This document shows, one piece after another, positions 1 to 64,000 of a DNA stretch of 64,000 bases. Each line of letters starts with the position of its first letter. Position 1 is the stretch's first letter. Source of the DNA: an uncultured cyanobacterium. GTDB lineage: Bacteria; Cyanobacteriota; Cyanobacteriia; Pseudanabaenales; Pseudanabaenaceae. The stretch lies in assembly GCA_963703315.1 (NCBI GenBank), contig OY969811.1, positions 3,360,001-3,424,000 on the forward strand, read 5' to 3'. Below the pieces are notes generated by a model. The model was not told where the DNA came from, did no database searches, and saw only the letters and a list, made by a program, of their open reading frames with translations. The translations under genes and the position numbers were made by a program.

Positions 1-288
1 TTGACGGGCTTCTCCTAATAAAACTAATTGCGAAGTTCCATTGCCTGATGGTTTTAATAGAATTGGATTCATTTCGACAATAGGACGCATCCCGCAGGCG
101 ATCGCTTGGACTGCTTGCGCTCGACCTATTTCTCCTCCCTCTAAGGTCACGTAGGAGTTATTCGACATATTTTGAGCTTTAAAGGGAGCAACCTTTACCC
201 CGTTGCGTCTCAGCCATGCACCCAATGCTGTCACCATCCAGCTTTTACCAGCATTAGATGAGGTTCCTAAAACAGAGATGGCTTTCAT
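1..288 (-). CDS. cobQ: Cobyric acid synthase, 5' part (runs off window)
   Basis: Manual translation from ATG at 288: [62 protein letters not shown]...MNPILLKP. Contains the GT-S-AGKS and PFKAQNMS motifs; divergent from cbiB. Confidence 0.92.
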
Positions 289-300
289 AGGTGATAAGTT

Positions 301-359
301 AATAAAGGACTAATTTTTGTGGCGCGGCAAAGCCGCGCCACAAAAATTAGTCCTTTATT
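301..359. repeat. Perfect 28-bp-arm palindrome (REP/MITE-like), loop AAA
   Basis: aataaaggactaatttttgtggcgcggc-aaa-gccgcgccacaaaaattagtcctttatt; a degenerate relative lies at about 23590-23655. Confidence 0.9.
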
Positions 360-377
360 TTACTGCGTGTCTCTTCC

Positions 378-1388
378 TTGTTAGAACTATTTCCCAATCA
401 ACTAAATACCAATTTTCTGATTTTGATTTTGGCAGCCATTCTCGATCGCCTGATTGGTGATCCTGTAAATTGGCTGCATCCAGTACAGGTAATCGGCTGG
501 ATGATTACTCAATTCACAAAATTAGTAATGCTTGAAGATTCTGAAACTAAACAGCGTATTCCGCGATTTTCGCCAGTAATTATGAAACTCTCAGGTGTCA
601 TCTTGGGACTGAGTATCATTTTCGGAACTGGGGTATTAAGTTGGTTGATGATGATCGCTGCTGCCAAAATCTATCCTCTGCTCGCGATCGCCTTATCGAG
701 CATCCTCTTAGCCGCTTGCTTTGCAGGACGTAGTTTAGAGGATGCGGCTAAGTCGGTTTTAACTGTTTTAGCAACGGGCGATCTCCAACAAGCGCGACAA
801 GAGTTAAGCCGCTATGTGGGGCGCGATACTGATAATTTATCAGAAACAGAGATTTTACGGGCAGTGCTAGAAACTGTCACCGAAAATGCGATCGATGCCG
901 TGACCTCGCCATTGTTCTATGCCCTGCTTGGTTCATTTTTATTTCCCTATGGTGGTGTCGCTTTGGCGATCGCCTACAAAGCAGCTAGCACTCTTGACTC
1001 AATGGTGGGATATCGCGAAGCCCCCTATAGCGATCTCGGTTGGTTCAGTGCCAAAACCGATGATGTGCTGACTTGGCTACCCTGTCGCCTCACCGTGATT
1101 ACCTTAGCCTTATTTTCAGGCAACCCGATCTATGTCTGGCAAATTTGTCAAAGGGATGCAAATCAAGACCCTAGCCCTAATTCAGGTTGGAGCGAATGTG
1201 TTTACGCGGCGATCTTGCAAGTACAGTTAGGGGGCGAAAATCGTTATCGAGGTGTTGTCAAGCAGAAACCTTTATTAGGAGATGCGATTGAGGCGATCGC
1301 TGCACCCAAAATTGATCAAGCTTTAGGATTAACCCGTACCTGTTTTCTGATTTGGCTTAGTTCTGCTCTATTACTCCCTTCTCCGTAA
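378..1388 (+). CDS. cbiB: Adenosylcobinamide-phosphate synthase CbiB/CobD
   Basis: DxLIGDP..HPV, LSRYVGRDT, YKAASTLDSMVGY and SPNSGW motifs; membrane helices. Confidence 0.93.
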   Translation: MLELFPNQLNTNFLILILAAILDRLIGDPVNWLHPVQVIGWMITQFTKLVMLEDSETKQRIPRFSPVIMKLSGVILGLSIIFGTGVLSWLMMIAAAKIYPLLAIALSSILLAACFAGRSLEDAAKSVLTVLATGDLQQARQELSRYVGRDTDNLSETEILRAVLETVTENAIDAVTSPLFYALLGSFLFPYGGVALAIAYKAASTLDSMVGYREAPYSDLGWFSAKTDDVLTWLPCRLTVITLALFSGNPIYVWQICQRDANQDPSPNSGWSECVYAAILQVQLGGENRYRGVVKQKPLLGDAIEAIAAPKIDQALGLTRTCFLIWLSSALLLPSP

Positions 1389-1416
1389 GGTTTTGATCGC
1401 TGTCGCCATTTGTCAA

Positions 1417-1461
1417 CCAAAAGAAGAGTTGTAGCGCTTCGCGCTACAACTCTTCTTTTGG
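1417..1461. terminator. Palindromic element / bidirectional terminator between convergent genes
   Basis: ccaaaagaagagttgtagcgc-ttc-gcgctacaactcttcttttgg. Confidence 0.75.
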
Positions 1462-1464
1462 ATT

Positions 1465-2601
1465 TTATTTGCTGATTTGACGACATTCTTCACTAGATAT
1501 TGACTGAGCTTTACCATCAGGCAAAATTTTGACACAGGCAATATCATTCTTGGGCGCAAAGAAAATCGTATAAATGGTTCCGCCAATAAGCAATATAGAA
1601 AAGATCGGTATTAAAAGTTGCCAAGACAACCATTTTGGTCGTAACTTTTGCTTGATATTTGCCAATTTTCTCTGAACGAAAATAATATTTGGATGTCCAG
1701 AATGTAGCGATCGCTGATAAATTTTGAGGGCTTGCTCATACAGACTTTTTACTTCTGGATAACGCCTTTGTGCATAATAAATTGATGCCAAATTGACCAG
1801 ATTTGTCGCAATTTCTGGTTCTTCACCTAATATTTTTTGTTTGATTGCTAATGCTTTTAAAAAGATTGCCTCCGCTTTCTCATACAAAGCCTGTGTATTA
1901 TAAATAGCTGCTAAGTCAAGCATAATACTTGCCACATCAAGATGCTCTTCCCCAAGCAGTTGTTTTCTCAAAGCGATCGCCTCTAAAAACAATGGCTCCG
2001 CTTTACTAAATTTATTTTGTGAATAATAAAATGTCGCTAGATCAATCAGGCAATTCACAAAACCAAGATGTACCTTGCCATAGGATTTCTGTGTTAATAC
2101 TAAAATTTGTTGGAGCGTTCCCTCAACTGCATCCGTGTAATTTCTAGATTTGAGATATGTTTTGGCTAGATTCTTTAAACTCTCTAAAAAAATATCGATA
2201 TTGCCATTGACATAGGGCGGTTCTGGGTCAATTCGATAAAAGGCGCTACTGTCACTGCTAAATACAATTTCGTCACCATGCATCAGCACCCAATGATCTC
2301 GACGTTCCCCATTAATTTGCAGACCATTTGTACTTTTGCCTTTTTCAGGATTGCCATCACTCAGTCGAAATAGCTGAAATAATGGCGGCTCAGTTAATAC
2401 ACCTGTTAAAGTAGCGTGTTCGCGAGAGACTAATTGCGATCGCACGACAATATCATTTTGAGGAGATCTACCGATTTTATAAAATCGATCATCTAATAAA
2501 ATGCCTTGCACTCCCTCAGGATCTTTAACAACTAAGGAATGCTCAAACTGACTACCTTCAACTACGGTTGAATCTTGTGGGATCATACGCTGATTAGCCA
2601 T
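1465..2601 (-). CDS. FHA-domain + TPR-repeat protein with C-terminal membrane anchor
   Basis: FHA motifs IGRS..NDI, VSREHA and STNG; kinesin-light-chain-like TPRs (KAEPLFLEAIALRKQLLGEEH); hydrophobic C-terminal helix. Confidence 0.85.
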   Translation of the reverse strand: MANQRMIPQDSTVVEGSQFEHSLVVKDPEGVQGILLDDRFYKIGRSPQNDIVVRSQLVSREHATLTGVLTEPPLFQLFRLSDGNPEKGKSTNGLQINGERRDHWVLMHGDEIVFSSDSSAFYRIDPEPPYVNGNIDIFLESLKNLAKTYLKSRNYTDAVEGTLQQILVLTQKSYGKVHLGFVNCLIDLATFYYSQNKFSKAEPLFLEAIALRKQLLGEEHLDVASIMLDLAAIYNTQALYEKAEAIFLKALAIKQKILGEEPEIATNLVNLASIYYAQRRYPEVKSLYEQALKIYQRSLHSGHPNIIFVQRKLANIKQKLRPKWLSWQLLIPIFSILLIGGTIYTIFFAPKNDIACVKILPDGKAQSISSEECRQISK

Positions 2602-2647
2602 AGGGTAAAACGTAATCGCTAATTATGAAGTATCACAATAGTCAACA

Positions 2648-2750
2648 TATAGCAAAACTTTTTTTGCTTAGGATACAAACCCAGAAGAGAGTTGCGGCGC
2701 TCCGCGCCGCAACTCTCTTCTGGGGCTTTAGTTTGTATTGCTTTGCTATA
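2648..2750. mobile_element. Short palindromic MITE-like element (family B variant, tatagc...gctata ends)
   Basis: Terminal tatagcaaa/tttgctata and central hairpin cccagaagagagttgcggcgc-tcc-gcgccgcaactctcttctggg. Confidence 0.7.
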
Positions 2751-2815
2751 TTAAGAAATTTCAAAATTATGACCTTGTTTAAAACTAATCTACCCGTCTC
2801 AAATTTGCAACAATA

Positions 2816-2856
2816 TTAAAAAAAAGAGGAGGTGCTTTGCACCTCCTCTTTTTTTA
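2816..2856 (-). terminator. Hairpin with T-tract overlapping the accB stop codon
   Basis: aaaaagaggaggtgc-ttt-gcacctcctctttttt. Confidence 0.75.
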
Positions 2857-3348
2857 ATTGGCTTCGACTCTCATCAAAACTTGACCATATTCAACAGGCT
2901 GGGTGTTATCCACCAAAATCTCTACAATTTTGCCAGTAGCCTCAGATTCGATCTCATTCATCAGTTTCATGGCTTCGATGATACAGACAGTACTTCCTTT
3001 TTTGATACTGTCGCCCACTTCGACAAAGGGGGCTTCATCTGGACCAGGAGAACGATAGAAAGTCCCCACCATTGGCGAAGTAATTTCGATTAACTTCTTC
3101 GCAGGTAGCGAATCGGCGATCGTGGTTGTATGAGCTACAGGACTGGTTGTGGAATTCTCGACTACTGATACCGATGGTACTGCGGCAGCTACAGGAATAT
3201 GAGTTGGCTGGGGTGCAGCTACGACAACTTTATTTTCGCTTTTACGGATACTCAGACGCAAATCGCCTGATTCTAGAGTCAGTTCGGTAATATCCGTCTT
3301 ATTTAGAATCGTGACTAGTTCACGTAATTGCTCTAAGCTAAATTCCAC
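2854..3348 (-). CDS. accB: Acetyl-CoA carboxylase biotin carboxyl carrier protein
   Basis: SPMVGTFY and EAMKLMNEI biotinylation motif; GTG start abuts the efp stop. Confidence 0.97.
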
Positions 3349-3909
3349 CTAATTTTCACGCCCCAAATACGTGTCTTCACGAGTATCAATTTTAATGCGA
3401 TCGCCAATGTTTACAAACAGGGGAACGTTAATCGATGCACCTGTTTCTACCTTTGCCGACTTACTACCACCCGTAGCTGTGTCACCTTTCAAGCCTGGAT
3501 CGGTTTCAATAACCTCTAGGACAACGGTGTTAGGCAATTCCACTTCAATTACGCGATCGCCCCAACGGACAACGTTAACTTCCATGCCTTCTTTAATGTA
3601 TTTGACACGGCTACCAATTTGGGCAGTGGTCAAATTTGCTTCTTCATAGCTCTGCATATCCATAAAGACATAATCTTCACCGTCTTTATAGGTATGTTGC
3701 ATGGAACTTTTTTCCAGAACTGCTTGAGGAACCATTTCCCCAGCTCTGAAGGTTCTTTCGAGGTTTTTGCCTGTCATGGCGCTTTTGAGGGTGGTGCGTA
3801 CGAATGCCGAACCCTTACCAGGCTTTACGTGTAAAAATTCAACTACACGCCAGACTTCGCCATCAAGTTCAATTGTTACGCCGGGTCGAAAATCGTTACT
3901 AGAGATCAT
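3349..3909 (-). CDS. efp: Elongation factor P
   Basis: [12 protein letters not shown] and [13 protein letters not shown] motifs; efp-accB linkage typical of cyanobacteria. Confidence 0.98.
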
Positions 3910-4090
3910 TGCAGATTGAGTAATAGCCGATGACTATTTTAACGTAGCGATGTAACGTTTGAGACAAAAAAATATAAAAACCGCAAACAAACGATTGCAA
4001 TCGTTTGTTTGCGGTCATCGCTATAAAGCGCCCCTTCCTACTTTTTGGGTAATTGCTATAGAATTGAGTTTTTAGAGGAGCGATCGCCCC

Positions 4091-4408
4091 ATGTCAGTAA
4101 AAAAGCAGTTTGGTAGTTTTGATGAGTTGTTAGAAAGCTCAGAATTGCCTGTTCTCGTCGATTTTTATGCTCCTTGGTGTGGTCCTTGCCAACTTATGAC
4201 AGGGATTCTCGATAAGGTAAGTGAGACGATGAAAGATAAAGTCCAGATTGTGAAGATCAATACCGATAACTATCCTGATCTTGCCTCTCAATATAAGGTT
4301 TACGCTTTACCCACTCTAGTTTTATTTAAGGATGGAGAGCCTGTCGATCGCATTGAGGGCGTAATTCAAGCTGATCCCTTGTGCGATCGCCTTAGTGTTC
4401 ATGCTTAA
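4091..4408 (+). CDS. trxA: Thioredoxin (probably y-type)
   Basis: VDFYAPWCGPC active site; SD-like GAGGAG upstream. Confidence 0.92.
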   Translation: MSVKKQFGSFDELLESSELPVLVDFYAPWCGPCQLMTGILDKVSETMKDKVQIVKINTDNYPDLASQYKVYALPTLVLFKDGEPVDRIEGVIQADPLCDRLSVHA

Positions 4409-4409
4409 G

Positions 4410-4445
4410 CATTAAAAAAGCACCCTGACGGGTGCTTTTTTAATG
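4410..4445. terminator. Bidirectional terminator hairpin
   Basis: cattaaaaaagcaccc-tgac-gggtgctttttt between convergent genes. Confidence 0.8.
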
Positions 4446-4456
4446 AAATGAAAAAT

Positions 4457-5188
4457 TTATAAATTAGGATCAATCCCCAACTCTCGCAATTTAGCAGCCA
4501 AGGCTTCGGCGCGTTGATACTCACGTTCAGCACGTTGACTTTCTTGTTCAGCCTTCTCAGAACTCCATAGCAACAAGTTACCATCCCTGTCCCACCACCG
4601 CAGCCAACTTGTAGTAGTTAAGGCTCTGGTTCCTGACCATATTCCTAAAAACAAGTTTAACTCGGCAATCCAGACTCTACCATGCTCGTCCTTGGGCTGA
4701 ACTACATAGCGACCATCTTGTAAAACTCGAACTTCTAGGTTTTGTTCATAAGGATCGTAGGTGACATAGACAGGAACTTGCAAAATCTGCTCATAGAAAT
4801 AGAGCTTGCCGTAGGGTGGGGTCGATCGCACTGAGAACTCACCACCATCAGTATCCGACAAAAATTCCATCACGATACTCACTGCACCACCTTCACGGTG
4901 AGGAGTATAGCTACGACGAATCACGCCTTGATCGGTGGGATAAACGTGGGGTACATATAGCCAGTCAGGAGCCTTGACCACAATCTGTTTATTGACCGTA
5001 GCCACTAGTCCAAAATTGGAAACCATCAGCGCATCGTCTGGAATTAAATTCGCTGCGAGCAGCGCGTCACTGAGGGCGGCGGCTAATAATGGTTGCTGTT
5101 CGTTTTCCACAGGATCGTCAGGTAAAACATAGTTGGTGGGTAATGGCTCCCAAGTGATTTGCGGCTTAGTAGCAATCTGAATGACCAT
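4457..5188 (-). CDS. Uma2-family (PD-(D/E)xK-like) putative endonuclease with coiled-coil tail
   Basis: LPDDPVEN, APDW, MEFLS and YEQILQVP motifs; tail AEALAAKLRELGIDP. The ATG at 5188 is preferred because the ORF-track extension runs through a palindrome. Confidence 0.88.
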   Translation of the reverse strand: MVIQIATKPQITWEPLPTNYVLPDDPVENEQQPLLAAALSDALLAANLIPDDALMVSNFGLVATVNKQIVVKAPDWLYVPHVYPTDQGVIRRSYTPHREGGAVSIVMEFLSDTDGGEFSVRSTPPYGKLYFYEQILQVPVYVTYDPYEQNLEVRVLQDGRYVVQPKDEHGRVWIAELNLFLGIWSGTRALTTTSWLRWWDRDGNLLLWSSEKAEQESQRAEREYQRAEALAAKLRELGIDPNL

Positions 5189-5222
5189 AGGTTGCTCCTT
5201 TGATGGGACTCTAGTAAGAAGA

Positions 5223-5261
5223 TTTGAGAGAGTGCGCCCCCAAGGGGCGCACTCTCTCAAA
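5223..5261. repeat. Perfect palindrome downstream of COG0523 gene
   Basis: tttgagagagtgcgcccc-caa-ggggcgcactctctcaaa. Confidence 0.8.
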
Positions 5262-5265
5262 TAAT

Positions 5266-6369
5266 TTAGACAAGGCAATCGTTAAGCTGGGCTAGTAGTT
5301 CTTCACGGTGTAAATTGCGCCCGATAATTACTAGTTGTGTATTTATAGGCTTGCTGCGATCATCATTTTTTAGTTCATAGCGCTTGCCACTAAGTTGAAA
5401 GACATAGCGATTATCGATGCCAGCGAATTGTAAAATGCCTTTGGCTCTAAACACATCGATGGGTAATTTCTTATCTAAGAAATCTTGAAACTTGTCGAGA
5501 TTAAAGGCGCGATCGCTTTGAAATGAAATTGATATAAAACCGTCGTTTTCTAGGTGATCAGAATGATGATGATGCTCATGATCGTGATGCTCATGGTTAC
5601 ATTCGGGATCGTGGCAATGCTCATGGGCGTGGGGGCTGCCATGATCGTGATGGTCGTGTTCGTGGTGATCATGCTCTTCAGCTTTGTGGCTAGGCGCGAT
5701 CGCTGACTGGTCAATCTTCACATCAAGAATTAGCGGCAATGGCACAGATCCTAAGTGCGATCGCAAAATTCTAGCTTTAGTCTTAGTTTTATTAATGTAA
5801 GCTTCTAGTTCTTGAAGCTTTTCTTCAGTCACTAGATCAGTTTTATTGAGAATAATAATATCGCCATACATAATTTGGGCATAAGCGGCATCACTATTAA
5901 AATGCTCTGAGGTAAAAGCTTCAGAATCAACTACAGTCAAAATTGAATCAAGACGAGTTAAATGTTGTAGCTCTGTCCCCAAAAAAGTCAAGGCGATCGG
6001 CAAAGGATCGGCAACGCCCGTAGTCTCTACGATCATGTAATCAATGCGATCGCCTCTTTCGAGAACCTTGTACACAGCATCAACTAAGCCATCATTGATC
6101 GTGCAGCAAATGCAGCCATTGCTCAGTTCCATCATGTTTTCATCGACGGCAACTAACAACTGACTGTCAATATTGATATCGCCAAATTCATTAACCAAAA
6201 CCGCAACTTTTAAATCCTGCTGGTTTTGTAAAATGTGGTTTAGTAAAGTGGTCTTGCCACTGCCTAAAAAACCAGTGATGATGGTAACTGGCATCCCTCG
6301 TTTGGGTACGTCTACATCGATAATGTCTTGTGTCAGGACTTCTGTAACATTGCGATCGGAAGTGAGCAT
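5266..6369 (-). CDS. COG0523/CobW-family metallochaperone GTPase with His-rich insert
   Basis: GFLGSGKTT, NEFG, GCICC, ETTG and NKTD motifs; long His-rich stretch; CobW_C-like end. Confidence 0.93.
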   Translation of the reverse strand: MLTSDRNVTEVLTQDIIDVDVPKRGMPVTIITGFLGSGKTTLLNHILQNQQDLKVAVLVNEFGDINIDSQLLVAVDENMMELSNGCICCTINDGLVDAVYKVLERGDRIDYMIVETTGVADPLPIALTFLGTELQHLTRLDSILTVVDSEAFTSEHFNSDAAYAQIMYGDIIILNKTDLVTEEKLQELEAYINKTKTKARILRSHLGSVPLPLILDVKIDQSAIAPSHKAEEHDHHEHDHHDHGSPHAHEHCHDPECNHEHHDHEHHHHSDHLENDGFISISFQSDRAFNLDKFQDFLDKKLPIDVFRAKGILQFAGIDNRYVFQLSGKRYELKNDDRSKPINTQLVIIGRNLHREELLAQLNDCLV

Positions 6370-6434
6370 GGTCTTTATGCAAGAATAACTTTAGCCTTCA
6401 TCTTAACAGTCTCGATCCCGCTCTGTAGATCCTC

Positions 6435-6911
6435 ATGCCAGTTCCTGAACCTTGTATTGCCTTCAGTGTTGATGATATTTTAGCTGCTTTAGAAGTGCGT
6501 CTAGACATAGAAGAAGCGATCGCCAAGCAACCACTTACTCAAGCATTAGAGCAATGTTTAATATTTACCCAAGCCAACGACTTGATCGAATTAGCTAGGT
6601 TTGTAAAGCAGGAACTTGACGGCTATAGAGATCAACCACCCACTAATCGCTATGTTCAATTGAGTTATTTTGATAATGGTGGACAACTCATCAGTGGATT
6701 GAGTCAATACAGTAGCTATCCTTTAGTAACAGGGGTTCGCAAACTAGAACTTCACCTTAAAAATGGTATGACGTTGATGTTGCCCACCAAGATTTTGGCT
6801 TTTTTGTCAGAGGTTTCTGGTCGCACAGTTGACATTGGTCATGTATCACCATCTGAAATCAATAGACTTTTAAAACAAATTCGTAATGAGATTATCCAAA
6901 AGTTGCATTGA
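6435..6911 (+). CDS. Hypothetical protein, possible AbiTii-like domain
   Basis: 158-aa ORF; ELARFVKQELDGY...R and C-terminal SEINRLLKQIRNEII resemble the AbiTii pattern (from memory). Confidence 0.6.
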   Translation: MPVPEPCIAFSVDDILAALEVRLDIEEAIAKQPLTQALEQCLIFTQANDLIELARFVKQELDGYRDQPPTNRYVQLSYFDNGGQLISGLSQYSSYPLVTGVRKLELHLKNGMTLMLPTKILAFLSEVSGRTVDIGHVSPSEINRLLKQIRNEIIQKLH

Positions 6912-6938
6912 CTAAATTGATTGACTAGATTGTATTGA

Positions 6939-7283
6939 CTAAACCCATTCTAGTTTTAGGGCAGGCATTAAACGCTGCAAATTTTTTAGGGATTTTCCTT
7001 GCCAAGGTATACTTTCAGAACCTTGTACAGTGATACTAATCGTTTCTTTTTGACGAACTTTGATGACGAATTTAGATAGAACATTAATACCTGAACTATT
7101 TAAAAATTCCAGATGACAGAGATTTAAAATGAGCTTTGACGGTGCTTGCTCAATTACATACTCTAAGATACTGACGATGGGAGCATATTCTTCTGTGCCT
7201 GCTAAACGCAAAGATCCCCAACAATGGATACAATTATCTGATGGATCATACCAGACTTGATAATCATCCCCTTTAACTTCCAT
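6939..7283 (-). CDS. Slr1659-like STAS/anti-anti-sigma protein
   Basis: LNLCHLEFLNSSGI phospho-acceptor motif; PWQGKSLKNLQRLMP C-terminus. Confidence 0.8.
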   Translation of the reverse strand: MEVKGDDYQVWYDPSDNCIHCWGSLRLAGTEEYAPIVSILEYVIEQAPSKLILNLCHLEFLNSSGINVLSKFVIKVRQKETISITVQGSESIPWQGKSLKNLQRLMPALKLEWV

Positions 7284-7315
7284 TCTTCATCCTCATAAAA
7301 GTTTAATTCATTTAC

Positions 7316-7393
7316 ATCAGGGAAATTTTTGAAAGTGCCGCGAAGCGGCACTTTCAAAAATTTCCCTGATTTTCATTCAGCGCAAAGCGCTGT
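7316..7393. repeat. Palindromic element (family E)
   Basis: atcagggaaatttttgaaagtgccgc-gaa-gcggcactttcaaaaatttccctgat followed by tcagcgcaaagcgctg; the same layout occurs at about 26743-26822. Confidence 0.75.
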
Positions 7394-7398
7394 GTCTA

Positions 7399-7986
7399 CT
7401 AAAGAGGCAACTGCACCATTGTAGTTACTATTGTCACATGATGACTATCTGGAACTTGTTCAAACTTCCATCCTAACGCTGCCTCATAATCCATGAGCAT
7501 AGTCAAATAGCCCAGTCCAGATTTTTGTGATTCATCATGATCAACACTTTTTTCAACTTGGTTAATATATATTTCACCAATATCACCAGTCGTAATTTCT
7601 TTTAGGTAAGACTGAAAATTGGCGATCGCATCTTGATGCACACTATTTTTAGATAAAAATATCAGATGATCGCTAAATAAATGCACCTCTAAATTAATTG
7701 GTTGACCTGCATTTTCATCACTATATTTCATTGCATTTTCTAGCAATTCATTAGCAATAAAACTAACCGCAGATCTAATTTCAGATTGCTTACTGATATC
7801 AGCATTCGTGTCTCCGGGGAAAAAATTTCTGACATAATCTCCTAGAAAATCGGCTGATAGTCCATTTGTTTTCCATCGTAGTTGGATTGGCAACGATGAT
7901 GGTGAAAATCCTAGAACTAGGAATTCGCTTCTTTCTGAAAAGTCTTCTGTGAATTTTCCAAAAATTTGCGCCATAATTAACGCCAT
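7399..7986 (-). CDS. Slr1658-like GHKL/anti-sigma-type kinase
   Basis: N-box NELLENAMKYS and G-box SGLGYLTM; sits upstream of the STAS partner. Confidence 0.8.
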   Translation of the reverse strand: MALIMAQIFGKFTEDFSERSEFLVLGFSPSSLPIQLRWKTNGLSADFLGDYVRNFFPGDTNADISKQSEIRSAVSFIANELLENAMKYSDENAGQPINLEVHLFSDHLIFLSKNSVHQDAIANFQSYLKEITTGDIGEIYINQVEKSVDHDESQKSGLGYLTMLMDYEAALGWKFEQVPDSHHVTIVTTMVQLPL

Positions 7987-8043
7987 TTTTAATGTTGATA
8001 TTTACTGGGAATTGCTAAAAAATTTTGTAATATTGTACAAACT

Positions 8044-8138
8044 TACAGCACTTTTCAGACTAGTGAAGTACGGGTTTGTGTCCCCGTCTTCGGCGGGGAC
8101 ACAAACCTATGTACCTCGCTTGCTTGAAAAGCACTATA
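8044..8138. mobile_element. Short palindromic element (family D)
   Basis: cagcacttttcagactagtgaagtac...hairpin...gtacctcgcttgcttgaaaagcacta; relatives at about 22872-22950, 26679-26702 and 44447-44523. Confidence 0.65.
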
Positions 8139-8196
8139 TAGCAACTCTACCTCTTGTACTATGTTTAGGGATATGGCGCAACCTGCTACAGAACCA

Positions 8197-8241
8197 CCCT
8201 AGAGAAAGTGTCGGCGCTAAGCGCCGACACTTTCTCTAGGG
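8197..8241. repeat. Perfect palindrome
   Basis: ccctagagaaagtgtcggcgc-taa-gcgccgacactttctctaggg. Confidence 0.8.
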
Positions 8242-8315
8242 CTAACATGATCGGTTACAGATCTAAATAGCCAAAAACTTTGATAGTAATCTAATTAAAA
8301 CTGTTGGATAAACCT

Positions 8316-8534
8316 ATGTCTGCCAATCTCGACGATGCACAAAAGCAGCCAAATTTAGAAAAATGGTTTATTTGTAAACGGGATACTGGAATCTGCGAAA
8401 TTGTCAATAGTAGTAGTAGTAGCAAAGCAGAACTGACTGATGCTATTGAAACTTGGGGCGCTTTTAATTCTCAAGGAGAAGCGATCGCCAAAAGAGTCGG
8501 GCTAATTCGTGCTGGCAAATGTCAACCGATCTAA
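8316..8534 (+). CDS. Small conserved cyanobacterial hypothetical protein
   Basis: WFICK..TGICEIV and WGAFNSQGEAIAKRVGLIRAGKCQP pattern; ATG at 8316 (TTG at 8304 is possible). Confidence 0.75.
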   Translation: MSANLDDAQKQPNLEKWFICKRDTGICEIVNSSSSSKAELTDAIETWGAFNSQGEAIAKRVGLIRAGKCQPI

Positions 8535-8589
8535 AAGCCCAAGCAGGAAATTCGACACTTTGTGTCGAATTTCCTGCTTGGGCTTTTAG
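8531..8589. repeat. Perfect palindrome starting at the upstream stop codon
   Basis: ctaaaagcccaagcaggaaattcgacac-ttt-gtgtcgaatttcctgcttgggcttttag. Confidence 0.85.
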
Positions 8590-8662
8590 GTTTGTCAGCT
8601 ACGATGGTAGCCGTGAAGCGCTACTATAATACGGGACTACATTTTCTGGAAAATTTTAAGCC

Positions 8663-9457
8663 ATGATATCCGTTTCCGCTCGATTTGAAGAACTGCGAGC
8701 TAGAGGGCAAGCTGCTCTGATTCCTTTCATTACGGCTGGCGATCCTAACTTAGAGGCGACAGCAAAGGCTTTGCGGATCTTGGATCAAAACGGCGCGGAT
8801 TTAATTGAGTTAGGTGTGCCTTATTCTGACCCACTAGCCGATGGTCCTGTGATTCAGGCAGCAGCCACAAGAGCTTTGCAAAATGGCACAACCTTAGAAA
8901 AAGTTTTAGATGTTGTTAGACAGGTCGCCCCTGAATTGCGATCGCCGATTATTTTATTCACCTATTACAACCCCATCCTCAACATTGGTGTAGAAACGTT
9001 TCTGCAAAAAATTTACGAGGCAGGCGTACGTGGTTTAGTCGTACCAGACCTGCCCCTTGAAGAATCTCATGTTTTGTTAGAACCTGCCCAAAAAGCGGGT
9101 ATCGAAGTAATTTTGTTGATCGCCCCGACTAGTCCCCCTGAGAGAGTTGCCGCGATCGCCGCAAAATCACAGGGCTTTATCTATGTCGTTAGTGCTACAG
9201 GTGTTACGGGAGTACGGACTGAAGTTGCTAAGGGTGTGAAGATTATGATCGAGCAACTGAGAGTGATTACCGATAAACCGATCGCCGTTGGTTTTGGCAT
9301 TTCGCAACCAGAACACGCTAAGCAGGTCATCGATTGGAACGCTGATGGGGCGATCGTGGGTAGTGCGATGGTCAGAAAGTTAGCCGAGCCAGATGGTGGT
9401 TTGCACGCGATCGCTGAGCTTTGCAAGACTCTCAAGCAATCTATTCGTAGGGATTAG
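8663..9457 (+). CDS. trpA: Tryptophan synthase alpha chain
   Basis: [28 protein letters not shown] and VGFGIS motifs. Confidence 0.98.
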
Positions 9458-9476
9458 CATTTAGGGATTAAGACTT

Positions 9477-10661
9477 ATGAATATTTTGACGGGTGTTGGT
9501 CTAGTACTCGCGATCTTAGCTAGTCTGGGTTTATTGCTGTGGTTGCTATTTGAATGGCAATACCGAACGCGACAGGGAAACTTACTCGAATTTGATAGCG
9601 GTCTATGGCAATTTTTAACCTACGAGCCAAATCATTATCGTTTGGAGTTATTACTCACAGCGACTAACAAAACTCGCAAACTTGATGTGTTTTTGGTGGA
9701 GGTAAATCCTGTGGTATCGTTGCTAGCCAATGACACCCTCGAAGGGATTAATACTCAAGTCCAATTGCGATCGCGCCATCCTAATCTCCCAAGTCGCAGT
9801 GATAATTACTGGGAATCTTATATTGTTACGCCCAATCACAGTACTGGAGTTGAGATTCAAATTGATATTAGCGGCAAAAATTTAGAAGACCTCAGAACTG
9901 CATGGGTACGAGTTCACTACACAATTTATGGTCCTGGGGGACGCGAGGAAAAAGTCAAGCATTGCATTATCCCTCTGCAATTTCCTGATGCTAATCAGAA
10001 AGAACGCTGGCGACCTACTCCTGATGCTGATGTCTTACCGATCCGTACCCATATTTTATCCGCAGGTGATAGTCCCGTGGAAGTCATGCAACGCTATGTC
10101 ATGAATCATGCCCAAGCAGGGGATATTGTGACGATCGCGGAAACACCGATCGCGATTATGCAAGGTAATTTCTATCATCCTAGTGATATCCAGCCTAAAT
10201 GGTTAGCAAAACGTTTGTGCTACTACTTTAAGAGTGCTTCTAGTCTAGCCACTGCCTGCGGTCTGCAATCACTCATTAATGAGTCAGGTGCATGGCGCGT
10301 CGCTTTTGCCTTTATCATCGGTTCCGTTGCCAAAGCCCTATTCCAAATTCCTGGGGTTTTTTATATGCTGGCGGGTGAACAGGCGAGGCTGATCGATGAT
10401 GTCACTGGCACTCTACCGCCCTACGATCAGTTTATTGTGTTAGGTCCTAAAAACCCTCAAGCTGTAGTTGATGAAATTAAAGCAGGTACAGGACTAGAAG
10501 CCGCGATCGTGGATGTCAACGATTTGCGGCGAGTCAAGGTTTTGGCAGCAACTTCAGAGGTTTCAGAAAAGCTACTTAATCAAGCTCTATTAATGAATCC
10601 TGCGGGAAATGCTGCCGAACAAACGCCAATCGTACTAATTCGTCCCAATAGCAGCAACTAA
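9477..10661 (+). CDS. Membrane-anchored F420-0:gamma-glutamyl ligase (CofE)-like protein
   Basis: N-terminal TM helix; C-terminal IRTH, IAETP, IDDVTGTLPPYD, VDVNDL and NPAGNAAEQTP motifs. Confidence 0.75.
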   Translation: MNILTGVGLVLAILASLGLLLWLLFEWQYRTRQGNLLEFDSGLWQFLTYEPNHYRLELLLTATNKTRKLDVFLVEVNPVVSLLANDTLEGINTQVQLRSRHPNLPSRSDNYWESYIVTPNHSTGVEIQIDISGKNLEDLRTAWVRVHYTIYGPGGREEKVKHCIIPLQFPDANQKERWRPTPDADVLPIRTHILSAGDSPVEVMQRYVMNHAQAGDIVTIAETPIAIMQGNFYHPSDIQPKWLAKRLCYYFKSASSLATACGLQSLINESGAWRVAFAFIIGSVAKALFQIPGVFYMLAGEQARLIDDVTGTLPPYDQFIVLGPKNPQAVVDEIKAGTGLEAAIVDVNDLRRVKVLAATSEVSEKLLNQALLMNPAGNAAEQTPIVLIRPNSSN

Positions 10662-10903
10662 TACCAATTCAAAAAATGGCGTTGCCATTTTTTGAATCTT
10701 ACAACCTTGATATAGCAAAAAAGTTTTGCAGGACATAAAACCCAAGAAGCGAGTGGCGGCGCGAAGCGCCGCCACTCGCTTCTTGGGTTTTGATTTGTAC
10801 TAGCTTCTTGTATTGCTATACCGATTCACCAAAGTGTTGTCACACTTTCGCAAACTAAAAAACAGAGAGGCGGCGCTTTGCGCCGCCTCTCTGTTTTTTA
10901 GTT
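10660..10903. mobile_element. Cluster of palindromic elements (A fragments, family B copy 10711-10820, terminal hairpin 10853-10903)
   Basis: Four separate inverted repeats between convergent genes; the B copy has tatagc/gctata ends. Confidence 0.75.
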
Positions 10904-13765
10904 CACAGTGACAGCAAACCTCACAAATCCATAGGAGTCAGTAGGATTGCCAGCAGTAACCGCATTAGGAAGAAACGCTGGATTAGTCACCACATTAAAT
11001 ACGATTAACCCATTGGTATTGTCGGCACTAGTCAGAGGTGCATAGCTATTGGGCGAAACTTCCTTTATGCAAGGATTGGGACTAGGGATACTACCAGCAG
11101 CATAGAAAGATGCGCGATCGCCATCAATAGCACTACTTGCATAGGCAGTTGGGGCAGTCGGCAGAACTGTGTTACTACTTGCTAATGCCATACCCAAATT
11201 TCCTCCTGTACTACCTGCATCCAAGGGCGTGAGTCCATTGTAAGTATTGTTCACAAAGGTGGTATTGGTGGGTACTAAGTCACAAATACTGAAATTAGTT
11301 GCATTCTTACTGCCAGCAGAGAGGAAATAAACTGTATATTCTAGGCGATCGCCTGTAGCAGTTGCCCCACCATCGACAGCACCTTTGAGATAGGTATTTG
11401 GTGTAGGCCACAAGGGATCGTTATCACCGTTATTAGCAATCCCATCCTCATTAAAGGTATTGAAGCTTTGAGCGCCAGTTGGGGCGATCGAACTTCCACC
11501 TCTTTTCACATCCGTAAGGCGCTTTACTAACACTACCTTTGGTGTCGGAGGAGTGAGCGTAACATCTTCGCCCGTACTAGATGCAGAGTCATAGGATACC
11601 GTTTTAGTCACCCCCGCCGATGTCCGCACAGGATCTGAATAGCTGACATTGACAGGATTTTGGTAAGTCCCTAGAGGTGCAGCACTGCCAATTGTCACAT
11701 TAAATGTAATTTGGACTTGTCCTCCTGGTGGAATCGTAAAAGTTCCCCAAGTTGGATTAGTACTTCCTGCGGTTGGATTAGTTACGGATGTCTGTACTGC
11801 ACCTCCACTAGGAGTAATGGCAGTAGTAGAAGCAAAGGTAAAGTTTGCAGGTAAAGGATCAGCGATGACCACATTGATGGCAGTGCCACTAGCCGCAGGA
11901 CTAGTCACAGGATTGGCAGTCGTGATTGTGTAGGTAGCCGTTAATGTCCCTGAAGCTGGTTTGACCAGTGTCGGTGTACTCGTAGTTTTAGTTACTGTCA
12001 ATGTAGGTAAACACAAAGCTCCAGGTCTCACCTCAGCCGCAGGAATTGGTGTTTGTTGCACTATGCCAATTACGCCGTTAGTTGCTCCATAGGGGTCAGC
12101 CGCAGGATCGGAACCTGGAGGACCTATTGCACCAGCAACATCATTTCCAGCTAATCCAAAAATAACATCAGTTGTTGGTGTAAAGCCCTGATAGGCAATA
12201 TAACCACCACCACCACCACCACCAGGTCCATGAGATGGATAGCCAGAATTAAGCCCTGCCCCACCTCTAGCATTGATAGTAATAGTAGGAGTTGAGGCTG
12301 TAACGGATTGAATTAAGACAGTACCACCTGCTCCACCGCCGCCGCCACCATCAGTGTCGTTTGGTGCTACGCCCTGAATTCCGTCGGCATTAATAGTACC
12401 AGTTCCCAGAACACGACCACTACGAACCATGACCATACCACCACCGCCACCTCCTGATGGCACATTACCCGTAGTAGAATTGTTAGAAGTTCCAGCACCG
12501 CCGCCACCACCTAGAAAAATGCGATTGACTGACGGGGAAACCGCAGTCCCACCAAATCCGCCAAATGGTTGTCTTTGAGGGGTGAAAGTATTGTCTGTCC
12601 AAGAGTCTCCTCCTTTACCACCAGCACCCGCATTAGCACCACCGCCGCCGCCAGTATTAGCGGAGTTTTCGCCTTTATTAGGGTCAGTTGAACCACCCCC
12701 TGCATTTGCAGGTGCGCCCCGTGAGAAACTACCTTGTGGATAACCCTCTATCCCATTATCTGTTACACCTGTAACTGGAGGAAATCCTCCATTTCTGGTA
12801 TAGCGAGGGGTTCCAGCAATTCCCTCTCCTTTAGATCCATCATAATTATTAGCTCCCGTAGGAGCTGGATTAACTCCAATTCCAGTGACTAATGGAGCAA
12901 CATGAACATAAGCACTATTTTGGGATGCCCCTGCTGTAGTCCCGTCTCCGCCTAGGTTTGTGCCACCACCACCGCGAAAACCTTGACCACTAACATCGAT
13001 CGCCCCTGCGCCACCAAAAGTTAAATCACCAGCGACATCGAAGGTTACAACCCCACCGACAGAACCATCCCAAGCATAGGATGTAACTGTTGCGTTAATA
13101 GTCGCGCTGGCATACTGAGGTACACGAATTACCTGATAGCGGCGTTGTCCAGCAGTACCTGTCGCATTTGCATTAGTAAAGGTAAATGCAAGAGGCTGAG
13201 AGATCGTAACGGTTCCTCCCGCAAGTGGAACGTTGTTGGTAGCAACTACATATTGATAGGAACCAGCAGTATTTAAAGCAGTAAAGCCACTACCAGTTCC
13301 ATTATTACCGCCATAGTTAGCGTCATTGGAAACACTAATCGATGCATCTTGCATCTGAATTACTAGTAGCAAATCACCTGCGGTAATAGGTGTTGGTGCG
13401 CCTTGAGCTGTGCCAAGAGGAATTGAGGTTGCTCCAGTGCTTACGGTGGCTGTCCCTGGGTAGTAAGTGTCAATGACACCAGCGAGAACTGTGGGATTTT
13501 CCTTGCCTGGTGTGCCGCACACGTCAGGTATGGCATAGGCAGGATTTAGAAAAACTAGTTGTGACGTTATAAATAAGCTAGCTAGAAAAACAGATGCTAA
13601 AGAAGCCCATTTTAAAGTGAATTTTCGAGAATACTGATTATCAGAATTTTTGATTCTGCTGAATTTGTTATTTTGTCTTATAGATGCTGCCGATCGCCTA
13701 TCTTTTTTACTAAAAAGTAGATGCAATATTTGATTAATAAGATTTTTCAACATTAATTTCAACAT
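10898..13765 (-). CDS. Large secreted Gly-rich protein with DUF11-type repeat domains (adhesin/fimbrial-like)
   Basis: Signal-like segment ending PAYA; many GGGGG tracts; LTVTKT...YTIT...DPLP and VKR...GDRLEYTVYF...CDLVP domains. Confidence 0.8.
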   Translation of the reverse strand: MLKLMLKNLINQILHLLFSKKDRRSAASIRQNNKFSRIKNSDNQYSRKFTLKWASLASVFLASLFITSQLVFLNPAYAIPDVCGTPGKENPTVLAGVIDTYYPGTATVSTGATSIPLGTAQGAPTPITAGDLLLVIQMQDASISVSNDANYGGNNGTGSGFTALNTAGSYQYVVATNNVPLAGGTVTISQPLAFTFTNANATGTAGQRRYQVIRVPQYASATINATVTSYAWDGSVGGVVTFDVAGDLTFGGAGAIDVSGQGFRGGGGTNLGGDGTTAGASQNSAYVHVAPLVTGIGVNPAPTGANNYDGSKGEGIAGTPRYTRNGGFPPVTGVTDNGIEGYPQGSFSRGAPANAGGGSTDPNKGENSANTGGGGGANAGAGGKGGDSWTDNTFTPQRQPFGGFGGTAVSPSVNRIFLGGGGGAGTSNNSTTGNVPSGGGGGGMVMVRSGRVLGTGTINADGIQGVAPNDTDGGGGGGAGGTVLIQSVTASTPTITINARGGAGLNSGYPSHGPGGGGGGGYIAYQGFTPTTDVIFGLAGNDVAGAIGPPGSDPAADPYGATNGVIGIVQQTPIPAAEVRPGALCLPTLTVTKTTSTPTLVKPASGTLTATYTITTANPVTSPAASGTAINVVIADPLPANFTFASTTAITPSGGAVQTSVTNPTAGSTNPTWGTFTIPPGGQVQITFNVTIGSAAPLGTYQNPVNVSYSDPVRTSAGVTKTVSYDSASSTGEDVTLTPPTPKVVLVKRLTDVKRGGSSIAPTGAQSFNTFNEDGIANNGDNDPLWPTPNTYLKGAVDGGATATGDRLEYTVYFLSAGSKNATNFSICDLVPTNTTFVNNTYNGLTPLDAGSTGGNLGMALASSNTVLPTAPTAYASSAIDGDRASFYAAGSIPSPNPCIKEVSPNSYAPLTSADNTNGLIVFNVVTNPAFLPNAVTAGNPTDSYGFVRFAVTVN

Positions 13766-15885
13766 TATTTCTTATCTCCCGTCTTTTCCAATTGCAAGTC
13801 TGATTCTTGGTTTTCAAAGCGAATTTCGACATCACGGACATCGGCAAATTCAATCTCAACTCGCCGATCGCGAGCATAGTCAGTAATTTGACTGCCCTGT
13901 GAGGCGCGTTGCGTTTCACCGAGCGATCGCACTGTCATGCGTTCTGAGGCGATACCCTGTCGCAGTAAGTAATTACGCACTGAGCGAGATCGCCTGAATC
14001 CCAACTCACGGTTATATTCATCGCTGGCTCTCGGATCGGTATGTCCTGAAAGGGTGATCACAATCGTGGGATATTGCCTTAATACATCAGCGATTTGATT
14101 CAAAATCTTGGCACTGGTGGGACTGATCTCGTCGCGATCGAGGGCAAAGTGGATTTGGCGTGACACAGATAGCACAATCGGATCGGGTGGGGTTGGAGTT
14201 TGGGCAATTTGCGGCGGTGTCGTACAGGCAGGAATAGCCGCTTGTACATTGGTAGGCGCAGGAACTGACAGATCGGGGTTAACTATACGTGCATTTAAAG
14301 CAGGTTCAGAAGTTCCATACTGAGGATCGGTGGCGATCGCACTGATGGTGTCGCCAACTTGGAGATTATTGAGGGAAGCTCCGAACTTACCATTAGCGTC
14401 GGTTTTAACGGTCGTCAGATATTCACTGAGGGAACCGTAGGGTAGATTTGGATCGGTTTTGTCAGTGACGCGATAGAGATCAATTTCTGTATTAGGGTCA
14501 GCCTTGCCATCAATATTGACTTGATTGGGCTGAAACATAGGGAAAGTTGTCGCTAAGAACGTTGGCGCATTGATTGCGCCATTGGCTGTATCCACGCGCC
14601 GAAAATGGGAATCGCGAGTTCGATTAATGCCATCACCTGTCCTAAAATCGCGATCGCCGACATGACGTTGGGAAATCAAATCAATGCTTAAACCTTTGAT
14701 TGCTGTAAAAGTATTGTTGCGAATCAAATTGCGATCGCTTTTAGGGAAAGCGGCGATCGCCACACCTGCACCCCGTTGATGGCGAATTTGGTTATTCGTG
14801 ACTTGATGATCATTGCCCATCAAGTAAATGGCGGCGTAGTTGGTGCTGCGATCGTTAAACAAAATGCGATTGTCTTCGATTTTAATCGCGCCATTAGGCT
14901 TGAACAGATAAATACCGCTACCATCATTGGCACAGAGGGTATTGCCCTTGATCCGTAAATTGGCAATTTCGCCTTCTAAATAGATTGCGTGGGGAATACC
15001 ATCAAAACCATTGCTAGTAATCGCATTTTCGATAATCTGAGTTCCTGTTGCCCTTACCGATGTGACGATGCCACTGCCCTCATGGTAGGCAATGCGATTA
15101 CGGTTAATGATCGTATCAGTGCTATTAAAGAGATAAATACCAAAACTAGAAGTTTGTTTCGGAACCTCGCCTGTGGGCGGAATACCGAGCCAATTCGCCT
15201 CAATCACTACGCCTTGAGGTGGAAGATTGCGGTCATAAAAGGGAGCAGATTGTGAAGGGGGCTGCTGTTGAGTGGTATTTGGTGGTGGTGACTGGTGGGA
15301 AATAAAAATATCGGCGGATGGGGTGGCGGTGGGAACGCTTTCGATCGCCTTAAATCCATAGACACTCAAGCCTCGGATCGTTACGCCATTTGCCACAATC
15401 GTGAAACCTCGGAAAATTGGCACACCATCCACAGGGGCGATCGCCACGATCGGCTGAGGAATGGCTAACTCTTGGGCAAAGGATTTTTGCGAGTCGTAGC
15501 CTGATTGGGTTGTACCATCAATGATTAGATTTTCACTGCTGAGGTCGGGTAGGGCTTGACGCAATCGAATCGTGGTGCGATCGCTCGGCAAGTCAAAGCC
15601 AATTTGGGAACCTTTGCCATTAGTTAGTGGTTTCACCTGAGCGCGTTCGGCATCGCTGAGTTGATTTAGGGCAAGTGTGCCATTGGCAAGTGCGATCGCT
15701 TCACGTAAAGTTACTTCGCGATCAGGTTGAATCTCGCCATCGCGATCGCTATTGACTGTAATTTGGTAATTCAGAATAGAGGTTTGGGCGATCGCCTGAT
15801 TGCTAATTACACCAGCAATTCCGCCACTAAAGCCAATTGTACCGATCAATATACCGATTACTTGATAGTTGTTTACTTGTCGCAT
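13765..15885 (-). CDS. Secreted beta-helix protein with C-terminal OmpA-like peptidoglycan-binding domain
   Basis: TLREAI motif, parallel beta-helix repeats, and IHFALD...GHTD...YNRELGFRRS...DRRVE OmpA motifs. Confidence 0.88.
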   Translation of the reverse strand: MRQVNNYQVIGILIGTIGFSGGIAGVISNQAIAQTSILNYQITVNSDRDGEIQPDREVTLREAIALANGTLALNQLSDAERAQVKPLTNGKGSQIGFDLPSDRTTIRLRQALPDLSSENLIIDGTTQSGYDSQKSFAQELAIPQPIVAIAPVDGVPIFRGFTIVANGVTIRGLSVYGFKAIESVPTATPSADIFISHQSPPPNTTQQQPPSQSAPFYDRNLPPQGVVIEANWLGIPPTGEVPKQTSSFGIYLFNSTDTIINRNRIAYHEGSGIVTSVRATGTQIIENAITSNGFDGIPHAIYLEGEIANLRIKGNTLCANDGSGIYLFKPNGAIKIEDNRILFNDRSTNYAAIYLMGNDHQVTNNQIRHQRGAGVAIAAFPKSDRNLIRNNTFTAIKGLSIDLISQRHVGDRDFRTGDGINRTRDSHFRRVDTANGAINAPTFLATTFPMFQPNQVNIDGKADPNTEIDLYRVTDKTDPNLPYGSLSEYLTTVKTDANGKFGASLNNLQVGDTISAIATDPQYGTSEPALNARIVNPDLSVPAPTNVQAAIPACTTPPQIAQTPTPPDPIVLSVSRQIHFALDRDEISPTSAKILNQIADVLRQYPTIVITLSGHTDPRASDEYNRELGFRRSRSVRNYLLRQGIASERMTVRSLGETQRASQGSQITDYARDRRVEIEFADVRDVEIRFENQESDLQLEKTGDKK

Positions 15886-15990
15886 AGCCTCTAATTTTTC
15901 AGGTTTAGAAATTGATCGGGGTGAATATGGGTAGAAGTGGGCGGCGCGATGCGCCGCCTATCTCTAGCTCAGTCAACGGTAATATATAGG

Positions 15991-18900
15991 TCATGGTGTC
16001 ACCGCCTGTGTTTTTGGTTGCTGGGCTACAGGGGCTTGTGGTTCGACGGGAGCTTGTTGTTGTGGGGGAGGCGTTTTTTGCAAGCCAAAGCCATCAAACA
16101 ATTCATTGAGCTTGATGGTAAGAGCCGCATATATCCCGCCTGCGGATCGCGTACCACTAAAATCGCGATCGGCATTGACGGAGCCAGTACTATAACCTGC
16201 GGCTACCCGTAGGTTGGGCGTGAGATAGTAACCAACTTCACCCACTAATCCCAACTCGCTATAACCTGCACTAGGTTGATTTAGGAATCTGGTCTCACCG
16301 ACTAGCTCAACGTTATAACCGAGGCGATAGGTGACGCGAAACTGCGTCAAATTTGTATTTGAGATACCCGTAAAGTCTCTTGCGATCGTGGTGGTGCTGT
16401 TTCGGAGCGCTAGTTTTCCGTAAAATTCCCATTGCCAGTTAGGAGCATAAATTCCTTCCAATGCAAGGGTGTGATCGGTATAGCCACTACCACTGCCTAA
16501 CAATAAAGAATCAGGAATAATATTAGGATTTTGGCGGTATTCATAACGGAGCAGAAAATTAAATTTATCGTCTTCAGGATCACGATAGGCAAGCCCAACT
16601 TTGAGATTGGAAATCGTTCCTAAACCAGATATTAACTGATTAGCAGCGCTCGATTGCTGATAGTTAAACAGTAGAGTAAATGCAGGAGAGAGCTTACCTA
16701 ATGCGGAAGCTGATACCACCGTGTTACTACTAACATCATTACTCCGAGTCTCAAACCTACCACTCGCTTTAAAGTCAGGATTATCTGTATATTCAAAGCC
16801 AACGCTATAGCTATCACCATTCTGGAAGGTCAGAGAACTAGAAGACTGACCAATGGCAAAGGGCTGTAGAAACTGAGTTCCCGTGGCAACAATCGTATTT
16901 GCAAAGCTGCCAAATATGCGTTCATAACCTAAACTTAGGCGTAATCCCGGTAAAACTTGCCAACGCTGATTTAAACCCAATGCACCTTGCGTAGAGGTCG
17001 TATTCCCACCACCAATGACGGAATAACGACCAGTAAGACTCGTATCACTGCCCAGTTTATATTCACCCAGCAAATCCGCACTGGTAATCGCACTACCAGC
17101 CAAAGAACCTGAATGGAACCATTGTTGACCTAATCGTGCGGTTAAACCTTCAACGATCGCCCAGTCCAGTGCTAAAACACTGCGATCGGGAATCACGGCA
17201 TCGGAGCTAGCGGAAAGGCTGATTTCGTTCTGAGCCGTTACTTTGAGATTGTCGGCAAGGGGAAAACTCAAACGCGATCGCAGTTGGGTGGAATTACTCG
17301 ATAAAAAATTAGGGGGCTGACGATCTTGGCGATCGCGATATAGCAAATCCAGATTTAGAAGGGCAGCGCCAAGAGTTTGTTGGACTCCTAAGCTAATCGT
17401 GCGTAAGGAATTGTTTACCAAAGAGCCGGGGATAGGGTCTTGGCGGGGATTAAGGAGATCGGCTAGGGTAGTTAATGGGCGGGGCGCAATACCGAGATTA
17501 TCTTCTTGATCGTATTGAAACTGAAGAATCGTGGTCGGACTAACCTTAGTGCTGACCTGCGCTCCATATTTAGTTTGTCCAGGAATAAAACTAATCGTGG
17601 CATTATTGGTGAAACCTGTTTCGGCTTTACTGTAATAGAGCTTTCCAATAATTCCTGAAGCAATTTCACTATTTAACTCAAAGCGCATCGCTGCACCAGC
17701 AACCTGTCCTAAGAGTTCGGAATCATTCTGAGATTTGGCATATTCGGCAATTAGTTGCGTCTTTTCGCCAAGGGAAATCAGCGCATTGACACCATAGAGA
17801 ATGAAACTCCGAATCCCAAGACTCTCTTTAAAATAGTTTGCCCCAATCCAAGAGGGTTGATTTTGGGTGCGGCTGAGGTGATAACGCAGTTGACCACCAT
17901 AGATATTGCTATTATCACCACCGATCTGCTCATTTTGATAGGTAACGACAATTTGACGACGTAGTAGTTGTCCCGCATCCCCTATTTCCGTTTGCAATAA
18001 TGGCTGGCGAAACAGAATTGACCCATTGTCATAGTTAATGTCATAGTCTTTGCCGCGCACTAGTTCTATGCGCGAAACCACTGTACCCGCACTAAAGAAA
18101 TCAATCAACTCGACAAAGATATTTTCACTACCACTAATCAAGAGACGGCGGGAGAGAAAGTAAGTACCACTAGTGCCATTAGGAGCGATCGTATCCCGTT
18201 GAAATCCTTTGCCAACAGTGCTATAAAAGCCCGTAATTTGCAAATCACCAAGGTTAAAGTTTCCTTTAAATCCATGCAATTGTCGCGAAATAGAACTAAA
18301 CTGCTGCGATCGCGAAGCAAACTCCTCAGTACTATAGTTACCCCACATGAAGTAATCGGTACTCGCGCCCTGCACAGGGGAGTTGCGTTCCAACTTCAAA
18401 TACACGCTGTCGTAGGATGGAGTCGTCAGCGTAGAAGTGGAACTATCGCCATAAACAGGATACTGAGGATCGCAATATTTGGAATTGCCGAATAAGTTGC
18501 TATTACCAGCGCAGTCTTGATTGAGGGTGCGACTATTGTTAAAGGCTCCTGTAAATAACCATTCACCAATTCGTCCTGTACCAAAAACAGCACCATATAA
18601 ATCAACTTGGGTGCGATTATTCAGATCCGCAGGCAAAAATTCACGGAGGCTGCGATAAAAATCTGTCCCTCGCGCACCAACCCGTAAATCAATTACCCCT
18701 GTCACTAAGGAAGGACGGAGATTCGTCTCAAACTGCACCTGTGTAAAGGCTTCCATTTGGGCAGTTGGAGAACTAGAAGAAATTGGAGAAGTGAGAGGAC
18801 TGAGCGCTCTCACTGTGACTGTTCCTGTTTTTAGTCCTGCTTTTAGCTGAGCGGTAAACTTGCCTTGCTTCGCTTGGACTTGAAACCCCGGTTGCTCTGG

Positions 18901-19617
18901 TGATGCATCCGTACCAATGAACTCACCATCACTCGCTTCTAGGGTGACTAAAGCATCCCAATTAGAGCGATCGCCTTTTTCATCTACTAAATATCCCTCA
19001 ACGGTGATGTATGATCTCCCATCGGCAGGAATCCGTGATTCTAGGGTACTGACCACCAATTTAGCAGGCGCACCCTTGACTTGGAGATTAACGGAACTCG
19101 CCTCTCCAGAATCGATCGCTTTTGCAGTAATTACGTTTTCACCAGCCCGCAAAGGCACACCATACCAAGTTTGGGTCAGAGTTTGATTCGCCTCATCTGG
19201 TTGCGATCGCCCAATTAATTTCGGATCAACGGGCTTACCATTGACCAAAAGCTCGATCTTGGTATTGCTTGGGATTTGGATGACCACCGTTGCCGTAGGT
19301 TGATCTAAAACTGCACCAACCGTAGGCGAAAGAATAACGATGCGTGGTGATGATTTCTCAGAATTAACATTAGTCTCTGAAGATTGAGCAATGATCTCAG
19401 AAGTAGCGATCGGTGGAGATTCAGGATTGTTTTCCTGACTATTTAAGGCTTTTTCTGGTTGTACTTCCGCCCGATCTGGACTAACTTGAGTGTCAACAAC
19501 ATCTACACCTACTTCCGCCGTAACCGTAGATGAAATCAGTACAAGTAAAATCTGCGGCAAGGTGAAACACCCTAACTTCAGCCCTGCTTTTACAAGAGGT
19601 ATAGAAAATTTTTTCAT
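15991..19617 (-). CDS. Large predicted outer-membrane beta-barrel protein with N-terminal Ig-like domains
   Basis: Signal peptide; Ig/Big-like segment (IPADGRS); long run of amphipathic beta strands. Confidence 0.75.
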   Translation of the reverse strand: MKKFSIPLVKAGLKLGCFTLPQILLVLISSTVTAEVGVDVVDTQVSPDRAEVQPEKALNSQENNPESPPIATSEIIAQSSETNVNSEKSSPRIVILSPTVGAVLDQPTATVVIQIPSNTKIELLVNGKPVDPKLIGRSQPDEANQTLTQTWYGVPLRAGENVITAKAIDSGEASSVNLQVKGAPAKLVVSTLESRIPADGRSYITVEGYLVDEKGDRSNWDALVTLEASDGEFIGTDASPEQPGFQVQAKQGKFTAQLKAGLKTGTVTVRALSPLTSPISSSSPTAQMEAFTQVQFETNLRPSLVTGVIDLRVGARGTDFYRSLREFLPADLNNRTQVDLYGAVFGTGRIGEWLFTGAFNNSRTLNQDCAGNSNLFGNSKYCDPQYPVYGDSSTSTLTTPSYDSVYLKLERNSPVQGASTDYFMWGNYSTEEFASRSQQFSSISRQLHGFKGNFNLGDLQITGFYSTVGKGFQRDTIAPNGTSGTYFLSRRLLISGSENIFVELIDFFSAGTVVSRIELVRGKDYDINYDNGSILFRQPLLQTEIGDAGQLLRRQIVVTYQNEQIGGDNSNIYGGQLRYHLSRTQNQPSWIGANYFKESLGIRSFILYGVNALISLGEKTQLIAEYAKSQNDSELLGQVAGAAMRFELNSEIASGIIGKLYYSKAETGFTNNATISFIPGQTKYGAQVSTKVSPTTILQFQYDQEDNLGIAPRPLTTLADLLNPRQDPIPGSLVNNSLRTISLGVQQTLGAALLNLDLLYRDRQDRQPPNFLSSNSTQLRSRLSFPLADNLKVTAQNEISLSASSDAVIPDRSVLALDWAIVEGLTARLGQQWFHSGSLAGSAITSADLLGEYKLGSDTSLTGRYSVIGGGNTTSTQGALGLNQRWQVLPGLRLSLGYERIFGSFANTIVATGTQFLQPFAIGQSSSSLTFQNGDSYSVGFEYTDNPDFKASGRFETRSNDVSSNTVVSASALGKLSPAFTLLFNYQQSSAANQLISGLGTISNLKVGLAYRDPEDDKFNFLLRYEYRQNPNIIPDSLLLGSGSGYTDHTLALEGIYAPNWQWEFYGKLALRNSTTTIARDFTGISNTNLTQFRVTYRLGYNVELVGETRFLNQPSAGYSELGLVGEVGYYLTPNLRVAAGYSTGSVNADRDFSGTRSAGGIYAALTIKLNELFDGFGLQKTPPPQQQAPVEPQAPVAQQPKTQAVTP

Positions 19618-21179
19618 TACTTTATACCTTCCGTATTGCTAAGACCACGAGCCGCAGGGGTGAGTGCGAAATTTGCACGTCCCAATGAACCTGGAGCTAA
19701 TCGCACCAAACGAGATTGGCTATTGCGCTCAATAAAATACAAATTGGGCGCGAGTGTGTAACCAGGAACAGAAGTTAAATCGATCGCTAAAGTTCGGCTG
19801 CCAGAAAGCACACTACTGAGAGAATAAAGTCCATTAGCATCTGTCACAATTCGATTACCATCATCCATATAAATTACGGCATTGGGTACACCAGGTTCTC
19901 CCAGTTGTTGTTCACCATCAAAGTTCTTATCGACAAATACACGTCCAACCAAGGTTCCACAATCAGAGAGAATCCCTGGACGAATCCTGATCTGATGCGA
20001 CACAGGTCCATCACGGACAACCTGCTGATTATCAGCACGGATACCTGAGATTGAAGCGCGGTTAATCCCAGTGCCACGAATCGCGTCATTTGTCACCTGT
20101 GCAGCATAGGCAATATTCAGACTCTGGTTAGCCGACGCCACAGGAAGTGACACATTAGGACGAAATGTAAGACTTCTACCATTGCGTTCTACGGGTACGG
20201 TTACGGCTGTACCACCTAACTCGGCGCGGATGGAACCATCAACATATTGAAATCCGAGCGGTAAGTCGTCGCGAATTTCGGGTTTATTAATCACAGTACT
20301 CGAAAGATTACGTGCAGTTAATCGATACACGACAATATCGCCTGGTTCTGCGGCAGCGCGATCGCCTGTTTTCAAAAGTTGAATTGCTTGTGCTTCACAT
20401 ATACTCACATTAGCATTGACAATCGCTAAGGAAAGACCGACTGATGCCGCATCGGTAATATTAATCGTGCCATTAACCGAGGTTGCACCATTGTCCGCCG
20501 AAATTGGATTGCCATCCAGTGAAGTAGCAGTGTAGTTCACCACATTACCAGTGCGTGAATTAATCGTAAATTTGATTCTTCGAGCGCCTAGCAAAGATTT
20601 TGCAGGTGGTTTAACAAACAGAATAAACTCTCTTCCTACGTCAACTTGACCACGACTAGCATCAAGTAAAAAGTTATATCGACCTTGCTCACCATTAGTC
20701 AAGAAAAAAGGATTCGCATTATATAAATTGGGAGATAAACCTGCTGGTCGAGTCGATGAAGCTTGGTTTGGAGGCACAGTAGCAGTTAGGACAATTGGTG
20801 TGCCAATATCACCTGTTGAGTTTAGTAACTCATACAGTCCCACACTAAAGCCTGTGTAGTCTGGCAGTATGCCACCATCACAGGAGGTCAGTTTACCAAA
20901 GGGGTCAATTAACGACGTTGAAGTACCCAACACCACAACATTAGAAATACCATTGATCTTGACCCCTAACTGAATAGGATCTTCATAAGTACCTGTAGCG
21001 GTGTTACTGATTTTTTTATTATCCGCAGCTTGAGCGGATACTGGAGGGGAGGAGATTTGCCATACTCCAAACAATATCAAAGTAGCTGTCAGTAATGTAA
21101 GCAAAAAATAAATAATAATGCTTTGTTTTACTTTCTTTCTTTGATAACCTGCTTTTGCATTTTGTCTTGAATAATGCAT
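19617..21179 (-). CDS. Secreted DUF11 + SdrD-B/Cna-B-like domain protein
   Basis: KTGDRAAAEPGDIVVYRL..DDLPLGF (DUF11) and GRVFVDKNFDGEQQLGEPGVPNA (SdrD B-like). Confidence 0.82.
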   Translation of the reverse strand: MHYSRQNAKAGYQRKKVKQSIIIYFLLTLLTATLILFGVWQISSPPVSAQAADNKKISNTATGTYEDPIQLGVKINGISNVVVLGTSTSLIDPFGKLTSCDGGILPDYTGFSVGLYELLNSTGDIGTPIVLTATVPPNQASSTRPAGLSPNLYNANPFFLTNGEQGRYNFLLDASRGQVDVGREFILFVKPPAKSLLGARRIKFTINSRTGNVVNYTATSLDGNPISADNGATSVNGTINITDAASVGLSLAIVNANVSICEAQAIQLLKTGDRAAAEPGDIVVYRLTARNLSSTVINKPEIRDDLPLGFQYVDGSIRAELGGTAVTVPVERNGRSLTFRPNVSLPVASANQSLNIAYAAQVTNDAIRGTGINRASISGIRADNQQVVRDGPVSHQIRIRPGILSDCGTLVGRVFVDKNFDGEQQLGEPGVPNAVIYMDDGNRIVTDANGLYSLSSVLSGSRTLAIDLTSVPGYTLAPNLYFIERNSQSRLVRLAPGSLGRANFALTPAARGLSNTEGIK

Positions 21180-21513
21180 TACACTCGCGTCTTTGGTCTC
21201 ACACCAATATATTTTTATTTAAACCAACTGTTTGATATATCGATCCTAAAATCATTTATAGACTTTTGGGTTTGTGGAATAGTGTAAGGAAGATACCCTC
21301 TTCTACAAATTATTTAGAATTGCTATATGTCAGCTTCAACAAATCATTCTGTTTTTAAAAATAAATTAAGTTTATAAACTAAATAATTGCAAGCTTTATA
21401 GTTTAGATTTCAAAACGTATTAATCATTTGGGTATCTTAAGAGTTTGCAATATGTTAAAAATTCAATAAGATATCATAAAATCAAGAGCAAACAAGAATA
21501 TATTTATTGAGAT

Positions 21514-21566
21514 TAAATAGTTTGAGAGAGTTCAATCATTAGGGTCAACCTCTCTCAAACTATTTA
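21514..21566. repeat. Inverted repeat in AT-rich leader of DUF11 operon
   Basis: taaatagtttgagagag ... ctctctcaaactattta. Confidence 0.7.
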
Positions 21567-21935
21567 GGATAGTTGTATTACTCTTAACCATGCAGAAGTA
21601 AACTTCAAAAGTTAGCCTCACAACTATAAATAAAAAGACACTGAATGTGAGGCAGACTAGGCTCAACTAGTCAACACTAGATGAGATTTTTAGCTTGTCA
21701 GTTATCTCTTGAATTTATTAGCTTAAGCAATTTGGCTTAATTCTATACTAACCAAATATATATAGTCAACCCATCTCTTGAAGTACACAATCATCAAATA
21801 CTCTTTAAATCATAATCAGTCTAATTTCTTGATTTAACTATAGACCCAATACATAAAATCTAATAAAAACAGAACTAAAATTACTAGTCCTGATTTTATC
21901 ATTAATATGAATCTAAACAAAGAAGCTAGTAAAAT

Positions 21936-22766
21936 CTAAGGTAGTTTAGGGTATTGGCGAAAATTTGGTTTGCGTTTTTCGATAAATGCTTGCTTGCCTT
22001 CCTGAGCCTCTTGAGTCATGTAAAACAACAGTGTGGCATTACCCGCTAATTCTTGAATACCAGCCTGTCCATCACAATCTGCATTAAATGCTGACTTGAG
22101 ACAGCGAATTGCTAGAGGGCTTTTATCTAAAATTTCCTGCGCCCATTGAATACCTTCTGCTTCTAGTTGTTCCACAGTTACAACCTTATTTACTAAGCCC
22201 ATTTCTAGAGCTTCTTGAGCATTGTATTGGCGACAGAGATACCAAATTTCGCGAGCTTTTTTTTGTCCCACTAAACGTGCCAAATAGGAAGCGCCAAAGC
22301 CACCATCAAAACTACCCACCATCGGTCCAGTTTGCCCAAAAATAGCATTATCTGCGGCGATCGTGAGATCACAGACTACGTGCAGAACGTGACCACCACC
22401 GATCGCATAGCCAGCTACCAACGCAATCACAGGCTGAGGCATCGTGCGAATGAGGCGCTGTAAATCAAGCACATTTAAACGCGGTACACCCGATTCAGAA
22501 ATATAACCACCTTCACCACGGACTTTCTGATCGCCTCCTGCACAAAAAGCATATTTACCATCTGGGGCAGGTCCTGCGCCTGTGAGTAAGACCACACCAA
22601 TTTCCACATCTTCGCGGGCATCCGCAAAAGCAGCAATCATTTCCGTAATTGTTTTGGGACGAAAAGCATTCCGAACTTGGGGGCGATTGATGGTGATCTT
22701 TGCCATTCCATCAGCTTTGTGATAGAGGATATCTTCAAATTCGGCGGCTATTTGCCAATCGGTCAT
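21936..22766 (-). CDS. menB: 1,4-dihydroxy-2-naphthoyl-CoA synthase
   Basis: RNAFRP, FCAGGDQ, GYAIGGG and GSFDGGFG motifs. Confidence 0.98.
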
Positions 22767-22871
22767 GTTTTTGGGGGAGAGAAAAGTACAGGAGTTAATC
22801 TTATCAAAAGTTAAAAGTTACAGTTCTTTCCGACAGTAAAAAAAGATTTTTGATAGTTGTAGTAAGCCATA

Positions 22872-23093
22872 TATAGGGTTTCACAGTATAGAGAATTGTT
22901 TCCTAGCCAAAGGCTAGGAAACAATTCTCTATACATCGCTTGCTTGAGCCATATTTAAGACAACCCCAAAAGAGAGTTGCATCAATTTGCATCGTAATTC
23001 TCTTTTAGGTGTTAAATAAGTAGACTTAATTAAAGATAAAACCATAAAAGCTGTGGCGGACTCTGCGCGTGTGCCACAGCTTTTATGGTTTTA
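22872..23093. repeat. Three adjacent palindromic elements (one family D, two degenerate)
   Basis: gtatagagaattgtttcctagcc-aaa-ggctaggaaacaattctctatac; aaaaccataaaagctgtggc...gccacagcttttatggtttt. Confidence 0.7.
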
Positions 23094-23430
23094 ATAGTGC
23101 CTTATGCCTTAACTAAGAAATAACGACTATACATAGGTTAAAGATGGCAGTAACTCAGTTAAACTGCAATAAATTTTAGATTGATACCTTGATTTTTTAA
23201 CCTATTTTACAGGTTGCTTTTCCCCAATTTGTAGCGTGAATATATTTATGAATATATTCACAAAAAATACATTTAGATACCCTATTCACCTCAGTTAAAA
23301 TGATTGATTTCTTGTGTGAAGATGCAGTTGTTAATTTTTGTCTATAATTGCAATGCTTCTTTAAGAAAGGCATTAGTCTATAAATAGATCATCATCATAG
23401 TCTAGGGTCATGTTTTAGGAGAAAAGCATA

Positions 23431-23550
23431 ATGGTTATTGTATGGAATAGCTTTTTCTTGGGGGTTGTGTCTGCTTTTGCTTGTTCCAGCCTAGTCTTGT
23501 GGGTCATGGTCATGGTGTCTTTGGGGAAATCCACTTTACAGTTTAAGTAA
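23431..23550 (+). CDS. Putative 39-aa single-TM small protein (not in ORF track)
   Basis: AGGAG 9 nt upstream of ATG; MVIVWNSFFLGVVSAFACSSLVLWVMVMVSLGKSTLQFK; GC-richer than its flanks. Confidence 0.55.
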   Translation: MVIVWNSFFLGVVSAFACSSLVLWVMVMVSLGKSTLQFK

Positions 23551-23658
23551 TTTTTTATAATTACTACAGTTGAAATTTTTGGGGATTTAGAGTTTTTTAT
23601 TGGCGCGGCTTTGCCTTGACAATAAAAATAGGTTCTTGATTTTACTTCGTGCCTTTTT

Positions 23659-23750
23659 TATAGCAAAGCAAAACCCAAGAAGCGAGTGGCGGCGCGGAGC
23701 TCCGCCACTCGCTTCTTGGGTTTTAGTATAAGCAAAAATTTTTTGTTATA
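23659..23750. mobile_element. Family B palindromic element
   Basis: aaaacccaagaagcgagtggcggcgc-gga-gctccgccactcgcttcttgggtttt; nearly identical to the 10711 copy. Confidence 0.75.
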
Positions 23751-23846
23751 GATGAAGCTCAAAGTACTTCCTAATCTATGACTGTGGGTTTTTGTAATAG
23801 CGATTGCTATAATTAAAATCTCAAATTTTTTAAGTAAGGGCAAGTA

Positions 23847-24140
23847 ATGGCGACTTCTCATAGGACAAAACAGGTAAATCTTCGTTTTCCTCTGCCTTTA
23901 TTGAGCCAAATCAAATCTCAAGCTGATGCTAAACAACAGGCGATCGCTGATTGGATTTTAGCAGTGGTCAGTCGTGAGTTTACCCCAGAACCAATAGCAG
24001 AAAAGCTGTCAGAGAAACCATCGGAACCTACTCCTTTTGTTTTGCATCCTGAACTTCTGGCATATATTGAGACTTGTCTAGCGCCGCTACAGGGACAGAT
24101 TGGTGAACTGAGGACACAACTGGGGGAGTCCAAAGCCTGA
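23847..24140 (+). CDS. Ribbon-helix-helix-like small protein (N-terminal part of a probable frameshifted gene)
   Basis: KQVNLRFPLPLLSQIKSQADAKQQAIADWILAVV fits an RHH/CopG pattern; short coiled coil ending LGESKA*. Confidence 0.7.
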   Translation: MATSHRTKQVNLRFPLPLLSQIKSQADAKQQAIADWILAVVSREFTPEPIAEKLSEKPSEPTPFVLHPELLAYIETCLAPLQGQIGELRTQLGESKA

Positions 24141-25006
24141 TTGATAGTGGGAAATCCAGTCAGGCAGATGTATCTGTCCCTAATCAAAATGATGATCATG
24201 TTGATGCTAATACTTCAAAAGGTTTTTGGTCATCGGCAAATACGAAGCCACTGTTTAATTCATTAGCAGGATTTGCTCTAGAAGTAGGCGATCGCCTGCT
24301 GATCAATGGCGAAGAAGTGATATTTAAAGGGTGGGTCGATCAATCCCAGACAGCGATCGAAGTAAAAGTGATCGCTGATGACGCAGTGCAGGTCAAGCAA
24401 GTTCATGCGAAAGAAATCAAAAGTCTGTCGCGATCGCCGCATATTGCTGATAATTCGTCATCACCAAACCAAACCACCAAACAAGAAGCGAATCAGTCTG
24501 ACCGTACAAAAGTAAATACGCCAGTAAATACACCAGTAAGTGCAACCGACAATGAAGAATCTCCAGTAGCAAAGGCTGAGCAAGAACTTCCAGAAGTAAC
24601 CACGCAGGAAAGCGGCGATCATCCAAAAACGGAGGAAGATGCTGTAAATAGTTCAGATAGCTTGGAAGATACTGCTCAAATAGAAGAATCTCCTGAAATC
24701 CCCCCAGAGCCAGAATACAATGCTTGGGAAGTATGGACTTATTTAGAACGGCAGCGTTTGAAAACACTCAAGTTAATCAATACATTCCATGCGGAATGGG
24801 AAGCAAATCGATTTGTCCGTGAAGCTGAACGGAGTACTCCTCCAAATCTCAGGATACATTACGAAATTCGTCCAGTTTTACTCGATGAAGCTGAGTTAAA
24901 TGGTTCTGCTCCAAAAACTGAAAATTCTCATACATCTCCTGATCAGCAACCTGATGCTGAGGTAGAAGATTATGCTGATGCGATCGATGTGGAGATCATC
25001 AGCTAA
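24107..25006 (+). CDS. Open -1 frame continuing the RHH ORF (acidic hypothetical protein)
   Basis: Frame is stop-free from 24107 to 25006 but has no ATG/GTG/TTG until 24317; it overlaps the end of the upstream ORF. Confidence 0.65.
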   Translation, partial: TEDTTGGVQSLIDSGKSSQADVSVPNQNDDHVDANTSKGFWSSANTKPLFNSLAGFALEVGDRLLINGEEVIFKGWVDQSQTAIEVKVIADDAVQVKQVHAKEIKSLSRSPHIADNSSSPNQTTKQEANQSDRTKVNTPVNTPVSATDNEESPVAKAEQELPEVTTQESGDHPKTEEDAVNSSDSLEDTAQIEESPEIPPEPEYNAWEVWTYLERQRLKTLKLINTFHAEWEANRFVREAERSTPPNLRIHYEIRPVLLDEAELNGSAPKTENSHTSPDQQPDAEVEDYADAIDVEIIS

Positions 25007-25034
25007 AAAGAGAGTTGTGCTGCAACTCTCTTTT

Positions 25035-25130
25035 CGGTTTTAAAAAATGGCATAGCCATTTTTTAAAACCGTTACTGGGTTTGTTTTTTAATTCACGAAA
25101 GTGTGACAACACTTTCGTGAATTGGTGTTA
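25035..25130. mobile_element. Family A double-hairpin element
   Basis: aaaaaatggc-ata-gccatttttt plus aattcacgaaagtgt-gaca-acactttcgtgaatt; uninterrupted counterpart of 34476-34789. Confidence 0.7.
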
Positions 25131-25212
25131 TGTCCTGATGCACTTGGCAACAGCTATACTGTAAAATTTCTAAAGTAATCTTAATTTATTGAAACTTATT
25201 TAGAGAAAAATC

Positions 25213-25323
25213 ATGGGAGAACTAGTTAACGCAATGGTCTTATCGATGGTACTTATTCCTGTCGGTATTGCCTTCGGATACTTCTTACTAAAGTTGCAAG
25301 GCGAAGAAAAAGAAGAAGCATAA
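25213..25323 (+). CDS. petM: Cytochrome b6f complex subunit PetM (not in ORF track)
   Basis: MGELVNAMVLSMVLIPVGIAFGYFLLKLQGEEKEEA; G..LLKLQG signature. Confidence 0.9.
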   Translation: MGELVNAMVLSMVLIPVGIAFGYFLLKLQGEEKEEA

Positions 25324-25362
25324 AGTGCTGATTTACCGTGCTTTGCGCGGTAAATCAGCACT

Positions 25363-26004
25363 TTATGCCTTTGAGTCAGATTTGAAGCTAAATTCAGTGC
25401 CGTTAAGTAAACGCTCAATATTAGAGCGATGTAACCAAATGACAAATATGCAGCCCACCGTCACAAAGCTGGAATAAATTACATTTGTTTGTAATGTCCA
25501 CATGAGCATTGGGGCGGCGGTAGCAGCAGCAATTGAACTAAGGGAGACGGTGCGCCAAATTGCCATTGTGACTAGCCACACACCAAAAGCAGCGATCGCC
25601 ACAGTCCAGTTGAGCATAAATAAAATACCGACACCAGTTGCCACTGATTTTCCACCTTTAAAGCCTAACCAAACTGGACGGCTATGACCAATTAAAGCCA
25701 ACATTCCCGCGCCAATGACAAATAGGGAAAGATGGTCAACCGCAATACTTGCCGTCAGCCCCAAGCTTTTGATTAGCCAGTTTGCTTGCTGCATCAGGTA
25801 AATGGCGATCGCCCCTTTAGCAAAGTCGGTGATAAATACGCTGATGCCCGCCAACTTACCGACATTGCGCCATACATTTGTTGCTCCTGTGGAGCCAGAC
25901 CCATGCTCACGAATGTCGATACCCGCGATCCGTCCTACCAGATAACCAGTGGGGAAAGATCCTAGAAAATAGGCGATCGCAAGCAAGAGATAGGGAAACC
26001 ACAT
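25363..26004 (-). CDS. plsY: Glycerol-3-phosphate 1-O-acyltransferase
   Basis: YFLGSFP, GSGSTGATN, FKGGKSVAT and HRSNI motifs. Confidence 0.97.
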   Translation of the reverse strand: MWFPYLLLAIAYFLGSFPTGYLVGRIAGIDIREHGSGSTGATNVWRNVGKLAGISVFITDFAKGAIAIYLMQQANWLIKSLGLTASIAVDHLSLFVIGAGMLALIGHSRPVWLGFKGGKSVATGVGILFMLNWTVAIAAFGVWLVTMAIWRTVSLSSIAAATAAPMLMWTLQTNVIYSSFVTVGCIFVIWLHRSNIERLLNGTEFSFKSDSKA

Positions 26005-26077
26005 AAGCTATATTTCAGAAAACCAAAAGTAGAGATCGGGTGCAAAATACCCATATCTACTTTATGGGTTTTAGGCA

Positions 26078-26241
26078 ATAGCGACAATAGTCACAAAATA
26101 AAACCCAAGAATTGAGTGGCGGCGCTCCGCGCCGCCACTCAATTCTTGGGTTTTATTTCCTAGTACACTTGGCTCACTATAAAAGCCAAAAATTGTTGCA
26201 GCGCAGAGTGCTGCAACAATTTTTGGCTTTTATAGTGAGCC
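26078..26241. mobile_element. Family B variant (26078-26181) plus overlapping long palindrome (26171-26241)
   Basis: aaaacccaagaattgagtggcggcgc-tcc-gcgccgccactcaattcttgggtttt; ggctcactataaaagccaaaaattgttgcagc...gctgcaacaatttttggcttttatagtgagcc. Confidence 0.75.
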
Positions 26242-26251
26242 TGAAGAAATT

Positions 26252-26455
26252 TTAGTCAATAGAGATTGATTGAGGTCCATCCTTAACATTTTTACCAACA
26301 GAAGTTTCTGTGGTGGGTGTTGCGCCTTGTTTCTCTAGCCAACCCTTTAAAGGATCTTGTTGTAGATCGAGCTTCAGAAAGCCCGAAACGAGTCCACCCA
26401 AAAATGCAACAGGTTGTCCTAAGAACTCATTAACAATCGGTTTTAGCTCGTCCAT
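26252..26455 (-). CDS. Small conserved cyanobacterial hypothetical protein
   Basis: PVAFLGGLVSGFLKLDLQQDPLKGWL...GPQSISID pattern. Confidence 0.78.
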   Translation of the reverse strand: MDELKPIVNEFLGQPVAFLGGLVSGFLKLDLQQDPLKGWLEKQGATPTTETSVGKNVKDGPQSISID

Positions 26456-26571
26456 AGATACAGAAATATAGTTTTATTTGAGGATGATTTCAAAAGCAAC
26501 GCATTGCGATACTTCTCTTAACACTATAACAATTTTCGACCAGAGCCGATATATCACCGCTTTAGCAAACA

Positions 26572-26822
26572 AGGGACTTAAGTCCCTACCAAAACCCAAA
26601 AGAGAGTTGCGGCGCTTCGCGCCGCAACTCTCTTTTGGGTTTTATGTCGTCTTAACTTGCTTGGTTATGGCTTATAAACTAGCGCTTTTCAAGCAAGCAA
26701 GGAGAGGATTGTTTGCTTACAGTCTGTTGATGCTTAAAGTAGTCCAGATAAATTTTTGAAATCGCGGCGGAGCCACGATTTCAAAAATTTATCTGGGTTT
26801 TAACTCAGCGCAAAGCGCTGTA
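26572..26822. mobile_element. Composite of palindromic elements (family B reverse copy 26589-26675, D end, family E)
   Basis: Reverse-complement match to the 48150 copy; agggacttaagtccct; ccagataaatttttgaaatcg...cgatttcaaaaatttatctgg. Confidence 0.72.
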
Positions 26823-26963
26823 GCTATAATTTCTGTCAGATCTTTAAATTTAGATTGATATAATTTCTTATTTAAACTAGCAATTTCTCGCCATATCATA
26901 GTTAAATCGATCAATGCACTCTTATGAATTTACGAAGAGTGGCAAATCTAGAGAACTTTTTCG

Positions 26964-28646
26964 ATGACCACGCTAAACCGATCTACTCTTCGTCGCCTCA
27001 AAAAACTCAAGCAGTCATCTGCGGTTTGGGAAGGCGATCGCCGTGCTTTACCAGCCAAGATCCGCCAACCACAAGACTCTTCTAATATTATTCCCCTTCA
27101 TGCCCATGATGAAGAGTCTAAGCCCCATTGCATTTTGTGGGTAGATGGCTCGATGGGAATGGTACGTTCTATGGACGTAGTTGACTCGGTTGTGGGGCAG
27201 GAAGCCTTTGTCCGCGCTTTGTTACAAGCGATCGAACATCCCCAAAGCCCTGCTCAGCCATCTCTGCCCCAAAAGATTTTGGTATGCGATCGCGAACTCC
27301 AATTTTATCTACGTGGTGTCCTCCAAGATTTAGGGATTTCCGTCGAGTACGTTGAGCGCTTGCCGCTAATTGACGAGATTTTTTCGCATATTTTAGAAAG
27401 CTTTACGGCAAATCCGCCCGTTGTGCCAGAGCAATATGCGGGAGCTTTATATAAACAGTCCGAACAGCTATGGCACAACGCACCTTGGAATACTCTTTGG
27501 GATCATCAGGTAATTTCGATCAAGCTCGATCGCTGGGATCTCGATACTCTCTATGCGATCGTCATGGGCAAAATGGGGTTAGAGCAGGGGGTAATTTTTT
27601 ATCGTTCTGAAGAGTCTCTAGTGAAGTTTCGGCAGCGCATTGTGTCAGGAAGCTCTGAGGATGAGATCGAAGAAACATTTCTGCACCAAGATTGCCTATT
27701 TAATCTTTTTGAAACTCCTGAACTCGAAATGGAAGATGATGTGCCTCCATTTCCATTTCGAGGCAAAATCAGAGCTTTGCCAACAGCAACTATCCCAATG
27801 AAGCCGATCTATGGGGCTTTACATCCCCTTGAAGGTGGTAGACCCTATCTCTACGATGAAGAGGCGATCGCCTTGACAGTGGCGCTAGAGGCATTAAATA
27901 AATTTTGGGAACAGCACCATAAGCGCTTGAATGCTAATTTTGGTAGCCTCTCAGGGACTTACACCCTTCACGCTCCAAGCATTGATAGCGATGTCGAAGA
28001 ACCGATCAAGGTAGTCGTGAAGACTATGCCCGATCTGGCGAATGAGTTACATCAATTAGTCGAAGAAGATGACGAGGATGACGATTCACCATTAATTCAT
28101 GAGGATCTCTGGCCAGATAATGCGCTGATCCACATGATGACAATTCCTTGGGATCAAGTCGATTTTTTACACAATGCCTCAATTCATCGTCAGCTATTGG
28201 ACAAAAACTTGGCGATCACCTCGTCTAAAAAAGGTGAAGGCTTACCAGGTCTAATGATCCAGACTTCGCGCCCCAAGGCATTGGAATTAATCGAGCAAAT
28301 TAATGATTTGGGTGGCATTGAGGCTTTGTGCTTCAATCCTGCTGAAGATATTTTCGGCAATACTTGTCAGTTAGGCTTAATGGTGACGGGCAATAAAAGT
28401 CTGCACCTATTCGGTGAATTTGATAAGCAAACTCTCAATGGAGAACACCACAAACGTTGGAAACAACGTGCCAAAAATACTAAAGGCAATATCTGCGTAA
28501 TTATCGCGATGGGTATTACGGGTGCTTCGCGGGGTAATCCTGCACCACAACATATTTTAGGCTATTACGAAATTAAGCTAATCGATGATAAAGAACTAGG
28601 TTTAGGCAAATTACGCGCTGAACCTGCCTTTGACTTTGAATTTTAG
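26964..28646 (+). CDS. Conserved cyanobacterial hypothetical protein
   Basis: 560-aa ORF with normal codon use and HIP1 sites; no function recognised. Confidence 0.8.
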   Translation: MTTLNRSTLRRLKKLKQSSAVWEGDRRALPAKIRQPQDSSNIIPLHAHDEESKPHCILWVDGSMGMVRSMDVVDSVVGQEAFVRALLQAIEHPQSPAQPSLPQKILVCDRELQFYLRGVLQDLGISVEYVERLPLIDEIFSHILESFTANPPVVPEQYAGALYKQSEQLWHNAPWNTLWDHQVISIKLDRWDLDTLYAIVMGKMGLEQGVIFYRSEESLVKFRQRIVSGSSEDEIEETFLHQDCLFNLFETPELEMEDDVPPFPFRGKIRALPTATIPMKPIYGALHPLEGGRPYLYDEEAIALTVALEALNKFWEQHHKRLNANFGSLSGTYTLHAPSIDSDVEEPIKVVVKTMPDLANELHQLVEEDDEDDDSPLIHEDLWPDNALIHMMTIPWDQVDFLHNASIHRQLLDKNLAITSSKKGEGLPGLMIQTSRPKALELIEQINDLGGIEALCFNPAEDIFGNTCQLGLMVTGNKSLHLFGEFDKQTLNGEHHKRWKQRAKNTKGNICVIIAMGITGASRGNPAPQHILGYYEIKLIDDKELGLGKLRAEPAFDFEF

Positions 28647-28664
28647 AGTTTCTGCGATTAACAT

Positions 28665-28814
28665 TAGGACTTACGCAAATTAAAAACTGCCCTCATCCCC
28701 CAACCCCTTCTCCCTCTCTGGGAGAAGGGGAGTAAGAAATTTTTCTTGTTCCCCTCTCCCTCTCTGGGAGAGGGGCTAGGGGTGAGGGTCTTAGCAATTT
28801 CTGCGTAAGTCCTA
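28665..28814. mobile_element. MITE with TAGGACTTACGCA terminal inverted repeats
   Basis: taggacttacgca...tgcgtaagtccta, with two internal ccc(c/t)tctccc..gggaga(a/g)gggg hairpins. Confidence 0.82.
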
Positions 28815-28875
28815 TAACATTTAAAGTGGCGTGCTACTTAGTACGCAGCCCGCCACTTTAAATAAGGTTTTTGAT

Positions 28876-29934
28876 ATGTCTCAACAAATTGTTTATCGCA
28901 TTCTTGATGCTAATCTCGATCGCGCTCGTGAAGCTTTACGCACCATTGAAGAATGGTGTCGCTTTGGTTTAGAAGATGTAAATTTGTGCGATCGCTGCAA
29001 ACAACTGCGTCAAGAACTTGCTCAATGGCATCGAGAAGAATTTCGCCGCGCCCGTAATACCCCTGACGATCCTGCGACGGGGCTGAGCCATGCTAATGAG
29101 GAAATCCGTGCGGATATTCAAGCTGTCCTCAGAGCCAATATGGGACGGTTGCAAGAGGCGCTCAGAGTTTTAGAAGAATACGGCAAGGTTATCGATCCAA
29201 AATTAGGAGAGGCAATGAAGCAAATGCGCTATCAGGTCTACACCCTTGAAAGCCAATTGCTAGCCCATGAAATAACTAATGAGATTACCAATATTGGCGC
29301 AATTCGTCGTCAAAAATTGCAGGCTGCAAAGTTATATCTGGTGACGATGCCCGTCAATAATATTGCCGCCGTTGTGGAGTCGGCTTTGCAAGGTGGGGTG
29401 CAGATTGTGCAGTATCGGCAAAAAGATGGTGAAGATGGCACACGCTTAGCGATCGCCCAACAACTTTGCGACCTTTGTCATCAGTACGATGCTTTATTTT
29501 TAGTCAATGATCGTGTCGATATGGCGATCGCCGTGGGAGCCGATGGTATCCATGTAGGACAGACGGATTTACCTGTATCAGTAGTACGCCAAATTTTGAA
29601 TGCAAATGGCGGTGATGCCTCGCAATATATCATCGGTCAGTCCACCACTAATCCTCAAGAATTAGAAATTGCGCTAAATAATCAAGTGGATTATGTGGGT
29701 GTGGGACCAGTCCATGCCACTCCCACCAAGCCGAACAAAGCCGCCGCAGGTTATGAATATGTGCAGTATGCTGCTCAAAATATCAATATTCCGTGGTTTG
29801 CGATCGGTGGTATTGATGAACATAATTTAGGCGAGGCGATCGCGGCGGGAGCAAAACGTGTCGCCGTAGTTCGCGCCTTAATGAAAGCCGAACATCCTGA
29901 GGTGATTGCTAAACAAATGCGATCGTTTTTATAG
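28876..29934 (+). CDS. thiE: Thiamine-phosphate synthase, cyanobacterial long form
   Basis: N-terminal RILDANLDRAREALR domain; QYRQK, NDRVD, GIHVGQTD, TPTK and AIGGI motifs. ATG at 28876 preferred. Confidence 0.95.
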   Translation: MSQQIVYRILDANLDRAREALRTIEEWCRFGLEDVNLCDRCKQLRQELAQWHREEFRRARNTPDDPATGLSHANEEIRADIQAVLRANMGRLQEALRVLEEYGKVIDPKLGEAMKQMRYQVYTLESQLLAHEITNEITNIGAIRRQKLQAAKLYLVTMPVNNIAAVVESALQGGVQIVQYRQKDGEDGTRLAIAQQLCDLCHQYDALFLVNDRVDMAIAVGADGIHVGQTDLPVSVVRQILNANGGDASQYIIGQSTTNPQELEIALNNQVDYVGVGPVHATPTKPNKAAAGYEYVQYAAQNINIPWFAIGGIDEHNLGEAIAAGAKRVAVVRALMKAEHPEVIAKQMRSFL

Positions 29935-29940
29935 TCATCT

Positions 29941-29983
29941 CAAAAAACAAAAAGAATTGCTACGCAATTCTTTTTGTTTTTTG
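29941..29983 (+). terminator. Hairpin after thiE
   Basis: caaaaaacaaaaagaattgc-tac-gcaattctttttgttttttg. Confidence 0.7.
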
Positions 29984-30059
29984 TTTCTGCCCTGACAGCC
30001 CTAACGATAGCTATAGATTATGATGGTGAAAGCCAAGCTAATGTTAGAGAAAAAGATTT

Positions 30060-32711
30060 ATGACGCGCAAATTGTGGGATAGCTATTTAGAATTAGCCTC
30101 AGAATTAAGATTTTTGGATGGAGACAGCGATAAATCTAAAAAACATAAATCTTTCCAATTACCAGGGGCAAAACCTCACTACAATCCCGATCGCCCAGGA
30201 CAGGTTGAGCATATTGCCCTAGATCTAGTTCTCAATATTCCACAGCAATCAATTACTGGAACTTCCAAAATTCGGCTGCGACCTGTACGCGATGGTATTA
30301 CCGATCTGACTTTGGATGCCGTGAATTTACGGATTGACTCCGTAACAATTAGTTCTCAAATCGAAGCAAAGCCCGATCCAGATAAAGCTAAAAGTAAATT
30401 TGATTACGACGGCGAATTTCTTAAAATCTATCTCAATGAACCCACTCAGGCAAATGTGCCAATTGAAATAGCGATCGCCTATGCCGCCGAACAACCTCAA
30501 CGGGGAATTTATTTTGTCCAACCCACCGAGCATCAACCCGATAAACCTACGCAAGTATGGACACAAGGCGAAGATGAAGACTCGCGCTATTGGTTCCCCT
30601 GTTTTGATTATCCTGGGCAATTAGCGACTTCCGAAATTCGGATTCGGGTTCCCAAGGATTTGAACGTAATTTCCAATGGTGAGTTAATTGATGTTCAAGA
30701 ACATAAAAAAGAGAAGACTTATCATTGGTCACAAAAAGAAGTCCATCCTAGCTATTTAATTACTTTAGCGATCGGTGATTTTGTTGAAGTTAAAGATGAA
30801 TGGAAAGGCAAGCCCGTAACTTATTATGTCGATAAGTCGCGCACAGCCGAAGAAGCAATCTTGACGATGGGCAAAACCCCACGCATGATTGAGTTCTTCA
30901 GTCAGAAATATGGCTATGATTATGCATTTCCCAAATATGCACAGGTCTGTGTGGCAGATTTCATTTTTGGCGGCATGGAAAATACTTCCACAACCCTATT
31001 AACCGATCGCTGTGTACTTGATCAAAGAGCCGCCCTTGACAATCGCTCTAGTGAGAGTCTGGTTGCCCATGAGCTAGCCCATCAATGGTTTGGCGATTTA
31101 TTAGTAATCAAGCATTGGTCACACGCATGGGTGAAGGAAGGAGCCGCTACCTACGCGGAAGTTCTCTGGACAGAGCATGAATATGGAGCCGAAGAAGCCG
31201 CCTATTATCGTTTGGGAGAAGCGCGTAATTACATTTCTGAAGATAAAGAACGCTATCGTCGTCCGATCGTTACCCATGTTTATCGCGAAGCGATCGAGCT
31301 ATACGATCGCCATACCTACGAGAAAGGCGGCTGTGTTTATCACATTCTTCGCACAGAGTTAGGCGATGAACTGTTCTGGAAAGCAATTCATCATTTTGTG
31401 CGTACCAATGCCCACAAGACGGTGGAGACGATTGATCTGATTAGAGCGATCGAAGAGGCAACGGGCAAGAATACGCTCCCAATCTTCGATCAATATGTAT
31501 TTCGTGGTGGACATCCTGAATACAAGGTGGGCTATAGCTGGGATGGCGAAAACAACTTGGCAAAAGTCACAGTTTCCCAAACTCAAGATGAGCTATTTGA
31601 TCTCAAGATTCCTATTGGCTTTGGCTTTGAAGAAACTTCAGAAACTTCAGAAACTAAAGTGTTCACAGTGCGCGTGTTTGAGAAGGAACAAGCTTTTTAC
31701 TTCCCATTGAATGGCAAACCCAAATACATCAGCTTCGATCGCCATAACAACTATCTCAAACAAGTCACCCTCGACTATGGGATTGCAGAACTCAAAGCAG
31801 GTTTACAATCCGACCCTGATCCCTTAGCCCGTATCCAAGCTGCGGAAGCATTGGCGAAAAAAGGCGGATTGGAAGCTGTAAAAGCCCTTGGTCAAGCTCT
31901 GTTAGATGAATCATTCTGGGGTGTGCGAGTAGAGATTGCCGAAAATCTTGCCTCCATCAAACTCGATCAAGCCTTTGAAGCTTTAGCGAAAGGTTTAGAA
32001 GATCCTAATCCGAAAGTGAGAATTGCGGTACTCAATGGCTTGGGACAAAATAAGGTACAGAAGAGCCTCGATTTGATTAAGCCCTTCATCAAGAAAGGCG
32101 ATCCTAGTTACAATGTGGAAGCGACCGCCGCTAGATTAATCGGTGATCTTGCACAGGCTCTCAGTGCCGAACGCGAACCTTCCAAAGTGGTGAAACTTCT
32201 GCAAACAGTTCTCAAAGAGCGGGCTGGTTGGAATGAAGTTGTGCGTTCAGGCGCGATCGCTGGTTTAGCCAAAATCAAAGATTCCGATGAGGCTCTAGAA
32301 ACAATCATCAAATATACGGAACCTGATGTCTCACAGCCTTTGCGCCTTGCTGCAATTAGAGCATTAGGTGCGATCGCGAAATCTCAAACTAAACCGAAAA
32401 CGGAGCAGATTCTTAATCGTTTAAAGGTAATCTCTCAGGAGACATTCTTTTTAACCCAAGTTGCGACTGTTGCTGCTTTGGGACAAATCGATAATGCTGG
32501 TGCAATTGGCGTATTGCGATCGCTTTCTGATTCCACACCCGATGGCAGAGTCCGCCGCGCCGCCGATGAAGCGATCCAACGAGTCCAAAAGGCGATCGGT
32601 AAAGATGCAGGATTGAAGCAACTGCGCGAAGAACTCGATCAACTTCGCAAGGATAATCAAGATCTGAAGAGTCGATTAGAAGCGATCGAAGCAAAATCTA
32701 AACCTGCCTAA
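30060..32711 (+). CDS. pepN: M1-family aminopeptidase N with C-terminal HEAT repeats
   Basis: GGMEN, HELAHQW-x-E and YEKG motifs; HEAT/PBS repeats and coiled-coil end. Confidence 0.93.
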   Translation: MTRKLWDSYLELASELRFLDGDSDKSKKHKSFQLPGAKPHYNPDRPGQVEHIALDLVLNIPQQSITGTSKIRLRPVRDGITDLTLDAVNLRIDSVTISSQIEAKPDPDKAKSKFDYDGEFLKIYLNEPTQANVPIEIAIAYAAEQPQRGIYFVQPTEHQPDKPTQVWTQGEDEDSRYWFPCFDYPGQLATSEIRIRVPKDLNVISNGELIDVQEHKKEKTYHWSQKEVHPSYLITLAIGDFVEVKDEWKGKPVTYYVDKSRTAEEAILTMGKTPRMIEFFSQKYGYDYAFPKYAQVCVADFIFGGMENTSTTLLTDRCVLDQRAALDNRSSESLVAHELAHQWFGDLLVIKHWSHAWVKEGAATYAEVLWTEHEYGAEEAAYYRLGEARNYISEDKERYRRPIVTHVYREAIELYDRHTYEKGGCVYHILRTELGDELFWKAIHHFVRTNAHKTVETIDLIRAIEEATGKNTLPIFDQYVFRGGHPEYKVGYSWDGENNLAKVTVSQTQDELFDLKIPIGFGFEETSETSETKVFTVRVFEKEQAFYFPLNGKPKYISFDRHNNYLKQVTLDYGIAELKAGLQSDPDPLARIQAAEALAKKGGLEAVKALGQALLDESFWGVRVEIAENLASIKLDQAFEALAKGLEDPNPKVRIAVLNGLGQNKVQKSLDLIKPFIKKGDPSYNVEATAARLIGDLAQALSAEREPSKVVKLLQTVLKERAGWNEVVRSGAIAGLAKIKDSDEALETIIKYTEPDVSQPLRLAAIRALGAIAKSQTKPKTEQILNRLKVISQETFFLTQVATVAALGQIDNAGAIGVLRSLSDSTPDGRVRRAADEAIQRVQKAIGKDAGLKQLREELDQLRKDNQDLKSRLEAIEAKSKPA

Positions 32712-32797
32712 ACAAAAAGACATTGCAGATGTTCTATTTGCAACAGAAGCAAGTTGCGGCGCAACTTGCTTCTATTTCTATGTCCGAAGCGCGATCG

Positions 32798-34408
32798 CTA
32801 CTTCACTTCTTGCAGATCTTTCTCGACTGACTGAACTTTGGGCTGAAGTACAGGAGGATTGGCGAGATAATCTGCAAGTTGGGCTTCAATTTGTTCGCGC
32901 ACAATCGAACGATATTCAAGGAAATGCTCTCCTTGAGCGCAAACGGATAGATAGCTGGTGACCACATTTGGATAGCGCTTCATCAAATCAAATAAATTAA
33001 TCCAGAATTGGAAACGGGTTTTACGAACGAAACCTTGTCGCCATGCCAAAGTTAGCAATGCTTTGATCGTAGTCCAATCGATCTTTTTCTTTTGATCGGT
33101 TTTTTCTCGCTTGATGCGCTTGTATGGAGATTCACCAAGAATCAAGAAATGACGATAGGTACGATTGAGAAATACTAATGGATCATAAAGTGTCCAGAAA
33201 GCATGAACATATTCCGTCGCAATATCTTCCAATGGACGAGTGGGCATGAAATTCATCAAAGTAGTTTGATGCCCATTGCTATTCTGGGTAATCATGCGCC
33301 CTTCTTTATTTAAACGATGCCATAAACCAGTATCAGGTAAAGCTTGCAGCATACTGAAGAGAGCCGTAGGAACCGCCGTCAGTTCTACAAATTGGACAAT
33401 GCGATCGCCTGCACCTTTCTTCTCACCATCAAAGCCGATGATAAATCCTGCCATCACCCGAATCCCTGCTCTGGCGATATTGATTACCGATTCTGAGAGA
33501 GGATCGCGATTGTTTTGGAACTTCTTGGTAAGCGCTAAACTATCAGTATCAGGGGTTTCAATGCCGAGGAACACCGAACCAAAGTTACATTCCACCATCA
33601 TCTGCATCATTTCAGGATCTTGAGCAAGATCCACCGATGCCTCGGTAGCAAAGGAGAAGGGATAATTACGCTCCTTCATCCAAGGCTTTAGCTCTTGGAG
33701 CATTACTTTCACATTGCGCTTGTTGCCGATGAAGTTATCATCCACCATAAAAATACTGCGTCTCCAGCCAAGATCGTAGAGACATTGCAATTCCGCAAGA
33801 ATCTGAGCAGGAGTCTTGGTGCGAGGCTTACGTCCATAGAGAACGATGATGTCGCAAAATTCACATTGGAAGGGGCAACCGCGAGAAAACTGCACGGACA
33901 TTTCCGCATAGCGGTTCATTTCTAATAGATCAAATCGCGGGATAGGCGTATCAGTAACCGCAGGTTTTTCACCATTGGCTCTCAGAATACCTGTGCGATC
34001 GCCTCTTTCGATCGCTTCGACAAACATTGGCAAGGTAATTTCGCCTTCATCCAAAATTAAGAAATCTGCCCCTGAAACTTTTGCCTCTTCAGGTAAAGCG
34101 GTGGGATAAGGTCCCCCAACTGCAACTAATTTGCCACGTTTTTTCGCTTCTTGGATTTGGGCTAAGAAATCTGTCTTTTGGACGATCATTGCTGACAGTA
34201 TTACCACTTCTGCCCATTCCCATTCGGCTTCGGTGATATCGCGCACATTGCGATCGACTAATTTAAATTCCCATGTTTGAGGCAAGATCGCGGCAACTGT
34301 GACCATGCCAAGGGGAGGAAGCTGAGCCTTATAACCAACTAATTCCAGTGTTTTCTCAAACGACCAAAAGCTTTTTGGAAATAACGGATAGACGAGTAAA
34401 ACACGCAT
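32798..34408 (-). CDS. B12-binding radical SAM protein (DUF4070-type C-terminus)
   Basis: RGCPFQCEFC CxxxCxxC motif; N-terminal cobalamin-binding region with VGGPYPT. Confidence 0.92.
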   Translation of the reverse strand: MRVLLVYPLFPKSFWSFEKTLELVGYKAQLPPLGMVTVAAILPQTWEFKLVDRNVRDITEAEWEWAEVVILSAMIVQKTDFLAQIQEAKKRGKLVAVGGPYPTALPEEAKVSGADFLILDEGEITLPMFVEAIERGDRTGILRANGEKPAVTDTPIPRFDLLEMNRYAEMSVQFSRGCPFQCEFCDIIVLYGRKPRTKTPAQILAELQCLYDLGWRRSIFMVDDNFIGNKRNVKVMLQELKPWMKERNYPFSFATEASVDLAQDPEMMQMMVECNFGSVFLGIETPDTDSLALTKKFQNNRDPLSESVINIARAGIRVMAGFIIGFDGEKKGAGDRIVQFVELTAVPTALFSMLQALPDTGLWHRLNKEGRMITQNSNGHQTTLMNFMPTRPLEDIATEYVHAFWTLYDPLVFLNRTYRHFLILGESPYKRIKREKTDQKKKIDWTTIKALLTLAWRQGFVRKTRFQFWINLFDLMKRYPNVVTSYLSVCAQGEHFLEYRSIVREQIEAQLADYLANPPVLQPKVQSVEKDLQEVK

Positions 34409-34475
34409 TATTTATAGTTGGGGTTTATTTTTAATTAATTCTGAACTGTACATATTATAAGACGACTAATCTGCT

Positions 34476-34789
34476 TATACCAAAACACAAAATGGCGTAG
34501 CCATTTTGTGTTTTAACACCTTTACTGGGGTTGTTTTTTAATTTATAGCCATAGCCAAGCAAGTTAAGATATAAAACCCAAAAATAGAGTTGCGGCACGA
34601 AGCGCCGCAACTCTATTTTTGGGTTTTGGTTTTGTTCTACTCCCTTCCCACTAAAAGAATAGGTGTTGTAAAGTGAATAATTAGTGGTGCGCGGCTCCGC
34701 CGCGCACCACTAATTATTCACTGGGAAGGGAGTAACATAACTGACTAGAGCTATACAAAGGTGTGCCAACACTTTTGTGAATTGGTATA
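34476..34789. mobile_element. Triple-nested MITE-like elements A[B[C]]
   Basis: A 34476-34789 (tatacc/ggtata), B 34544-34755 (tatagc/gctata), C 34640-34732 (ctcccttccca/tgggaagggag, TA on both sides). Confidence 0.82.
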
Positions 34790-34798
34790 ACTGGGATA

Positions 34799-34952
34799 GC
34801 TATAGGATACGTGTAAAAACCTGCAAGATGACCTTTAAAGCCATGGAGAGAGTAGATTTCAAAAATATAATTTTTAGTTTTTCGGGCGAAAAACTAACGA
34901 CATAATAAGTACTTGAGCGCGATCTTGCGGGTTTTTACACGTATCCTATAGC
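34799..34952. mobile_element. MITE with about 30-bp terminal inverted repeats
   Basis: gctataggatacgtgtaaaaacctgcaagat ... atcttgcgggtttttacacgtatcctatagc. Confidence 0.8.
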
Positions 34953-34977
34953 ACCCCCTAATAGGGTGCATAGTAAG

Positions 34978-35020
34978 CTAACAAAAAGGGGCAAAGATTA
35001 TCTTTGCCCCTTTTTGTTAG
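34978..35020 (-). terminator. Hairpin overlapping the TpsA stop codon
   Basis: ctaacaaaaaggggcaaaga-tta-tctttgcccctttttgttag. Confidence 0.75.
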
Positions 35021-38000
35021 GGAGATTTGTCTTCAGGCTTTTTGCAAGTGGGAATGGAAGTTGTCTGGGTAATTGCGAGGGAAGGATCAAGGCAGAGAAC
35101 CTGTGAGAAACTTAGTTCTAGATCTTGCTCGTCTAATCTGGAAGAGCGCACTTCTAAATTCTCACGGCTAGGAAATACACCACCAAATCCATTGGCAACT
35201 TTCTGGGTTGCGGGTAAAGCAGAATTGGTCAGTGAAAATGATGCGGGGGTAAATCCAGTTGCTGTCGCTGCAACTGTGTAACTACCTGAAACTCCATTTG
35301 CGGTAAATGCAGGAGCTACGGCAATACCGAGATTATTGGTTAGTACGTTAGCACTACCCGCAAAAACACCACTGGCTCCGCTAGATGGTGGAGCAAAGGT
35401 AACGAGAATATTTGGTGCAGGAATTGGGCTATTCACGAAGTTTTCGGTGACTTGCACGCCTAGAGGCTGCGCGAAGCTGGTGTTGCCATCTGTACTCTGG
35501 GGTGTGGTGTTGGCTAGGGGCGTGAGGCTAAAGCCTTGAGATTCAAATGCACCAATATCGACAGTGCCACCAAAGATACGGGTTGCGCCGCGTTGATCGG
35601 TAGCTGCGACACCTGCGTTATTGCCTGCATTTAAGGCAAGGCTATTGGGTAAAAGGGCATGGGTTTGGGTTGTGCCGCCATAGTTGCCGAGGGGTGCGAG
35701 TTGGGGATTGATGGGTGCGGAGATCGTGCCGATGAGGGAGCTATTGGCAAATGTGGCGGCAACGCCATCATTTGCACCGATTAAATTATTGCCGCCATTG
35801 GCAAAAACTCCCATGTTAGTAATACTCAAGTCCTGAACTGTCGTACCTTTAAAGTTACCCGCCACAATCGAGTTGGTAATCGTAAATGTGCCTAAATTAC
35901 TGACAATCCCGCCACCAGTGCCTGTGCCATTGTTATCAGCATCGGCAGTATTGTTGGTAATCGTGCTGTTGGTGCTTGTGCCTCCACCACTGTTGATAAA
36001 AATCCCACCACCATTACCATTAGTCCTATTACCCGACACAGTGCTATTGGTGAGCGTCAACAAGACTCCTCCACCGTTAACAATCCCACCACCATTATTA
36101 GATGTATTACCCGACACAGTGCTATTGGTCAGAGTCACGCCTGCACCGCCAAAAATCCCACCACCAGAACCATTAGTAGACGTATTACCTGACACAGTGC
36201 TATTGGTGAGCGTCACGGCTCCATTGCCATTAATCCCACCACCATTAAATCTAGCCGTATTAGCCAACACATTGCTATTGGTGAGATTCACGGCTCCACT
36301 GCTATTAATCCCACCACCAGAACCATTAGTAGACGTATTACCCGACACAGTGCTATTGGTGATTGTCACGGCTCCATTGCTATTAATCCCACCACCAGCA
36401 CCACCAGCAGCCGTATTACCCGACACAGTGCTATTGGTGAGCGTCACGGCTCCATTGCTATTAATCCCACCACCACCACCACTCATACCAGCATTAGCCG
36501 TATTACCCGACACAGTGCTATTGGTGAGCGTCACGGCTCCATTGCTATTAATCCCACCACCACCACCAAAATCAGCCGTATTACCCGACACAGTGCTATT
36601 GGTGAGCGTCACGGCTCCATTGCTAAAAATCCCACCACCACCACCAAAATCAGCCGTATTACCCGACACAGTGCTATTGGTGAGCGTCACGGCTCCATTG
36701 CTATTAATCCCACCACCATTACCAGCAGCATTCCCATTTCTAATCGTGACACCATCGATCGCGAGAGGCACATTTGTAACATTAAAAATCCGACTATTGG
36801 CATTGCCATCAATAATTGTATTAGTGCTGCCATTGCCACTAATCGTAAGAGCTTCGGTAATTGTAATCTGTCCACTCGTAAGGACGATCGCTATACCATT
36901 GAGACTTGGGTTAAACCGAATCTCATCAGCACCTGCGGCAGCATTAGCCGCCACTATTTGATTTCTCAAAGAATCTGCGCCCGCATCATCAGTATTCAGT
37001 ACCGTAAAAATCGCTAGAACATTCTGATAAGCATTCGTCGCCGCATCATTAAAAATCACCGTCGCAGGATTCAGACCAGTCTGATATTCCAGATTCCAAT
37101 CACCACCGAGCGCCACCGCCCCCGTGCGATTCGTCGAAGCCGCCACATCATGCCCCGTATAGTTCTTCACCGCCTGAACCAGCGCCGCCCCATTATCGCC
37201 ATTGGCTAGATTACAGGCATAGAGCAGAATATTCGCCGCAGGAGATAGAGAAGTCTTCCAAGCTTGGAGATCATTGGCGTACTTAGCAATGTTCTCAGAA
37301 CTAACAAAATCCTTACCCAGCCAGAAATTACCAGCATCCCCCTCAGAGACAATATGCAAACTATTTGCACCCGTGACACTAGCCAAAGTTGCCGTCACCT
37401 GAGCAATCCCAAACTGGTCAGGATTAATCACCGTCACACTGCTACCACCCTTAGTACCATCTAGTAAGGTTTGATAATTTTTAACCGTGCTGTCGATGAA
37501 TACAAAATTCCAACCCTGTTGGATATTAGGCGCATTCAAAGACGCTTGAGTGGTGTCGTAACGATTAGCAAGAATATTGATATTTGCCGCCGAGAGATTA
37601 CCCGTAGCGATCGCCTCTCCTGCTTGTGTCGGTGTAGTAATTCCTGTTCCTGCTAGCAAATTTGGCAAATCTATCCCCGTTATCGGCTTCGCATTGCCCA
37701 ATTCTTGTTGTGTAGCGATGGGTAGATCGAAACTCAGCACCCCACCTTCAGGCGTAATCCGTACATACTTGCCATCGGGTACTGCCACGATGTTGATTGT
37801 GCCATTAGCTGTAGCGATTGAACCTGTATTAATGACAATGCCACCAACTAAAGAAATACTCTGTCCTGCCGAAGCGGTGAGATTGCCTTGATTGAGAATT
37901 ACGCCAGAAGTTTGTCCTTGAGTCAGTGGCGATGTCGGACTAGTAAAAGCAAAGGCATTGGGAGTGCCAGTAAGATTTTGGAGATCGCTAGCACTGGTAT

Positions 38001-38472
38001 TCATCCCAAACCAACTATTCCCAACTTGGATTCCATTAGCTGTAGTAGCCGTAAAGGAAGCTGGTACGTTTAAACTGGCATTATTCCCAAAGATGATCCC
38101 TGCGGGATTCATGATGTAGAGATTAGAATTGCCGCCTGTCAGTTGGATGATTCCATTAATTACGGAAGGGTCGCCGCCCACGACACGACCGAGAATATTT
38201 TGAATATTTGGTTGGCTTAAAAAATTAGCAATTTGTCCTTGATTTAAGCCAAATTGCTGAAAGCTATGGAAGAGATTTGTGCCTGCTTGAGTTCCACCTG
38301 TAATGTCAAATTTCTGTCCATTTGGCAATATTACTGTGCCTGTTCCATCTGGTGCGGCGGTGATTGGTATTGATTGGGCTGTGACTGGCGCTGTCAGCAA
38401 TAGTGCTGGAGATAAGGCGATCGCTGTCCAAAACATTCTTAAAACTGACTTCATCATCATCTCCAACCACAC
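35017..38472 (-). CDS. Filamentous-haemagglutinin-family exoprotein (TpsA) with DUF4347-like domain and beta-helix repeats
   Basis: NLFHSFQQF and NPAGIIFG TPS motifs; FIDSTV...LLYAC...GGDWNLE; GGGI repeats; LAPLGNYGGTTQTHALL...DQRG...DIGAFE. The start may be an ATG slightly downstream. Confidence 0.88.
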   Translation of the reverse strand: MWLEMMMKSVLRMFWTAIALSPALLLTAPVTAQSIPITAAPDGTGTVILPNGQKFDITGGTQAGTNLFHSFQQFGLNQGQIANFLSQPNIQNILGRVVGGDPSVINGIIQLTGGNSNLYIMNPAGIIFGNNASLNVPASFTATTANGIQVGNSWFGMNTSASDLQNLTGTPNAFAFTSPTSPLTQGQTSGVILNQGNLTASAGQSISLVGGIVINTGSIATANGTINIVAVPDGKYVRITPEGGVLSFDLPIATQQELGNAKPITGIDLPNLLAGTGITTPTQAGEAIATGNLSAANINILANRYDTTQASLNAPNIQQGWNFVFIDSTVKNYQTLLDGTKGGSSVTVINPDQFGIAQVTATLASVTGANSLHIVSEGDAGNFWLGKDFVSSENIAKYANDLQAWKTSLSPAANILLYACNLANGDNGAALVQAVKNYTGHDVAASTNRTGAVALGGDWNLEYQTGLNPATVIFNDAATNAYQNVLAIFTVLNTDDAGADSLRNQIVAANAAAGADEIRFNPSLNGIAIVLTSGQITITEALTISGNGSTNTIIDGNANSRIFNVTNVPLAIDGVTIRNGNAAGNGGGINSNGAVTLTNSTVSGNTADFGGGGGIFSNGAVTLTNSTVSGNTADFGGGGGINSNGAVTLTNSTVSGNTANAGMSGGGGGINSNGAVTLTNSTVSGNTAAGGAGGGINSNGAVTITNSTVSGNTSTNGSGGGINSSGAVNLTNSNVLANTARFNGGGINGNGAVTLTNSTVSGNTSTNGSGGGIFGGAGVTLTNSTVSGNTSNNGGGIVNGGGVLLTLTNSTVSGNRTNGNGGGIFINSGGGTSTNSTITNNTADADNNGTGTGGGIVSNLGTFTITNSIVAGNFKGTTVQDLSITNMGVFANGGNNLIGANDGVAATFANSSLIGTISAPINPQLAPLGNYGGTTQTHALLPNSLALNAGNNAGVAATDQRGATRIFGGTVDIGAFESQGFSLTPLANTTPQSTDGNTSFAQPLGVQVTENFVNSPIPAPNILVTFAPPSSGASGVFAGSANVLTNNLGIAVAPAFTANGVSGSYTVAATATGFTPASFSLTNSALPATQKVANGFGGVFPSRENLEVRSSRLDEQDLELSFSQVLCLDPSLAITQTTSIPTCKKPEDKSP
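35960..36725 (-). repeat. About 10 intragenic tandem repeats (about 75-85 nt; AVTLTNSTVSGNT..GGGI)
   Basis: Near-identical gtattacccgacacagtgctattggtgagcgtcacggctccattgctattaatcccaccacc units. Confidence 0.92.
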
Positions 38473-38606
38473 ACCAAAATTTTACTGAGACTTAACAATA
38501 CAAATTTATACTATATTTCCGTAAAATTCCCATAAAATATTTGATTGTGACTGAAATGTGCTAACGTTTTGACTGTCAGTGAGGAATCAATGTAAAAATA
38601 AGAACT

Positions 38607-40325
38607 ATGCGCCCAAAAATAGCGGAATCAAAGGTCAATCTCGAAAGGATTTATTCAGTATTATTAGGGCTTTCTACCCTTGCATTAGTAGCAACAGATT
38701 GCGGGTTATCGGTTAACGCCAAGCCAGTTTCCTCAGAGTTAACATCTTCACTATCAACTAGTTCTGTTTCCTCAAAAGAATCCGTTTCTTCTTCTCTGAC
38801 TTCTGACTCTGCAATTACTCAAATTCAAATTGCTCAAGCAATTCCAATTAAAAAAATCGAAGTTACTGGCAGCACAGTTTTCGATGCCGAAAAACTCGAC
38901 CTGATCATCAAACCCCTTGAAGGCAAAGCAGTCACTGAAGAACAATTAACAGCAGCAGCCAATGCCATTACCCAACTGTATGTCAGTAATGGCTATGTCA
39001 CTTCTCAAGCTCTGTATACTCCACAAAGTATCGTTGATGGCGTTGCCAAGATTCAGGTTTTAGAAGGAAAAGTCGAAAAAATCGAAGTTGTCGGCGTTAA
39101 TGCACTTAATCCTGACTACGTGCGATCGCGAACTGAACTAGGAATTGGTAATCCCCTCAACACCAATAACCTCGAAGATCAACTACGTCTTCTCCGTGCC
39201 GATCCTAATTTTACAAGCGTAGATGCGAGCCTCAAAGTAGGCAGCCAAGCTGGTTTGAGCATACTCACTATCACAGTTGTTGAAGCAAATCAACTTGCAG
39301 GTTCTGTCAGTTTTGATAACTTCTCTCCTCCTGCGGTTGGTTCTGAACGCATAGGCGCAGGGCTAAATTACCGCAATCTTTTTGGATTAGGAGATGTTTT
39401 CTCAGCCAATTACTACAGGACAACAACGGGTGGCTCTAACCAATACGATTTTGGTTTTAGCATTCCCGTCAACCCGATGAATGGAACTGTCTCACTTCGA
39501 TTTGCCCCTAGCAACTACCGCATTACCCAGTCACCATTCGATGTCTTCAATATTCGCGGCAACAGTGAAGTTTATGCTGCTAGCTATCGTCAGCCCCTAA
39601 TTCGCACTCCCCGTGAAGAATTTGCGCTGTCTCTAGGCTATGAATATCAAAGAGGTCAGACCTTCCTATTTAACGATCTTGCTGTACCATTTGGGATTGG
39701 AGCCGAAGCCGATGGGACTAGCCGCACCAGTGTATTTAAATTTGGGCAAGACTATACAAGTCGCGATACCGCAGGAGTTTGGTCATTGCGATCACAGTTT
39801 AGTCTCGGTACTGGGCTATTTGGTGCGACTTATGTGACTAGTCCTAGTGCAGCTTTCCTAAGCTGGTTGGGACAAATTCAACGAGTTCAGGTTCTTGGAA
39901 CTGACACAATTTTGATTGGTTCTTTAGATACTCAACTCTCGGCTGATCCACTTTTGCCATCACAGCAGTTTGTAGTTGGTGGTGGGCAATCAGTGCGCGG
40001 CTTCCGTCAAAATGCACGTTCTGGAGACAATGGTATTCGTCTTTCCTTGGAGAGTCGCTTTGTGATGGCCCGAAATGAAGAAGGTCGGACAATTTTTCAG
40101 TTAGCTCCTTTTGTCGATTTCGGCACAGTTTGGAACAACTCCAAAAATCTTAACGTGCTACCCAATCAGAACTTTTTAGCAGGTGGTGGTATAGGAGTTC
40201 TATTCGAGCCAATTAAACGACTCAACTTGCGTCTAGACTATGCAATTCCCTTTGTGAATCTTAGCGATCGCGGCTCTAATTTGCAAGAATCATCACTATA
40301 TTTCAGTATTGGTTACCTATTTTAG
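38607..40325 (+). CDS. ShlB/FhaC/HecB-family two-partner secretion transporter (TpsB)
   Basis: POTRA motif ITQLYVSNGYVTS, VRGF motif, C-terminal beta strand ending in Phe; divergent from TpsA. Confidence 0.93.
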   Translation: MRPKIAESKVNLERIYSVLLGLSTLALVATDCGLSVNAKPVSSELTSSLSTSSVSSKESVSSSLTSDSAITQIQIAQAIPIKKIEVTGSTVFDAEKLDLIIKPLEGKAVTEEQLTAAANAITQLYVSNGYVTSQALYTPQSIVDGVAKIQVLEGKVEKIEVVGVNALNPDYVRSRTELGIGNPLNTNNLEDQLRLLRADPNFTSVDASLKVGSQAGLSILTITVVEANQLAGSVSFDNFSPPAVGSERIGAGLNYRNLFGLGDVFSANYYRTTTGGSNQYDFGFSIPVNPMNGTVSLRFAPSNYRITQSPFDVFNIRGNSEVYAASYRQPLIRTPREEFALSLGYEYQRGQTFLFNDLAVPFGIGAEADGTSRTSVFKFGQDYTSRDTAGVWSLRSQFSLGTGLFGATYVTSPSAAFLSWLGQIQRVQVLGTDTILIGSLDTQLSADPLLPSQQFVVGGGQSVRGFRQNARSGDNGIRLSLESRFVMARNEEGRTIFQLAPFVDFGTVWNNSKNLNVLPNQNFLAGGGIGVLFEPIKRLNLRLDYAIPFVNLSDRGSNLQESSLYFSIGYLF

Positions 40326-40379
40326 GAGGAAGTCGGGGTCAACGCACGAAATGGACAAATTGTCGAGTAACATTTTATT

Positions 40380-40494
40380 TATAGCTATAGCCATTTTAGT
40401 TAAGACATAAAACCCAAAAGAGAGTTGCGGCGCGTAGCGCCGCAACTCTCTTTTGGGTTTTGGGTTTGTCCTAACATAACTGGCTACCGCTATA
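40380..40494. mobile_element. Family B element, intact copy
   Basis: tatagc...aaaacccaaaagagagttgcggcgc-gta-gcgccgcaactctcttttgggtttt...gctata. Confidence 0.82.
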
Positions 40495-40509
40495 ATGTGC
40501 AGTCTGAAA

Positions 40510-40630
40510 CATGAAAATGATGTTGCTCGGCAAACGTAAGCGCTTAGCCCGATGGCAACCAGCTTGATCAACTTGTATGATGATGGTACGGTCTGCAAAT
40601 TTCTCTGCTACAAGGTCAAGAAATAAAGGC
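40510..40630 (+). pseudogene. Possible degraded WD40-repeat fragment
   Basis: Broken frames give HENDV / S(P)DGNQL / DDGTV / LQGQEIK in WD40 order. Confidence 0.3.
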
Positions 40631-40961
40631 AAAAGCAAGGCACAGATATCTCAATATGTAGCGGTAGATAAATGCGCCTTACGACCTGCCTCCTATTCAT
40701 GGGGGAGCATGAACAACGAGGCATTACTGTAGAACTGGAATACGCATATTCCCTTGTATATAGCGTTTCACATTCTAATGAAGTATAGGATTATTTCCAT
40801 TCCTTCGGCGCGAAGACAATTTAATTTTATAAAACTTCTACCTATTCCCACAGACAAACAATAGCATATTTTTGAATAAATTGAATCATTGTCATAAAAA
40901 AACAGAGAGTTGCAGTGCTTTATATCACAACTCTCTGTATAACTATTTATAGCTATAAATT

Positions 40962-41564
40962 TCAGCTTAATGATAGCCACTTTGAGACTGCTGGTAAGCA
41001 AGCTAAGCTTTTATCTTGACAGTATCGATCAGTCTTTGGCTCTTTAAGCGAATAAATAGAGTCAGGATTGATCGGAGCAATGTACTTCAAGTTCGCTCTT
41101 ACATAGCATTCTCCTAGTTGCTCCCAAGTGGTGGGTTTGACAGGTTCCGCTAACTCATCACGCAATCCTTTTACCCGTAACCAAGGTGAGCCATTATCAT
41201 CAAGAACGATCGCATCATCAGCCCGTTCAGGAGCATTAGGAGTACGTCTATTTCCAGAACCCTTAAAAGCAGCCGTTAAAATCGCACCTCTAAGAATGCG
41301 TGACCTGATTTCTCCATTCGGTGAATATCGACAATTTAAACCATAACCATAGTCGCCAGATTCTGCGGGCTGCACCACTAACCATTTTTCGATCGCATAA
41401 AAGCCACGATTACCACGTTGAAATACCGTCATGAAGTTACCATTACTATCAGGATTAGGTACTTCGGCAACTTGGGCGATCGCGCGATCATCAGTAAAAA
41501 GCATAGAAACGCTCGAAAGTGCCGCTATCAGAAGCAAAGGCGATTTACTTAGATTCAATCTCAT
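40962..41564 (-). CDS. Secreted hypothetical protein (possible SH3b-like segment)
   Basis: Signal peptide ending AIA; GLNCRYSP...WLRV...CYVRANLKYI pattern. Confidence 0.72.
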   Translation of the reverse strand: MRLNLSKSPLLLIAALSSVSMLFTDDRAIAQVAEVPNPDSNGNFMTVFQRGNRGFYAIEKWLVVQPAESGDYGYGLNCRYSPNGEIRSRILRGAILTAAFKGSGNRRTPNAPERADDAIVLDDNGSPWLRVKGLRDELAEPVKPTTWEQLGECYVRANLKYIAPINPDSIYSLKEPKTDRYCQDKSLACLPAVSKWLSLS

Positions 41565-41594
41565 GGTTTTATCCTAATTGATTGTCATCTAATT

Positions 41595-43175
41595 CTAGTT
41601 GGAACATCGGTATAAAGTCGCTATTCGTTCTATATTCTTAACAGGATCACGAAGTAAAAATGGTAAATGACCAGTGGGCGGTGATTGGAAATTGGGTTGA
41701 CGACCTTCAATATATTCCCAACGCGAAGTTTGGCGATCGTAGGCAGTGTTAATCACTTGTTCAGATGCATTAAACCAGCCAATGGTTTCGTAAGTTTTGC
41801 GAATATCTTTTCCTGTCTCTTCATAGATCTTTTTCTGGGCAGTCAAGCCTTGCTTACCATTAGTAGCCTGTGTCCAAAGTTGATCGATTAAAACTAGATC
41901 CGCGCAAGTAATCTGATTAAACTCATCGGGATGAAATGTGCCGTCATTATAAGAATTTTTGCCTGCGGCTTTTAAAAGTAAGAGATAGGTTTCATAATCA
42001 GCCGACTTCCAATTTTTGGCTTTGAGATAGATCCGCAGTTGGTTATAGCTAGTTTTGATTTCTGGAATAGGAGTAGGTGTAGGGATGCTTGGAGATGGAT
42101 TAAAACTAGGAGGTATGGTATTAATTGGGGTCGTAGGTATAGAAGAAATCCTAGAAAAATTCCAGCCTATACTCCATAGATAAGTAGCACCCGCTAAGAG
42201 CAGTAGGACGATCGCTGATGGCAATAACCAAGGCGATCGCCACATATTTGCCTGAATTTCTCGATCATCGGTAATGCGAGGCGACTCGGTACTGAGTTTT
42301 GGCAGTTTCTCAATATCTTTTAGCACTTCATCCACAGTCTGATAGCGATCGCGAGGATTGCATCGGGTCATTCGATCTAAAACTGCTGCAAATTCACGTC
42401 CAACTTTCGCATAACTACGCCAAATAACTTCGTTGTCACGATCCCTAGTAAATTGACTAGGATGTTTACCTGTCAAGGCTTGCAAAGCTACCATTCCCAG
42501 TGAATAGATATCACTGCAAGCTACAGATTGACCACGCTCCTGCTCATAAGACATATACCCTGGAGTGCCGATTGGTAAAGTAACTCTGGCTTTGTGGTGA
42601 GCGCTAGCAACTTCCATTTGGACTTGCTTCACTGTGCCGAAATCAATGAGAACTAATTTGCCATCACTATGACGACGGATCAAGTTACTAGGTTTAATAT
42701 CACGATGGATGACATTGTAAGTATGCACAAAGCGCAGAATTTCTAAAACTTCTTTAACAATCTGTGCAACTCTTGCCTCTGCCATTTGGCTTCCGGGGGA
42801 CATTTCGGTACTGAGGGGATGTCCTGCGATATATTCTTGAACTAGATAGAACTCCTTATTTTCTTGAAAATAGGCATAAAGTTGGGGAATTAGATCATGT
42901 CTTCCCAATTCTTGCAAAGTTTCGGCTTCCGCTTTAAAGAGTTCTAAAGCCTTTTGCGTAAAAACAGGGTCATCAATAGTGGGATTGAGATGTTTGACAA
43001 CGCACCTAGGATTTTTGGGCAAGCGCGTATCTTCCGCAAGGTAAGTTTGTGAAAAGCCTCCTTCTGCTAATTCTCTAATAATTCGATAGCGGCGGTCGAG
43101 TAGCTTGCCTAGCATGGTCACATTAACAATAAGGGTTTGTGGTTTTGATTTTGCCATAGGCAAAATCAAAACCAC
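41595..43175 (-). CDS. Ser/Thr protein kinase with TM helix and GUN4-like C-terminal domain
   Basis: HRDIKPSN, DFG and GTPGY motifs; C-terminal LKAKNWKSADYET...IDQLW...GHLP. The true start may be the ATG at 43157 or 43115. Confidence 0.92.
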   Translation of the reverse strand: MVLILPMAKSKPQTLIVNVTMLGKLLDRRYRIIRELAEGGFSQTYLAEDTRLPKNPRCVVKHLNPTIDDPVFTQKALELFKAEAETLQELGRHDLIPQLYAYFQENKEFYLVQEYIAGHPLSTEMSPGSQMAEARVAQIVKEVLEILRFVHTYNVIHRDIKPSNLIRRHSDGKLVLIDFGTVKQVQMEVASAHHKARVTLPIGTPGYMSYEQERGQSVACSDIYSLGMVALQALTGKHPSQFTRDRDNEVIWRSYAKVGREFAAVLDRMTRCNPRDRYQTVDEVLKDIEKLPKLSTESPRITDDREIQANMWRSPWLLPSAIVLLLLAGATYLWSIGWNFSRISSIPTTPINTIPPSFNPSPSIPTPTPIPEIKTSYNQLRIYLKAKNWKSADYETYLLLLKAAGKNSYNDGTFHPDEFNQITCADLVLIDQLWTQATNGKQGLTAQKKIYEETGKDIRKTYETIGWFNASEQVINTAYDRQTSRWEYIEGRQPNFQSPPTGHLPFLLRDPVKNIERIATLYRCSN

Positions 43176-43750
43176 TATCTGATGTATTTTGCCTCAAGGG
43201 GAGGTCGATCGCGCTTTACCTGCGTAGTTTTTTTAGATTTTAATTTCTGGCGATCGCCGTAGGGGACAGTATCAGGATCATTGTCTTCTTCTTCAAAATA
43301 CTCATCCTCTTCTTCATCCCAGTCATCCTCTTCGTCCCAATCGTCTTCAACTTGCTCCTCCTCCTCAACCTGATCGTTACTAGCGTAATTACCCTGATCA
43401 CGATCAGGCTTGACCTGTTCCTTTTTTGGTTCATTTTGGGGTTCATTTTGAGAACCTGTCGCAACTATGGCTTGGCGAATTGCTACATTTTGTCGCCAGC
43501 TAGCGATCGCATTAAACACAAAAGCAATCAATCCACCGATAGCAAATGCCCCTAACATCGCCACACTGAGAGGTATTGCTACTGTCTTTTGTCCTAAAAA
43601 CACAATCTGGATCGCGGGCTGTAAATTTTGGACAAAGATCGCTGCTAGTAAAGTAATCACAAAACCCAAAATTATAATTTGGGCGATCGGGATGGCTTTG
43701 GAACTTTTACGAACTGAATTATTTATCTGCGAAAAGCGCGATCGTGTCAT
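43175..43750 (-). CDS. LapA/DUF1049-like membrane protein with acidic tail
   Basis: Two TM helices around FVQN..P..IVFLG; D/E-rich tail; ATG at 43750 overlaps the ubiX stop (ATGA). Confidence 0.72.
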   Translation of the reverse strand: MTRSRFSQINNSVRKSSKAIPIAQIIILGFVITLLAAIFVQNLQPAIQIVFLGQKTVAIPLSVAMLGAFAIGGLIAFVFNAIASWRQNVAIRQAIVATGSQNEPQNEPKKEQVKPDRDQGNYASNDQVEEEEQVEDDWDEEDDWDEEEDEYFEEEDNDPDTVPYGDRQKLKSKKTTQVKRDRPPLEAKYIR

Positions 43751-44391
43751 TGCTCTGAACCTCCTGCGGAAATATTCGCGATCCGACCTTGCCAACGCTG
43801 GATGAGATCGCTATCAATATCAAGTTGATCCAGCGCCCTTGCAACTACAAAGTCTACCAAATCCTCGATGGTTTGCGGGTTGTGATACCAAGCAGGAATC
43901 GCGGGGACAATTCGCGCCCCTGCTTCGGCTAAGGCGGTGAGGTTACGCAAATGAATTAGGCTCAAAGGAGTCTCGCGAGGGACAAGTACTAATCTGCGAC
44001 CTTCCTTAAGATGGACATCGGCGGCTCGCTCTAATAAATCAGAACTCAGTCCATGAGCGATTTTAGCAACTGTTGCCATGCTGCAAGGAATGACGAGCAT
44101 TCCCAATGTCCGAAACGATCCACTAGCGATCGTCGCGCCCACATCGGCAAATTGATGACAAACTAGTTTACCCCCATGAGTTTCGCTGCGATCGCGCCAA
44201 AACTGTTCTTGCGATTGCAAATTGCTGGGCATGGCAATATTATTTTCCGATTGCCAAACCATCATCGCCGCCTTAGAAGCCACCAGATCGACGTTGTAGT
44301 TATGATTTAACAAAAACTTGAGCGATCGCACTGCATAGATCATGCCTGATGCCCCAGATACGCCTAACACAATTGCCCGTTTATTTTCCAT
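43747..44391 (-). CDS. ubiX: Flavin prenyltransferase
   Basis: GVSGASG, IASGS, PCSM, RAADV.LKE and PRETP motifs. Confidence 0.96.
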   Translation of the reverse strand: MENKRAIVLGVSGASGMIYAVRSLKFLLNHNYNVDLVASKAAMMVWQSENNIAMPSNLQSQEQFWRDRSETHGGKLVCHQFADVGATIASGSFRTLGMLVIPCSMATVAKIAHGLSSDLLERAADVHLKEGRRLVLVPRETPLSLIHLRNLTALAEAGARIVPAIPAWYHNPQTIEDLVDFVVARALDQLDIDSDLIQRWQGRIANISAGGSEQ

Positions 44392-44446
44392 TCAATATCT
44401 TTAATCTATAGCTCAATCATATCTCTGTTTGTTAAGCTTAGAGATA

Positions 44447-44523
44447 TAGCGTTTCGCAGTCTAGTTTAGTACAGAGGATTGTTTCCCCGATGAAGGCGGG
44501 GAAACAATCCTCTGTACTAAACT
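44447..44523. repeat. Family D element overlapping the adenylate cyclase stop
   Basis: agtttagtacagaggattgtttccccg...cggggaaacaatcctctgtactaaact. Confidence 0.75.
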
Positions 44524-46193
44524 TTAGGAAAAATTGTTCTAGTCTTGCTCAGCATTTCCTTAACATCCACATTTTGCCAATGGACTCGATATAGCTGTAA
44601 CAGTTCTTGTTTCCCTTTCACTTTTACGAGATCTAGTTTCTCTAAGGGTAGATTGAATTGAGAAATATGAGACATCGTACTTTCGGAAATGAAAACCTCA
44701 CCCGCTTTCGCTTCTGTACAAATGCGGCTAGCCACATTCATCGTATCGCCAATATTGGTGTACTGAATTAAGTTCTCGGAACCAATATTCCCTGCGGCAA
44801 CCATGCCAGTATTTAAACCAATGTGAATCTGGATTTGGAGATCACGACCTTGCTTTGTCCATTCTTCATTTAACTGACGCATTGCCCATTGCATCGCGAT
44901 CGCGGCACTAACTGCCATAATCGCATCATCATCTTTTTGATAGGGAGAACCCCATACTGCCAGAAGAGCATCAGCAATATATTTCTCTAATGTGCCTCCA
45001 AAGGGAAAGACAATATCTTCGACCATCACCTTGAAGTATTCATTGAGAAACTCTAAAACCTTGCGAGGCTGCATTTGGGAAGTCATCTCCGTAAAGCCGC
45101 TAATATCAGAAAACAAAGCCGTGACTTCGGTTTCGACAATGCGATTTAAGTCCCAACCCTCTTCAATTTTTTGGCTAACTGCCGCAGGGAAGAATCGCTC
45201 TAGTTTGGTACGGCGAATCACTTCTGACTGCATATTTTGATAGAGATTGGCATTCTCGATCGCGATCGCCGCTTGGTTCGCTAAGCTACTCAAAAATTCT
45301 AAATCTTCTTTATGATAAGCATGACCATGAGAAAGATTATCCACATACAAAACGCCGATTACCTTATCTCTTGGCTTTAATGGCGCACACATCGCTGCTT
45401 GAATCGATTGCAAAAGGATCGACTGTGAACTATCAAAACGGCGATCGAGAGAAGCATCATCACTAATAATTGCATCCCCTTGTTTCATCACAAAACTAGT
45501 GATTTTACGACTATAAAAATCCAGATCAGTAGTTGCATTAGGATTACTAAACTTATATGCTTTCGGCTCCAAATTTCCTGTTTGCTCATTTACGAGTAAC
45601 AACACAGCGCGATCGACTGACATAATCTTCAGCAATAGTTCTAAGATTTTTTCAGGTAAAGCCGAATAAGCCTCTGGCGAAGCAAGCTCTTGGCTAACTT
45701 CCAGCAATACCCTGAGCTTTGCCGAGGTACGCTGAGTCTCATCAGTTCCCTGAATCATCAATACGGAGCCTGCTGGCGCTTGCTGCTGATTTTGCAGTAA
45801 ATCTTGGATGTCAACACGAGATTTTTCTGGTGAAACTCGCATCAAAATTGATAGACCAGAACTTGCATTTAGCGGCGAAATAGGATTAGGAGATTGCATC
45901 TCATCTACTACTAATCGAAATATGACACTGCCAAACTGCACCAAATCGCCATGATTGAGCTTTTGTTGAATAATTTTCTGTTGATTAACAAAAGTCCCAT
46001 TACTACTATTGAGATCGGTAACAAATATCCCCTTATCCGTCACCTGAATTTCAGCATGATGACGCGAGAGGCTCCGAGCATCATCTTCAATGACAATACT
46101 ATTGTGTAAGTCTCGACCAATCGTATTGTTACCATGACGGAGATCGCAAATACGTTCTTGGGGAGTTCCTTGATTTTGAATAATGTATGGCAT
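44517..46193 (-). CDS. Class III adenylate cyclase, FHA-GAF-cyclase (CyaD-like)
   Basis: FHA (IGR, SRHHA, SSNGT); GAF; LFSDISGFT, EKYIAD and IGDTMNVASR motifs. Confidence 0.92.
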   Translation of the reverse strand: MPYIIQNQGTPQERICDLRHGNNTIGRDLHNSIVIEDDARSLSRHHAEIQVTDKGIFVTDLNSSNGTFVNQQKIIQQKLNHGDLVQFGSVIFRLVVDEMQSPNPISPLNASSGLSILMRVSPEKSRVDIQDLLQNQQQAPAGSVLMIQGTDETQRTSAKLRVLLEVSQELASPEAYSALPEKILELLLKIMSVDRAVLLLVNEQTGNLEPKAYKFSNPNATTDLDFYSRKITSFVMKQGDAIISDDASLDRRFDSSQSILLQSIQAAMCAPLKPRDKVIGVLYVDNLSHGHAYHKEDLEFLSSLANQAAIAIENANLYQNMQSEVIRRTKLERFFPAAVSQKIEEGWDLNRIVETEVTALFSDISGFTEMTSQMQPRKVLEFLNEYFKVMVEDIVFPFGGTLEKYIADALLAVWGSPYQKDDDAIMAVSAAIAMQWAMRQLNEEWTKQGRDLQIQIHIGLNTGMVAAGNIGSENLIQYTNIGDTMNVASRICTEAKAGEVFISESTMSHISQFNLPLEKLDLVKVKGKQELLQLYRVHWQNVDVKEMLSKTRTIFPKV

Positions 46194-46310
46194 ATTTTTT
46201 ACCTGCTGCGCTTACTTCTGTAGTTTAATTAGCTAACTCCACTACAGAAGTGCCTACGAAAACTCTCGTATCATTCATAATGAATTAATAGCATTATCCC
46301 ATTTTTATCC

Positions 46311-47576
46311 ATGTCGCCAACTACGCTAGAAGTACAATCTCAGTCTCAGGAAACTACGAATGTTTCGCTTGACGCGATCGCTGAGTTTAATCAATATGTG
46401 ATGAGTACCTATGCTCGTTTTCCGATCGCCCTAGAGCGTGGCGAAGGTAGTCGAGTGTGGGACAGTACAGGCAAGGAATATCTGGATTTTGTGGCTGGCA
46501 TTGCGACTTGTACGTTGGGACACGCACATCCTGCAATGGTAAAAGCGGTAACTGATCAAATCCAAACTTTGCACCATGCGTCTAATTTGTTTTACTTTGC
46601 ACCCCAAGGTCAATTAGCAAAATGGCTGGTGCAAAACTCCTGTGCGGATAAAGCCTTTTTTTGTAACTCTGGGGCTGAGGCAAATGAGGGAGCGATCAAG
46701 CTAGCCCGTAAATATGCCCATACTAAGCTCGGCATCGAGAGTCCTGTAATTTTGACAGCAAATGCCAGTTTTCATGGACGCACGCTGGCTACCGTCACTG
46801 CCACAGGTCAGCCAAAATATCACAAAAATTTTGCGCCCCTTGTATCAGGTTTTGACTACATTCCTTACAACGATATTGCGGCACTGGAAACTGCGGTCAA
46901 GAAATATGCAGGTAGACTGAGTGCGATCATGCTCGAACCTTTGCAAGGTGAAGGTGGGGTGAATCCTGGCGATCGCGCCTATTTTGCCCGTGTGCGTGAG
47001 CTTTGCGACGAAACGAAAGCATTGCTAATCATCGATGAAGTGCAAGTGGGCATGGGACGCAGTGGCAAACTCTGGGGTTACGAAAATCTCGGTATTGAAC
47101 CAGACATCTTTACTTCCGCTAAGGGGCTAGGCGGCGGCATTCCCATCGGCGCGATGATGTGTAAAGCTTCCTGTGATGTATTTGAAGCGGGTGATCACGC
47201 CAGTACCTTTGGCGGCAATCCTTTTGCCTGTGCAGTGGCGCTGTCAGTTTGCAAAACCATCGAGGACGAGAATCTAATCGCTAATGCCAGAGAGCGTGGT
47301 CAACAATTGAGAACGGGGCTACAGGCGATCGCTGAGCGCTATCCTCAACATATTGACTCAGTACGTGGTTGGGGCTTGATCGATGGTTTAGTTCTGCAAG
47401 AGTCTAGCAATATTCAAGCCCGTGATGTGGTTGCCGCAGGGATTGAGCATGGTTTGCTGCTCGTACCTGCGGGTGTGAAAGTGGTGCGGTTTGTGCCACC
47501 TTTGACTGTCTCTGCATCGGAGATTGATCAAGCACTAAGCATTGTCGAACAGGCGATCGCAGGTTTTGCATCCTAA
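46311..47576 (+). CDS. argD: Acetylornithine aminotransferase
   Basis: NSGAEANE, SFHGRT, DEVQVGMGR, SAKGLGGG and HASTFGGN motifs. Confidence 0.95.
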   Translation: MSPTTLEVQSQSQETTNVSLDAIAEFNQYVMSTYARFPIALERGEGSRVWDSTGKEYLDFVAGIATCTLGHAHPAMVKAVTDQIQTLHHASNLFYFAPQGQLAKWLVQNSCADKAFFCNSGAEANEGAIKLARKYAHTKLGIESPVILTANASFHGRTLATVTATGQPKYHKNFAPLVSGFDYIPYNDIAALETAVKKYAGRLSAIMLEPLQGEGGVNPGDRAYFARVRELCDETKALLIIDEVQVGMGRSGKLWGYENLGIEPDIFTSAKGLGGGIPIGAMMCKASCDVFEAGDHASTFGGNPFACAVALSVCKTIEDENLIANARERGQQLRTGLQAIAERYPQHIDSVRGWGLIDGLVLQESSNIQARDVVAAGIEHGLLLVPAGVKVVRFVPPLTVSASEIDQALSIVEQAIAGFAS

Positions 47577-47599
47577 AAAAGCAACTCTTAAATGGTTTC

Positions 47600-47640
47600 T
47601 AACAAAAAGAAGGAGCGCAAAGCGCTCCTTCTTTTTGTTA
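47600..47640. terminator. Bidirectional hairpin overlapping the SRPBCC stop
   Basis: taacaaaaagaaggagcgc-aaa-gcgctccttctttttgtta. Confidence 0.8.
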
Positions 47641-48114
47641 AGATTGCTCTATATAGCTTTTGATATTCCCAAGACAAATCTCTTGAGAGCGTTGAAATGG
47701 ATTTTTCACCAATAAAAGGAAAATCCAATATGCAAAGATATTCCGCACCTCAAAGTTAAACTCCCAAGTAATCTTGGTTCTAGTATCAATCGCTTCATAT
47801 AGCCAACTGCCAGAGGCAATACTAACTAGCCATGAGAATGGAGGCTTTAACCCTTTGATCAATTGGTATTTCTGGATAGTCGGTCGCCTAACTTCAACAA
47901 TAATTTCCTCCACTGATGAACCATCACTGTTATTGACGATTCTTGTACTCCCTTTCTGAAGAGGTAGTCCATCAATAGTTTTGGCACTTATGATCGCAGG
48001 TATTGCTTTATAACCAGTGAAAAATTTGGGGAGATTTTGACAATCCGTTGAGATATCAAACACGCTCTCAATCGAATCATTGATCGTAACCTGTGCATTA
48101 GTTTGAATTTGCAT
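47638..48114 (-). CDS. SRPBCC/polyketide cyclase-like protein
   Basis: 158 aa; START-fold pattern (I...IESVFD, G.W.Y, TKITW). Confidence 0.75.
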   Translation of the reverse strand: MQIQTNAQVTINDSIESVFDISTDCQNLPKFFTGYKAIPAIISAKTIDGLPLQKGSTRIVNNSDGSSVEEIIVEVRRPTIQKYQLIKGLKPPFSWLVSIASGSWLYEAIDTRTKITWEFNFEVRNIFAYWIFLLLVKNPFQRSQEICLGNIKSYIEQS

Positions 48115-48149
48115 CTCAAAAACCTGACAGATCTAAAAAACTTAAGCAT

Positions 48150-48264
48150 TATAGCCATAGCCAAGCAAGTTAAGACATAAAACCCAAAAGAGAGTTGCGG
48201 CGCTTCGCGCCGCAACTCTCTTTTGGGTTTTGGTTTTGTCCTAACGTAACTGACTACAGCTATA
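48150..48264. mobile_element. Family B element, intact copy
   Basis: tatagccatagccaagcaagttaagacataaaacccaaaagagagttgcggcgc-ttc-...cctaacgtaactgactacagctata. Confidence 0.85.
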
Positions 48265-48268
48265 TTGT

Positions 48269-50071
48269 TTAAATATTAGCCTTTATTGCCGCCGCTTGTT
48301 CTAGTAAAGATTCTGCAAAAGCGATCGCCTGAGACACAGTATTCACACCCTCCTTAACCACAGTTTTTCCTTTTTCCTTTTTCCTTTTTCCTTCTTCCAC
48401 CGTCATTCCCGAAGCAATTTGAGCAAGCTCCTGTTTACGCTCCTCTAATGCCAATAGCCGAATCTGGACTTGAGTGCGATCGCCAATTACTTGCTTGCTA
48501 ACGTGGAAATGTCGATCAGCGATCGCCGCAATCAGTGGCTGGTGGGTCACACAGAGAACTTGCGAACTACGGCTCAGTTGCCAAAGTTGGGTAGCGATCG
48601 CTTGGGCAACCCGACCTGACACTCCTGCATCGATTTCATCAAATACCATTGTGCCGACATTGGCATGATTAAATTCTGAAGCTACGGGTTGAGCTAATTC
48701 CTGATTTTTATCTTGAGTTTTTTGCTTTACAAAACAGGTTTTCAGTGCCAATAGAAATCGACTCATTTCGCCGCCCGAAGCAGTTTCCGCAAGGGGTTGC
48801 AGAGGTTCGCCGAGGTTGGGGCTAAATTCAAACACAATGCGATCTCCACCGAAAGTCGTTGGTTCCATTGCATAAATGCCAACTTGAAAGCGCACTTTTT
48901 CCATCGCCAACATTTTTAGAGCATCGATTTGCACTTGTTCGAGGGCGATCGCCGCTTGACGGCGTAGTTCTGTGAGTTTTTTACAAGCCTTGAGTAACGC
49001 TTGTAAATCAGCCTCGGCTTTACGTTCTAGATCTTCAATAGAAATACTTTGATCGGTAAGTTCCGCTAGTTCATTTTGCAACTTCTCGGTATAGGCGATC
49101 GCTTCAGGAAGCGTACCGTATTTACGACAGATTTGCTTAATTTGATTAATCCGTTGCTCGATTACTTCCAATTGCTCAGGATCGGATTCCAGACGATTGG
49201 CGTAATTATTAACTTGTCTACCTGCTTCTTCTACTTGAGCAAGGGCGCTAGATACCAATTCCAGAATTCCTTCCGCTTCCCGATCCAGTGTCACCATCTC
49301 AGTCAGCATGGACTCCGCTTGTCCTAATAAATCGGCACAGGCATTACCCCCATCATTCTGATAGAGCGCTTCATAAACCGCATAGCTCTGTTTCTGTAAC
49401 TCGACGCTATGGGCTAACCGATTGCGATCGCTTTCCAGATTGTCCAACTCATCGGGATCATCGAGATTTGCGGCTTCTAATTCCTTTAATTGATAGCGCA
49501 ACATATCCAAATGCTGCAACCGACTGCGATCATTTTGTTGACGTTCTAAGAGAGTCTTCCGAGATTTCTCTTTAATCTCAAACAACTTAGCCACTTTCTG
49601 ACGCTGTGCTAATAAAGTGCCATCGCCAAAATTATCGAGCCATTCCCGTTGTTGCGCTGCCTGACTGAGTAAGATTGTCTGCCCTTGTGCTGTAATCTCC
49701 ACAAGGCGATCTCGCAATTCTTGAATCTGTTGCTTATTCACGACCACGCCATTAATGCGGGTACGATTACTCCGCACCGTGATTTCACGACTACAAATCA
49801 GGGTTTCGGCATCTAGAGCATCAATTTCTTGAATTTCTAACCATTGGGCGATCGCCGCATTCATCGAAAAAGTCGCCTCAATATTGGCACGATCTGTTCC
49901 TGTTCGCAGCATTCGCGCTGACACCTTACCCCCAAGCGCCGCATCGAGGGCATCAAGGACAATTGATTTACCTGCTCCTGTTTCCCCTGTAAGGATGTTC
50001 AGACCAGCATATAACTCTAGTTCTAGGCGATCGATCAGGGCAAAATTTTCAATTTTGAGACTCAGGAGCAT
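48269..50071 (-). CDS. recN: DNA repair protein RecN
   Basis: TGETGAGKS, ASGGEMSR, FDEIDAGVSG and VTHQP motifs; coiled coils. Confidence 0.97.
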   Translation of the reverse strand: MLLSLKIENFALIDRLELELYAGLNILTGETGAGKSIVLDALDAALGGKVSARMLRTGTDRANIEATFSMNAAIAQWLEIQEIDALDAETLICSREITVRSNRTRINGVVVNKQQIQELRDRLVEITAQGQTILLSQAAQQREWLDNFGDGTLLAQRQKVAKLFEIKEKSRKTLLERQQNDRSRLQHLDMLRYQLKELEAANLDDPDELDNLESDRNRLAHSVELQKQSYAVYEALYQNDGGNACADLLGQAESMLTEMVTLDREAEGILELVSSALAQVEEAGRQVNNYANRLESDPEQLEVIEQRINQIKQICRKYGTLPEAIAYTEKLQNELAELTDQSISIEDLERKAEADLQALLKACKKLTELRRQAAIALEQVQIDALKMLAMEKVRFQVGIYAMEPTTFGGDRIVFEFSPNLGEPLQPLAETASGGEMSRFLLALKTCFVKQKTQDKNQELAQPVASEFNHANVGTMVFDEIDAGVSGRVAQAIATQLWQLSRSSQVLCVTHQPLIAAIADRHFHVSKQVIGDRTQVQIRLLALEERKQELAQIASGMTVEEGKRKKEKGKTVVKEGVNTVSQAIAFAESLLEQAAAIKANI

Positions 50072-50223
50072 AATCTGGTAATTCGTCGCTGGTGGGCAGA
50101 TGTTTGAGATCGATTTGGAACATCGAGATTACCTCAAAAGCTTAGCTATCTGGTTGGTATTATAGGCGATCGCTTTGATTAGTTATAATCATCCCAATAG
50201 TCAAGTTTTAGGAGGCGATCGCT

Positions 50224-50796
50224 ATGGTTTTAGCAGCTACTAAGCGATATACCGTGTCGGAATACTTAGCCCTAGAGGACAAAGCCGAATTTAAGAGTGA
50301 ATTTATCAATGGAGAAATTATCCCGATGGCAGGAGCTTCCGCAAATCACAATAAAATTGCCTTAAATTTGTGTCGGCTATTACCTCTAGTAATTGGCGAT
50401 CAAACCTACGAGATCTTCATGAGCGATATGCGGCTATGGATGCCTGCATATAGTCGCTATACCTATCCTGATGTCATGGTGGTTGCAGGCGAGCCAGTTT
50501 TTGTGGATCAAAGACAAATGGAAGTTACTAATCCCTGTTTGATTGTGGAAATTCTATCTAGCTCCACCCAAGCCTATGATCATGATAGTAAGTTCCGTCA
50601 ATATCATTCTATTCCTAGCTTTCAGGAATATATTTTGGTTTATCAAAATGGCTATGAAGTTGATCACTATGTCAAGGAGTCAGAGGATCGATGGGTTTTG
50701 ATGACCCATAAGGGAGAAGACTCTATGATTAAGTTGGTGTCAGTGCAGTTAGAAATCAGGTTAAGTGATTTGTATAAGCGCGTGAAGTTTGATTGA
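50224..50796 (+). CDS. Uma2-family putative endonuclease
   Basis: MAGASANH, YPDVMV and VEILS motifs; SD AGGAGG. Confidence 0.9.
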   Translation: MVLAATKRYTVSEYLALEDKAEFKSEFINGEIIPMAGASANHNKIALNLCRLLPLVIGDQTYEIFMSDMRLWMPAYSRYTYPDVMVVAGEPVFVDQRQMEVTNPCLIVEILSSSTQAYDHDSKFRQYHSIPSFQEYILVYQNGYEVDHYVKESEDRWVLMTHKGEDSMIKLVSVQLEIRLSDLYKRVKFD

Positions 50797-50807
50797 TTAA
50801 CTAAGTA

Positions 50808-50924
50808 TCAAACAATAATGCCAAGCGATCGCAGCTTTGCCAATAATAATTCCACCTGTTCTTGAGCAGCATCAGCCCGATATTTCTCGATATCAGCTTT
50901 TTCTTCGCCTGTAAGATAATTTCG
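50808..50924 (-). pseudogene. Orphan Uma2 C-terminal tail, in frame after the stop of the 50925 gene
   Basis: RNYLTGEEKADIEKYRADAAQEQVELLLAKLRSLGIIV*; compare the tail of the 4457 gene. Confidence 0.65.
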
Positions 50925-51488
50925 CTAAAAAGTAACATCTTCGTAGAGATCCACAAATTTCCCCTCAAAATTAATACTTGATAATTGGAAACTTTCTTGT
51001 TCTCCAGAATAGGTTTCTAAAAACCAGCGTCCACCTTCTTTCCGAAAGCAATCAAGGCGTTGACGTTTAGTGTTGACTAGAACGTATTCTTCTAGAGTTT
51101 CTAGTTGTTGGTAATCGGCAAACTTATCGCCTCGATCAAACCCTTCCGTAGATTTGGATAGAACTTCGATAATTAGTTTAGGAAATCGCTTGTGATTTGG
51201 GGTTTGGGCATCTCTAAGATCGCAAGTCACCATCACATCTGGGTAATAAAAGCGATTTAATGAGTCTATTCTCGCTTTCATGTCTGACATATAGACACGG
51301 CAATTAGAACCGCGCAAGTGGTTGCGGATTACAAAAGCCATATTTAAGGCGATCGTGACGTGGGGATCGTTTGCACCAGCCATTGCATAAACATATCCAT
51401 CGATATATTCATGTTTAATCTCGCTTTGCTCTTCCATTGCGAGATATTCTTCGGGAGTTATGTAATCAAACTTTGGTTTGGCAATCAT
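50925..51488 (-). CDS. Uma2-family putative endonuclease
   Basis: YAMAGA, YPDVMVTC and IEVLSKST..DRGDK motifs. Confidence 0.9.
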   Translation of the reverse strand: MIAKPKFDYITPEEYLAMEEQSEIKHEYIDGYVYAMAGANDPHVTIALNMAFVIRNHLRGSNCRVYMSDMKARIDSLNRFYYPDVMVTCDLRDAQTPNHKRFPKLIIEVLSKSTEGFDRGDKFADYQQLETLEEYVLVNTKRQRLDCFRKEGGRWFLETYSGEQESFQLSSINFEGKFVDLYEDVTF

Positions 51489-52099
51489 AATTTACCTGAT
51501 GAGATAGGAGGAAGTATAGAGGCTATAGCGATCGCAACATCAGGAAATGCTAAAGGCGAGGCTTGATTTGGCTCAGTAAGAATGAGATGTTCGGTGTAAC
51601 CGATCGCTGTTGGTTTACGAAAGATATGCAGTTGACGTTTTTGAGGAGCTAGTACCCAATAGTCTGTGATACCAGCTTTGGCATAGAGCTTATCTTTGAT
51701 TTCACAATCTTGTTTTAGTGTGGAGTCGGCAACTTCTACGATGAGATAAATTTGCTCAGGGCTTGGATGTTGTTCAGCGTAATCTAAAACTGTTCCTCGG
51801 ACGATCGCTAAATCTGGTTCTGGTTCTGAAAAATTATCTAAATGAATGGGGTCTTGGGTGCGAACTAATGCAGAATTACCAAGGCGATCGCGTAAAATAT
51901 TGGCAAGCAAATGTAATGAGGTGACATGGGGATTTCCTTTGGCAGCCATTAGTGTGATGTGTCCGTCAATTAGTTCAGTACGTTCGTTGCAATCAAGAAT
52001 TCCAAATTCACTCATACGCCGATAATCGTTAGCTGTCCAGCGTTTAATGGCGCTTGGCTCTAGAGTAATCCAAGGAATAGACTGGTCTACAAGAGTCAT
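51485..52099 (-). CDS. Uma2-family putative endonuclease
   Basis: ELIDG, EPEPDL, VEVADST and YAKAGITDYW motifs; 4-bp overlap with the next gene. Confidence 0.9.
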   Translation of the reverse strand: MTLVDQSIPWITLEPSAIKRWTANDYRRMSEFGILDCNERTELIDGHITLMAAKGNPHVTSLHLLANILRDRLGNSALVRTQDPIHLDNFSEPEPDLAIVRGTVLDYAEQHPSPEQIYLIVEVADSTLKQDCEIKDKLYAKAGITDYWVLAPQKRQLHIFRKPTAIGYTEHLILTEPNQASPLAFPDVAIAIASILPPISSGKL

Positions 52100-52183
52100 A
52101 GTTTGCTTGATTAGTTATTTGAGAATGATCAAATTAGGAGCATAGCGCGATTGTATAGTAATGCAAGGGTGACGGTCTTGTTC

Positions 52184-55100
52184 TTAGATCGGCAAAGTCT
52201 CGCCTGCTAAGAGACGCTTCGAGGCACTTAGTAATTCTTCTTCAAGATAAGGCTTCGTGAAGTAACCCTTCGCTCCCAGTTGAATGGCTGACTGACGGTG
52301 GCGATCGGCTCCACGCGAAGTTAACATCGCTACAGGAATTTCCTTAAGTCGTGAATCTTTTTGGAGTCTCGATAGAAGATCCAAGCCATCCATGCGAGGC
52401 ATCTCAATGTCACAGAAGATCATGTCGCAGGGCAGACCAGCACGGAGTTTTTCCCATGCATCCTGTCCGTCTTTAGCTTGTTCCACGCGATAGCCTACCT
52501 TCGCAAAGGTCAACGATAGTAACTCCCGTACCGTAATCGAGTCATCAACAATCAGTACTGTCGGATCGGCAGCAACCTCTTCTTCGATTGTCGGCTGGAT
52601 TGTTGCTCCAGAGGTGGAAGGACGCAATCTGCCACTCGCGATGTCAAATAGCTCTAGTACGTTGGCGATCGCCATAACGCGACCATCCCCTAGCACCGTT
52701 GCCCCTGCAATCCCCGCAGGTTGGGGAATTGGTCCTTCTAATTGCTTGATTACAATTTCGTATTCACCGAGGAACTGATCAACTTGTAGCGCTAAATAAC
52801 TAGTGTCATTGCGGAGAATAATGATACAGAGTTCATCATTTTCTTGCTTACCATAAATGCTACTACGGCTGAGATGGCGGCTATAGGACAGCAGATTAGA
52901 CAGGTGCTGGAATGGCAACAGTGTATCGCGCCAAGGTAAGCAAGGCTGACCTTTGTCGTTTAGCATAATCTGACTCTGAGGCACTTCCACCATATCCTCG
53001 AAACCATCTACAGGGAAGGCAATTCTGGCGCGATCGCTAATACAGAACATCGCCTTAGAAATACTCAAAGTAAGTGGTAAGCGAATCGTAAAGGTTGTCC
53101 CCTTACCAACCACTGATTCCACAATAATCACACCGCGAATATCATCAAGACAGGTTTTGACCACATCCAGACCGACTCCACGACCCTTAAATTCATCGGC
53201 TTGAGCCGCAGTACTAAATCCGGGTTCAAAGAGCAGGGCGTATACTTCCGTATCATTGAGGCGATCAACTTCCGCTTGCGATCGCACTCCCTTCGAGACA
53301 GCGCTTTTCTTCACTTTGTCTGTACTGATCCCAGCGCCATCATCACTTATGGAAATAACGGTTTGGTTACCTTGGTGATAGGCGCGTACTGTCAGTTTAC
53401 CAGTTGCCGATTTACCTGCTGCTTGACGGGTAGCAGGATCTTCCAATCCATGATCGATCGCATTGTTGACAAGGTGTGTCAGTGGATCGGTGAGAGATTC
53501 TAGAATCGCTTTATCGATCAGTGTCTCCCGTCCAAAGATTTCTAAATCAGCTTGTTTACCAGTTTTGAGGGCGCGATCGCGAATACCTCTAGGCAAGCGA
53601 TCGGCAATTTGGGCAAAGGGAACCATGCGCGACTGTTTTAAATCATCTTGCACTTGAGTCGTAATCGTTCCCAATTGGCGAGTGACCTGATCCGTCTCAC
53701 CCACCACGAACTCAATGTCTGAGGCAGATTCCCGAACGCGAACAATTAACTCAATAATTTCCTGTGATAGAACGTGGAAAGTATTGTAGCGATCAAACTC
53801 AATGCCTTCAAAATCATTGGTAACAGAATTATTCGAGCCGCCGCCTTCGCCGCTTGAATAGGATGCATCAAAACTACTAGTATACGAGCGTCCACGTCCT
53901 GCACTCAAGGAAGCTTCTAGCAAAGAGCGATCGTACTGATCACGCATTCTTTGTGACACATCGCTCAATAATTGAACTTGGTGCAATAGGTTCGTAATAA
54001 ACTGTTGCAAGCGTTCTTGATCCTGTTCCAACAGATTGCGGTTAACAACTAGTTCCCCAACAAGGTTGTTCAAGCTATCAAGATACTTAACATCAACCCG
54101 CATTGTTGAATCAGTAAACTTTGACTTACGGGTAGTTGTGGGAGGACGTACAGAGGTCTTAGTTTTAAGTGTTCCAATTTCTTGAGAATATTTCTCTTGT
54201 AACAGATTCTCCAAATCATCAAAGTCATCGTTAGGTTTTGATGCAGGCTTAGAAACTGCTGTTATATTGTCTAGATTATTGCCTCCTCCAGATTTAGAAT
54301 TACTAGCTCCATCAAAAGAATTGCCTAGCAGTGCTTCTAATTCATCAAAATTCATATCATCAGATTGAGCAGATGGTTGCTCATTGCTAACAAATGCTGA
54401 AGCTTGGCTATTCACTGATTGATCAACTGATTGATCATTCGATTCATTGATGTTGCTAGAATCGCCAATCATCGATTCTAAGTCATCAAAATTAAAATCA
54501 TCATCGATTCCATTAAGTTCTTGAGGCTGCGATCGCTGATGATCCTCCATCGTAGTTGCAAAATTTGCAGTGGAAATATCTGAGGTTTCGCCGCGATCGC
54601 TACCAAAATCAGCAAATTCATTAAATTCAGCAAATTCAATATTAGAATTGACTTCTATACTTTCTAGATCGTCAGAAGTTTTCAATGAGCTAATTTCTGA
54701 ATCATCATCACCTTGGAAGAAGTCTGCGAGATTGTCAATAGTAGTCTTTGCCGTAATATCATCTTCCCCAAAGTCATCTTCCTGCATCAGTGCAAGATTA
54801 CCTTCTGAGGTCTCGGAAGCTGCATCTTGAAAGTCGTTATCCAGAATATCTGCTAAACCATTAATATCATTAGCATCCTGAGTCAGCGATCGCTGGTCTT
54901 CTTCAAAGTTAAAATCATTTTCTAAAATAGTCAAATCGTTTTCATCAGCGTTAGTAAATAAATTTGCTAAATCAGAATCGTCTGAAGAGGTAGCTTGATC
55001 TAGAAATTGTTCTGATATATTGCCTTCTGTATTTACTTCAGCAATATTGTCTTCTACCACCAAAAAGTTTGAATCAACATCTTGATCAGACTCAAAATCC

Positions 55101-58100
55101 ATGAATGCATCTACATAGCTATCATCGGTATTGATTACATCAGTCTGATTGCTTTGCTCACTACCTATCAGGTCTGCACCTAGTTCATCCCAATCGTTAT
55201 CAGTAATATTTCCATTTAAACCTTGAGGAGCATCTACTTCGCTAAAGAAGTTACCCAAATCATCAATATTGCTTGTATCGTTAGGCTCAGCCAATTCTCT
55301 GTCAAGCTCACTGGAACTATCTTCGTAGTCTTCAGCACCTGCAAAGAAATCACCCAGTTCATCAGAACTATCCATATTGCCAAAGTCATCAACCAATTTG
55401 TCAATACTAGTAACATTGGGAGCTTCAGAACTATTTTCTGACTCCAAAGACTCTGCAAAGAAGTCATCTAAACCATCAACATCACTCACTTCTTCTGATA
55501 CAAAGCTATTAACCTCATCAGAAATAGTTGCTACCTCTGCTGAAGCAAAGAAATCACCTAGTTCATCAGTACTATCCACCTGATTGTCGAAAACATCTAA
55601 TTCATGCTTCGCATCAGTAACAGCCAAGTTTGGTTGTGCGGAGTCAGTCAAGAAATCGCCTAGTTCATCATCATTACTAAGCAGATGAATATCTTCATCA
55701 ATATTCATGTTAGAAGAATTATCCTCATTCGGAAAACCCTCGGATTCTCCAAAGAAATCCCCTAATTTGTCAGCATTATCAACTTCATTACTATCAGTAA
55801 AATCCCCAAATTCTGATGACAAGGTATCTGTTACTGAAGAACTTGAATTGTCATCAAAGTCAAGGTTATTAGCATCAAAGCTTGAATTATCAATTGAATG
55901 ATCGGATATCAGTAAATTATCAAAATTTTCGTCAGATGAAATATGGGATGGAGTGCCTGTAGATTCATCACTATCAAATCCTAACTCATCAAACATATTC
56001 AAGTTAGCAGTATTAAGAGAATCAAAACTCTCACTGCTTGACAAAGAATCTGCAAAGCTATCAGATACAGCATCTTCAGATAAACTATCAATATCTGAAT
56101 TAGCAACCTCATTATTGATATTATCTAGAGTATTGTCTGAAGAAATACCTAACAGAAATTCATCAAAGTTCTCATCGATCGCAAATGGGTCTTCCAATAA
56201 ACCCATATCTGACTCAGAAAAAGTTAAAGCAAATGGTTCGCTACCACCACTCCTAGCAAGCTCATTTTCTTGTCTTTCTATCTCAGCAAAATATTCTCCA
56301 CTAGATAGAGACTCAGAATTATCTTGATCATTATCATGATTTTGAGAGTCAACAAATCCACTTTCTAGGAACTGATCAGATTCAGAAATAGCTGCTAGAT
56401 TATCTGATGAATCAGAAAAATCAAGATCATCAATACTAAAATTATCGATACTAATATCACTTGTTTGGGTATGATCATCAACTTGAGGTTCATTGATATT
56501 ACTGATCAAATCAATGCCTAAATTATCAATTTGAGGTTCATTGATTTGATCAATAATATCAACACCTAAATCGTCAATATTTAGATCAAATTGATTGTCT
56601 AAGGAATTATCAGTACCAAAATCATCAGTGACTAAATCATCTAGGTTTGACTGAGCCAAATCCATCTCATCCTGTTGCCATGAAGCATTTAGCTCCTCTG
56701 GAAATAGGGGGTCACTGTTTTCGACATTTGTAATTGTATCAGTAGCAAAATCGCCAAATAGATGCTTAAGACTAGATTGTTGATCAGTACCTAGACTAGG
56801 GATTCCTGATTCAATATTGACCGACGAAGTATGATCATCAAGCAGATCGGCAAACTCATCATTAACTGGTACAGTTGGGACGGCTCCATGATTCAATATC
56901 TGTGTTTCATTAGATTCAATGTCTTCCCAAGCAGCATCAAAATCAATATCATCATTTTCAAATAAAATCGCTAAGGATTTCAACTCCGATGAACCAACTT
57001 TAGGTCCATCAATATGTTGACCCTCAGTAATATCAACATCGTATCCTTGATCCATCCAATCTATCTGAGCCAATTGATTCTCAGGAATTTCTGCCAAATC
57101 AAACCCTTCTTCATTGATTGAGTCGGCAAATAGATCAATATCTTCTGTAACTGTCTCTAAGTCTGGTTCTACAGCAGCATCAACTTCTAGATTTGCAATT
57201 GCTAGATCCTCTACAAATGATGCCTCTTCTGTAAGATCTGCCAGATCCCCTGAAGCGGTGGTAAAAATTGTGCTGACTTCATCATCTTCTGGTTCAGAAA
57301 ATCGATAGGGCAGTAAACTTTGAATTTGTGCGGAAACGGTAATTTCTGCTTCACGATTTGTCAGTACTAAATCTTGAGCTTCTCGCAGTTCTCTGATCAA
57401 AATAGGCGCAAGGGTACGGAAGTCATTATTATGCTGGGCGATCGCATTCTTAATCTGGGTGGCTAAATATGTCCAGTTTCTCAAGTTAAAGTTATCGCCA
57501 AGATCTTGGAAGTAGGTACAAATAGTCTGTAACTGCGATCGGCTTTCGACAGTATCTTCACCACGAAACAGTTGCAGCATATCGCGCATTTTGGTTGTGA
57601 CATCTTGCTGAAAAGCTGACTCCAAAGGAATAGCTGGCTGCTGTGGTGGTGCTAATGCTGCTTCAGGTTGTAGATGCAATACAGGCGCTTTGCCATTGGC
57701 ATCAGCAACTAACTGATGCAGATAGGACTCTAATTCGGCAAATACAGGTTTGACACGGTTGCTAGTCTCAGCAGTTAGTTCATCGGAGATCTTAAAGCCA
57801 ACTTGCAATTCGTCTAGGAGTTCTGACAAAGGATCAAAGCCAGCTAATAATAGGCTTTTTAAGCGTTCATCAACATTTATTTGAGGATTCTCTTTGAGAA
57901 TTTTGAAAAAGTCTTCCAATCGGTGAGAAACGTGCTGAATACTGCCTACTCCCAACATTGCAGCACCACCTTTAATCGAGTGAGCAGCCCGAAAAAGTTC
58001 ATTAACTGATTCAGGATCATCGAGAATATCTTGCAAGTTTAATACGCCTTGCTCAATGGTCTGAAGATGTTCACGGGCTTCTTCGATGAAGTAGCCCATA

Positions 58101-58129
58101 ATCCGTTGCTGTTGTTGTTCCGAGTTCAT
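52184..58129 (-). CDS. CheA-like hybrid kinase (PilL/HmpE-type): Hpt, acidic linker, HATPase, CheW, receiver
   Basis: FRAAHSIKG Hpt; HLVNNAIDHG; GRGVGLDVV; VDDS...DIEMP receiver. Confidence 0.95.
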   Translation of the reverse strand: MNSEQQQQRIMGYFIEEAREHLQTIEQGVLNLQDILDDPESVNELFRAAHSIKGGAAMLGVGSIQHVSHRLEDFFKILKENPQINVDERLKSLLLAGFDPLSELLDELQVGFKISDELTAETSNRVKPVFAELESYLHQLVADANGKAPVLHLQPEAALAPPQQPAIPLESAFQQDVTTKMRDMLQLFRGEDTVESRSQLQTICTYFQDLGDNFNLRNWTYLATQIKNAIAQHNNDFRTLAPILIRELREAQDLVLTNREAEITVSAQIQSLLPYRFSEPEDDEVSTIFTTASGDLADLTEEASFVEDLAIANLEVDAAVEPDLETVTEDIDLFADSINEEGFDLAEIPENQLAQIDWMDQGYDVDITEGQHIDGPKVGSSELKSLAILFENDDIDFDAAWEDIESNETQILNHGAVPTVPVNDEFADLLDDHTSSVNIESGIPSLGTDQQSSLKHLFGDFATDTITNVENSDPLFPEELNASWQQDEMDLAQSNLDDLVTDDFGTDNSLDNQFDLNIDDLGVDIIDQINEPQIDNLGIDLISNINEPQVDDHTQTSDISIDNFSIDDLDFSDSSDNLAAISESDQFLESGFVDSQNHDNDQDNSESLSSGEYFAEIERQENELARSGGSEPFALTFSESDMGLLEDPFAIDENFDEFLLGISSDNTLDNINNEVANSDIDSLSEDAVSDSFADSLSSSESFDSLNTANLNMFDELGFDSDESTGTPSHISSDENFDNLLISDHSIDNSSFDANNLDFDDNSSSSVTDTLSSEFGDFTDSNEVDNADKLGDFFGESEGFPNEDNSSNMNIDEDIHLLSNDDELGDFLTDSAQPNLAVTDAKHELDVFDNQVDSTDELGDFFASAEVATISDEVNSFVSEEVSDVDGLDDFFAESLESENSSEAPNVTSIDKLVDDFGNMDSSDELGDFFAGAEDYEDSSSELDRELAEPNDTSNIDDLGNFFSEVDAPQGLNGNITDNDWDELGADLIGSEQSNQTDVINTDDSYVDAFMDFESDQDVDSNFLVVEDNIAEVNTEGNISEQFLDQATSSDDSDLANLFTNADENDLTILENDFNFEEDQRSLTQDANDINGLADILDNDFQDAASETSEGNLALMQEDDFGEDDITAKTTIDNLADFFQGDDDSEISSLKTSDDLESIEVNSNIEFAEFNEFADFGSDRGETSDISTANFATTMEDHQRSQPQELNGIDDDFNFDDLESMIGDSSNINESNDQSVDQSVNSQASAFVSNEQPSAQSDDMNFDELEALLGNSFDGASNSKSGGGNNLDNITAVSKPASKPNDDFDDLENLLQEKYSQEIGTLKTKTSVRPPTTTRKSKFTDSTMRVDVKYLDSLNNLVGELVVNRNLLEQDQERLQQFITNLLHQVQLLSDVSQRMRDQYDRSLLEASLSAGRGRSYTSSFDASYSSGEGGGSNNSVTNDFEGIEFDRYNTFHVLSQEIIELIVRVRESASDIEFVVGETDQVTRQLGTITTQVQDDLKQSRMVPFAQIADRLPRGIRDRALKTGKQADLEIFGRETLIDKAILESLTDPLTHLVNNAIDHGLEDPATRQAAGKSATGKLTVRAYHQGNQTVISISDDGAGISTDKVKKSAVSKGVRSQAEVDRLNDTEVYALLFEPGFSTAAQADEFKGRGVGLDVVKTCLDDIRGVIIVESVVGKGTTFTIRLPLTLSISKAMFCISDRARIAFPVDGFEDMVEVPQSQIMLNDKGQPCLPWRDTLLPFQHLSNLLSYSRHLSRSSIYGKQENDELCIIILRNDTSYLALQVDQFLGEYEIVIKQLEGPIPQPAGIAGATVLGDGRVMAIANVLELFDIASGRLRPSTSGATIQPTIEEEVAADPTVLIVDDSITVRELLSLTFAKVGYRVEQAKDGQDAWEKLRAGLPCDMIFCDIEMPRMDGLDLLSRLQKDSRLKEIPVAMLTSRGADRHRQSAIQLGAKGYFTKPYLEEELLSASKRLLAGETLPI

Positions 58130-58183
58130 GACAGAATCCTCTCAAATATTAGGGTATGAGTAGCTAGGCTAGAGATGCTAAGG

Positions 58184-60508
58184 CTAACGACCTCCCGTTT
58201 TATCAGTGGAGTCAACGCGGAATCGTTCCACAGAGTCTTGAAGGCTACGGGCAACACCTACCAGATTTTGGAGTGAAGCTGACACCCTTTGGGACTCTTG
58301 GGATGTTTCTTGGGCGGTTAACTCAACTGATTGCATAACCTGTGATACGGTTCGTGATGTCTCGGTTTGTTTAACTGTATCTTCAGTAATCGAAAATACT
58401 AAGGTTTCAATGCGGTGCGCCACTTGAATAATATCGGTTAGCGATTGGCGGGCTTGTTCAGCACGTTTAGTACCATCGATAACCTGTTGTGTGCCGACTT
58501 CCATCGCTTGTTGCACGTTACTGGTTTCACTTTGAATTTGCAATACGATTTGTTCGATTTCTTTCGATGCTTTGGCAGCCCGATCAGCGAGTTGTCGAAC
58601 TTCGTCCGCCACGATCGCAAATCCTCTACCTGCATCTCCTGCTCTCGCAGCTTCAATACTAGCGTTCAGTGCGAGTAAGTTGGTACGGGAGGCGATCGAA
58701 GAAATTAAACCAACGATCTTAGAAATTTCCTGTGAAGACTCACCAAGACGCTTAACCTTGCGAGTAGTTTCGGCAACCGTTTCCCGAATGTCGAGAATAC
58801 CTGCTACGGTACGTTCTACCGCGTCACCGCCCTTGATCGCTGTCTCAGACGCGAGCTTCGCAACTTGATCCGCTTCCCGCGCACTCTCAGCCACACGTTG
58901 AATCGATTCGGTCATCATTTGCACAGAGTTCAAAGTTACGCTTAACTCTTCCGCTTGGCGTAACGCATCCGATGACAAACTGCGGGCAAATGCTTCATTC
59001 TCACGAGAGCTATCGTTAACTTGACGCGCCGCAATTTTTACTTGGTTAACAATCTCACGCAGGTTTTGAATCGTGAGGTTAAAGGAGTCAGCTACCGCGC
59101 CGAGTACGTTGGCGGTCACCTCCGCTTGTACAGTCAAGTCACCTCGTGCCGCGCCTTCTACGTCATCCAGCAAGCGGATGACCTGACGTTGTAAATCTTC
59201 TTTGGCTTGCTCTTGTTCCGCCGCTTTGCGCTGGGCTTCAGTGGTGTTTGACACAATCGACTGAATCATTTGGTTAAAGCTGGCTGCCAATTTGCCAAAC
59301 TCATCTTCACTATAGACCGCAGCACGGGGATTCATGTCACCACGAATGACAGCTTCAAACTGAGCTTGCAGGTTTTCAGTTGATTGCTCAATTAGCTTAG
59401 ACGAGCGTTTACCTAACCCCCAAGCGATCGAACCACTAGCGATCGCGCCAGCCGCAGCCATCATCAAACCAGTATTGCGAAGCTGTTCACGTTGTCCCTG
59501 CTCTTTGATTGTGCCTATAGTTAAAGTGATCACTACGCCTGCGGTGACCGCTCCCACAACTCCAGCCGCGATCGCCGTGATCAGGCTCTTGGTCTTGAGA
59601 GGCATATTATCAAAGGGAGAGAATAGCCCCCCCTGCTCAGAGGATTCAGCCACAACCTCAACATTGACTCGCTTTGTTCCTACTGGTGCATTAATTGCCC
59701 CTAATCCAAATAACTCTGCCTCACTTTCCGATTGATTAAATCTTGCTGTAGATGCATCCTGCCCTACTGACTTCATATTGCGCCCAGAGGTTGTAAAGTC
59801 TTGATTACCAAAGTCTGCTAGCGATCGATCAGATGCCATCTGAGTTGCCTCTGAATCACTAAAGGAACTGGAAAAAGATGATTCACTAATGTCATCAAAA
59901 TCATCAAATTCATCCATAAACACAACATCATTGGCAGCAAGATTGCCTGAATCGTTAGGACTATGATTAGAATTAAAGTTGGCTGATCCTGTAATCTGGG
60001 TTTCCGCACTATAGTCATACTGGCTAGAACCGTTATTCATCCCCCCCCCAGTACTAAAGTCTTCAAAGTCAAAATCTTCAACGTGGGTTGAGCCACTTTG
60101 TCCACTACTATTATCTGAAGACCAAGCGCCCTGCATATAGGTTGATTGGGTATTGTAAGCATATTGATTATTGCTAAAGTCGTCTACTGATGACTTGCCT
60201 ATATCTCCTAGACCGTAGCTATCATCATTAAGATCTAATCTTTCTTTGGCAGCCGCAATACCACTATGTGCATATTCCAAAATTGAGTTGTCATCAGTCA
60301 ATTGCAGAACTGTTTCATATTCACCAATTGAATCTTGGTAGCGCTCTAGGGCGAGGTTAATATGAGCATGAAGTAAACGATACATAGGATCGCTAGGACA
60401 GACTTTAACGAGTTCCTGTGTTAATCTGCCAGCCTGACTGTAGTCTCCCTGCATATATGCTAGGGAAGCTTTTTCGTATTCTTTTTGGTATTGCGTACTT
60501 GATGCCAT
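58184..60508 (-). CDS. Methyl-accepting chemotaxis protein with N-terminal TPR (PilJ/HmpD-type)
   Basis: [16 protein letters not shown] signalling tip; HAMP; two TM helices. Confidence 0.95.
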
Positions 60509-60645
60509 GTGCTTTCTCCTAAAGTCCCTAAAACCAATGTCAATTGCTCGAAATCATCTGGAAATTACTGAAAATTATCTGTCTGGTAGCTTTTGCCTGT
60601 TGCTATATATTTAATGTCATTCACATACATTCGCACAGGCTTTGT

Positions 60646-61173
60646 CTAGGATGCCCACCTTGCTGACCGCAAAATATTGACTTGATCTAGCAGCTTTAGG
60701 GGTTCACTTTCTTCCATTATCCACTCACCTTTGATGAATGGAGCCATACTATCAGAACTATTTCTAGAGACGTGTAATTGTGAAGAATCAAGCCAAGCCA
60801 TCACACCGATTTGCTCTACTGCTAACCCTAACATCATGCCTTGATCCTCGATCGCAATGATTGAAATTTCAGCCCGATCCGTATTTACAGGCGGAGCCTC
60901 TCCCAAAAATTGACCGAGATCGCCTACCCAAACTACTCTACCCCGAATATTTACGGTTCCTAGCAACAGAGGAGAAACATTGGGCATCGGGTTGATCTTA
61001 TCAGGCGCATATTCTAAAACTTGACTGACTCCAATTGCAGGTAAAGCAAACTCAATTCCAGAAGCCACAAAAAATCTTAAGTGCAGCTCACCTTCTGGAG
61101 CTTCGATACCTTGGTCAAAGTCAGTTGCCTGATCTTGTCCCATGCCAGGGAAGAATTCTTGATTTCCTACCAT
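60646..61173 (-). CDS. CheW-like adaptor (PilI/HmpC-type)
   Basis: PMPNVSPLLLGTVNIRGRV motif; ATG at 61173 preferred over TTG at 61197. Confidence 0.92.
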   Translation of the reverse strand: MVGNQEFFPGMGQDQATDFDQGIEAPEGELHLRFFVASGIEFALPAIGVSQVLEYAPDKINPMPNVSPLLLGTVNIRGRVVWVGDLGQFLGEAPPVNTDRAEISIIAIEDQGMMLGLAVEQIGVMAWLDSSQLHVSRNSSDSMAPFIKGEWIMEESEPLKLLDQVNILRSARWAS

Positions 61174-61337
61174 AATTTGAGGATCTCTACCTTGCAAAAT
61201 AGCAACTTTATAAGTTAAGTGTCTTGAAGCTTTAAAAAATATTGAGAATATTGAGAAAATATTAAAGTATTGATGTTAACCAACAGACTTTAAATAATCA
61301 ATAATTGTGCATACTTTTAGTGTCTTTAGTGAGACTT

Positions 61338-61706
61338 TTAAGTTTTTCTAAGTAACTGCTTGACAGTGCCAACTAGTTCTTGAGGCTGAAAAGGCTTAGC
61401 TATGTATGCGTCAGCCCCTTGCTTCATACCCCAGTAGCGATCAAATTCTTCCCCCTTAGATGAACACATTACGACAGGAACGCGTTCGGTTTTAGGGTCA
61501 GTTTTAATCCGCCGACATAGTTCATAGCCATTCATGCGGGGCATGACGATGTCCATAACTACGATATCTGGGCAAGTACCTTGCATTTGCTCTAGTGCTT
61601 CCACACCGTCGCCTGCTGTCTTTACAGTTAAGCCACTACCTTTGAGTAAGTCCTCAATCATTTCTCGTTGTGTCACGCTGTCTTCAACCACCAGAACTGT
61701 ACTCAT
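61338..61706 (-). CDS. CheY-like response regulator (PilH/HmpB-type)
   Basis: VVEDS, DIVMP and WGMKQGADAYIAKPF motifs. Confidence 0.95.
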   Translation of the reverse strand: MSTVLVVEDSVTQREMIEDLLKGSGLTVKTAGDGVEALEQMQGTCPDIVVMDIVMPRMNGYELCRRIKTDPKTERVPVVMCSSKGEEFDRYWGMKQGADAYIAKPFQPQELVGTVKQLLRKT

Positions 61707-61951
61707 ACACGAATGCCCCGATAGGATTCTTCCACTAGCAACTCACTAAATACATTAGGAATATTTAAGATTAGTATCTGCTGGATGCAGCACATACTAA
61801 CTTTTAGATCGATTAGATCCAAGTTATTGCTTAATTATTTATCAAACTGCTCATATTTTAGTCTTCTCTGGACAGAGAGATTAAGATTAGAGCCAAAAGT
61901 CAAGACACAAAATAGCACGTATAGTACTTGACGCTCCAAATTAAAGGTAAA

Positions 61952-62002
61952 TAATTTTTAGATGATGTCCCACGCGAAGCGTGGGACATCATCTAAAAAT
62001 TA
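61952..62002. repeat. Perfect palindrome containing the comM stop codon
   Basis: taatttttagatgatgtcccacgc-gaa-gcgtgggacatcatctaaaaatta. Confidence 0.85.
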
Positions 62003-63523
62003 AGTGGCACGATCAAGGGTTCGGTATTGAACTGCTTCGGCAATATGGACTATTTGAATATTTTCGGCATTGGCAAGATCCGCGATCGTCCGCGATACCT
62101 TGAGAATGCGATCGGTTGCCCGCGCTGACAAACCTAAACGCTTAATTGCTGCTTCTAATAAATCGCGAGAAGGATCATCTAATTTGCACCATTGACGTAA
62201 ATGCCTAGACTGCATCTGAGCATTGCAATTTACCTTGATTTCTGATTGAAAGCGGTTTTGTTGGATTTTACGTGATGCTTGTACCCTTTCTTTAACCGCG
62301 CTGGAGTTTTCTCCCTCATGAGATCTCGTCATCTCGTCAGGCTTTAATCTAGCGACAGTTACTTGCAAATCAATCCGATCCATTAAAGGTCCTGACAGTT
62401 TTGCCCAATATTGTTCACGCTGTCGGGGTGTGCAGGTACAAGGCTGTACCGAATCGCCGTAATAACCACACTGGCAAGGGTTTGTACTGGCGACGAGCGT
62501 AAATTGGGCTGGAAAAGTTACCGATTGTCTGGTGCGCGAAATGCTCACAAAGCCGTCTTCTAAAGGTTGTCGCAAAAATTCTAAGACATCCCGCTTAAAT
62601 TCAGTAAGCTCATCCAGAAACAAAACCCCATTAGTAGCAAGGGTAATTTCTCCTGGTCTGGGGAAACTCCCACCACCGACTAATGAAGGTCCAGAAGCAG
62701 AATGATGCGGACTCCGAAAGGGGCGATCGCTTACGAGTCCTTTACCTTTTAATAAACCAGCTACAGAGTGAATTCTGGTTACTTCTAAGGCTTCATCAAA
62801 GTTCATGTTCGGCAAAATGCTGGGTAAGCGTCTTGCGAGGAGAGTTTTTCCTGATCCAGGAGGACCAACAAAAATTAAATTATGTCCACCTGCGGCGGCA
62901 ATTTCTAAGGCGCGACGAGCGTGTTGCTGACCTTTAACATCTTTAAGATCTAGCTTAAATTCACTGTCATTCCACTTCAGGTCGGGATTAGCGACTACTG
63001 GTCGATATTTATCGGGATGCGCTAAGAAATCACCGACTTCAGTAATGCTTTGCAAGCCGTACACTGCCATGCCTTTAACTAAAGCGGCTTCCTGAGCATT
63101 TTCCTTTGGGACGATCATCCCCATGATGCCTAGTCGCTGGGCGGCGGCGGCGATCGGTAATACACCTGAAACAGGACGGAGGGAACCATCAAGAGATACT
63201 TCGCCTAAGAATAAATGATCACCTAATAACTGTGGATCAACCTGCTCCGAGGCGGCTAAGATGCCAATACTAATTGGTAGGTCAAAAATAGGACCTTCTT
63301 TACGCAGGTCAGCAGGAGTGAGGTTAATCACAATCTTTCGCATTGGGAAAGCATATCCCGCATTTTTGATTGCTGCCTTAACACGTTCGCGGCTTTCTTG
63401 AACTGCGGTATCGGGTAATCCGACGAGGGTAATTCCGGGCAAGCCACCCAACACATCCACTTCCACCCCTACTTGGATGGCATCGATACCTAAAATTGCG
63501 GCACTCCAAACCCTTGCTAGCAC
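62000..63523 (-). CDS. comM: YifB/ComM Mg-chelatase-like AAA+ ATPase
   Basis: VGLPD..VQESRERV, GPPGSGKT, RPFRSPHH, LFLDE and NPCQCG motifs. Confidence 0.92.
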   Translation of the reverse strand: MLARVWSAAILGIDAIQVGVEVDVLGGLPGITLVGLPDTAVQESRERVKAAIKNAGYAFPMRKIVINLTPADLRKEGPIFDLPISIGILAASEQVDPQLLGDHLFLGEVSLDGSLRPVSGVLPIAAAAQRLGIMGMIVPKENAQEAALVKGMAVYGLQSITEVGDFLAHPDKYRPVVANPDLKWNDSEFKLDLKDVKGQQHARRALEIAAAGGHNLIFVGPPGSGKTLLARRLPSILPNMNFDEALEVTRIHSVAGLLKGKGLVSDRPFRSPHHSASGPSLVGGGSFPRPGEITLATNGVLFLDELTEFKRDVLEFLRQPLEDGFVSISRTRQSVTFPAQFTLVASTNPCQCGYYGDSVQPCTCTPRQREQYWAKLSGPLMDRIDLQVTVARLKPDEMTRSHEGENSSAVKERVQASRKIQQNRFQSEIKVNCNAQMQSRHLRQWCKLDDPSRDLLEAAIKRLGLSARATDRILKVSRTIADLANAENIQIVHIAEAVQYRTLDRAT

Positions 63524-63670
63524 TTTTTTCTGTGACCAAGCCTTACAAAATTTACTGAATACAAATTACTGTGAGCCAAGACTACCATAAAAAACAAGAG
63601 GCGATTTGCAGTGCAAATCCCCGCAAATCGCCATCTAAAGAGAGTTGATACGCTTCATGATTTAGCTCTT

Positions 63671-63955
63671 TTAATGCTCCGACAAACTAAGCGATCGCAT
63701 ATTAATTTCTTGTAATTCGGGAATTTCTACTAATGTGACAGTTGCCACTCTTTCATGGAAGGATTCATTTAAGAATGAATTGCGGGCATCGGTGGAGTAC
63801 CAAGATGATTCAAAAGGATGGTCTGCAAGGCTACAAGCTTCCCATGTAGAAATAACAGGCACATCTAATTTTCCACAAAATCCGCCCCTTCTTCCTTCAG
63901 GATTATAATGCTGACACAATTTGCAAGCTGTAACTGAGTTACCTGAAGTGTTCAT
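63671..63955 (-). CDS. Small Cys-rich cyanobacterial hypothetical protein
   Basis: CKLCQHY.PEGRRGG.C...W.AC pattern. Confidence 0.75.
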   Translation of the reverse strand: MNTSGNSVTACKLCQHYNPEGRRGGFCGKLDVPVISTWEACSLADHPFESSWYSTDARNSFLNESFHERVATVTLVEIPELQEINMRSLSLSEH

Positions 63956-64000
63956 ATATCTAAATTTGGCTTTGCCAAAATTATTAAAATTAATTTTGTT

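Follow-up and report, generated by a model that had tools for sequence, protein, structure and literature searches.

Organization of the locus

The locus lies on the forward strand of the window, i.e. the whole stretch of 64,000 nucleotides of cyanobacterial DNA that was analysed, and consists of a short open reading frame, ORF1 (23847-24140), and a second frame, offset by -1, that continues beyond its stop codon. ORF1, the short isoform, encodes 97 residues, with an RHH-type N-terminus (approximately residues 5-45), a variable linker, a coiled-coil-like helix (residues 68-91) and an LGESKA end. Its 3' end reads CTG GGG GAG TCC AAA GCC TGA, with the stop codon TGA at 24138-24140. The -1 frame opens past a TGA at 24104-24106 (from 24107) and ends with the TAA at 25004-25006; its earliest ATG, GTG or TTG is the GTG at 24317. 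Counted from the candidate slippery heptamer G_GGG_GAG (24122-24128; Leu wobble G, Gly GGG, Glu GAG) it contains 294 codons (24122-25006) and would encode the C-terminal 292 residues of a 386-residue long isoform. The heptamer is followed by a 6-nt spacer (24129-24134), which is free of stops in the -1 frame, and by a putative stimulatory hairpin (24135-24165), GCCUGAUUG / CAGUCAGGC, whose 9-bp stem (24135-24143/24157-24165) contains the ORF1 stop codon. A possible second stem, which would create a pseudoknot (24149-24180), pairs the loop sequence GGGA (24149-24152) with UCCC (24177-24180), and an SD-like GAGG (24110-24113, within GAGGA at 24110-24114) is located 8 nt 5' of the heptamer. The positions given in the first-pass annotation for ORF1, the open -1 frame, the heptamer, the spacer, the stem and GAGGA were all recovered on re-checking. 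The 9-bp stem is present in four of four folds of the locus sequence, but for this one sequence the hairpin is not significant when compared to shuffles (z +0.41 to -1.49), and the case for frameshifting therefore rests on conservation.

The assignment of ORF1 to the RHH type, also made in the first pass, is borne out by the family rather than by the single protein. The family profile matches AvtR (E 1.5e-5), ParG (2e-5), Mnt (6e-4), CopG and Arc, with two designed helical repeats outscoring these RHH matches; RHH_1 is found in 7 of 40 members and the Arc-like phrog_582 in 9 of 40. ORF1 alone matches PF12441 with an E-value of 0.0026, which is below the Pfam cut-off, and its monomer model (pTM 0.26) lacks the ribbon. 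The tail of the predicted long isoform in this genome consists of a conserved small β-barrel of SH3/Tudor/Sm-like type (24245-24436), which begins 24 codons 5' of the first GTG, an acidic linker and a conserved C-terminal domain (24710-24877; W[EQ]VWxYLERxRxxTL...FxxEWxAxRF...AER...LRVHYE) that is confined to the host's order; a conserved terminal motif, DAIDVE (24977-24994), follows, in which I-D-V-E is invariant in 37 of 37 genus orthologues. The barrel is modelled with a pLDDT of 80-93 and reaches VIA Z values of up to 6.2 against Sm, Tudor, RimP and MscS barrels, of which the best family is not clear. For the C-terminal domain, searches of Pfam and PDB sequences, viral contigs and plasmids returned no match, and a viral fold search gave nothing at E 0.001. 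There are 22 matches among 1.84 billion representatives, and in a phylum-wide draw of 401 genomes the domain occurs only in this genome and one other of the same genus. An Atlas match to SPOR-like clusters (0.77) is regarded as a lead only.

The gene is flanked in the window by menB and by a neighbour that we take to be plsY-like. A possible sigma-70-type promoter, TTGTAA-16-TAAAAT (23792-23819, forward strand), lies 27 nt 5' of the start codon; it comes from a consensus scan alone and is weak, matching at 9 of 12 positions, a score reached by 9 sites against 6.6 expected. Three perfect inverted repeats 3' of the gene (25006-25125) may be terminator-like or represent genome-wide palindromic repeats, the summed contig depth being high at 25063-25100. 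Long near-perfect intergenic palindromes with 12-26-bp arms are found at 22886-22934, 23037-23093, 23670-23724, 25006-25034, 25035-25071 and 25088-25125, and those at 25060-25100 are repeated elsewhere in the genome, as judged by contig depth. Existing annotations list the short form as a hypothetical protein and omit the -1 frame or assign it an arbitrary start.

Conservation of the junction

Single-protein queries detect one copy of both frames in each same-genus genome searched (36 of 36) and no relative in 24 genomes of other families; those are reached by profiles and DNA patterns alone. Profile searches detect both frames in 47 of 47 same-genus genomes, and the titled orthologues belong to Pseudanabaena and Tumidithrix, which makes a Pseudanabaena-type host likely. 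In all 37 loci that were parsed, G_GGG_GAG is invariant and located 16 nt 5' of the stop, the spacer has the same length, and the -1 frame is open over 252-299 codons. The stem is retained in all 37 as well, and the frame offset and G-run, whose conservation the first-pass annotation had proposed to test, hold without exception. Of the six conserved ORF1 columns that use a single codon, four are at the junction, and synonymous change (pS) is 0.22 there, versus 0.60-0.73 across the rest of the -1 frame. Coding conservation also extends 5' of the first GTG, as the proposed fusion implied: pN/pS is 0.13 for the barrel segment, and it is 0.08 for the C-terminal domain. In 29 of 37 loci the earliest ATG, GTG or TTG lies downstream of the barrel start, inside the conserved barrel. 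The fetched flank includes menB in 28 of 37 loci.

Within the genus 98.5% of stem cells are paired (37 orthologues), and the changes are one-sided only; two-sided changes appear only across genera and families. Loop GGGA-UCCC pairing of at least -3 kcal/mol, with UCCC 11-17 nt past the stem, is found in 35 of 37 loci versus 36 of 148 control windows. This second stem was observed in the genus only, with 95% of cells paired and covariation nearly nil, and it is weak or absent in two genomes (G001 and G005), both arms being weakened. Judged from these alignments, the odds that a loop pseudoknot could form are about even. The first-pass annotation had also included an internal SD. A GAGG indeed exists at this locus, and anti-SD pairing of -5 kcal/mol or lower is observed in 29 of 37 loci versus 5 of 37 control windows; since, however, 22 of 37 orthologues at most share GAGG itself, and its 8-nt spacing differs from the 9-14 nt upstream given for stimulatory SD elements in the accessible text of PMC5009743, it is accessory at most. 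A second in-phase heptamer, G_GGA_AAT, 3' of the stop was considered as a shift site and dismissed, as it is not invariant.

In the order's other genera the C-terminal domain was detected in 13 of 23 genomes, and in the whole order in 61 of 71. Eleven parsed loci of these genera have the same -1 offset, with G_GGG_GAG (5), G_GGA_AAG (3) or G_GGA_AAA (3) as heptamer, which in three of the 11 is directly followed by the stop. Their stems are altered on both sides (GCCCUGAG/CUCAGGGC, GCGCUUGG/CCAAGCGC). The barrel is missing from several other genera, and the end motif occurs there as DAE variants. The locus L079 of genome G092 was left out of this set: it has G_GGA_AAG and an intact stem, but its -1 ORF is put out of frame by a C10 run, which is likely an assembly indel. 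In genome G088 an N-terminal domain and the C-terminal domain are contained in one uninterrupted ORF of 495 residues. The N-terminal domains of the G_GGA_AAR genera and of G088 show no detectable similarity to ORF1 (weak NikR match, E 0.07), and the G088 fusion thus backs the logic of joining the two parts, not ORF1 directly. A GGT GAG at its VGELA motif is possibly the fixed read-through of a former shift site. The G088 protein (L071:2200-3684, minus strand) and three representatives (P0011-P0014) add to the C-terminal domain a further tail of HTH-like type (LTQxELAxRL...W.Y.P); when long fused relatives were sought, P0012 alone was recovered, which is weak evidence. At L099, a profile match from another family, the same junction precedes an unrelated -1 tail.

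A DNA pattern of the junction matched 59 of 401 genomes, 24 of them outside the host family, while the reversed pattern gave 2 matches. Among 31 pattern loci examined outside the order-level set, 14 have an RHH-like ORF1 followed by an open -1 frame; the remainder appear fortuitous. Over 185,579 genomes the pattern returned at least 120 matches. Among the matches listed, 80 are titled, and of these the 65 cyanobacterial ones all have the two-frame layout, with GGGGGAA (33), GGGAAAA (21) and GGGGGAG (11) as heptamers; the four other heptamers allowed by the pattern are absent from these 65 and present among 13 non-cyanobacterial matches. The pattern fixed six stem pairs and CTGA, positions that are therefore uninformative, and used a minimum -1 frame of 25 codons, a cut at 40 codons losing the short extensions of Nostocales. 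To avoid the bias of the fixed positions, a protein profile was searched against 121 genomes of one family (f30), of which 64 matched, with 144 matches in total. The 90 loci that were fetched are biased to high scores and to matches reaching the LG[EK] end of the profile. They contain 86 distinct RHH ORFs, 74 with an intact heptamer, 3 with a broken one and 9 with none; a search for further RHH ORFs of this kind had been suggested in the first pass. The 74 intact heptamers comprise 50 GGGGGAA, 11 GGGAAAA, 8 AAAAAAA, 4 GGGGGAG and 1 GGGAAAG, the A_AAA_AAA copies being mostly located 5' of the same stem as the others. Neither GGA-GAR nor GGG-AAR occurs among the 86 ORFs, from which it follows that the Gly wobble base tracks the next codon, as tandem slippage requires. 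In the 3 broken copies the -1 frame closes after 1 or 14 codons with loss of the hairpin, or is scrambled by an indel.

A stem of at least 7 pairs (by the rule of the script) is present in 68 of the 86 RHH ORFs, and the region 3' of the heptamer folds to a lower energy than the upstream control in 160 of 162 loci (115 distinct junctions). Stem covariation, another point raised in the first pass, is seen at pair 8, which is free in the pattern: of 81 pattern loci, 73 can form this pair, a count that kinship inflates, against a shuffle maximum of 53, and it occurs as A-U, C-G, U-A, G-U and U-G. An Rfam search of 10 loci gave no match at the junction. The frameshift signal seen in the first pass is thus real, but the locus, then regarded by itself, is one member of a cyanobacteria-wide cassette.

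Cassette-bearing RHH and coiled-coil genes are found in Nostoc, Calothrix, Scytonema, Microcoleus and others, many of them on plasmids or integrated elements. In Nostocales the -1 tails are mostly 25-39 residues long and prolong the coil, the hydrophobic fraction at a/d positions being 0.59 in the -1 frame versus 0.28 in the +1 frame (63 loci); in Microcoleus they are about 110 residues long. On plasmids of Nostoc, Fischerella and Gloeocapsa the gene and a series of small genes point away from each other. Of 120 neighbouring genes outside the order most are matchless; those with a match include DUF3854, DUF3987, VapE-like proteins, DUF5906, integrases, TnsD and Bro-N. Nostocales copies (L153, L184, L186, L191, L192, L196, L205, L207, L214, L220 and others) are flanked by a divergent upstream gene and, downstream, by a gene of 300-440 residues or more without Pfam match, and several conserved uncharacterised families recur, at 18, 12 and 11 loci.

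Decoding at the junction and alternative explanations

An in-phase slippery motif, a 3' structure at +6 nt and a selected -1 ORF without a start of its own coincide at the junction. Taken together, these sequence comparisons make programmed -1 ribosomal frameshifting very probable, and the two products proposed earlier, of 97 and 386 residues with a common RHH end, are backed by conservation, motif swapping and stem covariation. The majority of ribosomes would terminate at the TGA and release the 97-residue RHH/coiled-coil protein, while a fraction would stall at the hairpin 6 nt beyond G_GGG_GAG. There tRNA-Gly could re-pair from GGG to GGG, and tRNA-Glu(UUC) could leave GAG for GGA by accepting a G:U pair at position 2, after which translation would continue in the -1 frame and yield the 386-residue protein. 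This genome encodes a single tRNA-Glu, with anticodon UUC, and tRNA-Gly with anticodons UCC and GCC; GGG GAG is its least used Gly-Glu dicodon (2.4%). ARAGORN also calls a tRNA-SeC (UCA) at G000:C1:2474203-2474296, and SelA, for which the genome was searched, was not found. The spacing agrees with the 5-8 nt given for stimulatory 3' structures, a hairpin or pseudoknot with an optional SD, in the accessible part of PMC4066793.

The first-pass annotation had rightly cautioned that G_GGG_GAG is not a strict X_XXY_YYZ heptamer; it nevertheless interchanges with G_GGA_AAR and A_AAA_AAA as re-pairing predicts. Its further statement that single-tRNA or transcriptional slippage would be required does not hold, as tRNA-Glu(UUC) can make the shift described above. 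Accordingly the junction peptide it predicted, TQLGG-VQSLID, has a plausible alternative in TQLGE-VQSLID, which tandem slippage would produce, the two candidate junction peptides being TQLGEVQSLIDSGK and TQLGGVQSLIDSGK. G:U re-pairing has been proposed for the phage motif GGGGGAA, the sole form of its motif in about a thousand annotated phage sites (PMC10885494, accessible text), and G_GGA_AAG is listed as highly shift-prone in Escherichia coli (PMC5009743, likewise). According to the available portion of PMC4066793, efficient E. coli motifs permit cognate A-site re-pairing, which implies that near-cognate sites such as G_GGG_GAG are weaker. The A-site re-pairing being near-cognate here, the frameshifted fraction is probably a minority. 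No published experimental test of G_GGG_GAG was found in the literature searched. Contigs of an RNA run (X9) fall on both frames and none of them over the junction.

The G5 homopolymer at the site, the overlap of the hairpin with the stop codon and the C10 run that breaks the -1 ORF of the relative G092 might suggest an assembly error, a recent indel, a decaying pseudogene, or a terminator or attenuator hairpin with an incidentally open frame. The offset, however, is identical across all 37 genomes, and independent contigs agree: those of runs X2 and X3, two samples of one study, span the junction in the same frames with 19 and 4 substitutions and no gaps (X1 is identical but may be the source sample). 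Assembly error is excluded by these comparisons. The -1 frame is moreover under purifying selection, a U-tract is absent 3' of the stem, and the 3' arm of the stem falls in one codon phase at 79 and in another at 36 of 115 junctions, which indicates that RNA structure and open frame are both maintained. Explanations of this kind thus retain almost no probability. As a background, 6592 ORFs of at least 60 residues in this genome, among them spurious ones, were screened. A heptamer of one of the observed classes terminates 24; the -1 frame is open in 13 of the 24, and 3 have a hairpin in addition: the RHH locus, one that is terminator-like, and a gene resembling tail chaperones.

Translational coupling would yield a separate ORF2 protein by re-initiation at the CTG (24137-24139) that overlaps the TGA (CTGA), with GGGGGAG serving as an SD 8 nt upstream and the hairpin masking the start until ORF1 ribosomes melt the stem. 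The 16S tail, GAUCACCUCCUU, together with the GGAG 8 nt 5' of the CTG would permit this, all 37 genus loci retain the CTG, TTG GTG stands in its place in G093 and G094, and coupling and frameshifting may coexist (accessible text of PMC3711429). For the family as a whole re-initiation fails, as the heptamer is exchanged for GGGAAAA, GGGGGAA and AAAAAAA, which lack GGAG, the CTG is changed to CTC (L356, L360) or CTA (L365, L375) with compensating 3' changes, and the stop is displaced from the CTGA overlap in G064, G071, G072, L298, L302, L356 and L360. In addition GGAGAR, a good SD, never occurs, ATG takes the place of the CTG in none of the 86 ORFs, and the 25-39 residues of Nostocales are more plausibly a continuation of the coil than a free peptide. 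Coupling as the explanation is thus highly unlikely, although re-initiation may make a small contribution at this locus. Slippage of RNA polymerase, which would insert a single base into the run of Gs or As and produce a continuous-frame mRNA, is conceivable at the G5 run of this site and at the A7 run of eight relatives. Most sites, however, contain only G5 or A3-A4 runs in constant codon phase, the Gly wobble base matches the next codon, and the hairpin has the 6-nt spacing of ribosomal sites; transcriptional slippage fits the A7 copies only and has a very low probability as the general mechanism. Ribosomal frameshifting remains the preferred reading.

Proposed role and relation to known systems

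By a slight preference, we propose that both isoforms, through their common RHH end, dimerise and bind DNA, and that they assemble into mixed oligomers whose ratio the shift determines, the long form adding oligomerisation or partner-binding parts. The cassette probably derives from regulatory genes carried by cyanobacterial plasmids and integrated elements; there it would serve to control mobile elements, the isoform ratio determining the oligomer composition. The present copy is single, adjoins menB in most orthologues and was detected in all searched genomes of the genus, which points to domestication as a chromosomal regulator. The mechanism is known from G/GT, IS3, dnaX and csoS2, whereas the gene family is apparently undescribed: no description of an RHH frameshift family was found in the literature searched, i.e. 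the open-access portions of reports including PMC3711429, PMC10272220, PMC3091744 and bioRxiv 2025.06.27.661541. Known cases of -1 frameshifting in chromosomal genes of bacteria are few, and no transcription-factor family is among those found in the literature. With more than 100 distinct junctions, this phylum-wide family and its natural heptamer and stem variants offer ready material for testing whether near-cognate (G:U) slippage occurs at G_GGG_GAR. If the isoform ratio tunes a plasmid or prophage regulator, the family is also relevant to cyanobacterial vector design and the control of mobile elements.

By its N-terminal profile matches ORF1 resembles ParG, CopG, Arc/Mnt and AvtR. In the accessible text on RHH repressors, including the cyanobacterial TrcR (PMC10272220) and CorR (bioRxiv 2025.06.27.661541), no frameshifted long form was found described. 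An RHH antitoxin of a type II toxin-antitoxin pair was rejected as an identity for ORF1, the downstream frame having neither a toxin family match nor a conserved start.

The tail-assembly-chaperone genes of phages (lambda gpG/gpGT; actinophage GGGGGAA) are similar in that a short upstream ORF ends a few codons from a Gly-Lys or Gly-Glu heptamer and is extended in the -1 frame to a product with a common N-terminus, the G/GT shift controlling the ratio (PMC5009743; GGGGGAA in PMC10885494; accessible text of both). They differ from the present gene, which has an RHH regulator upstream, a heptamer ending in G and a genus-wide chromosomal position, and is not followed by a tape-measure gene. The junction pattern, run blind on viral contigs, nevertheless returned G/GT genes: of 18 viral matches 3 are tail-chaperone-like and 1 is of RHH type, and L272 and L278 combine G_GGA_AAA, 6 nt and the GCCUGA/UCAGGC stem on PHROG tail chaperones. 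L268 is likewise a viral gene of tail-chaperone type with these three elements, and the -1 frame of L272 matches the C-terminal part of phrog_2992. ORF1 has no match in PHROG, and profile similarity to the L272 chaperone, the only one compared, was not detectable. Elsewhere in this genome, on the minus strand of G000:C1, a second candidate with G_GGG_GAA and a hairpin (heptamer at 1922142; L380:408-832) comprises a Phage_TAC_7-like ORF of 100 residues (E 1.3e-4, below the cut-off) and a -1 frame corresponding to DUF6760 (E 3.8e-11); it probably encodes a tail chaperone and would belong to a tail-like or contractile-injection locus. A portable cassette of heptamer, 6 nt and GCCUGA/UCAGGC stem, perhaps originating from phage tail-chaperone genes, might have been attached to the ends of RHH regulators as a plug-in for -1 C-terminal modules, with a fixed minority ratio and DNA-bound mixed oligomers, the copy in this order now being a core gene with a new domain family; we offer this wider scenario tentatively and regard it as rather less than probable.

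OrfA of IS3-family elements is a helix-turn-helix protein. The OrfA/OrfAB arrangement (PMC5009743, accessible text) resembles the present one in that a DNA-binding upstream product is fused by a -1 shift to a longer product; here, however, the upstream product is of RHH type, the -1 frame contains no transposase, as judged by the absence of a Pfam or NCBIfam match, and the gene is present in single copy at a fixed site. Cellular genes with a -1 shift are dnaX, copA and csoS2, the last of which is the sole cyanobacteria-linked case of -1 frameshifting noticed in the accessible literature searched. These are chromosomal genes which produce two isoforms with a common N-terminus and have a 3' stem-loop (PMC5009743, as far as accessible), but their shift truncates the product, whereas in the RHH gene described here it would extend it.
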